In this document: in pieces, positions 1 through 14,811 of the stretch
Position numbering within the stretch: the first letter of the stretch is position 1
How the letters are laid out: every line of letters starts with the position of its first letter
Virus record (IMG/VR): IMGVR_UViG_2548877010_000018
Source: a virus
Lineage: Duplodnaviria; Heunggongvirae; Uroviricota; Caudoviricetes
Direction: 5' to 3' (one strand)
DNA: 14,811 nucleotides
The notes under the pieces: generated by a model
Told to the model about the DNA's origin: nothing
Databases searched by the model: none
Seen by the model: the letters and a program-made list of their open reading frames with translations, nothing else
Translations under genes and position numbers: made by a program

Positions 1-615
1 GTTATGGGACTTGCCGGTGTTCTCCGGGGTAAAAAGGTCCGTACGACCATCAGCCGGAAAGCCGTTGCCGCAGGCGACCGCGTAAACCGTCAGTTCGTGG
101 CAGAACGACCTGACCAGCTGTGGGTGGCTGATTTTACTTACGTCAGCACATGGCAGGGCTTCGTCTATGTGGCGTTTATCATTGATGTGTTTGCCGGATA
201 CATCGTGGGGTGGCGGGTCTCATCGTCTATGGAAACGACATTCGTGCTGGATGCGCTGGAGCAGGCGTTGTGGGCCCGTCGTCCGTCTGGCACCATCCAT
301 CACAGCGATAAAGGCTCTCAGTATGTGTCACTGGCCTATACGGAGCGACTAAAAGAAGCCGGATTACTGGCATCAACAGGGAGTACAGGCGACTCGTATG
401 ACAACGCGATGGCTGAGAGCATCAATGGTCTTTACAAAGCGGAGGTAATACACCGTAAGAGCTGGAAAAACCGTGCAGAAGTGGAACTGGCCACACTAAC
501 GTGGGTGGACTGGTATAACAATCGACGATTGCTGGGAAGGCTGGGCCATACTCCTCCGGCAGAAGCAGAAAAAGCTTATTATGCTTCCATCGGAAACGAT
601 GATCTGGCAGCCTGA
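1..615 (+). CDS. IS3-family transposase OrfB (DDE integrase core), 5'-truncated by window edge
   Basis: ORF 4-615 translation is identical to the C-terminal 203 aa of the 296-aa OrfB at 9199-10089. The frame is open from base 1 (V codon preceding M). Confidence 0.85.
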   Translation, partial: VMGLAGVLRGKKVRTTISRKAVAAGDRVNRQFVAERPDQLWVADFTYVSTWQGFVYVAFIIDVFAGYIVGWRVSSSMETTFVLDALEQALWARRPSGTIHHSDKGSQYVSLAYTERLKEAGLLASTGSTGDSYDNAMAESINGLYKAEVIHRKSWKNRAEVELATLTWVDWYNNRRLLGRLGHTPPAEAEKAYYASIGNDDLAA

Positions 616-657
616 GTTCACAGATAAAACACTCTCCAGGAAACCCGGGGCGGTTCA
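1..657 (+). mobile_element. IS3-family insertion sequence (IS629/IS1203-like), 3' portion only; left part lies outside the window
   Basis: Bases 1-657 encode the same protein as the tail of the complete copy at 9157-10466 in opposite orientation (identical ORF translations). Terminal sequence ...cccggggcggttca ends at 657 with the CA end typical of IS3-family elements. Confidence 0.85.
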
Positions 658-709
658 GTAAGAACCATTAGTAACGATAACCCTGCTATTAGCTCAGTGA
701 TGTAGATGG

Positions 710-2086
710 TCATACGTCAGCCCCTTGTGCATATCGTCTGCCACGCGCAGCAGGTGCATTTGATGCTGTGCAAATCTGTCTGGCTTCATCCTGGTCACAT
801 GCAACAAAGTGTCCGTTACAGAACCGCTGGTAAACTGTACCAAGCGAGCCAAAACGGTTTTTCGTCACGATGATTTCAGCAAATGGCGCGGCGCTACTGT
901 TCTCATCATATACCGCTTCCCGATAGAGCATGATGATTGAGTCTGCGTCCTGTTCAATGCTTCCTGAATCACGCAAATCTGCGTTTGTCGGGCGTTTGTT
1001 TGGTCGCTTCTCAACATCGCGCGAAAGCTGACTCAGGGAGATAACCGGTGTTTTCAGGTCTTTCGCCATCGCCTTCAGGCTTCCGGAGATGTGAGCAATT
1101 GCGAGGTCGTTGCGGTCTGCTTTCGGCTTCTCAATCAGGCCAAGATAATCCGCCATGATGAGTGACAGGTTTGGATTTTCCTGCTTATGCCGTTCTGCGA
1201 TTGAGCGTATTTCTTCGACCGATAACCGCGAAGCATCGACTACCCATACATCCAAATCTGCAAGCTGACTCATGCCGTTAGCAACACGTGCCCAGCCCTC
1301 GTCATCCATCGATGCAGGATTTCGCAGTACGCTAACCGACATCCTCCCGGCGTTGGCAATGCTTCGCTCTGCAATCTGCAATGCGCTCATTTCCATTGAG
1401 AAAATCAATACCCCGCGCCGGACGTCAGAACCAGGAATAACGCGGCTTGCCACACCTTCGGCAATCTTCAGCGCCAGTTCGGTTTTCCCCATACCAGGAC
1501 GAGCGGCGATAATCACCAGGTCTTCTGCGTTCATCCCTCCAGTGATAGCGTCAAGCTCTTCGATTCCGGTCTTCAGGGTATCTGACTCTTCTCCGTTCCT
1601 CAGACGCCTGTCAAGCGTGTCAGTGTAGTCAGTGATGATTTCCCCTAACCGTACAGGTTTAACCTCGTCACGGGGCTTTCTGATGGCTGAAAGACGCTTT
1701 ACAAGTTCATCCATCGCCTGACTCGATGCGTCGATGGTTCCGCTTTGGATTGGTTCACGCATTTCATCCATGATTTCCAGCACCAGACGGCGGTGATAGT
1801 TATCCGCGACCATTCCGGCATATCCCTTCAGGTTTGCGGCACTCGGGCAGTTTTTGCTGGTCATCAGGATTGACGTGAAATGCTCCTCTCCGCACGCCTC
1901 GGCAACCATCAGCGCATCGATTAGGTTTCTGTTTCTCGCCTGCTTGCGAATAACCTCGAAGGCTTTCCGGTAGAGCGGAATTGAAAACGCTTCCGGCTCC
2001 AGCGTTGCCAGAACGTCACTGGCGGTTGGAGTTAATCCACCAATCAGCAGGCCACCGATAACGCTAGCTTCGATATCCTGTCTCAT
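710..2086 (-). CDS. DnaB-family replicative DNA helicase (phage type)
   Basis: 458-aa ORF with Walker A ([14 protein letters not shown]) and Walker B-like ([10 protein letters not shown]) motifs and DnaB-like N-terminal region. Start overlaps the stop of the upstream O-like gene (ATGA); SD aggggga precedes the start. Confidence 0.85.
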
Positions 2087-2904
2087 GCAATCCCCCTGTC
2101 TGCAAACTTCCCTTCCCGAACTCCCGTTAACGAATCTTCCCTCAGCAGGTAATCAAAATCTGCCGTCCAGCCCGTGTCGTTGTCTCCGAAGTAAAACGGC
2201 TTGGCCTGATGCACAAACGCCCTGACATACGCTCTGAAACCGTCCACGTTTGGCGTTTTCAGTTGCGGGATAATTTTCTTCAGGCGGCGTTTTCGTTTCT
2301 CGTTGACCGCAACAGCGTGTGGAAGTCTGTCACCGACTTCGGTGTTGTAGGCGTTCAGGAAGGATTCGTAGTCGATTCGTTCTGCCTTGCGACGTTCAGG
2401 TTTAACCTGCCCATCGCCATCCCCGTTAGGGGGTAAGGGGGTATTTGTATTTATTGTCTTTTGTATATTGTCTTTTGTGTTTAGCTGACTTGGCTTATAC
2501 CCATTAGCCGACTTGGCTAATGTTTTATTAGCTGTTTTAGCTAATGTTAAGCTGTCCTGGCTAATCCACTGAGAAACCACCTTGTTCACTCCGATTTTCA
2601 CGCCATCAGCAATGAGGAATTTACGCTCAATAAGCTGGCGCTTGGCAGCGCAAACATGAGTGTGATGAATACCTGTCATGGCTGCTATCTGCGTGTTTGT
2701 GAGTCGATCCATCGGCTTATTGAATCCGTATGTCTTGCGCATGATAGCGAGCATCACCTTCAACTGCCGGACGGTTAAATCAGCCATCAGCAGACTGTCG
2801 GTAATCTCGTTAGCAACGCGCATGAAACCATCTTCGGTATCTGCCACGCGATGCTCCACGACCTCCAGTTGAGGCCTGTAATCAGCTAACTTAACGACGC
2901 CCAT
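2083..2904 (-). CDS. Replication initiator, lambda O-like / replisome organizer
   Basis: 273-aa ORF with an N-terminal winged-helix-like segment and a low-complexity linker encoded exactly over the iteron array, as in lambda O where ori sits inside the gene. SD aggagtg lies 5 nt upstream. Confidence 0.75.
2440..2564. repeat. Phage origin of replication: four iterons plus adjacent AT-rich direct repeat
   Basis: Iterons tagctgacttggctta (2482-2497), tagccgacttggctaa (2505-2520), tagctgttttagctaa (2529-2544) and taagctgtcctggctaa (2548-2564), spaced about 20-24 bp. Adjacent AT-rich tract with tattgtcttttgt repeated twice (2450-2477). Confidence 0.7.
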
Positions 2905-3052
2905 GTTTCACTCCTGCTTTGGCTAGTCTGTAAACACCAACAAGGCGCTCTGCGAACGCCCTGTTATTTGCTGCGGCTACCACTAATCCCTCAGGTGAAT
3001 CAGGGTGTCGAATCTCTTCTTTTTCCTGGTATTTCTTACGACGTTTTGTCAT
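2891..3052 (-). CDS. Hypothetical small basic protein (53 aa) between the cII-like and O-like genes
   Basis: ATG at 3052 (minus), open for 53 codons (MTKRRKKYQEKEEIRHPDSPEGLV...), stop overlaps the start of the O-like gene. Below the 60-aa ORF-track cutoff; no recognised family. Confidence 0.3.
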   Translation of the reverse strand: MTKRRKKYQEKEEIRHPDSPEGLVVAAANNRAFAERLVGVYRLAKAGVKHGRR

Positions 3053-3084
3053 AATTACTCCTGTGGATTGATCCAGTAATTCCC

Positions 3085-3381
3085 TCAGAATTGCATATCA
3101 ATTTGCTTAAAATCCTCGGTGGCAGCCGGGGATTTTTTCTTTGTGATTTCATCAAGCGCATACTTAAAAGCCCTGCTAATCGGACTGATGTCTGATGCCA
3201 TTCCGAAAGCACACAAGACCGAAGCAATAAACCGCCAGTCCGTTCTGCTTATCTTCGATTCATGACAGCCAATCATCTTTGCCAGACCGCGCTGTGTAAG
3301 CGTTGACAGGTTGATGAGTAAATCTGTTTCTGCGCGATCAACGTCGCGCTGTGATAGTTTGCTGTAACTTGTTCGTTCCAT
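3085..3381 (-). CDS. cII: CII-like transcriptional activator
   Basis: 98-aa ORF whose C-terminus (KKKSPAATEDFKQIDMQF) resembles the recalled lambda CII C-terminus (KKRPAATERSEQIQMEF). HTH-like core; sits after cro and nutR as in lambda. Confidence 0.7.
   Translation of the reverse strand: MERTSYSKLSQRDVDRAETDLLINLSTLTQRGLAKMIGCHESKISRTDWRFIASVLCAFGMASDISPISRAFKYALDEITKKKSPAATEDFKQIDMQF
3113..3141 (+). terminator. Intrinsic terminator antisense to the 3' end of the cII-like gene (OOP-like RNA terminator candidate)
   Basis: Hairpin cctcgg-tggcag-ccgggg (6-bp stem, one G-U) followed by attttttcttt on the + strand, inside the 3' end of the minus-strand cII-like gene. Confidence 0.4.
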
Positions 3382-3466
3382 TTCTTAAGATTTCCAATAG
3401 TGAATAGTTAGTTGAAAGGTATGCGTGGAAACGCATATGGCCTTAGTTGGTCAGATATCTTGGGAC

Positions 3467-3512
3467 TCGCTTTTCAGCGACGTAGGACGAATGTCCGTTG
3501 TTACAAAGAGCG
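3467..3512 (-). promoter_or_regulatory. nutR-like site (boxA + boxB) between cro and cII
   Basis: Minus-strand reading gives boxA-like cgctctttgtaacaa (3498-3512) and boxB-like hairpin tcgctgaaaagcga (3467-3480). The boxB core gctgaaaagc is shared with the nutL candidate at 6148-6161. Confidence 0.6.
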
Positions 3513-3522
3513 GCTCCGCTTA

Positions 3523-3738
3523 TTAAGCGGCTTTGTGCTCCGGCGGGAACACGTCATCAAGACTTACTTTTGCGCCTAACTTGTTTAGACACGCAACAAG
3601 AGCACGGCATGTTTTAAGGTCTGGGAAGCGACGACCAGATTCCCAATGTCCGATAGCTCCCTGTGTGCATCCAACTGCCTTAGCAAGTGTTGTTTGAGAG
3701 ATATTCAGTGACTCTCGATATTTTCGTAGGTTGCTCAT
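3523..3738 (-). CDS. cro: Cro-like repressor (XRE-family HTH)
   Basis: 71-aa ORF with HTH (QTTLAKAVGCTQGAIGHWESG), divergent from the cI gene across the operator region. SD ggaggg lies 5 nt before the ATG. Confidence 0.8.
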   Translation of the reverse strand: MSNLRKYRESLNISQTTLAKAVGCTQGAIGHWESGRRFPDLKTCRALVACLNKLGAKVSLDDVFPPEHKAA

Positions 3739-3854
3739 ATGCCCTCCATAGTAACCACGAATAAAAAATACAATATGTACTTCTCAAATACAAGTAAAAA
3801 TACACATTGTGCATGGATGGTTCCAGTACAGAGCGTAATAATAAGGACATGAAA
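3739..3854. promoter_or_regulatory. OR-type divergent operator/promoter region (pR for cro, pRM for cI)
   Basis: 116-bp AT-rich gap between divergent cro and cI. Contains near-palindrome tacaatatgta (3769-3779), perfect 9-bp palindrome cacattgtg (3803-3811) and repeated ATACAA half-site-like motifs. Individual -35/-10 boxes not confidently assigned. Confidence 0.55.
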
Positions 3855-4508
3855 ATGAAATGGTATGAACTGGCTAGATCCAGAATGAAAGAGCTCGGCA
3901 TAACTCAAGAGAAGTTAGCCGAAGAGCTAGGTATGACGCAGGGTGGAATTGGACACTGGTTGCGCGGATCTCGTCATCCATCTCTTAGTGATATTGGTGT
4001 GGTGTTTAAATACCTTGGTATTGATAACATATCATTCAACCACGACGGGACATTTTCACCTGTTGGCGAATACTCATCGGCCCCAGTTAAAAAACAATAT
4101 GAGTACCCTGTTTTTTCTCATGTTCAGGCTGGGATGTTCTCTCCAGAACTCAGAACCTTTACCAAAGGTGATGCGGAGAGATTGGTAAGCACAACCAAAA
4201 AAGCCAGTGACTCTGCATTCTGGCTTGAGGTTGAAGGTAACTCAATGACCGCACCAACAGGTTCCAAACCTAGTTTTCCTGACGGGATGTTAATTCTGGT
4301 TGACCCTGAGCAAGCTGTTGAGCCCGGCGATTTCTGCATAGCCAGACTTGGTGGTGATGAATTTACCTTCAAGAAACTGATCAGGGATAGCGGTCAGGTG
4401 TTTCTACAACCACTAAACCCGCAATATCCAATGATCCCATGCAATGAGAGTTGTTCCGTTGTGGGGAAAGTTATCGCCAGCCAATGGCCTGAAGAGACGT
4501 TTGGGTAA
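3855..4508 (+). CDS. cI: CI-type prophage repressor with LexA-like (S24) autocleavage domain
   Basis: C-terminal half ([21 protein letters not shown]...EVEGNSM...FKKL...[11 protein letters not shown]) matches lambda cI as recalled, including the Ala-Gly cleavage site and Ser/Lys dyad. N-terminal HTH domain is not lambda-like. ORF track starts at 3807 on TTG; ATG 3855 (SD aagga 7 nt upstream) or 3849 is the likely start. Confidence 0.85.
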
Positions 4509-4882
4509 AGAGGATAGATGGAGTTTAATGGCCATGAGTATCAAGCGGTCAAAAAGAAGTTCATCTATTCATTGAAAGCATAAGGCCATCTGAGTATATC
4601 CGTAATGATCTGGATATTGTCTATAACATCAATGACCGGACGATAGATATCGGTGAGCAGCGTCCTGTATGGCAGGGTGAGGCAGGTGAAAAAACGTCCT
4701 GCCATCAACAAGAATCAAGTGCATCCGCTCTCTGGACAGATGGAAAATTTATTGGATGCAAAAAGATATGAAATAACACCTGTATAGCACGGAGCTTTCT
4801 CTGACCGATGCACTTGAAGTTGTTAGGGCTGACCCAGCCTGCTGTTTCTTTAGGTAAGAGAAAAGAGATTTAGGAGATGAAA

Positions 4883-4909
4883 GGTCGCAGAGGTGCGGCC
4901 TTTTTTATT
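4883..4909 (+). terminator. Intrinsic terminator downstream of cI
   Basis: Hairpin ggtcgca-gagg-tgcggcc (7-bp stem, one G-U) followed by ttttttatt. Confidence 0.6.
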
Positions 4910-4935
4910 GAGAGTGGATCTTGAACGGAAATTCT

Positions 4936-4977
4936 CAAGACTTGAGTCTTGCATGCAAATCAATTCCTGGATAAACT
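4936..4977 (+). promoter_or_regulatory. Candidate sigma70 promoter with overlapping 16-bp palindrome upstream of the 173-aa ORF
   Basis: Palindrome caagact-tg-agtcttg (4936-4951) overlaps a -35-like ttgcat (4949-4954); 17-bp spacer; -10-like taaact (4972-4977). Confidence 0.4.
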
Positions 4978-5009
4978 CGATCTGAGTCAATAACTTAGAG
5001 AGAGAGCAA

Positions 5010-5531
5010 ATGGCAAAGTCAAACGTTAGCGTGCAGGCATTCAAGGACTTCCTTGAAGAGCTTATGTCGCTGAACATAATGAAGGAGGCCACCGCTCGAA
5101 ATTTAAAAAACTCATCCGCTCGCCTCTTAACGGTAGTCCAAGAAGAGGAAATGGGTGATGTTACTCAGCTTGATGTGAATGAGCTTGCCGAGCGATACAT
5201 CAACGCAACTGAGCCGAAGCCTAGCGACAGCAGCATTACTGCATATAAAAGCCGCATGGAAAGTGCAATCAAAAAGTTTGTAGCTTTCCAGTCTGGTGAA
5301 GAAATCCCATACACTCCGATTGACAAAGAATCCAGTGAGGAAAAAGATTTGACTGGCGAACCAACAAAAGTCGAAGGCAAGGCTAATGCACTTCATACCT
5401 ATGATCTTCCAGTAGTTCTTCGACCTGAATCAGGGGTTACAGTAACGATTAAAGGCATTCCTAACGATATCACAAACGAAGAAGCCGAACGCATCTCTTC
5501 AATTCTGAAGGTTTACGTTCGGCCTCAATAA
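5010..5531 (+). CDS. Hypothetical protein (173 aa), immunity-region accessory gene in the rexAB-equivalent position
   Basis: Longest ORF in the cI-to-pL gap, with a protein-like E/K-rich composition and no motif I recognise. Own candidate promoter upstream and terminator downstream; appears AT-richer than neighbouring genes. Confidence 0.6.
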   Translation: MAKSNVSVQAFKDFLEELMSLNIMKEATARNLKNSSARLLTVVQEEEMGDVTQLDVNELAERYINATEPKPSDSSITAYKSRMESAIKKFVAFQSGEEIPYTPIDKESSEEKDLTGEPTKVEGKANALHTYDLPVVLRPESGVTVTIKGIPNDITNEEAERISSILKVYVRPQ

Positions 5532-5704
5532 TGCAAAAGCATTCAGCACAATGTCCAACTCCCCAGTCCGACATTGATGCTGTTTAACCAGAGCCTCCAA
5601 AAGGAGCCCTTGTTAAGGTACACAATATTTGCGATGTAACCTTAGCGCGTCTGGTACATTTTTTCAAGCGGTTGTAGGGCTGCCGCCAATATGAGAAAAC
5701 ACAG

Positions 5705-5827
5705 ATGTCTACATACAATTTGAATGACCAATTCGATCGAGAAGTTCATGTGAATGCCTATGAACGGATAAGGCATGGAAATCTTGAACATGTGTGTGAG
5801 CATTATCGCTCAAGGCCACACCGCTAA
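5705..5827 (+). CDS. Possible small ORF (40 aa) immediately upstream of a terminator
   Basis: ATG at 5705, stop TAA 5825-5827 (MSTYNLNDQFDREVHVNAYERIRHGNLEHVCEHYRSRPHR); terminator begins 8 nt later. Weak SD; may be non-coding. Confidence 0.2.
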   Translation: MSTYNLNDQFDREVHVNAYERIRHGNLEHVCEHYRSRPHR

Positions 5828-5834
5828 TCATCAA

Positions 5835-5861
5835 CCCGGCCTCCATGCCGGGTTTTCTTTT
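5835..5861 (+). terminator. Intrinsic terminator closing the immunity-region moron
   Basis: Perfect 6-bp stem cccggc/gccggg with loop ctccat followed by ttttctttt. Confidence 0.65.
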
Positions 5862-5997
5862 CCTCTCGCCCAAAAAAACACATAACCAATTGTATTTATT
5901 GGAAAATAAATAGATACAACTCACTAAACAACGCAATTCTGATCTCTCCTTACATCGCCGAGGCAATACACCCACGCTAAAAAACAATACTATTAAA

Positions 5998-6070
5998 TAC
6001 AAAGCGTTGTAAAAAAACGCCCCGTTTTAGAACAAATTGTATTGACCAAGTGAAGTACATATCGTACTAT
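5998..6070 (+). promoter_or_regulatory. Candidate pL promoter with OL-type operator palindromes
   Basis: -35 ttgacc (6042-6047), 17-bp spacer, -10 tactat (6065-6070). Palindromes tacaaagcgttgta (5998-6011), aaaacg-ccc-cgtttt (6014-6028) and acaaattgt (6033-6041) share ACAA/TTGT half-sites with the OR region. Confidence 0.5.
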
Positions 6071-6115
6071 TTAACCATCAGCAGGACGCTGGAAGCCAAA
6101 TGGAACAGACTGGCA

Positions 6116-6161
6116 GGCTCTTTAAACAACGTCGACTCTCGACTACGTGGCTGAAAAGCCA
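6116..6161 (+). promoter_or_regulatory. nutL-like site (boxA + boxB)
   Basis: boxA-like ggctctttaaacaa (6116-6129; compare rrn boxA tgctctttaacaa) and boxB-like hairpin tggctgaaaagcca (6148-6161), about 100 nt upstream of the N-like gene. Confidence 0.6.
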
Positions 6162-6259
6162 GATCACCCAACCACATAAGCTGTGGGATGCAATGCCGAA
6201 GCAACCGTCTCAGGAGGAGCTTCGAGATTGCATCGCCAAAGTTTATTCGGGAGGAATCT

Positions 6260-6532
6260 ATGTCCAGAAAAACAGAATTTAAAGGCACCGCAGCTTCTCG
6301 CCGTAGAGCTCGTCGCGCAAACCTGCAAAGTCAGGAGGCGATTAGCTCCGACAAACTACACAGGCCAACCCCATCACGAGTGGTCTTACAATGCAAACGC
6401 AAACCAGCAATGAGAGCAGAAGTAATAACACTGACAACGTTGACCAGAAAATATGAAGGCTCAACTTGTCTTCCAAATGTAGCTCTTTACGCGGCAGGCT
6501 ACCGTAAATCCAAACAACTGACAGCAAGATGA
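6260..6532 (+). CDS. N: N-like transcription antitermination protein (arginine-rich motif)
   Basis: ATG 6260 preceded by SD gggagg. N-terminal arginine-rich motif GTAASRRRARRANLQ typical of lambdoid N proteins; sits downstream of pL/nutL candidates. The longer track ORF from 6188 lacks an SD. Confidence 0.65.
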   Translation: MSRKTEFKGTAASRRRARRANLQSQEAISSDKLHRPTPSRVVLQCKRKPAMRAEVITLTTLTRKYEGSTCLPNVALYAAGYRKSKQLTAR

Positions 6533-6590
6533 CTTGTGTTGGTCGCCAGAAAATGAAATTAGGCAGCAAACCACTTATTTGAGGTGATAT

Positions 6591-6842
6591 ATGGAATTTC
6601 ATGAAAGTGCGATTTGTGATTTTCGCGCTAACGCAAATTCAGTAAAACCACAGCCAATTGCAGTTCTTTTTAAAACAATGGGTGCGTGGGCTGTTTTATG
6701 CTTCGCCGCTGACGACACTGACGCAAGAATGGCAATAGGACAAGAGATGGAGATGGACCCGACAAACGATGAATTCATAATTTATGGCGCTCCATCTAAT
6801 TACTTACTTGATACCTGCAACATTTACAACAAGGCTGCCTGA
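6591..6842 (+). CDS. Hypothetical protein (83 aa) in the ral-equivalent position
   Basis: ORF with strong SD (gaggtga) 5 nt upstream of the ATG, located between N and ea10. Sequence does not match lambda Ral as I recall it. Confidence 0.55.
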   Translation: MEFHESAICDFRANANSVKPQPIAVLFKTMGAWAVLCFAADDTDARMAIGQEMEMDPTNDEFIIYGAPSNYLLDTCNIYNKAA

Positions 6843-6978
6843 TGGTGGCCTTTATTTTTGGCATAAACAACAGAATAAACACAGCACTGTGTATTCATTC
6901 CAACGAGTGAATACACGGAGCAATGTCGCTCGTAACTAAACAGGAGCCGACTTGTTCTGATTATTGGAAATCTTCTTT

Positions 6979-7006
6979 GCCCTCCAATGTGAGGGCGATT
7001 TTTTAT
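6979..7006 (+). terminator. Intrinsic terminator (tL-like) just upstream of ea10
   Basis: Perfect 6-bp stem gccctc/gagggc with loop caatgt followed by gattttttatct. A separate perfect 9-bp hairpin gtgtattca/tgaatacac lies at 6890-6917. Confidence 0.6.
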
Positions 7007-7024
7007 CTGTGAGGATATGAACAG

Positions 7025-7393
7025 ATGTCAAACATCAAAAAATACATCATTGATTACGACTGGAAAGCATCAATAGAAATTGAAATCGACCATGACGTAA
7101 TGACAGAGGAAAAACTTCACCAGATTAATAATTTCTGGTCAGACTCTGAATACCGACTCAATAAACACGGCTCTTTATTAAATGCTGTATTAATCATGCT
7201 GGCGCAACATGCTCTGCTTATAGCAATTTCAAGCGACTTAAATGCATATGGTGTTGTGTGTGAGTTCGACTGGAATGATGGAAATGGTCAGGAAGGATGG
7301 CCTCCAATGGATGGTAGCGAAGGAATAAGAATTACCGATATCGATACATCAGGAATATTTGATTCAGATGATATGACTATCAAAGCCGCCTGA
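7025..7393 (+). CDS. ea10: Ea10-like protein (lambda early-left accessory protein)
   Basis: 122-aa translation (MSNIKKYIIDYDWKASIEIEIDHD...TIKAA) matches lambda Ea10 as recalled. SD gaggat upstream. Confidence 0.8.
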   Translation: MSNIKKYIIDYDWKASIEIEIDHDVMTEEKLHQINNFWSDSEYRLNKHGSLLNAVLIMLAQHALLIAISSDLNAYGVVCEFDWNDGNGQEGWPPMDGSEGIRITDIDTSGIFDSDDMTIKAA

Positions 7394-7465
7394 GCGCGGC
7401 GTTACCGCATACCAATAACGCTTCACTCGAGGCGTTTTTCGTTATGTATAAATAAGGAGCACACC

Positions 7466-14619: not shown

Positions 14620-14811
14620 ATGACCGATACCAGCCTGATTCCTGAGAAAGAAGTGATGAACAAGCTCGGTGTTTCATCACGTCAGACAATCTGGAACTAT
14701 ACCAAACGGCACGGATTTCCGAAGCCAGTCAGAACCCACCCCAAATCATACCTTCGTGAAGCTGTTGAAGGGTGGATTCTTAACGGTGGCGTTAATCAGA
14801 AATGCTCCTGA
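14620..14811 (+). CDS. xis: Excisionase-like DNA-binding protein (putative Xis, AlpA/HTH type)
   Basis: 63-aa ORF ending with TGA at the window edge. HTH-like segment (VSSRQTIWNYTKRHGFPKP) and conserved W near the C-terminus, at the distal end of the leftward operon where xis/int are expected. Confidence 0.55.
   Translation: MTDTSLIPEKEVMNKLGVSSRQTIWNYTKRHGFPKPVRTHPKSYLREAVEGWILNGGVNQKCS

Follow-up and report, generated by a model that had tools for sequence, protein, structure and literature searches.

What does a prophage initiator gene encode in the stretch that joins its two protein domains, only a linker or also the origin from which the phage genome is replicated? The question is raised by a lambdoid locus of 14,811 nucleotides (the whole stretch analyzed, hereafter the window), in which a sequence-only reading had placed a replication origin inside an O-like gene on the model of phage lambda. 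We estimate at about 93% the probability that a lambdoid prophage with an HK97/P22-type replication module has its theta-replication origin in this region. The coordinates of the features discussed below are collected in Table 1.

Genomic Context

The candidate origin is part of an early-right operon of the lambdoid kind, encoded on the minus strand. Upstream of the initiator gene and on the same strand lie a 53-aa ORF, a CII homolog and a Cro-like HTH protein, with a CI-like repressor gene in divergent orientation; the 53-aa ORF is typical for this type of replication module (PMC3349717). The initiator contains a domain matching the full length of the Pfam profile Phage_rep_O (PF04492; residues 19–113, E = 5.8e-33), and the origin is located inside the ORF, between this N-terminal DNA-binding domain and the C-terminal domain, with the iterons beginning at codon 114, directly past the end of Phage_rep_O. 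Homology within the C-domain starts at approximately residues 144–160, as judged from mosaic relatives.

In the segment 114–172, 78% of the residues are small or polar, the mean hydropathy is −1.14, and no sequence is conserved among relatives. A linker in this position is thus compatible with the domain boundaries, the mosaic joints and the composition, in agreement with the low-complexity linker that the sequence-only reading had placed at the origin. A PDB sequence search found no relative of the initiator with a solved structure, and AlphaFold2, run on the single initiator sequence with no alignment, returned a mean pLDDT of 38, too low to be informative.

The gene following the initiator (710–2086) encodes a protein with both the N and C domains of DnaB, 90% identical to P22 gp12 and not homologous to lambda P, so the claimed pairing with a DnaB-type helicase rather than a lambda P-type loader is borne out. 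The recombination genes on the plus strand are close to those of lambda, with 97–100% identity for Gam, Bet and Exo residues 1–85, whereas the initiator C-domain and the helicase are of the P22/HK97 type. The replication module indeed differs in lineage from the lambda-like recombination genes, as had been proposed from the sequence.

Two further elements were observed near the cII gene: a conserved oop promoter/5′ box TTACTGGATCAATCCACAGGAGTAATTATG on the minus strand of the region ~3043–3140 (compare the 33-bp box in PMC3349717), and a terminator-like hairpin with a T-run at 3109–3136 on the plus strand. By sequence, they indicate a putative oop-type antisense RNA over the cII 3′ end. An Rfam scan yielded no family match at the oop region (~3043–3140) and none in the origin region; it did assign Lambda_thermo, the cIII thermoregulator RNA element, to 7453–7511 (+) just upstream of gam and kil (88.5 bits).

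Table 1. Coordinates of the origin components, the adjacent genes and the natural initiator chimeras (window positions unless another genome is named).
Feature	Coordinates	Strand	Remarks
DnaB-type replicative helicase gene (P22 gene 12 homolog)	710–2086	−	458 aa; DnaB N and C domains; 4-nt overlap with the initiator stop codon
Initiator gene (O-like, P22 gene 18 homolog)	2083–2904	−	273 aa; N-domain residues 1–113, linker encoded by the origin, C-domain from ~residue 160
Small ORF	2891–3052	−	53 aa; between oop/cII and the initiator gene; position of P22 orf48 / HK97 gp53
Imperfect 14+14 palindrome	2389–2417		beyond the AT-rich tract; weak; in P22 conserved only in part; low confidence
C-rich box CCCCCTTACCCCCTAA	2426–2441	−	gene strand; encodes TPLPP; common to the window, P22 and Pasteurella phage Pmp10 at the DNA level
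AT-rich tract, presumed DNA-unwinding element	2442–2479	−	38 bp; A-rich on the gene strand; follows iteron 4
ACACAAAAGA box	2471–2480	−	gene strand; start of the AT-rich tract; invariant in 6/6 aligned O-like origins, including lambda
Iteron 4	2480–2498	−	ATAAGCCAAGTCAGCTAAA on the gene strand; adjoins the AT-rich tract
Iteron 3	2503–2521	−	ATTAGCCAAGTCGGCTAAT on the gene strand; 7-bp inverted half-sites perfect
Iteron 2	2527–2545	−	ATTAGCTAAAACAGCTAAT on the gene strand; 7-bp inverted half-sites perfect
Iteron 1 (gene order)	2547–2565	−	ATTAGCCAGGACAGCTTAA on the gene strand; most distant from the AT-rich tract; in register with lambda iteron 1
Natural initiator chimeras, AT-rich/TPLPP joint	P6 1471–2304; Stx2_481 943–1890; S.Inf 5-2 940–1860

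Distribution of the Allele and State of the Prophage

Phages Nil2, 1717 and 2851 and several Stx2a phages carry an initiator gene 100% identical to that of the window, and Salmonella P22-like phages, for example SPN9CC, one with ~98.8% DNA identity. The initiator protein of the window is 99.3% identical to HK97 O, the record of which carries the note "similar to Bacteriophage P22 Gp18". Phage 2851 matches 91% of the window length at ~99.9% identity, and the 221-bp origin segment is present in 443 of 5,426 complete E. coli genomes. A related-locus search in viral contigs returned only loci at least 99% identical, which we used to study allele variation; distant relatives were obtained by tblastn against phage records.

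None of the examined phage records of this allele (Nil2, HK97 and other matches) carries a rep_origin feature, so the origin is only implicit in databases and stands there unlabeled. In the open literature, we found no paper explicitly describing the iterons of the HK97 subtype. P22 genes 18 and 12 and the P22 ori were reportedly treated by Backhaus and Petri in 1984, and the HK97 genome is said to have been presented by Juhala et al. in 2000.

The lambda-type exo gene of the window is interrupted within 8901–10894. Exo residues 1–85 are 100% identical to lambda, at which point the match stops, and the C-terminal part appears to pick up again, through 10894. An IS3-family element occupies ~9157–10469 on the minus strand and comprises OrfA (10086–10412), OrfB with rve domains (9199–10089) and an Rfam ALIL frameshift pseudoknot (10015–10131). 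IS629 is annotated in the corresponding neighborhood of related phage records (Stx2a_WGPS6).

The insertion implies that the copy in the window may sit in a partly decayed prophage, and many O157 prophages are defective. The origin could then be an intact but silent relic in a decaying prophage lacking autonomous replication. We consider this improbable, as none of the ORFs for the initiator, helicase, cII, cro and cI is truncated, the initiator gene is exactly that of isolated phages (Nil2, 1717 and 2851), HK97 O is nearly the same protein, and lambda origin firing does not need Exo. Moreover, such decay would bear on the state of one copy and not on the nature of the element.

Iteron Array

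The sequence-only reading had described four iterons of ~16 bp at a spacing of about two helical turns and had proposed a repeat search over the region as a check. Such a search on the plus strand of 2480–2565 recovered four 16-nt units at 2483–2498, 2506–2521, 2530–2545 and 2550–2565, spaced by 23, 24 and 20 nt along that strand. The consensus, size, spacing and coordinates given earlier were therefore essentially right, with one refinement: the units are 19-bp palindromes and not simple 16-bp repeats. Their consensus in the dyad-symmetric form, ATTAGCY-N5-RGCTAAT, is internally palindromic. Read in the direction of the gene, the 19-mers (Table 1) start at gene positions 340, 360, 384 and 407, which gives a spacing of 20/24/23. 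In the outer iterons 1 and 4, the palindrome is imperfect, and 4 of the 7 pairs mirror each other in each.

The pattern TTAGCYGNNNTRGCTAA, with up to two mismatches allowed, produces six strand-hits in the 14.8-kb window, every one of them at the four iterons; 0.30 were expected, and none of 200 dinucleotide-preserving shuffles of the window reached six. Scanning the window with the 19-mer at up to three mismatches revealed no further iterons near the array, and the only two extra hits lie 9 kb off, at chance level. Since no additional copy appears at three mismatches, the iterons number four and not six.

As single-stranded DNA, the gene strand of the array (2475–2570) folds with an energy of −17.5 kcal/mol (z = −5.45 versus shuffled controls), and the two central iterons form hairpins in this fold. 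The palindromic repeats could instead have another DNA or RNA function, as binding sites of some other regulator or as an intragenic intrinsic terminator or attenuator. This reading could appeal to the folding and to a consensus scan, which picked out 2502–2522 with a T-run as terminator-like on the plus strand, antisense to the gene. Nevertheless, we regard this explanation as very unlikely: the hairpin potential is a trivial result of dyad symmetry, and both the in-register match to the O-bound iterons of lambda (PMC8022706, PMC7466680) and the co-variation with the initiator N-domain are left unexplained by it. The central palindrome was rejected as a terminator because the count of terminator-like structures in the region is at chance level (3 found versus 2.0 expected).

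According to a 2026 preprint (bioRxiv 10.64898/2026.07.10.737580), the iterons of ori lambda lie in a region bound by the defense protein OLD, for which sensing of such hairpins is proposed. As a side possibility, palindromic iterons of the HK97 subtype could, by analogy, be sensed as hairpins by defense systems such as OLD or Lamassu.

AT-Rich Tract and Flanking Boxes

The tract adjoining the iterons has a GC fraction of ~0.20–0.25 (0.25 at 2440–2479), and the plus strand is ~63% T over 2440–2480. According to nearest-neighbor free energy, it has the lowest stability in the whole initiator gene (z ~3.2), and in the window as a whole it is one of the four or five non-overlapping segments of lowest stability; the few similarly unstable stretches are mostly intergenic control regions or gene starts. 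Within the tract, the 13-bp sequence TATTGTCTTTTGT is directly repeated without mismatch (2452–2464 and 2466–2478), so the AT-rich tract with a 13-bp repeat next to the iterons, also part of the sequence-only reading, was described correctly. The weak palindrome located beyond the tract presumably may match the palindrome flanking the lambda AT-rich region, an assignment that we make with low confidence.

The C-rich box, encoding TPLPP, is a fusion joint between differing N-domains and the window-type C-domain. The sequence CCCCCTTACCCCCTAA is common to the window and Pmp10 although protein identity is only ~30%. Taken together, the invariance of ACACAAAAGA across phages of E. coli, Salmonella, Hafnia, Proteus and Pasteurella and the sharing of CCCCCTTACCCCCTAA suggest either DNA-level constraint or recurrent recombination at that point.

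Constraint on DNA and on the Encoded Peptide

The four iterons start at codon positions 1, 3, 3 and 2, hence the signal resides in the DNA and the encoded peptide is not repeated. Allele variation was studied in 62 distinct near-identical alleles from viral contigs, which are mutually related, so the p-values given here are indicative only: 3 of the 48 half-site positions are variable versus 10 of the 28 central or degenerate ones (positions 7 and 13 of the iteron being the degenerate ones; Fisher p = 0.003), and variable third-codon positions amount to 1/20 in the AT/C-box block versus 65/253 elsewhere (p = 0.05).

The view that the repeats are a by-product of a low-complexity peptide (LAKTAN/LAKSAN) selected as protein, with no function in the DNA, could appeal to the biased composition of the segment and to iterons 2 and 3, which share a frame and encode LAKTAN and LAKSAN, but it is hardly credible, and was rejected given the different reading frames of the iterons: iterons 1 and 4 encode unrelated peptides, an inverted repeat in every unit is meaningless for a peptide, homologs have repeats at the same place, with the same spacing and dyad symmetry, that encode a wholly different peptide, and the central spacers tolerate non-synonymous variants while the half-sites are conserved.

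Co-Variation across O-Like Origins

We aligned six origins, namely those of the window, P22, a lambda relative, Hafnia phage Pocitis76, Proteus phage Pm34 and Pasteurella phage Pmp10. Four dyad repeats occupy identical columns in all six, the first one being degenerate in Pm34, and the O-like genes of Pocitis76, Pm34 and Pmp10 thereby share the layout of the window. The half-sites themselves are of several types: ATTAGCC...GGCTAAT in the window, TTTACC...GGTAAA in P22, ATCCCTC...GAGGGAT in the lambda relative, TGTCTC...GAGACA in Pocitis76 and Pm34, and TCCCG...GGGA in Pmp10. In this in-register alignment of six N-domain variants, the type of half-site co-varies with the initiator N-domain. Conservation of the repeats in related initiator genes, which the sequence-only reading had named as a test of its claim, extends to all relatives retaining the N-domain, where position and architecture are kept.

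Natural chimeras separate the contributions of the two domains (Table 1). Salmonella phage P6 possesses a P22-identical N-domain and P22 iterons, yet its C-domain is 96% identical to that of the window. In Stx2_481 and S.Inf 5-2, N-terminal halves unrelated to Phage_rep_O are fused at the TPLPPNG box to a C-domain 97–99% identical to that of the window, and these genes carry differing arrays of ~12-bp repeats (CCGCACATGA... and AACCATSCGAT...). Conversely, lambda, Pocitis76 and Pm34 share the N-domain (43–58% identity) but have unrelated C-domains. A DnaB-type gene is found downstream at every locus with the window-type C-domain, whereas lambda, Pocitis76 and Pm34 have no DnaB-type gene downstream, their partners being annotated as P-type or primosomal proteins. 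The domain swaps and partner genes together indicate that the iterons track the N-domain and the C-domain tracks the helicase partner, which is the classical lambda logic.

The helicase of Stx2_481 (1887–2513) matches that of the window over residues 1–212 only (96%), though the locus continues. This break may reflect another mosaic joint within the helicase, or its disruption.

At the AT-rich/TPLPP joint, three unrelated families of origin-binding N-domains, every one with iterons of its own, are connected to one helicase-recruiting C-domain. On this basis, we tentatively speculate, with the odds leaning against us, that the AT-rich tract with its ACACAAAAGA repeats and the CCCCCTTACCCCC (TPLPP) box may form a universal, specificity-neutral cassette, acting both as the unwinding/helicase-entry site and as a preferred crossover point for swapping initiator halves. 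If so, the origin DNA itself would drive the modular evolution of replication specificity.

Proposed Mechanism and Implications

The feature is real and, judged by homology, almost certainly functional. The mechanism of lambdoid origins has been described (PMC7466680), and by homology with lambda we infer binding, unwinding, helicase recruitment and origin firing at the locus studied here. Transcription from pR, passing through the upstream cro, cII and orf53, would lead to production of the initiator. Dimers of its winged-helix-type N-terminal domain would then bind the four 19-bp iterons, with one subunit per ATTAGCY half-site. Binding of these particular iterons by this initiator is inferred from co-variation, the iterons being different from those of both P22 and lambda. 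Four bound dimers would assemble into an O-some-like complex, bending the DNA and destabilizing the AT-rich tract, and the initiator C-domain would recruit the phage's own DnaB-type helicase to the melted DNA, with no lambda P-type loader hijacking the host DnaB. Host primase and polymerase III would take over afterwards. Placement of the origin in the linker-coding part of the gene would leave the protein sequence there free to follow the DNA signals.

This arrangement is already known: it is textbook knowledge for lambda and P22, and the sequence itself is present in many published phage genomes. The value added here lies in the exact coordinates and consensus of the HK97-subtype iterons, which are unlabeled in the examined database records, and in the invariant ACACAAAAGA and the TPLPP-box joint common to initiators with three kinds of N-domain. 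The comparative set is also a natural illustration of how iteron specificity goes with the N-domain and helicase choice with the C-domain. Finally, the module marks the prophage of the window as a Stx prophage that brings its own helicase, and we hypothesize that its replication, and hence toxin-gene amplification after induction, should depend less on capture of the host DnaB than in Stx phages of the lambda P type.

Comparison with Known Systems

Phage lambda provides the reference architecture. Lambda O binds four iterons located in the center of the O gene, and P22 gene 18 likewise holds four ~20-bp repeats (PMC8022706). The lambda ori has the same architecture as the origin of the window and the same orientation relative to pR transcription, and its annotated iterons 1–4 (at 39034, 39054, 39078 and 39101) match in number, size, dyad symmetry and 20/24/23 spacing. 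The AT-rich tract of lambda likewise opens with the ACACAAAAGA motif. The lambda O N-domain is 42% identical to the window initiator (residues 17–149), while the C-domain is unrelated. The lambda half-site (ATCCCTC...GAGGGAT) is unlike that of the window, and lambda lacks orf48/orf53 (PMC3349717). Its P protein captures the host DnaB, whereas the module of the window carries a DnaB-type helicase of its own. The placement, the iterons, the downstream AT-rich tract, the Phage_rep_O initiator and the co-variation of iterons with the N-domain are all those of a lambda-type origin.

In Stx phages 933W and P27, the origin likewise lies within a lambda-family O gene (PMC7466680). These phages have six iterons of the lambda type, that is, two extra ones, and a loader of the lambda P type, whereas the iterons of the window number four and differ in sequence, and its helicase is of the DnaB type; it therefore does not belong to the six-iteron 933W/P27 type.

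P22 gene 18 is closer. It contains four dyad repeats of ~19–20 bp at the same place in the gene and with the same 20/24/23 spacing as in the window, and the rep_origin of the P22 RefSeq record (32840–32984, inside gene 18) corresponds to window ~2420–2564 in a pairwise alignment. The P22 annotation is worded "similar to phage lambda" and hence is itself made by analogy. Together with the Phage_rep_O match and the column-for-column correspondence to the lambda iterons, it supports, by homology, the original proposal of an origin within an O-like gene parallel to that of lambda. A block of ~57 bp, comprising the AT-rich tract and the C-box, is 100% identical between P22 and the window, but the iterons differ, with half-sites TTTACC...GGTAAA in P22 versus ATTAGCY...RGCTAAT in the window. 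The initiator is 51% identical to P22 gp18 overall, with only 43% in the N-domain and 59% in the C-domain. The partner protein gp12 is a DnaB-type helicase (PMC8022706, citing Wickner 1984), and an orf48-like ORF lies upstream of the initiator in both modules. Judging by these sequences, the two modules should have different origin specificity; the window does not carry P22 iterons and represents the HK97 specificity subtype. In a viable lambda hybrid, P22 orf48-18-12 functionally replaces O-P (PMC3349717), which shows that a module of this kind is a self-contained replication cassette.

The closest counterpart is the gene O/gene P module of HK97, which has the same small upstream ORF and encodes the nearly identical initiator discussed above and a helicase (HK97 P) 99.6% identical to that of the window. 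With a C-domain identity of 99% to HK97 in addition to that shared with P22, and with a DnaB-type helicase gene directly downstream, the module of the window falls into the P22/HK97 type. The HK97-type module is also present in Stx phages Nil2, 1717, 2851 and YYZ-2008, in HK446 and in SPN9CC-like Salmonella phages. No substantive difference separates the origin of the window from the HK97-type origin, with 88 of 822 gene positions variable among the 62 distinct alleles. As far as sequence comparison can tell, it has all the tested structural features of a lambda-type origin and belongs to the HK97-specificity subtype of the P22/HK97-type module; the origin of the window is the origin of the HK97-type module.

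Follow-up and report, generated by a model that had tools for sequence, protein, structure and literature searches.

Positions 3047–3142 (+) of a 14,811-nt stretch of phage DNA, hereafter the window, correspond to the pO–oop–tO element of a lambdoid Stx-type prophage of the HK97/HK022 type, a reading to which we give a probability of roughly 0.85. In this reading, a sigma-70 promoter, pO, would direct synthesis of a 77-nt OOP RNA against cII. The oop element itself is real, ordinary and already known in this phage type; that it is expressed and acts in this phage we infer by analogy with lambda. A preliminary description of the window had proposed an OOP-like RNA antisense to the 3′ end of a cII-like gene, and the homology, fold and terminator described below support that proposal.

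Prophage context of the element

The window is the early region of a lambdoid prophage in reverse orientation (Table 1). The minus-strand gene previously described as cII-like is indeed cII by its Pfam match; its product is 35% identical to lambda CII and conserves the C-terminal KK(R/S)PAATE. Replication is encoded by a module of the P22/HK97 O type that includes a DnaB-like helicase, and a 53-aa gene, for which Pfam gave no match, lies between pO and O. The first codons of this small gene (ATG ACA AA) are common to lambda O and to orf48 of P22 and HK022, apparently because the extended −10 of pO is made up of these bases, read on the opposite strand. From 2850 to 3450 the window is 100% identical to Nil2 (AJ413274), Stx2 phage 1717, 2851 and several Stx2a phages; against HK97 the identity is 96.8%. 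E. coli O157 chromosomes carry the whole window at 100% identity.

Several other elements surround the locus. Two arms of 657 nt, 100% complementary, at window positions 1–657 and 9157–9813 belong to inverted copies of an IS3-family element (IS1203/IS629-type) that flank the entire replication/immunity segment, oop included. The left-hand copy runs off the window, and an ALIL frameshift pseudoknot (Rfam RF01497, 121.5 bits) lies at 10015–10131 (−), within the right-hand copy. Inversion or deletion between the two copies is conceivable, and the prophage segment between them may not be fully functional. A full-length match to the lambda cIII thermoregulator element is located at 7453–7511 (+) (Rfam RF01804, 88.5 bits, E 7e-21), and the lambda cIII translation switch is therefore also found in this prophage. 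Inside the first cII codons, TTGCTGTAACTTGT at 3359–3372 (+) fits the CII-binding repeat of pRE, TTGY-N6-TTGY, at the position where HK629, HK75 and phage 21 have an annotated CII site or pRE; it follows the oop terminator by about 220 nt on the same strand.

Table 1 Features of the pO–oop–tO locus and its surroundings, numbered from the first letter of the window
Feature	Position	Strand	Basis or remark
DnaB-like helicase gene	710–2086	−	part of the replication module
O-type replication protein	2083–2904	−	Pfam PF04492
53-aa gp53-like ORF (HK97 gp53 homologue)	2891–3052	−	in lambda O's place beside pO
Putative −35 of pO, TGGTAT	3027–3032	+	2/6 to TTGACA, 17-bp spacer; weak
pO extended −10, TG-T-CATAAT	3047–3055	+	identical to lambda
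LexA-type box CTGTGGATTGATCCAG	3061–3076	+	pattern match, one mismatch to CTGT-N8-ACAG; overlaps transcription start
Predicted OOP RNA, 77 nt	3063–3139	+	ends assigned by homology to lambda OOP 38675–38599
5′ hairpin (predicted)	3063–3106	+	RNA positions 1–44
cII, predicted antisense target	3085–3381	−	Pfam PF05269 Phage_CII, E 6e-32
Intrinsic terminator tO	3109–3142	+	12-pair stem 3109–3136, loop GGCA, U-tract 3133–3138, C, UUU
cro	3523–3738	−	
cI	3807–4508	+	

Promoter, predicted RNA and terminator

When window 2700–3500 is compared with lambda 38200–38900 by blastn, a single significant match emerges, 3045–3146 against 38693–38592 (79.4% over 102 bp, E 6e-22, no gaps), identifying the region as a sequence homologue of lambda pO–oop–tO. 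Because the rest of cII is only 35% identical as protein and the flanking genes give no match, the DNA similarity forms an island around the −10 and the terminator. We take lambda OOP to run from 38675 to 38599 on the complement. These coordinates agree with the lambda sequence, GUUGAUAGAUCC...UUUUUUA, and once transferred to the window they place +1 at G3063 and the 3′ end at about C3139. The transcript of roughly 80 nt proposed earlier is thus predicted by homology to be 77 nt long, the length reported for lambda OOP (PMC5488031, PMC3349717), with its start at G3063 rather than near 3062 and its 3′ end at about 3139. Without gaps, 58 of its 77 positions are identical to lambda OOP.

The predicted RNA folds into two hairpins at −30.2 kcal/mol, with the MFE and centroid structures in agreement, whereas 200 dinucleotide shuffles of 3063–3139 average −16.0 ± 2.9 kcal/mol (z −4.86), none of them as stable. 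It covers 55 nt of cII (3085–3139), comprising the last 52 coding nucleotides and the stop codon, and is by construction perfectly complementary to cII codons 82–98, the stop and 22 nt of the cII–gp53 spacer. A plus-strand ORF at 3119–3265 (48 aa, GTG start) was dismissed as a mechanical ORF that starts in the terminator loop and is without support.

The proposed −10, CATAAT at 3050–3055 (+), is present and is extended by TG at 3047–3048, positions −15/−14 (TGTCATAAT), which makes it identical to that of lambda pO. Its CAT, read on the other strand, is the ATG with which the downstream 53-aa gene starts. Over both strands of the 14.8-kb window, TGn(T/C)ATAAT occurs only once, at 3047. The −35 had been called weak, and TGGTAT at 3027–3032 is so: at equal spacing, lambda carries TTGAGT and P22 TGGTCA (4/6 each), against 2/6 here. 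With this poorer −35, pO may be weaker here than in lambda or P22, and the extended −10 TG at 3047–3048 would offset the weakness. A consensus promoter scan that demands 4/6 per hexamer did not list pO among its sites, since the −35 reaches only 2/6. In lambda, replacement of the −10 (ATTAT on the other strand) by GCGCG abolishes oop expression (PMC3349717).

Across IMG/VR, CATAAT stands at a fixed distance in 123 of 123 loci, even though the DNA upstream of it comes from no fewer than four unrelated modules: lambda O, HK97 gp53, P22/HK022 orf48 and one other. Every locus but one (L108) retains the TG at −15/−14, whereas base −13 varies between T, G and C, so that codon 2 of the downstream gene on the other strand reads Thr, Pro or Ala. 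Conservation of the −10 and leader could partly serve the start codon and ribosome site of that downstream gene, and we regard it as suggestive rather than as proof. A LexA-type box overlaps the predicted start (Table 1), and lambda has CTGTTGATAGATCCAG at the equivalent position; a passage in PMC5869508 that cites Lewis et al. 1994 places a LexA site within lambda oop–pO.

At the other end of the element, a strong plus-strand terminator had been placed inside the 3′ end of cII, and a 12-pair hairpin with a T-run is found there, within the ORF at 3085–3381 (−). The stem contains 5 G–C pairs, its core (cctcgg 3114–3119 / ccgggg 3126–3131) is followed on the 3′ side by TTTTTTCTTT (T-run 3133–3138, C, TTT 3140–3142), and the loop is 4 nt. 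We also considered a bidirectional terminator and rejected it: on the minus strand the stem is followed only by UUUU, AAGC, and the scan gave no minus-strand terminator there.

To follow the hairpin in related phages, we scanned IMG/VR with the conserved core and recovered 120 loci that collapse to 33 distinct RNA sequences; three more distant phages bring the alignment to 36 rows. The terminator helix is 98.4% paired across these 36 distinct variants. Two pairs have changed on both sides (20:15 and 20:16) and four on one side, these counts representing few ancestral events spread via recombination rather than many independent ones. Between the window and lambda, pair 3113:3132 is U–A here and C–G in lambda, and pair 3114:3131 is C–G here and G–C in lambda. 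On the cII strand, these four changes fall in the first two positions of two codons, Arg (CGT) to Asp (GAT) and Arg (CGC) to Ser (TCC). The double changes preserve pairing while replacing amino acids, and the stem has therefore been kept at the cost of two replacements. This pattern argues that the RNA structure is probably under selection beyond the coding sequence; the terminator does lie within coding sequence, so its conservation is partly due to other causes.

A single 5′ hairpin fixed across the family was tried and rejected, as the window register is 81% and the lambda register 76% paired across the alignment, and neither holds. In the lambda type, the 3′ strand CUGGAU pairs with CCAG, whereas in the window type AUCAAU pairs with UGAU, four bases upstream. 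Because the 5′ hairpin registers of the two alleles are shifted by 4 nt, covariation support is restricted to the terminator helix.

Conservation in distant loci and competing explanations

CATAAT and the leader GUG(G/A)AUUGAUCCAGU are retained in the phages P22, ST16-OXA48phi5.2 (Klebsiella) and Tbat2_3, which carry different terminator hairpins, with z-scores of −5.9, −4.6 and −2.5, respectively. We then scanned one genome per species for the promoter-plus-leader pattern, which yielded 60 genomes, mostly Enterobacterales (among them Erwinia, Pantoea, Citrobacter, Klebsiella, Raoultella, Kluyvera, Yersinia, Rahnella, Buttiauxella, Cedecea and Shimwellia), with 41 distinct downstream sequences. 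A hairpin and T-run end 59–77 nt past the predicted start in 38 of the 41 variants, with many unrelated stems; of the three exceptions, one lies on a truncated contig and two have a hairpin with a weaker T-run. In about 31 of the 41, the predicted RNA covers 35–60 nt at the 3′ end of a cII/C1-like ORF.

One variant of the Klebsiella/Raoultella type (L129 375–470; also L142, L143, L171, L179, L183 and L189) keeps the pO −10 and leader, and its hairpin, GAAAGCCG...CGGCUUUC, ends 7–10 nt short of the stop of the neighbouring ORF, with L142 and L189 differing in position. With its hairpin short of the ORF, this RNA would be antisense to the intercistronic spacer only. At some loci of this type, the neighbouring ORF is not recognisably cII.

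The scan also returned an oop identical to that of lambda in 19 loci among L131–L190. Three loci (L132, L137 and L140) are on low-coverage contigs (about 1x to 28x), two of them very short, from Bradyrhizobium, Pseudoxanthomonas and Shewanella assemblies, and further matches in unrelated taxa (Kitasatospora, Paenibacillus, Vibrio, Ruminococcus and others) are likewise on short or low-coverage contigs. This is most simply explained as contamination of public genomes by lambda DNA, from a spike-in or vector.

Conservation of this kind could in principle arise with no functional RNA, if the 100 bp were a linker at a module boundary, kept by recombination and by coding and translation-start constraints. 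The island does sit exactly at the junction of cII alleles with at least four unrelated downstream modules, 5′ and 3′ halves are often combined as mosaics, the CAT of the −10 is also the start codon of the next gene, and Hayes et al. found oop loci through 33 nt of similarity that had first been seen between HK620 and lambda. Yet a linker leaves unexplained the double compensatory changes that bring amino-acid replacements, the unrelated stems and T-runs at equal distance in P22-, Klebsiella- and Pantoea-type loci, and the retention of TG at −15/−14 while −13 varies. It is also at odds with the RNA detected in P22 from the same leader, and we consider it very improbable. We give hardly any credence to a further idea, that the hairpin alone matters, as a block to stray leftward antisense transcription on its way to pRE and cro/cI, with neither a dedicated promoter nor a discrete RNA. 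Such a role would suit a weak pO −35 and a strong terminator about 220 nt upstream of the pRE-type CII box TTGCTGTAACTTGT (3359–3372) on the same strand, but not an extended −10 that exactly matches the lambda pO validated by experiment and is held at a fixed distance in 123 IMG/VR loci and 60 genomes, nor a promoter–terminator distance kept at 59–77 nt.

A different question is whether cII is the principal target. The main role of the element might be control of replication, either because pO tunes the pR transcription that activates the origin or because OOP helps to silence theta replication, with control of cII secondary. In lambda, transcription driven by pR drops when pO is active, replication of both phage and plasmid suffers from a pO− mutation (PMC3985674), and the replication-inhibition phenotype requires an intact oop plus iterons (PMC3349717). 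That phenotype is, however, specific to replication genes of the lambda type, and a hybrid with P22-type replication escaped it (PMC3349717), whereas the module here is of the P22/HK97 O type with its DnaB-like helicase, and the 53-aa gene separates pO from O. We regard replication control as the main role as possible but doubtful; it is compatible with OOP as an antisense RNA to cII and does not exclude it.

Proposed function and comparison with known systems

Under the favoured reading of an antisense OOP, host sigma-70 RNA polymerase would start at G3063, as judged from lambda, at the extended −10 promoter TGTCATAAT. Transcription would proceed leftward in phage terms, against the pR operon, and would stop at the intrinsic terminator 3109–3142, giving a 77-nt RNA with two hairpins. 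This RNA would pair with the cII–gp53–O message (the pR transcript), and RNase III would cut the duplex, so that CII would be lowered and lytic growth favoured. In lambda, decay of cII mRNA by this route is RNase III-dependent (Krinke and Wulff 1987, 1990; Krinke et al. 1991, as reported in papers that cite them). By firing convergently, pO may also reduce the transcription that runs from pR into the replication genes, and the putative LexA-type box over the start may couple OOP synthesis to the SOS response.

A more radical version of that coupling can be imagined for the HK97/Nil2-type allele, which many Stx prophages carry: pO would have lost a usable −35 and would depend on the extended −10, and the conserved LexA-type box would make OOP strictly SOS-dependent, such that DNA damage shuts off cII by way of OOP. 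We think this improbable; if true, it would sharpen commitment to lytic growth and Shiga-toxin release in Stx prophages. The re-registered 5′ hairpin could, in addition, alter handling by RNase III or Hfq relative to lambda.

Transcripts from related loci are on record. A 63-nt P22 oop RNA that ends in a U-tract has been detected by RNA-seq and begins with GAUUGAUCCAG, 3 nt in from where the shared leader is predicted to start (PMC13397905), and OOP(BTP1) was detected in a Salmonella prophage transcriptome (PMC7067206). Our search of the literature on transcripts of O157, HK022- or HK97-type and Nil2/1717 phages returned sequence comparisons only. The physiological weight of OOP is probably modest, given that after SOS induction of lambda it plays little or no role in CII removal, and OOP mutations did not restore CII activity (PMC2327240). 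The sequence suggests that the lysis/lysogeny circuit of this Stx-type prophage keeps the classical antisense brake on cII, which would have an indirect bearing on how the prophage is induced and toxin released.

In practical terms, the finding exposes a gap in annotation, as oop is missing from both Rfam and RefSeq annotation. At gathering thresholds, Rfam gave no match in the oop region, and at E up to 10 it gave only chance-level matches (Ref55, BSnc120, His_leader and others), far below gathering scores; Rfam 15 therefore appears to have no OOP family. Of 5426 complete RefSeq genomes of E. coli, 1108 carry the 106-bp unit, and the annotation beneath it consists of CDS features alone. Together with the 41 more distant variants, our 36-variant alignment would suffice to seed an OOP family in Rfam.

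The element joins a set that phage biologists have already assembled. Hayes et al. 2012 (PLoS One, Figs S1/S2) aligned oop loci from 23 lambdoid phages, including Nil2 (AJ413274), HK97, HK022, H-19B, 933W and P22. Homologues in lambdoid and Stx phages are also given by Nejman-Falenczyk et al. 2015 (Plasmid 78:71), and PMC5488031 and PMC12197685 state that Stx phages carry OOP-like sequences. The published listings of Nil2/HK97-type oop rest on sequence comparison. Nil2 oop is the same allele as that of the window (100% over 2850–3450), with no difference found, and at the corresponding position the GenBank record of HK629 carries the remark 'similar to coliphage lambda oop RNA'. The P22 counterpart (P22C-oop, antisense to c1) stands further off: its RNA is shorter, about 63–66 nt, it ends in an unrelated stem (GCCUCAA...UUGAGGC), and it overlaps c1 by 38 nt, against 55 nt of cII here.

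Among known systems, lambda OOP with pO and tO is a close counterpart. The two elements share an identical TTTGTCATAAT (the extended −10, which overlaps the downstream gene's start codon), a predicted +1 at the same G and an equal predicted length of 77 nt with a LexA-type box over the start, a 55-nt overlap with cII that includes the stop codon (lambda 38599–38653), and a two-hairpin fold of −30.2 kcal/mol here and −28.5 kcal/mol in lambda. They differ in the gene that follows, which is the 53-aa gp53-like ORF here and O in lambda, in the register of the 5′ hairpin, shifted by 4 nt (3′ strand AUCAAU here for lambda CUGGAU), and in two terminator pairs that have been swapped.

Follow-up and report, generated by a model that had tools for sequence, protein, structure and literature searches.

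A two-module mosaic cI repressor with matching Cro and putative operators in a lambdoid prophage immunity region of the VT2-Sakai/Stx2-II/1717/Nil2 type

We analyzed a stretch of 14,811 nt of DNA (hereafter the window, with position 1 at its first letter) and read it, with a probability of about 0.9, as containing an Escherichia coli O157 lambdoid prophage immunity region of the VT2-Sakai/Stx2-II/1717/Nil2 type, in which a two-module mosaic repressor is accompanied by a matching Cro and matching operators. What we observed directly comprises the sequence identities, the junction within cI, the domain content, the catalytic residues, the operator statistics and the identity to known phages. The whole 14.8 kb is found, in several pieces, at 100% identity in E. 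coli O157 chromosomes such as 644-PT8 and 180-PT54. The immunity region, the repressor mosaic and the operators are already sequenced, annotated and described for Shiga-toxin phages: the 1181 bp from cII through cro and OR to cI are 100% identical to 1717 (Stx2), YYZ-2008, Stx2a_WGPS4/6 and phi330, and 99.8% identical to Stx2-II, the Stx1-converting phage, Nil2, 2851 and the PA series. The search for an exact match to a catalogued immunity type thus found one, VT2-Sa/Stx2-II/1717, and as far as novelty is concerned the proposal of the earlier note falls with it. A comparative study had reported that lambda CI (termed CI2a) and CI2c have a common carboxy terminus and a different amino terminus, that CI2c is paired with cro4, and that the cI of VT2-Sa bears a stop codon created by a SNP (Smith et al. 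2012, PMC3430580).

The window covers the early part of a lambdoid prophage and runs opposite to the lambda map. Genes were assigned from the list of open reading frames, Pfam, the match to PHROG 271 and the annotations of matching records, and the main features are as follows.

710-2086, minus strand: DnaB-like P
2083-2904, minus strand: O
3085-3381, minus strand: cII, the establishment activator downstream of cro (Pfam Phage_CII, E = 6.3e-32)
3523-3738, minus strand: cro, 71-aa HTH_3 protein (XRE-type, all-alpha by its Pfam match) of the 'cro4' type of Stx phages
3739-3854: intergenic gap between cro and cI, 116 bp
3855-4097, plus strand: N-terminal DNA-binding domain of cI and first part of the linker, residues 1-81 (HTH_3, predicted non-lambda specificity)
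4098-4508, plus strand: linker and C-terminal S24 domain of cI, residues 82-217 and stop codon, corresponding to lambda cI 102-237
5010-5531, plus strand: 173-aa ORF with no function assigned, located where lambda has rexAB
about 5995-6070: OL/PL
6188-6532, plus strand: N antiterminator, transcribed from PL (PHROG 271, N-like anti-termination protein, E = 4e-25)

The ORF list agrees with the OR gap (3739-3854) and the cI end (4508) as they had been placed before. N is annotated as such in the AP005153 and Nil2 records, and beyond it follow Ea10-like, cIII, kil, gam, bet, exo and further genes. The window also contains two copies of IS629/IS1203, one of which splits exo. The reading frames of cI, cro, cII, O, P and N are intact.

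The closest relation to lambda lies in the C-terminal half of cI. By BLASTP and by codon-by-codon comparison, residues 82-217 and lambda cI 102-237 agree in 135 of 136 amino acids, the sole change being W to L at window residue 110. At the DNA level 4098-4504 differs from lambda at 28 bases (93.4% identity), and 27 of these changes are synonymous. The similarity begins abruptly at Y82 (YEYPVF, window position 4098); codon 81 and all DNA upstream of it are unrelated to lambda, and blastn of the window cI against lambda gave no alignment upstream of 4098. It ends just as sharply at the stop codon, which itself differs between the two (TAA vs TGA), and the sequence beyond is unrelated. The junction is located in the inter-domain linker, 10 residues ahead of the Ala-Gly cleavage site. 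Pfam places Peptidase_S24 in residues 85-207 (E = 1.1e-28), and among solved structures the shared block matches the lambda repressor entries 3bdn, 8gmu, 2ho0, 1kca and 1f39. The cleavage site A92-G93 (4128-4133), Ser130 (4242-4244) and Lys173 (4371-4373) are invariant across the five repressors that we aligned (window, lambda, P22 c2, P8983 and BIS08P22). With both an HTH_3 domain and an S24 domain carrying the Ser/Lys dyad and the Ala-Gly site, cI falls into the LexA/lambda-cI-type autocleaving class. The earlier note had described cI as matching lambda from the hinge onward, including the autocleavage residues, and the alignment bears this out. As the S24 catalytic apparatus is intact, RecA-dependent induction can reasonably be inferred, and self-cleavage stimulated by activated RecA would be expected because of the 135/136 identity to the lambda segment that bears this activity.

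The N-terminal domain (NTD) of cI is of a different kind. Pfam finds HTH_3 in residues 9-56 (E = 1.9e-10, above the gathering score), while only 17 of the 81 residues (21%) are identical to lambda, and the lambda-type N-terminal arm is absent, lambda having about 16-20 extra N-terminal residues. Together with the missing blastn alignment this upholds the statement that the N-terminal HTH of cI is unlike that of lambda. Among PDB sequences the domain matches the NTDs of lambda (E = 4.5e-4), 434 (0.24) and P22 (0.4) only weakly, and we rejected an assignment to the classical lambda, 434 or P22 type, as the similarity to these is that of remote HTH domains. Judged from these comparisons the specificity of the domain is non-lambda, yet its HTH_3 fold class is the same as lambda's. 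In 56 phage records the NTD is found at 99% identity or more; the VT2-Sakai copy, for which the premature stop is reported, has 98.8%. Three start codons come into question for cI: position 3855, the ATG at 3849 and the ATG at 3813, the last being the choice of RefSeq and AP005153. The ORF from ATG 3813 passes through OR3 and this ATG is not conserved in the Salmonella phage BIS08P22, which does retain the motif AAGGA..ATGAAAATGAA found around 3843-3859; for these reasons the true start is most likely 3849 or 3855.

Cro was described in the earlier note as a 71-aa XRE-type protein unlike lambda Cro, and we found this to be correct. It carries Pfam HTH_3 (E = 4.2e-12), has no match to the lambda-Cro family in Pfam and gave no BLASTP alignment to lambda Cro. 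Among solved structures PDB 28tn is its closest relative (E = 4.5e-17), and the best matches comprise lambda-repressor-like HTH proteins as well as P22 c2. By these matches Cro is an all-alpha (434/P22-type) HTH_3 protein and not of the alpha+beta fold of lambda Cro; the gene is annotated as cro in 1717, Nil2 and AP005153. The cI NTD and Cro of the window phage are 35% identical and both carry TQG-IGHW in the HTH region, as is expected for proteins reading the same operators, for which Cro presumably competes with cI. A second indication comes from BIS08P22, in which the NTD, Cro and the operator region have diverged from the window (NTD 48% and Cro 43% identical) while the C-terminal domain (CTD) is 80% identical, so that cro, OR and the NTD act as one module and the linker with the CTD as another. 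The shared HTH residues and the similar divergence of NTD and Cro in BIS08P22 agree with the claim that Cro, operators and NTD are all non-lambda and match each other.

For the operators we found six putative 17-bp dyads, three in OR and three in OL, with the consensus AAGTACA-N3-TGTACTT (symmetrised, AAGTACAAATTGTACTT).

3766-3782: putative OR1 AAATACAATATGTACTT, the right operator nearest cro, overlapping the proposed PR -10
3798-3814: putative OR2 AAATACACATTGTGCAT, 32 bp centre-to-centre from OR1
3824-3840: putative OR3 CAGTACAGAGCGTAATA, overlapping the proposed PRM -10 (AATAAT, 3837-3842)
5995-6011: putative OL3 AAATACAAAGCGTTGTA
6028-6044: putative OL2 TAGAACAAATTGTATTG, overlapping the PL -35 (TTGACC, 6042-6047)
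6053-6069: putative OL1 AAGTACATATCGTACTA, across the PL spacer and overlapping the -10 (TACTAT, 6065-6070)

All six correspond verbatim to putative operators annotated in AP005153 (Stx1-converting phage), where promoters are annotated as well. The pattern ARWACANNNYGTD occurs 10 times in the window against 0.71 matches expected, a count that is circular since the pattern was derived from the sites themselves. For a non-circular test a matrix was built from the sites of one side and the 14.8-kb window was scanned with it, maxima in shuffled sequences averaging about 10.5. The OR-trained matrix returned OL1 (18.4) and OL2 (13.7) as the best two non-training sites in the window, and the OL-trained matrix returned OR1 (20.0) as the top one. 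OR2 (9.7), OR3 (9.9) and OL3 (8.6) scored weakly by the cross-trained matrix, within the range of shuffled sequence, so that their status rests on position, spacing and the GenBank annotation. With the operator matrix three sites are also found between cro and cI of the diverged BIS08P22, and lambda, P22 and P8983 have none in OR, which supports a link between this NTD family and the motif. A lambda OR1-type pattern with up to 3 mismatches was absent from OR and OL of the window; its one match, at 10226, is at chance level. ACAA/TTGT-type palindromes with ATACAA half-sites had been proposed as the shared operator signal, and this holds only in part: 17-bp dyads are present at both OR and OL, but the ATACAA hexamer alone is not enriched in the window (10 occurrences vs 6.85 expected, with 22 of 200 shuffles reaching 10). 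Similarly, the candidate OL at 5998-6041 does lie in a region that holds dyads, but the range misses OL1, the strongest left site.

The promoter scan reported PL as a good consensus match, with TTGACC (6042-6047) and TACTAT (6065-6070) separated by a 17-bp spacer. PR and PRM, both 8/12 matches, were not reported at the 9/12 threshold; their hexamers were read by eye as candidates and roughly agree with the AP005153 annotation. For PR there are two possible readings, both overlapping OR1 and both with 17 bp between the hexamers: TTGTAT (3793-3788) with TATTTT (3770-3765), and TTTACT (3798-3793) with TATTGT (3775-3770). The proposed PRM consists of TGGATG (3814-3819), 17 bp and AATAAT (3837-3842). 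Its start would fall near A3849, the A of an ATG, so that cI, like lambda cI, would be translated from a leaderless mRNA. With this start the centres of OR2 and OR3 would lie near -43 and -17, compared to -42 and -19 for the lambda equivalents calculated from annotated coordinates.

In its general layout the window resembles lambda, with divergent cI and cro, the same gene order and tripartite OR and OL composed of 17-bp dyads. The two differ in the operator sequences, which in lambda are of the TATCACCGC type and not of the AAGTACA-N3-TGTACTT consensus, and in their spacing: the distances in the window are 32 bp (OR1-2), 26 bp (OR2-3), 25 bp (OL1-2) and 33 bp (OL2-3), in contrast to 24/23 bp in lambda. 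Because one pair on each side is spaced by 32-33 bp instead of lambda's 23-24 bp, lambda-like pairwise cooperativity is an assumption, and the wide spacing might alter which dimers cooperate. Furthermore, lambda rexAB is replaced in the window by the unrelated 173-aa ORF, downstream of which a lambda-like stretch is found (5833-5948, 87.5%), and in AP005153 the N gene is annotated as HK97-type, unlike lambda N. Compared against the lambda immunity (imm-lambda), NTD, Cro and operators of the window are all non-lambda, and the region does not belong to it.

Among the phages of the same type (VT2-Sakai, Stx2-II, the Stx1 phage AP005153, 1717, YYZ-2008, Nil2 and 2851) the DNA of cro, OR and cI is 99.8-100% identical to the window, and gene order and the six operators are the same; the flanks of VT2-Sakai/Stx2-II/1717-type phages differ from the window in the positions of IS629/IS1203 insertions. 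More distant relatives are the P22-like Salmonella phages BIS08P22, g341c and SPN9CC (Lederbergvirus), which have the same short NTD (MNWY/MKWY start) and Cro family, ATACA-N3-yGTAT dyads in OR and, as in the window, a lambda-type CTD. Since their recognition-helix residues are TKGAVSHW and those of the window TQGGIGHW, the BIS08P22 group probably has an immunity specificity distinct from that of the window phage. A further Shiga-toxin phage repressor, that of the Stx2a phage BAA2326, is reported to be 61% identical to lambda, and its OR1-3 have been footprinted, with cooperative binding to OR1 and OR2 (Chakraborty et al. 2018, PMC5977221). This BAA2326/P8983-type repressor is related to lambda cI over its whole length (NTD 56% to lambda). 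We excluded that the window cI is the BAA2326 repressor, as the footprinted operators of the latter (ATAACTGTGCGTAATG and others) are unrelated to those in the window and the P8983-type repressor is only 25% identical to the window cI in the NTD and 64% in the CTD.

The comparisons support cI as a mosaic relative to lambda, with a pattern that fits recombination and not differing rates of divergence, because DNA identity steps at codon 82 and silent sites are conserved downstream of it only. This is also what the earlier note had supposed, namely recombination at the hinge of cI, and the sharp junction in the linker with synonymous-level DNA identity on the C-terminal side alone speaks for it. 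As the shared block extends exactly from codon 82 to the stop codon, it would be the specificity module (cro, OR and NTD) and the module for induction and oligomerisation that were reassorted. A course of events free of recombination would require that an ancestral lambda-like cI kept its CTD while its DNA-binding domain diverged rapidly under diversifying selection for new immunity. Diversifying selection is indeed expected for immunity specificity, the window and lambda NTDs share the HTH_3 fold class with a residual weak alignment (E about 5e-4), and in the pair of window and BIS08P22 the NTD (48%) is likewise more diverged than the CTD (80%). However, selection on the protein cannot produce near-identical synonymous sites (27 of the 28 differences are silent), and gradual divergence does not fit DNA identity that is undetectable up to codon 81, jumps to 93% at codon 82 and halts again at the stop codon. 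Silent-site divergence is unlike in the two halves of cI, as seen from the failure of blastn to align anything upstream of 4098, and the architectures of the two NTDs differ by the arm-containing N-terminal extension of lambda. We consider such an explanation hardly credible.

A mosaic by recombination does not yet tell which of the two repressors is the recombinant. Lambda may have been the recipient of the shared CTD and could equally be the recombinant, the CTD having historically belonged to the short-NTD lineage before it was acquired by the NTD lineage of lambda (P8983/BAA2326-type). In BIS08P22 a short NTD (48% to the window) is joined to a CTD that is 80-81% identical to those of window and lambda, while P8983 combines a lambda-like NTD (56%) with a CTD of 64-65% identity to both lambda and the window; from this pattern the nearest outgroup for the shared CTD bears a short NTD. 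The argument is based on four sequences, however, with one pair for each case, which is too few to give the event a direction, and lambdoid phages are likely to have undergone multiple exchanges. We therefore hold this history to be a possibility of some weight, although one we would not bet on, and it would alter the history of the locus and not its function. A quite different objection is that the locus might be a decayed remnant in which repressor and operators no longer form a working switch, as has been suggested for the VT2-Sakai copy. The two IS629/IS1203 copies and the split exo could be taken as signs of decay, as could the SNP-created stop in the VT2-Sa cI (Smith et al., PMC3430580). 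In the window itself, on the other hand, the six early genes from P to N named above are intact, and the cI-cro region is identical to phages isolated as inducible particles, e.g. 1717, 2851 and phi330. The divergence of cI from lambda is synonymous-only, which points to purifying selection on cI and likewise counts against decay, so that we regard a dead switch as very unlikely.

Taking cI as a mosaic repressor that still works, we propose the following switch, in which the lambda paradigm serves as the model for how the operators are occupied and where the promoters lie, and likewise for cooperativity, RecA cleavage and heteroimmunity to lambda. The short HTH_3 NTD would read the 17-bp dyads, three at OR between the divergent cro and cI and three over PL. 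The linker and S24 CTD would supply dimerisation, cooperativity between dimers and RecA-stimulated Ser-Lys autocleavage at Ala92-Gly93. Repressor dimers at OR and OL would shut both PR and PL, with OR2 the probable site from which they activate PRM, and Cro would act at the same OR/OL sites, which would result in a lambda-style bistable switch. Upon DNA damage, active RecA would trigger self-cleavage through Ser130/Lys173 at A92-G93, by which the DNA-binding and dimerisation domains would part and the prophage would be induced. The reassortment of modules would thus yield a phage that is heteroimmune to lambda but induced in the same way.

Published binding experiments have used the six annotated VT2-Sakai operators with lambda CI, to which they bind weakly, in the micromolar range (PMC9803871, PMC10742460); by EMSA the VT2-Sa operators and lambda CI gave a micromolar apparent Kd (PMC10742460). 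In the literature that we reached we found no binding, footprinting, cleavage or immunity data for the cognate repressor, and the PA2/PA8 IS629 paper and the JH2010/JH2016 switch-region paper hold no data specific to it. The region is a textbook example of how lambdoid immunity regions exchange modules, and its switch controls the induction of Shiga-toxin phages. As a discovery its value is small, because it is already contained in GenBank annotations and in the comparative-genomics paper of 2012. Its practical value lies in being a very common immunity type for which the literature reached appears to lack measurements of cognate affinities, of cooperativity at the atypical spacing and of cleavage kinetics, while comparable ones are published for 933W and BAA2326.

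Regarding its frequency, 776 of 5426 complete E. coli genomes (about 14%) carry the cro-OR-NTD DNA, at 802 places in total and with up to 2 per genome, and the lambda-type CTD DNA was found at 1435 places in 1211 E. coli genomes, with up to 3 per genome. The lambda-type CTD hence occurs in E. coli with other NTDs as well and, by count, sometimes in the same genome, for which reason repressors of co-resident heteroimmune prophages with a common CTD could conceivably form mixed dimers or mixed cooperative or looping contacts. We consider this improbable; if it were true, the stability and induction of formally heteroimmune prophages would be coupled, for example by dominant-negative heterodimers that lower the effective repressor level of a Stx prophage.

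Among 5426 complete E. coli genomes, we observed the lambda-type C-terminal block of the cI repressor at 1435 places in 1211 genomes (at most 3 per genome), and the module of cro, OR and N-terminal domain belonging to the window's immunity type at 802 places in 776 genomes (at most 2 per genome). Therefore, several DNA-binding modules are in circulation with the same C-terminal module, and the counts imply that it must sometimes share a genome with a different N-terminal domain.

For the putative 17-bp dyad operators in the cro-cI gap (OR sites, 3766-3840) the centre-to-centre distances are 32 bp between OR1 and OR2 and 26 bp between OR2 and OR3, and for those over the inferred promoter PL (putative OL sites, 5995-6069) they are 25 bp (OL1-OL2) and 33 bp (OL2-OL3), compared to 24 and 23 bp in lambda. 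The spacing is thus asymmetric: the wide gap separates OR1 from OR2 on the right but OL2 from OL3 on the left. The start of cI (within 3813-3857) is annotated inconsistently across databases: RefSeq and the Stx1-converting phage AP005153 place it at ATG 3813 (231 aa), in which case OR3 would be read through, and the annotation of the related phage Nil2 places it at ATG 3855 (217 aa). We favour a start at 3849 or 3855, based on conservation in the diverged Salmonella phage relative BIS08P22 and on the inferred leaderless start from the cI promoter PRM.

Searching for boxB-like hairpins with a GAAAA loop yielded two matches, compared to 0.01 expected:

3468-3479, minus strand: boxB-like hairpin CGCTGAAAAGCG, downstream of cro
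6149-6160, plus strand: boxB-like hairpin GGCTGAAAAGCC, downstream of PL

The boxA-like sequences CGCTCTTT and GCTCTTTA lie ahead of the respective hairpins, and these boxA/boxB-like pairs are presumably nutR and nutL for the HK97-type N. By eye, we also recognized TTGC-N6-TTGT at 3350-3363 (plus strand, the cI strand) inside the first codons of cII, which is similar to the cII-binding repeat TTGC-N6-TTGC of lambda PRE.

The following reading frame lies downstream of cI:

5010-5531, plus strand (cI strand): orf173, a 173-aa ORF, PHROG 2602, no Pfam match

Since orf173 lies on the cI strand at the position held by rexAB in lambda, a lysogen may express it. A terminator-like hairpin (5833-5854) follows it, contained in a stretch (5833-5948) sharing 87.5% identity with lambda 35709-35826, just downstream of rexB.

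The window carries two mutually inverted copies of the IS3-family element IS629/IS1203 (1-657 and 9157-~10466), whose arms are 100% complementary across 657 nt. The first copy is truncated by the edge of the window and stops about 50 bp away from the DnaB-like P gene's 3' end. The second copy, which interrupts the exo/YqaJ gene (pieces 8901-9392 and 10505-10894), contains two reading frames:

9199-10089, minus strand: orfB
10086-10412, minus strand: orfA

Related O157 genomes have the IS at different sites of this prophage; strain 644-PT8, for instance, has it between cI and orf173.

Follow-up and report, generated by a model that had tools for sequence, protein, structure and literature searches.

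The gap between cI and OL/pL in the immunity region of Stx phage Sp5 holds an autonomous three-part cassette, consisting of the gene for ECs1184, a leader RNA and the gene for the mini-protein ECs1183, and this cassette occupies the rexAB slot. The same trio of protein, RNA and mini-protein is present in many prophages, and also in bacterial chromosomes outside phages, including those of marine Gammaproteobacteria. The window, by which we mean the whole 14,811-nucleotide stretch of DNA that was analysed, was identified by sequence identity as the immunity region of Stx phage VT2-Sakai/Sp5: positions 4509-6187 were 100% identical to VT2-Sakai (Sp5), the Stx1-converting phage, Stx2 II, Nil2, 1717, 2851 and the PA series. 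The Sakai outbreak strain carries Sp5 as its Stx2 prophage, whose induction is followed by the production of Stx. Of 5426 complete E. coli genomes, 234 contained at least 80% of the 4509-6187 segment, with the unit intact. The gene order of the window is P, O (minus strand), cII, cro, cI (ending at 4508), cassette, OL/pL, nutL, N, ECs1180, ea10, cIII, kil, gam, bet and exo. The cassette is oriented toward pL-N-kil, with one terminator between them.

The downstream boundary of the cassette was defined by homology. Positions 5833-5948 matched the DNA directly after rexB in lambda-type prophages at 87.5%, and the cassette therefore fills exactly the rexAB slot. This segment begins with an intrinsic terminator (5833-5861, plus strand, as are all features described below apart from the strandless repeat), which is a GC-rich hairpin followed by a U-tract, as expected of a rho-independent terminator (stem 5833-5854, dG -14.3 kcal/mol, z -4.2). 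The cassette shares with lambda rexA-rexB the slot between cI and OL/pL, the orientation and the end at a terminator homologous to post-rexB sequence. However, its proteins resembled neither RexA nor RexB in sequence or family by Pfam, PHROG or NCBIfam, and it has its own terminator-insulated promoter, whereas rexAB depends on pRM or pLIT. The cassette also adds a structured RNA and a mini-protein. In addition, ECs1184 has been reported as not deletable, and we know of no report of a failed deletion of rexAB. Other cargo found in the same gap comprised DUF3024 and a 345-aa protein.

On the upstream side, a decayed DUF3024 gene (4518-4857) lies directly after the cI stop at 4508 and carries two frameshifts and one in-frame stop. 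It could be aligned to the intact 113-aa copy of phage SH2026Stx1, which matched Pfam DUF3024 at 2.4e-31, and an intact copy from Proteus, where the gene is present in prophages, matched the window by tblastn at E 3e-7, spread over two frames. Literature on DUF3024 yielded nothing informative. The remnant is an upstream neighbour and lies outside the cassette. It is followed by an intrinsic terminator at 4879-4909 (stem 4879-4904 and U-tract to 4909, dG -15.9 kcal/mol, z -4.5), again a GC-rich hairpin and U-tract of the rho-independent kind, predicted to insulate the cassette from cI/pRM transcription. This terminator was kept in Salmonella, with differences in the loop only. Since the decayed gene lies between cI and the terminator, the latter closes the cI-DUF3024 transcript. 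In O157:H7 strain 2149 and in strain NJS001, the 1.3-kb element IS1203 was inserted at 4882-4885, in the 5' foot of this terminator, leaving the cassette intact and 1.3 kb away from cI. The intact state of the cassette despite an insertion between it and cI is a natural indication of its independence from pRM. Collectively, these findings bear out an earlier, sequence-only reading of this DNA, which had described a self-contained unit in the rexAB position, with an upstream terminator at 4883-4909, a 173-aa open reading frame (ORF) at 5010-5531, a 40-aa ORF at 5705-5827 and a strong downstream terminator. All of these parts were present, and the unit has terminators on both sides and its own promoter kept in position, remains intact beside IS1203 and moves as a unit.

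The same reading had taken the unit to be AT-richer than its neighbours. The GC content of the unit was 0.445, versus 0.454 for cI, 0.455 for cII, 0.473 for N, 0.425 for ECs1180 and approximately 0.52 for bet, exo and P. The claim therefore held relative to bet, exo and P only, and failed for the immediate neighbours cI, cII, N and ECs1180. An AT-rich island was rejected, as the GC content of the unit equals that of cI and cII.

A candidate promoter, also proposed earlier, could be placed as a predicted sigma-70 promoter at 4949-4977 (-35 TTGCAT at 4949-4954, 17-nt spacer, -10 TAAACT at 4972-4977), with a predicted start at approximately 4984. Only 7 of 12 consensus positions match in the window, which is why the promoter was absent from the consensus-scan list. 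This arrangement of -35, 17-nt spacer and -10 was found at the equivalent place in Salmonella, Cronobacter, Yersinia, Proteus, Serratia and a metagenome contig, where the -10 was mostly a better one (TAGAAT). A conserved CTGG lies near the -10, and a sigma-54 reading of it was rejected on spacing. Overlapping the -35 is an inverted repeat at 4936-4951, CAAGACTTGAGTCTTG, a perfect 7+2+7 palindrome with arms CAAGACT and AGTCTTG around a central TG, which we consider a candidate operator. Perfect palindromes with 7-nt arms numbered 8 in the window against approximately 4 expected (0.27 per kb, or about 1 per 3.6 kb), and the motif of the repeat was present as a single copy in the 14.8-kb window. 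On these grounds, the palindrome was rejected as a repeated site. It had been put forward as a likely regulator-binding site; its presence was upheld, but taken alone it did not exceed chance. Its weight comes instead from the AAGACT/AGTCTT half-sites, which were kept over and just upstream of the -35 in the same five genera and the metagenome contig, as a direct repeat in Serratia. The motif near the promoter differed by protein subfamily: it was AAGACT/AGTCTT in the subfamily of the window, and a subfamily of 41-46% identity had CGATCG-type inverted repeats whose arms reached 12 bp.

ECs1184 (H0093, Sp5 ORF23, WP_001130059; 5010-5531) is a 173-aa protein that was previously read as having no recognisable motif. 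This description was overturned, as ECs1184 has a recombinase core-binding fold. Residues 8-94 form an N-terminal core-binding (CB; SAM-like) four-helix domain, residues 97-127 an acidic disordered linker, and residues 130-169 lie in a 45-residue C-terminal beta-beta-alpha domain. Against Pfam Phage_int_SAM_1 (PF02899), ECs1184 scored 14.4 bits (E 0.047), below the gathering threshold of 22.3 bits, and the best family member reached E 3.6e-4. The likeness is at the level of the fold only. The catalytic domain PF00589 was matched by none of 38 family members; with this domain (R-H-R-Y, tyrosine nucleophile) missing, ECs1184 is not a recombinase. ECs1184 therefore has the core-binding domain in common with the tyrosine recombinases lambda Int, XerD, IntI4 and Cre, at an identity of 15% or less, but differs from them in lacking the catalytic domain, in ending in the beta-beta-alpha domain and in falling below every Pfam threshold. 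It is also unlike MrpR of SPbeta and SroF of phi3T, recombinase-derived repressors of Bacillus phages that have kept the full recombinase body.

Core-binding domains are known as DNA binders. The polar and basic residues that are invariant in the family, T28, R30, N31, N34, S35, Y79, S81 and R82 (motifs TARNLKNS and YKSR), lie on helices 2 and 4, and by analogy with Cre and XerD these helices would be the ones that contact the groove. The protein is acidic (pI 4.85; net charge of the N-domain, -2), which counts mildly against DNA binding. A word-indexed search recovered 44 relatives, all from Enterobacterales and all annotated as hypothetical, and a profile search recovered 642 cluster representatives at 50% identity, 237 of them at E<=1e-10. 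Among the best 150 of the 642, nearly all were 155-210 aa long and covered almost the whole profile. Pfam has no model for this family. Sequence searches of the PDB with ECs1184, by single sequence and by profile, gave noise only, and Foldseek against viral structures (BFVD) returned nothing below E 0.05. Pfam, NCBIfam and PADLOC-DB 2.0 contained no defence, toxin or antitoxin family matching the 173-aa or the 40-aa product. No paper on ECs1184 was found in the literature under its accession or as H0093, and the supplements of a Sakai ribosome-profiling paper had no entry for the locus. What is new for ECs1184 is its fold, a core-binding domain without a recombinase, and its membership of a large family outside Pfam.

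The 173-nt spacer between the two genes (5532-5704) is not empty and was found to hold a structured RNA of 160 nt, supported by covariation. RNAalifold on eight sequences from at least five genera, namely the window, Salmonella, Cronobacter, Yersinia and four further loci, gave a leader structure at 5544-5697, which we term type B. Its helices are H1 (5544-5560/5565-5582), P2 (5587-5592/5650-5655), H2a (5595-5598/5603-5606), H2b (5612-5619/5639-5646) and H3 (5668-5672/5682-5686). In a further predicted helix, the U-tract at 5661-5666 is paired with the small ORF's ribosome-binding region (GAGA) at 5692-5697. In the type B model (R2), the 43 pairs were 94.5% paired versus 30-47% when slid, and 11 pairs changed on both sides versus 0-3 when slid, with none of 500 shuffles reaching the observed values; both counts were taken from an alignment of just eight sequences that was fitted to the model, and they lean toward the structure. 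The window leader had a minimum free energy of -52.5 kcal/mol (z -3.3). One-base indels in the leader loops break every frame, which rules out a conserved reading frame. In Rfam 15, the leader region of the window matched only GadY, at E 0.9, and in nine related loci no family reached its gathering score at the leader.

Other members of the family carry leaders of other types. A type A structure (model R1) was conserved in the 160 nt after the CB gene in 28 of 42 sources (the window and 41 related loci). Its 29 pairs were 95% paired versus 33-48% in slid controls, and 13 pairs (56 cells) changed on both sides compared with at most 5 pairs (9 cells) when slid. The type A leader matched nothing in Rfam 15 better than E 0.11. 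A third leader type, type C, present in SH2026Stx1, YP3 and loci L012 and L057, starts with a true terminator after the CB gene. Model R1 had no significant match to 5532-5704 of the window (4.5 bits, E 0.18, filters off), and R2 recognised neither type A nor type C leaders. Because the two models do not recognise the other types, we do not claim the leaders as one family. Types A and B have a common layout and the short motifs TAGCG and TCAAG, and we infer that these two are probably homologous.

The leader is followed by ECs1183 (H0092; 5705-5827), a 40-aa His/Cys-rich mini-protein (MSTYNLN...VHVNAYERIRHGNLEHVCEHYRSRPHR) that matched phrog_21154 at 5e-8 and has been dropped from the RefSeq annotation. 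It was kept in six genera or lineages, including Salmonella, Cronobacter, Yersinia and loci L085 and L086, and also in SH2026Stx1, whose cassette is 40% identical. Comparison with Salmonella revealed 7 synonymous and 2 non-synonymous changes, and dN/dS was 0.06-0.10. The ORF had earlier been called optional, a label at odds with this purifying selection; judged by its substitution pattern, ECs1183 is a real gene. ECs1183 is neither hydrophobic nor basic (pI approximately 7), and a hok-like membrane toxin was rejected for the window mini-protein for this reason. In other cassettes, the same place was taken by a 57-aa Cys/His protein (phrog_33859; 20 of 38 loci) or by a CxxC...CxC zinc-ribbon protein. 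A small ORF directly downstream was the most conserved neighbour of the CB family, at 20 of 38 loci. Homologue searches with two of the mini-proteins returned unnamed proteins only. The occurrence of three unrelated types of mini-protein after nearly identical CB proteins argues against direct neutralisation of one protein by the other. What is new at the locus is a structured RNA absent from Rfam and a mini-protein dropped by current annotation.

The long leader of the cassette, which pairs with the ribosome-binding region of an ORF of 40-57 aa, is conserved and structured like those of the type I toxin mRNAs hok, tisB and zorO. However, the mini-proteins of the cassettes are soluble and His/Cys-rich whereas type I toxins are hydrophobic, and in contrast to type I systems no antisense RNA gene was identified and no Rfam match was found.

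The cassette was found in a wide range of settings. Its place in lambdoid prophages was between the S24 repressor and N, irrespective of the type of immunity, N or replication, and ECs1184 was 73-83% identical across prophages that differed in repressor, N, replication module and integrase. Elsewhere, it was situated beside tail and lipoprotein genes (L016-L018), adjoining an integrase and gin in Yersinia phage YP3, adjoining dinI at a prophage edge (L086), beside Rep_trans and integrase genes in Tara Oceans contigs, and among housekeeping genes, where the CB family was also seen as a lone gene in marine bacteria. Four distant contexts, in which protein identity was approximately 25-30%, were considered. 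Three of these, marine contigs included, contained the RNA according to R1 (E 4e-7 to 1.5e-3), followed by a 57-aa protein homologue; the fourth, L094, had neither. The presence of the trio in distant contexts means that it is old and not restricted to phages.

Published data on the locus come from two studies. Mondal et al. 2016 deleted 43 Sp5 genes or blocks in-frame in a K-12 lysogen, in which ORF23 (ECs1184) and ORF21 (ECs1180) could not be deleted; these authors considered that both deletions were probably lethal and that the genes were needed for stable lysogeny, and found no conserved domain in these ORFs (PMC5155283). A 2025 NAR study reported that Sakai cultures produce ECs1184 and that the protein approached significance in RNA-interactome capture (FDR 0.065), with a signal in the PNK assay close to that of the GFP control, that is, RNA binding near background (PMC7618764). 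Essential prophage regulators such as RacR provide a precedent (PMC5700373).

Our preferred reading, held tentatively, is that a self-repressing nucleic-acid-binding regulator, ECs1184, and the leader together gate the mini-protein in an addiction-like module, so that loss of the regulator would be lethal. ECs1184 would bind nucleic acid in a sequence-specific manner and, by acting at the repeat over the -35, repress its own promoter; together with the leader RNA, it would keep the mini-protein almost silent. Removal of the regulator would derepress the cassette, leading either to overproduction of the mini-protein or to transcription past the terminator into pL-N-kil, and either outcome could be lethal or inducing. 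Such an effect would explain the failed deletion of ECs1184. The cassette would then behave as an addiction-like (toxin-antitoxin-like) regulator-effector module that is carried as a moron. If ECs1184 cannot be removed from the lysogen, it would represent a second control point of lysogen stability, beside cI.

In several respects, the cassette resembles RacR-YdaS/T and PaaR2-PaaA2-ParE2 of the O157 cryptic prophages, with a small putative prophage regulator, an inverted repeat at its own promoter, a report of non-deletability and a small gene downstream. It departs from these systems in the fold of ECs1184, which is unrelated to HTH, RHH or AbrB antitoxins, and from type II toxin-antitoxin systems in the 173-nt structured RNA between the genes and in a partner that is exchangeable and whose toxicity is putative. 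In favour of gating, the operator motif changes with the protein subfamily, a pattern that could simply be linked divergence; the invariant polar and basic residues of the family lie on helices 2 and 4; the leader U-tract is predicted to pair with the site where ribosomes would bind the small ORF; and the third leader type has a true terminator. Against gating are the acidity of ECs1184, the chance frequency of the palindrome, the lack of any known toxin, antitoxin or defence match, a mini-protein that is neither hydrophobic nor basic, the near-background RNA binding in the PNK assay, and the nature of the deletion failure, a negative result to which its authors assigned no cause.

A broader proposal, which we regard as possible but doubtful, is that ECs1184, the leader and the mini-protein are one case of an undescribed ancient tripartite module. 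Such a module would combine a CB protein derived from a recombinase with a structured RNA of its own and a mini-protein of zinc type, would extend from marine Gammaproteobacteria to Stx phages, and would constitute a new addiction, immunity or regulatory ribonucleoprotein class needed for the viability or stability of the Stx2 lysogen. The trio is conserved far beyond phages and may define a new type of small mobile module.

An unlikely alternative, in line with the earlier reading, which had suggested an exclusion, abortive-infection or anti-defence factor from position only, is that the cassette is superinfection-exclusion or abortive-infection cargo expressed by the lysogen, which senses and stops an infecting phage as do RexAB, Stk and BstA, with the mini-protein as effector. 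The exact rexAB position with its homologous terminator, the moron-like insulation and mobility, and the use of the same gap by DUF3024 or the 345-aa protein are all consistent with such cargo, and a small effector under tight gating would suit a design for abortive infection. However, PADLOC, Pfam and NCBIfam gave no defence match, in marine bacteria the family also occurs singly amid housekeeping genes, and the reported resistance of ECs1184 to deletion has, as far as we are aware, no counterpart for rexAB. Exclusion and gating are compatible readings, because toxin-antitoxin-like modules often act as abortive-infection systems.

We consider it improbable that ECs1184 acts as a ribonucleoprotein component or translational repressor, binding the downstream leader rather than DNA and either controlling translation of the mini-protein or forming a functional complex with the RNA. 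The strict linkage of protein and RNA across very distant members and the pairing of the leader with the ribosome-binding site would fit this role, but core-binding domains are established DNA binders, and similar proteins are followed by three leader types that are mutually undetectable by covariance models. The published RNA-binding data point both ways, as the nearly significant interactome capture (FDR 0.065) was accompanied by PNK crosslinking similar to that of GFP (PMC7618764).

Equally improbable, in our estimation, is that the cassette is a neutral or accessory moron, with a protein role unrelated to lysogen viability and an apparent essentiality that reflects a construction artefact or an effect in cis, such as altered read-through into pL. 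In favour of this view, the failed deletion is a negative result that has no explanation and was shared by a second, unrelated ORF (ECs1180), and the cassette points at pL-N-kil with a single terminator between. Nevertheless, strong purifying selection, the very wide conservation of all three parts and the intact state of the unit in 234 of the 5426 E. coli genomes argue against neutrality. Finally, it is very unlikely that ECs1184 helps to maintain lysogeny by acting on the DNA of its own prophage, its CB domain binding core-type or operator-like sites to stabilise repression or, as a decoy, to block Int-mediated excision, given the 73-83% identity of the protein across prophages with different repressors, N genes, replication modules and integrases, the occurrence of the family outside immunity regions and outside prophages, and the single copy of the repeat motif in the window.

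A further feature of the upstream region of these cassettes was the abundance of GATC. This tetranucleotide was five-fold enriched in the 130 nt upstream across 26 loci (52 observed versus 10.6 expected), a statistic whose significance is overstated because the loci are related. In the window, one GATC is located at 4979-4982.

The order cI-DUF3024 followed by the cassette recurs, since the site between cI and the first terminator, which in the window carries a decayed DUF3024 gene (4518-4857), is filled by an intact 113-aa DUF3024 copy in phage SH2026Stx1 as well as in Proteus prophages. Damage to the remnant in the window consists of two frameshifts and one in-frame stop. In O157:H7 strain 2149, IS1203 (L087, the locus from this strain, 1177-2487) interrupts the sequence at the foot of the first terminator (window 4882-4885). 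A corresponding split of the match in strain NJS001 is caused by an IS3-family element. Insertion places 1.3 kb between cI and the cassette and leaves the cassette itself undamaged.

The cassette was also detected outside prophages. Marine and environmental Gammaproteobacterial contigs (L089 5577-5730, L092 5590-5745 and L088 747-897) were found to carry, alongside the type-A leader RNA, a CB-family gene and a mini-protein homologous to the 57-aa Cys/His type, with no recognisable prophage around them. On one of these contigs, the cassette adjoins Rep_trans and an integrase.

Examination of the sequence upstream of the CB-family genes revealed an approximately five-fold enrichment of GATC (Dam) sites, with 52 observed versus 10.6 expected between positions -130 and -1 of 26 related loci; those upstream of ECs1184 lie at 4917-4920 and 4979-4982. 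Most of the upstream sites fall within CGATCG-type inverted repeats or adjoin the -10 element. This enrichment may reflect methylation- or SeqA-sensitive expression, or merely operator sequence. Although the surrounding promoter has diverged, a block of the 5'-UTR, CAATAACTTAGAGAG (4990-5006), was near-invariant from E. coli to Proteus and Serratia and may be a translational control site.

Within the ECs1184 reading frame, a perfect 8+2+8 palindrome, TTCAAGGACTTCCTTGAA (5040-5057), spans the codons F-K-D-F-L-E. The Serratia palindrome is also perfect, with paired changes of AAG to CAG and CTT to CTG. The palindrome could serve as a second operator, form an RNA hairpin, or be a by-product of complementary codons. 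In leader hairpin H1, the apex is reverse-complemented between E. coli (CCAACTCCCCAGTCCG, window 5555-5570) and Salmonella (CAGACTGGGGAGTTGG, 6543-6558 of L009, a Salmonella locus), and the stem stays intact through this flip. The early-left region of the same Salmonella lambdoid prophage contains an Rfam sRNA-Xcc1 match (L009 9714-9797) that exceeds the gathering score at 83 bits and is unrelated to the cassette.

Besides ECs1184, the other Sp5 ORF reported to be undeletable is ECs1180 (PMC5155283), which lies just 3' of N (6591-6842) and encodes an 83-aa phrog_2471 protein; a search of Pfam with this product gave no match. The start of N itself differs between annotations, giving 114 aa (6188-6532) versus 90 aa (6260-6532). 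Upstream of N, RefSeq calls a 60-aa ORF, ECs_5705 (6100-6282), that spans nutL.

Follow-up and report, generated by a model that had tools for sequence, protein, structure and literature searches.

A predicted N/nut antitermination module of the VT2-Sakai type in a Shiga-toxin-type lambdoid prophage, with linkage between the N arginine-rich motif and the boxB loop

The 14,811-nt stretch of DNA that was analysed (IMG/VR record IMGVR_UViG_2548877010_000018; hereafter the window) spans the early control genes and sites of a lambdoid prophage, in the orientation opposite to the usual lambda map. As judged from sequence identity, the source element is a Shiga-toxin-type lambdoid prophage of E. coli O157:H7 of the VT2-Sakai type: positions 6000-6600 are 100% identical to VT2-Sakai, Stx1-converting phage, 2851, 1717, the PA series and many other Stx phages. 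Downstream of ea10 the gene order is cIII, kil, gam, bet and exo. The features on which the analysis relies are as follows.

710-2086, minus strand: dnaB-like helicase gene
2083-2904, minus strand: O
3085-3381, minus strand: cII
3411-3436, minus strand: tR1 region, a Rho-dependent terminator 3' of nutR, annotated in AP000422
3480-3467, minus strand: nutR boxB, TCGCTGAAAAGCGA / UCGCUGAAAAGCGA (UCGCU-GAAA-AGCGA), from fold and covariation
3497-3481, minus strand: nutR spacer, 17 nt
3484-3481, minus strand: nutR UACG
3485-3496, minus strand: nutR spacer hairpin (GGAC-AUUC-GUCC), from the fold; the same in nutR of H-19B, 933W, g341c and SPN9CC
3512-3498, minus strand: nutR boxA, CGCTCTTTGTAACAA / CGCUCUUUGUAACAA, read directly and lying inside the AP000422 nutR
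3523-3738, minus strand: cro
3765-3793, minus strand: pR promoter, 'putative major rightward promoter' of AP000422 (locus 1766-1794)
3807-4508, plus strand: cI
6042-6070, plus strand: pL promoter (TTGACC-17-TACTAT), from a consensus scan and, at the identical position, the 'putative major leftward promoter' of AP000422
6116-6129, plus strand: nutL boxA, GGCTCTTTAAACAA / GGCUCUUUAAACAA, read directly and lying inside the AP000422 nutL
6130-6147, plus strand: nutL spacer, 18 nt
6131-6143, plus strand: nutL spacer hairpin (GUCGA-CUC-UCGAC), from fold and covariation
6144-6147, plus strand: nutL invariant UACG
6148-6161, plus strand: nutL boxB, TGGCTGAAAAGCCA / UGGCUGAAAAGCCA (UGGCU-GAAA-AGCCA), from fold, compensatory changes and linkage to the arginine-rich motif (ARM)
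6176-6246, plus strand: long N-leader hairpin between nutL and the N ribosome-binding site, from folds
6260-6532, plus strand: N-like ORF of 90 aa (MSRKTEFKGTAASRRRARRAN...), from the SD GGAGG, Pfam, PHROG 271 and alignments
6977-7006, plus strand: terminator-like hairpin (6977-6998) and T-run just upstream of ea10, in a lambda-identical segment
7025-7393, plus strand: ea10
14127-14186, plus strand: tandem terminator-like hairpins (14127-14148 and 14159-14178) with T-runs, upstream of the ORF 14198-14542

By sequence comparison, the N/nut module is already known, and its detection here rediscovers the published annotation of VT2-Sakai. In AP000422 (VT2-Sakai), the 'putative N-utilization leftward' feature maps to window positions 6116-6156 and the 'putative N-utilization rightward' feature to 3472-3511; pL, pR, the operators and the Rho-dependent tR1 are marked there too, and N is labelled 'similar to 933W L0080 and H-19B N; antitermination'. 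N is also annotated in dozens of Stx phages that are 100% identical over 6000-6600. The DNA from pL through nutL to N is 100% the same in VT2-Sakai, the Stx1-converting phage AP005153, 2851, 1717, YYZ-2008 and the PA series, so that the module of the VT2-Sakai-type phages is without difference from that of the window, which adds IS629 insertions outside the module. Literature searches for a functional study of a VT2-Sakai-type N or nut found none. An Rfam scan of the whole window returned no nut or boxB family, its sole matches being Lambda_thermo and the IS3 ALIL pseudoknot, and PADLOC and Pfam scans of the ORFs at the rex position gave no match.

A sequence-only reading of this DNA had proposed paired nut sites, and their sequences were found exactly where it had placed them, nutL at 6116-6161 on the plus strand and nutR at 3512-3467 on the minus strand. 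Both sites have the same layout, in which boxA (GCUCUUU) is followed first by a short hairpin in the spacer, then by UACG and finally by a boxB hairpin of 5 bp with a GAAA cap. Each lies 3' of the annotated pL or pR on the correct strand, and at both, as is usual for lambdoid N/nut systems, boxA is 5' of a GNRA-type boxB at the correct place before the first terminator. The start of the nutR boxA is 11 nt past the cro stop codon, which puts nutR between cro and the annotated tR1/cII. The pL transcript probably starts at A6077, within the conserved leader start CATCAGCAGGACGC that is common to the window, lambda, P22 and H-19B, and nutL begins about 40 nt into this predicted transcript. The 10-mer GCTGAAAAGC is present exactly twice in the window and only at the two nut sites, against 0.12 copies expected, and none of 200 shuffles had at least two matches. 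The boxA GCUCUUU is kept in 80 close relatives, and three relatives carry the boxA TGCTCTTT.

Folding of both sites, which had been suggested as a check, gave stable boxB hairpins. As isolated 18-mers, both form a 5-bp stem with a GAAA loop, at -7.1 kcal/mol (z -3.4) for nutL and -5.9 kcal/mol (z -2.4) for nutR. The two boxBs had been described as sharing their loop and differing in their closing stems; the loop is indeed GAAA at both, and the stems do differ, but by one flipped pair only (the second, G-C versus C-G), the three loop-proximal pairs GCU/AGC being the same. When boxB was compared with the lambda and P22 nut sites, the 5-bp stem type proved to be shared, and the loop is 4 nt here versus 5 nt there. 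The spacing between boxA and boxB had been put at about 19 nt and judged longer than in lambda. The second part holds, since at each window site 24 nt lie between the last base of GCUCUUU and boxB, compared to 9-10 nt in lambda and 12 nt in P22 nutL, neither of which has a spacer hairpin; the figure itself does not, the spacers being 18 and 17 nt. The long spacing arises because a conserved spacer hairpin and the invariant UACG lie between the two boxes.

The spacer hairpins were followed across related phages. The nutR spacer hairpin is present in more than 120 viral contigs. Among 80 loci whose N is at least 98% identical, nutL varies mostly in the spacer loop (CUC, ACUC, ACAC, AUC or GCAC), and the stem is kept. 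The nutL spacer stem is GAUUC/GAAUC in H-19B, 933W, g341c and SPN9CC and GGUGA/UCACC in one contig, and in all, four different stems occupy the spacer position across relatives, each of them paired. When 17 distinct related nut sites were aligned and the pairs counted in both helices, 99.3% of the cells were paired and 7 of 9 pairs had changed on both sides. The covariation score was 0.537 versus 0.139 in shuffles and was reached by none of 500, while controls with slid alignments gave 23-50% paired. Taken together, these comparisons support the boxB and spacer hairpins by compensatory changes. In H-19B, nutR has been described with two hairpins, the spacer bearing the footprints of NusA and Rho and boxB that of N (PMC3526286), and therefore the spacer-hairpin feature is known in a sister system.

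The ORF downstream of nutL is the first gene after pL and had been read as N-like with an arginine-rich N-terminus, a reading that profile searches bear out. Pfam PF25694 (N_peptide, 'transcriptional antitermination N peptide') matches residues 1-90 at E 3.4e-32, with 111.3 bits against a curated cut-off of 27.9, and is the only match in a Pfam scan at E 0.01, P22 gp24 and H-19B N being the relatives in that family; PHROG 271 ('anti-termination protein N-like') matches at E 4e-25. The ARM lies around residues 9-21 (GTAASRRRARRAN), with SRRRARR at residues 14-20, and the C-terminus CLPNVALYAAGYRKSKQLTAR is common to P22 and H-19B N. In an alignment of seven proteins, a C-terminal LP..A.YAAG.RK...TAR is invariant in P22 gp24, H-19B/933W and ECP1-type N, and the conserved segment LP.VA.YAAG.RKS.Q.TAR is present in the window N. 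By its sequence, the 6260-6532 ORF thus clearly belongs, over its full length, to the family of N antiterminators. A phmmer comparison of N with PDB sequences gave no match even at E 10, the N peptides of known structure being too short and divergent for one. The window N is not the 933W/H-19B N, since 933W has a 127-aa protein of the H-19B type that is only 40% identical, and it is best named VT2-Sakai type. Past the N stop, a 17-codon relic (6529-6582) resembles the C-terminus of lambda N.

An alternative start at the upstream ATG 6188 would give a protein of 114 aa whose ARM is internal rather than N-terminal. This form is annotated (345-nt CDS) in AP005153 and FM180578, and 6188-6532 is the longest ORF in the ORF list; AP000422 and several RefSeq records, however, give 90 aa. 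ATG 6260 has GGAGG 5 nt upstream (6250-6254), whereas ATG 6188 is without a comparable site and falls inside the predicted leader hairpin. In addition, Met1 of H-19B N aligns to residue 25 of the long form, which is the Met at 6260, and the 90-aa form covers the Pfam model. The start at 6260 is therefore preferred, and the longer protein seems very improbable. The leader hairpin itself (6176-6246) is possibly a processing or translational-control element; a comparable long hairpin appears in single-sequence minimum free energy (MFE) folds of phiSTEC1589, 933W, g341c and SPN9CC, whose leader sequences differ except that that of phiSTEC1589 is nearly identical to the window's.

The ARM of the window N had been called consistent with recognition of boxB. 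Viral contigs were scanned for the conserved nutR spacer, and the N gene and nutL were recovered for each locus, which gave 155 loci with all three. They include many near-duplicates and represent about three tetraloop and two longer-loop lineages. The ARM types and the boxB loops that accompany them are as follows.

ARM G[TS][AS]A[SG]RRR[AE][RH]RA, in the window, phiSTEC1589 and Salmonella g341c types: boxB tetraloop GAAA or GCAA at nutL and nutR
ARM S[RH][SA]RRRE[RL]LK[AV]KA, in H-19B/933W and SPN9CC: boxB loop GACAA at nutL (7-nt loop in SPN9CC) and GACAA at nutR

At nutL and nutR alike, ARM type and boxB loop type are fully linked, and none of the 155 loci is mixed. Tetraloop boxBs are confined to the AA[SG]RRR[AE][RH]RA ARM and longer-loop boxBs to the SRSRRRERLKAKA ARM, and the loops that go with the H-19B/933W ARM type are GACAA except in four SPN9CC-type loci, which have the 7-nt loop at nutL. 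Such tracking of loop by ARM is what a cognate protein-RNA pair would predict, and among the in-silico results it argues most strongly for the antitermination reading. The GAAA tetraloop equals the P22/H-19B pentaloop GACAA minus its C, the base that we take to be extruded in the P22 complex.

Among the closest studied relatives is H-19B/933W, with the order (boxA)-spacer hairpin-UACG-boxB as in the window and an identical nutR spacer hairpin. Over the cro-cII interval that holds nutR and tR1, H-19B is identical to the window at 131 of 143 positions (92%), and the differences are in boxA and the single missing loop C. In experiments (PMC3526286), the H-19B nutR/tR1 served as a Rho terminator that responds to N, both in vitro and in vivo. 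The H-19B N is 41% identical to the window N, and the N-terminal MxR+TxFKG and the C-terminus are common to both, but it has 127 aa versus 90 aa, with a 37-residue gap in the central part, and contacts with Nus factors may therefore differ in the shorter window protein. The one detail of the module that stands out is its boxB loop of 4 nt (GAAA), where H-19B/933W have a loop of 5 nt (GACAA); the window thus does not have the H-19B-type loop. The ARM is SRSRRRERLKAKAL in H-19B/933W and AASRRRARRANL in the window. H-19B nutL is without a recognisable boxA and its nutR has CGCUAUUUU, whereas the window has GCUCUUU at both sites. Since both window boxAs are near consensus, unlike those of H-19B, the window N may make more use of NusB/E than the H-19B N does. 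H-19B reportedly has a reduced requirement for NusB/S10 (Neely and Friedman, 2000).

The N of P22 (gene 24) belongs to the same Pfam family as the window N. It ends in LPGVALYAAGHRKSKQITAR and has the ARM pattern F.G.A..RR.ERR..L in common with the window N, while similarity detectable by tblastn is limited to the last 24 residues. The P22 nutL boxB (GCGCU-GACAA-AGCGC) has the loop-proximal GCU/AGC stem of the window but carries the pentaloop GACAA in place of a tetraloop. Lambda has the same logic, gene order and pL leader start as the window, and likewise a boxA (CGCUCUUA) and a boxB whose stem is 5 bp long and whose loop is GNRA-like; its boxB pentaloops, GAAAA and GAAGA, are unlike the GAAA of the window.

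Intrinsic terminators had been proposed near 6979-7006 and 14130-14185, and hairpins with T-runs do lie there, at 6977-6998, 14127-14148 and 14159-14178. The segment 14120-14195 folds with z -5.4. Other candidates on the pL strand are at 6831, 7417, 7767, 10955, 11550 and 14579, and the whole window holds 31 terminator-like sites versus 14 expected, mostly on the strand of the pL operon. Window positions 6826-7929, with ea10, cIII, kil, gam and the terminator before ea10, are 98.6% identical to lambda 33000-34103, and because of this identity the sites at 6977, 7417 and 7767 are lambda terminators. They presumably belong to the lambda tL2 cluster between ral and bet. Given the homology with lambda, it is plausible, as had been suggested, that expression of ea10 and of the distal genes would depend on N antitermination.

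Taken together, the locus is very probably an N/nut module for processive antitermination, carried by a Stx lambdoid prophage of the VT2-Sakai type. From its homology to the systems of lambda, P22 and H-19B, we infer that its N and nut sites would be active in antitermination, through binding of N to boxB, use of Nus factors and read-through of terminators. Upon loss of repressor, pL and pR would fire, and each early transcript would carry a nut site with boxA, spacer hairpin, UACG and boxB. The ARM of N would bind boxB, NusB and NusE (S10) would bind the near-consensus boxA, NusA would engage the spacer and boxB, and the conserved C-terminus of N would contact RNA polymerase. The polymerase so modified would pass tR1 on the pR side and the serial intrinsic terminators on the pL side, those before ea10, after ea10 and further on, and this read-through would lead to expression of the delayed-early genes. 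This scheme follows the general mechanism described for the lambda N elongation complex (PMC8632103).

Three other explanations bear on this module, one of which denies it altogether: the hairpins might have arisen by chance, or the sites might be N-independent boxA signals like those of rrn operons, with a basic ORF that is unrelated. The boxA of the window comes very near that of the rrn consensus, which we take to be UGCUCUUUAACAA, and in three relatives boxA is even TGCTCTTT. This explanation is nevertheless effectively refuted, since two copies of the 10-mer core are present where 0.12 would be expected, the hairpins of both nut sites show strong covariation, the linkage of ARM type and loop type is perfect, membership in the N family is clear, and the nut sites lie where such sites canonically do, one after pL and one after cro. 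A second explanation accepts the sites and makes pairing between boxA and boxB a regulatory switch, in which GGCU.CUUU of boxA pairs with GAAA.AGCC and sequesters boxB until NusB/NusE bind boxA, which would make the two elements coupled and no longer independent. This pairing is the MFE structure of nutL in folds of 48, 61 and 200 nt; in the 48-mer alone, boxA paired with the 3' arm of boxB gives -14.3 kcal/mol versus -12.0 for the two-hairpin fold, and the closing pair of boxB has a probability of 0.025. At both sites, boxA begins with the same four bases as the 5' arm of boxB contains (GGCU and CGCU), and a study of H-19B by Neely and Friedman in 2000 is said, by its title, to deal with 'alternative NUT RNA structures'. 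At nutR, however, the MFE structure of the 48-mer is the two-hairpin fold. Three loci with a UGCU boxA keep the GGCU/AGCC boxB stem and so show no covariation, and the nutR of g341c and SPN9CC and the H-19B-type nutL have no boxA, yet the spacer hairpin and boxB are kept; together, these loci rule out covariation of the first boxA base with the boxB stem as a sign of conserved pairing. The complementarity follows largely from the GCUCUUU consensus meeting a GCU-GAAA-AGC hairpin, and we consider a switch of this kind improbable.

The remaining explanation leaves the identity of the element as it is and concerns its activity: the module would be intact in sequence but idle, in a defective prophage broken by IS629, with no lytic programme proceeding from the nut sites. 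Two inverted copies of IS629 are present, at 1-657 and from 9157 to about 10466, the second of which splits exo, and, compared with phage 2851, about 3 kb are missing from the interval that separates the first copy from the helicase gene; this junction is found in only 9 of 5426 complete genomes. With IS629 in exo and beside the helicase gene, the module may sit in a defective prophage. Against its being idle, inducible Stx phages carry N, pL, pR, cI, cro and the two nut sites in a form 100% identical to that of the window, and exo is not known to be essential for the growth of lambdoid phages. An idle module is thus a possibility that we rate as the less likely one, and it bears on the biological consequence of the module rather than on what the element is, an N/nut module of the VT2-Sakai type.

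The module is of textbook type and publicly annotated, and the modest value of the analysis lies in the comparative result on ARM and loop. Within one N family, a change of ARM is accompanied at both sites by a change in the class of the boxB loop (4 versus at least 5 nt), while the spacer hairpin of nutR remains identical, and the tetraloop and longer-loop classes offer a clean natural pair for the study of how ARM-RNA specificity evolves. We suggest tentatively, as an idea that we ourselves find somewhat doubtful, that the VT2-Sakai-type N/boxB might form a separate specificity class in which the ARM reads a GNRA tetraloop (GAAA/GCAA), with orthogonality to H-19B/933W and restored dependence on NusB/E. 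If this were true, one Stx prophage would not trans-activate the early operons of another that resides in the same O157 cell, and the near-consensus boxA would restore the NusB/E dependence that is relaxed in H-19B. In Shiga-toxin phages, N antitermination gates the delayed-early and, ultimately, Q-dependent expression of Stx, and knowing the N/boxB class of a prophage has some practical value.

The results show a mosaic joint in the early region of the prophage (6076-6124, plus strand), directly 3′ of the nutL boxA. The pL leader and boxA (CATCAGCAGGACGCTGGAAGCCAAA.GGAACAGA.TGGCAGGCTCTTTAA) are common to the window and to ECP1 and mEpX2, whereas the boxB (CCCGCCGAAAUGCGGG) and the arginine-rich motif of N in those two phages are quite unlike those of the window. 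Beyond this joint, the spacer hairpin, boxB and N of the window go with the H-19B-like lineage. When nutL was folded alone (6116-6163, plus strand), a structure in which boxA pairs with boxB's 3′ arm was preferred over the fold with separate spacer and boxB hairpins (-14.3 versus -12.0 kcal/mol). In contrast, the two-hairpin fold is thermodynamically preferred at nutR.

Among the related N/nut loci, Salmonella phage SPN9CC has an unusual nutL boxB upstream of its N gene at 4501 (GCUC-CGUCAAC-GAGC), with a 7-nt loop on a 4-bp stem, while its nutR boxB is UCGCU-GACAA-GGCGA with a U-G closing pair. Both are accompanied by an H-19B-like arginine-rich motif.

We found a folding z of -3.6 for the 200-nt N leader, which holds the following predicted element:

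6176-6246, plus strand: long hairpin between nutL and the ribosome-binding site

Single-sequence folds gave a comparable long hairpin in phiSTEC1589, whose leader is nearly identical to that of the window, and in 933W, g341c and SPN9CC, whose sequences differ. The lambda N leader has an RNase III/translational-control structure, of which the hairpin may be the counterpart.

Three ORFs flank pL and N:

5010-5531, plus strand: ORF between cI and pL ("rex" position)
5709-6002, minus strand: second ORF in the "rex" position
6591-6842, plus strand: ORF just downstream of N

Their matches were limited to PHROGs 2602, 22865 and 2471, all of unknown function, and scans of the three with Pfam and PADLOC gave no match. 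All three are candidates for accessory genes expressed in the lysogen.

The window also carries two inverted IS629/IS1203 copies, the arms of which are 100% complementary:

1-657: first copy
9157 to about 10466: second copy
10015-10131: ALIL frameshift pseudoknot inside the second copy

The second copy interrupts exo. The first adjoins the dnaB-like helicase gene, where about 3 kb is absent compared to phage 2851; of 5426 complete E. coli genomes, only 9 have this IS-helicase junction, and the listed records name five of these 9 as O157:H7.

Identity to lambda is 93% in the C-terminal half of cI (4098-4504), 87.5% in the terminator region that follows the cI operon and 98.6% across ea10-cIII-kil-gam (6826-7929). 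N lies outside these patches, as do the nut sites and the operators, and none of the three appears lambda-like. The following features bear on these patches and on the end of N:

5833-5948: patch after the cI operon, annotated in AP000422 (VT2-Sakai) as the terminator of the pRM transcript
7453-7511, plus strand: Lambda_thermo, the cIII thermoregulator element, upstream of cIII (Rfam, 88.5 bits)
6529-6582, plus strand: 17-codon ORF MTCVGRQKMKLGSKPLI, overlapping the N stop codon

This short ORF is similar to the C-terminal end of N in lambda (GITCSGRQKIKGKSIPLI) and in phi21, and the same relic trails the N gene of H-19B. It looks like a recombination scar left when a P22-type N took the place of a lambda/21-type N.

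Follow-up and report, generated by a model that had tools for sequence, protein, structure and literature searches.

A catalogued orphan gene occupies the ral slot behind the antiterminator gene N of Stx and other lambdoid phages and is a tentative candidate for an immediate-early, host-directed inhibitor

The DNA analyzed here, referred to as the window, is a stretch of 14,811 nucleotides (IMG/VR virus record IMGVR_UViG_2548877010_000018) whose + strand runs in the direction of the early-left (pL) operon. Gene order was established by transferring the annotation of phage VT2-Sakai (offset 901) and by reading the open reading frames (ORFs). The cI gene lies at about 3807-4508 and is separated from pL by a 173-aa ORF (H0093/ECs1184; 5010-5531, + strand; PHROG 2602, no domain), which occupies the rexAB position and is linked to the immunity type of the window, not to the gene studied here. 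The pL promoter (TTGACC-17-TACTAT; 6042-6070, +) was located by a promoter scan and coincides with the annotated pL of VT2-Sakai (6943-6971 in that genome, offset 901), while a putative nutL (6116-6156, +) was transferred from the 100% identical VT2-Sakai annotation. The antiterminator gene N follows at 6260-6532 (+; Pfam N_peptide, E = 2e-32); it has an HK97/P22-like C-terminus (...LPNVALYAAGYRKSKQLTAR, then stop), is annotated as N in VT2-Sakai and corresponds to ECs1181 of Sakai. Behind N lie the 83-codon gene that is the subject of this work (ORF83; 6591-6842, +), ea10 (DUF2528; 7025-7393, +; Pfam E = 7e-47; 98% DNA identity to lambda) and then cIII, kil, gam, bet and an interrupted exo. 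The region around ORF83 is 100% identical to VT2-Sakai (prophage Sp5), the Stx1-converting phage of Morioka, phage 2851 and the PA series.

Further features were recorded elsewhere in the window. The only Rfam match, the cIII thermoregulator Lambda_thermo (64.6 bits; 7453-7500, +), lies outside ORF83 at the start of cIII and is expected for a lambda-like cIII. The lambda-like exo is split by an IS629 element (IS3 family) of about 1310 bp at 9157-10466, with minus-strand ORFs at 9199-10089 and 10086-10412 and a 3-bp target duplication (AGA). Among phage records, vB_EcoS_phi330 comes closest to positions 8900-10700 and covers 100% of the query at 99.7% identity in three joined alignment pieces. 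Positions 1-657 are part of a second IS629, 100% identical to the matching end of the exo copy and in inverted orientation; some 50 bp separate its end from the 3' terminus of the replication gene P (710-2086, minus).

ORF83 starts with the ATG at 6591, runs for 83 codons and stops with the TGA at 6840-6842. Its Shine-Dalgarno (SD) sequence, GAGGTGAT (6581-6588, +), is an 8-nt complement to the 3' end of 16S rRNA (the anti-SD), ends 2 nt before the ATG and overlaps the stop codon of a fossil N end. An earlier reading of the window from its letters alone (the sequence-only reading) had placed a different small protein with a strong SD in the slot of lambda ral, which agrees with these coordinates and the 8-nt SD match. 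It had also called the gene unrecognized, and here it was mistaken. ORF83 has been annotated since VT2-Sakai (H0090, VT2-Sap20/NP_050519), is ECs1180 on the Sakai chromosome, was screened as orf60 by Silas et al. and belongs to PHROG 2471, a family with the function annotation 'unknown' whose HMM it matches over its full length (residues 1-83 on profile positions 1-83 of 83, E = 1.4e-61). Stx1 and Stx2 prophages of E. coli O157:H7 Sakai-type strains carry it, as do many other lambdoid phages. Records of the identical protein cover at least 1000 contigs, and 399 of 5,426 complete E. coli genomes contain the gene in full.

Homologues with 70-83% identity were found in prophages of Citrobacter, Klebsiella, Enterobacter and Salmonella, always at the same position after N, and the strong SD, the length and the position are kept across four genera. 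In an alignment of 12 sequences, 35 positions are invariant, including K19, P20, P22-K28, W33, V35-A39 and I64-P68. Pairwise dN/dS among the homologues ranges from 0.04 to 0.22 (Nei-Gojobori), with dS saturated in the most distant pairs, and by this measure ORF83 is under purifying selection. An ORF that arose by chance, or filler in decay behind N and ahead of the terminators, would fit the lack of a known domain and the low-confidence structure prediction; strong purifying selection with saturated synonymous divergence, the conservation of SD, length and position over four genera and the full-length PHROG match effectively refute this explanation, to which we give next to no credence. By these comparative data ORF83 is a real gene and a catalogued orphan. 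An antisense ORF (6599-6778, minus) and an overlapping ORF (6784-6939, plus) have no support comparable to that of ORF83. The latter, of 51 aa, and an antisense ORF of 86 aa (6342-6602, minus) overlap ORF83 and N and give full-length matches to PHROG 31828 and PHROG 37739, respectively. Both are best read as over-annotation and probably not as genes, these two families most likely having been made by over-annotating near-identical Stx phages.

The 83-aa product has a pI of 4.2, a net charge of -7 and a GRAVY of -0.03 and is therefore acidic, soluble and not hydrophobic, with the reservation that acidity is not conserved in the family, the most divergent homologue having a net charge of -3. Pfam returned 0 families at E ≤ 1 for ORF83 and 12 homologues, NCBIfam and PADLOC gave no match for ORF83, and neither a DNA-binding nor a protease-inhibitor motif was found in it. 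When 1.84 billion cluster representatives were searched exhaustively with an HMM, only two real clusters plus fragments were recovered, and a second search started from the most divergent member added nothing. The word-index searches and this HMM search found relatives only in Enterobacteriaceae, at about 60% identity or more. Two long repeat proteins (P0035 and P0036) were rejected as homologues since their 44 and 12 weak stretches are summation artefacts. As the searches yielded no other relatives, the family is an orphan confined to lambdoid phages of Enterobacteriaceae. In the PDB, neither the sequence on its own nor a profile matched anything above chance level. The AlphaFold2 models of ORF83 have low confidence (pLDDT 56-57), which we attribute to the small diversity of the family, and two runs agree on the order alpha-beta-beta-alpha-beta-alpha. 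Fold searches with these models matched no known fold or anti-defense protein, and such searches are uninformative because of the low confidence of the models. Of the two checks proposed by the sequence-only reading under this head, the homology search thus delivered an orphan family restricted to Enterobacteriaceae and the structure search no match.

The left boundary of the gene can be read from the 58-nt spacer behind N. Translation and alignment to intact N genes (those of HK633 and of the S88 and O121 prophages, and the phage-21-type N of C43(DE3)) identify positions 6530-6582 (+) as the fossil 3' end of a lambda/21-type N, which reads TCVGRQKMKLGSKPLI up to its stop codon and is not in frame with the functional N, whose stop lies at 6532. 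In the phages with an intact N of this type (HK633, C43(DE3), S88 and O121), the next gene starts 8 nt past the N stop with the same ATG and SD; the HK633 annotation, for instance, places N at 2166-2492 and ORF83 from 2501. By this alignment, a different N allele (..LPNVALYAAGYRKSKQLTAR, then stop) was spliced in at TGACTTGTG in the Stx phage and in mEp234, and the old 3' end was left as a fossil. The identical 58-nt gap separates N from the following gene in 933W, and about 970 further E. coli genomes match only the ~60-nt fossil flank, without ORF83. The left joint of the ORF83 cassette, as judged from these junctions, is the shared start codon after the fossil N end. One prophage contig (GCA_033188555.1, 3723-4595) carries ORF83 between an upstream gene with Pfam N_peptide and a downstream gene with Phage_N_antitermin.

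On the right side, blastn against lambda detects no homology across ORF83; homology resumes at 6826 (lambda 34103) and continues to 9156 at 98%, through ea10, cIII, kil, gam and bet. Because it restarts at 6826, the right recombination joint (6826-6842, +) is placed inside the last 17 nt of ral, which are common to both genes in blastn and in the junction alignment with lambda and phage 21. This position of the joint accounts for the common last residues of ORF83 (..YNKAA) and Ral (..NNKAA), and for the spacer between ORF83 and ea10 being as long as in lambda, 182 nt. The resumed homology and the equal spacer indicate a local substitution next to a lambda-like ea10, as the sequence-only reading had supposed, and the alignment of breakpoints against lambda that it had recommended sets the left joint at the shared ATG and the right joint in the last 17 nt of ral. 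Compared with lambda and phage 21, ORF83 by alignment stands in for exactly orf28+ral.

The right joint coincides with a terminator-like hairpin, AAGGCTGCC-TGAT-GGTGGCCTT plus TATTTTTGG (6831-6860, +), that was found by a terminator scan and by folding. The stem-loop spans 6831-6852 and precedes the T-run TATTTTTGG, the ORF83 stop codon sits in the loop, and the last 17 nt of the gene make up the 5' arm. A rho-independent terminator is annotated at this hairpin in mEp234. The hairpin at the stop codon is present in all divergent ORF83 homologues and in the orf184 cassette with differing stem sequences. Since it is kept despite these differences, the ending KAA, with which the Ral, ORF83 and orf184 proteins all close, is dictated by the terminator stem. 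A second terminator-like hairpin (6977-7006, +; scan and fold) is likewise an annotated terminator in mEp234, and the lambda-homologous 182-nt spacer as a whole (6843-7024, +) is unusually structured (z = -5.7). Between the two hairpins lies a perfect 12-bp hairpin at about 6889-6916. In HK633, ORF83 (2501-2890) has lost its stop codon, which lengthens the protein to 129 aa, across the region of the terminator; ORF83 copies of 86 and 91 aa in IMG/VR have a similar change at the right joint.

The shared start codon serves several unrelated genes. An exact scan of IMG/VR with the 33-nt linker ending in the ATG gave at least 120 loci, among which the first ORF after the linker belongs to at least seven unrelated classes: orf28 followed by ral (at least 55 loci), ORF83 (at least 21), a 140-149-aa protein with two transmembrane segments similar to orf47 of Silas et al. 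(at least 16), a 156-aa protein starting MTKSWSVPF (at least 15), a class that also fills the slot of 933W, a 62/63-aa protein (at least 6), a 107-aa protein starting MEALVVER (at least 5) and an 87-aa protein (at least 2). ORF83, orf28+ral of lambda/21 and at least five more unrelated cassettes that use the same ATG are, by position and linker, alleles of one slot. The 28-aa orf28 in front of ral, conserved at the start codon common to these cassettes, is extremely acidic (MEEEFEEFEEHPQDVMEQYQDYPYDYDY, net charge -12); besides the IMG/VR loci (at least 55) it is seen in the phage-21-type immunity region of C43(DE3) (2062-2148), where RefSeq leaves it unannotated.

Among the same loci (at least 120), tblastn found ORF83 at 20 and ral at 49 with 0 co-occurrences, against about 8 expected if they were independent. 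Because both flanks are shared, this exclusivity points to allelism and not to equivalent function. At the 29 ORF83 loci that were compared, the repressors are unrelated, as are the N families and the recombination modules, and each of the genes ECs1184, ea10, kil, gam and bet is missing from many loci. No conserved adjacent partner gene of the kind expected for a toxin-antitoxin or addiction module was found at these 29 loci, and a two-gene module of ECs1184 and ORF83 was rejected since ORF83 occurs without ECs1184 in most backgrounds. From this survey, ORF83 is a self-contained single-gene cassette in a hypervariable slot after N in lambdoid phages, and its conserved flanks and many alternative genes are those of a gene of the N-proximal 'Ral' accessory region. 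The cassette is a clean example of early accessory gene swapping, with a shared start behind a fossil N and a terminator stem that encodes KAA.

The promoter scan found no promoter besides pL upstream of ORF83, and the 58-nt spacer between N and ORF83 (6533-6590) contains no terminator-like site (fold z = -0.75). Co-transcription of N and ORF83 is suggested by this lack of a terminator-like structure between them and by the conserved terminator at the ORF83 stop. In its sequence, ORF83 has the characters of an immediate-early pL unit, with no terminator after N and one directly after ORF83. N and ORF83 would accordingly be transcribed together from pL before antitermination, as an N-independent immediate-early transcript, unless Rho-dependent termination intervenes after N. 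This would place ORF83 among the earliest phage proteins to appear once the DNA has entered the cell; in a lysogen, any leakage of pL would yield mainly N and ORF83. In lambda, by contrast, ral is described as expressed only once N has acted.

Such a position also suits a factor for phage development or host takeover that is unrelated to immunity. Comparable to CIII and Kil, it might for example modulate the choice between lysis and lysogeny, the stability or activity of N, or a host protease or transcription factor. Whichever N family is present, ORF83 always follows N directly, at a spacing of 8-64 nt, its SD overlaps the N stop in the ancestral arrangement, it shares one operon with cIII and kil, and a role of this kind fits the lack of a counter-defense phenotype in the published screen. 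However, many unrelated alleles are found in the slot, and 933W and other close relatives do without ORF83, which makes a core regulatory role unlikely, and the protein has none of the DNA-binding or protease-inhibitor motifs looked for. We regard a development factor as somewhat improbable, though the strongest of the alternatives to the reading we prefer.

Neither ORF83 nor its hotspot is new, the gene being catalogued and the accessory region described. When Silas et al. (bioRxiv 10.1101/2023.04.06.535777; Nat Commun 2025, PMC12373910) ranked the accessory regions of phages of enterobacteria, several of those at the top received the label 'Ral'. The exact ORF83 sequence is their UDP0060 (AFM76313.1, mEp234), included as orf60 among 200 synthesized accessory genes and picked from their 'Ral' region; Ral is orf87 in the same numbering, and orf184, the 107-aa cassette of mEp235, triggers the gop-beta-cII abortive system (PMC12373910). 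That the slot hosts anti-restriction-type genes, as the sequence-only reading had assumed, is hence documented: it is a hypervariable accessory region that contains ral. Hosts in the screens were ECOR strains and MG1655, challenged with T2-T7, P1vir and lambda-vir (Silas et al.). Neither text of Silas et al. mentions orf60 or reports a phenotype for it; it is named in their gene list. In a pooled EcoKI test with MG1655 and unmodified lambda-vir, ardA, ral and ocr were recorded as hits in 3/3 replicates (Silas et al.), and orf60 is not named among the recorded EcoKI hits, as judged from recorded hit notes and not from per-gene scores. This is suggestive of no detectable EcoKI alleviation by ORF83 in that assay, a conclusion read from the recorded hits and not from a dedicated test. 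The anti-restriction or anti-defense role put forward in the sequence-only reading thus meets partial and indirect negative evidence as regards restriction, while a broader anti-defense function is possible. In a 2025 survey of EHEC phages (PMC12502783), phi330 alone of 8 phages lacked an anti-RM function according to DefenseFinder and two others carry Ral; phi330 carries ORF83. A literature search by sequence string and accession numbers returned nothing on ORF83 beyond the papers cited here.

Our preferred reading, held tentatively and with rather less than even confidence, is that ORF83 is an immediate-early host-directed inhibitor, probably acting in counter-defense and not as a Ral-type EcoKI alleviator. 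A small acidic cytoplasmic protein made at the onset of infection could bind and neutralize a host protein, and a component of an anti-phage defense or stress-response system would be its most plausible target. The host-directed reading follows from the company that ORF83 keeps, since the alleles of the slot include Ral and orf184, which is sensed by an abortive system, and from its autonomy of phage genes. We lean towards counter-defense on account of the slot, which is the top-ranked 'Ral' accessory region of Silas et al. The acidity of ORF83, its exclusivity with ral among the loci listed and its presence in phi330, which has no recognizable anti-RM gene, incline us in the same direction. 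Against counter-defense stand the absence of a reported orf60 phenotype in the screens of Silas et al. and of orf60 from the named EcoKI hits, the lack of a homology or fold match to known anti-defense proteins (with low-confidence models) and an acidity that is not conserved. The exclusivity with ral, moreover, partly follows from the shared flanks.

A second published observation bears on the lysogen. Mondal et al. (2016, PMC5155283) constructed markerless in-frame deletions of Sp5 genes of unknown function in a K-12 lysogen and could not obtain them for exactly two ORFs, ORF21 (ECs1180, which is ORF83) and ORF23 (ECs1184); they suggested that the deletions are lethal and that both ORFs are needed for stable lysogeny. 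ECs1184, the 5010-5531 ORF of the window, is thus the only other Sp5 gene that resisted deletion in that study (PMC5155283). Taken at face value, the failure to delete ECs1180 suggests that ORF83 is required for lysogen viability or stable lysogeny, in the manner of an addiction or antidote function with low expression from the prophage. Yet ORF83 lies in the CI-repressed pL operon with no other upstream promoter found, it has no conserved phage-encoded partner, and related phages such as 933W lysogenize with a different cassette in the slot. A technical or cis cause is also conceivable: both non-deletable ORFs flank pL-nutL-N, so the exchange constructs may have carried an unrepressed pL-N segment, and the deletion as designed takes 3 bp of the terminator stem with it. 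We therefore rate a requirement for lysogeny as unlikely. Marginally less probable again is a reading that joins it to the preferred one, in which ORF83 founds a new family of immediate-early inhibitors directed against a host immune or stress system other than EcoKI, the non-deletability in Sp5 is real and the counter-defense is addiction-like; leaky prophage expression would then trigger the host system unless ORF83 were present.

The gene poses two published puzzles, the lack of a phenotype in counter-defense screens and the failure to delete it from the Sp5 lysogen. Its slot is the one with the strongest enrichment for anti-restriction functions, and its production alongside N within the first minute of infection is predicted. 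An explanation of both puzzles could uncover a new target of temperate phages in the host or, alternatively, an artefact of the 2016 constructs.

Several named systems invite comparison. The acidic DNA mimics Ocr and ArdA resemble ORF83 in being small, acidic and among the first genes expressed (as predicted for ORF83), but they share neither sequence nor fold with it, its net charge (-7) falls far short of theirs, and both scored in the EcoKI screen where ORF83 did not. An assignment of ORF83 to the acidic DNA mimics was rejected, its charge being low and not conserved and a fold match being absent. The alternative first cassettes behind the identical N-3'/SD linker, namely the 156-aa class (MTKSWSVPF; the L0079 type of 933W, a phage of the same genus as that of the window) and the 140-149-aa two-transmembrane class, are unrelated to ORF83 in sequence, size and charge, and one of them is membrane-embedded. 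A comparison of ORF83 with the 87-aa cassette by hhalign was negative. The closest counterpart in organization is orf184 (107 aa, mEp235), likewise an acidic single-gene cassette that begins at the shared start codon and ends in ..KAA with a hairpin; the two sequences are unrelated (hhalign probability 1%), and orf184 has a reported phenotype whereas ORF83 has none.

Lambda Ral (PF11058) leads to the last alternative, that ORF83 is a functional analogue of Ral or a very diverged Ral, and thus a Type I restriction alleviator. The same slot and flanks as ral without co-occurrence among the loci listed, the acidity and predicted early expression of ORF83 and its presence in phi330 without a recognized anti-RM gene would accord with this. 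Nevertheless, ORF83 has no detectable similarity to lambda Ral and no match to the Ral family among the Pfam HMMs (0 families), no BLASTP alignment is obtained at E ≤ 100 and the hhalign probability is 0.2%, so that by these tests ORF83 is not a diverged Ral, the outcome that would have refuted the sequence-only reading. The charges are opposite, Ral being basic (pI 8.8) and ORF83 acidic, the Cys-rich CxxxxxCxxC of Ral is absent from ORF83, and ral, with ardA and ocr, was a recorded EcoKI hit where orf60 is not named. A Ral-like alleviator is accordingly very improbable. What ORF83 and Ral have in common is their setting: the lambda slot holds orf28+ral where the window holds a single 83-aa ORF, the ral cassette (phage 21, HK633-type) begins like ORF83 at the first ATG after the N stop and SD, and both cassettes share the slot, the joints, the terminator hairpin, the ..NKAA end, the 182-nt spacer and ea10.
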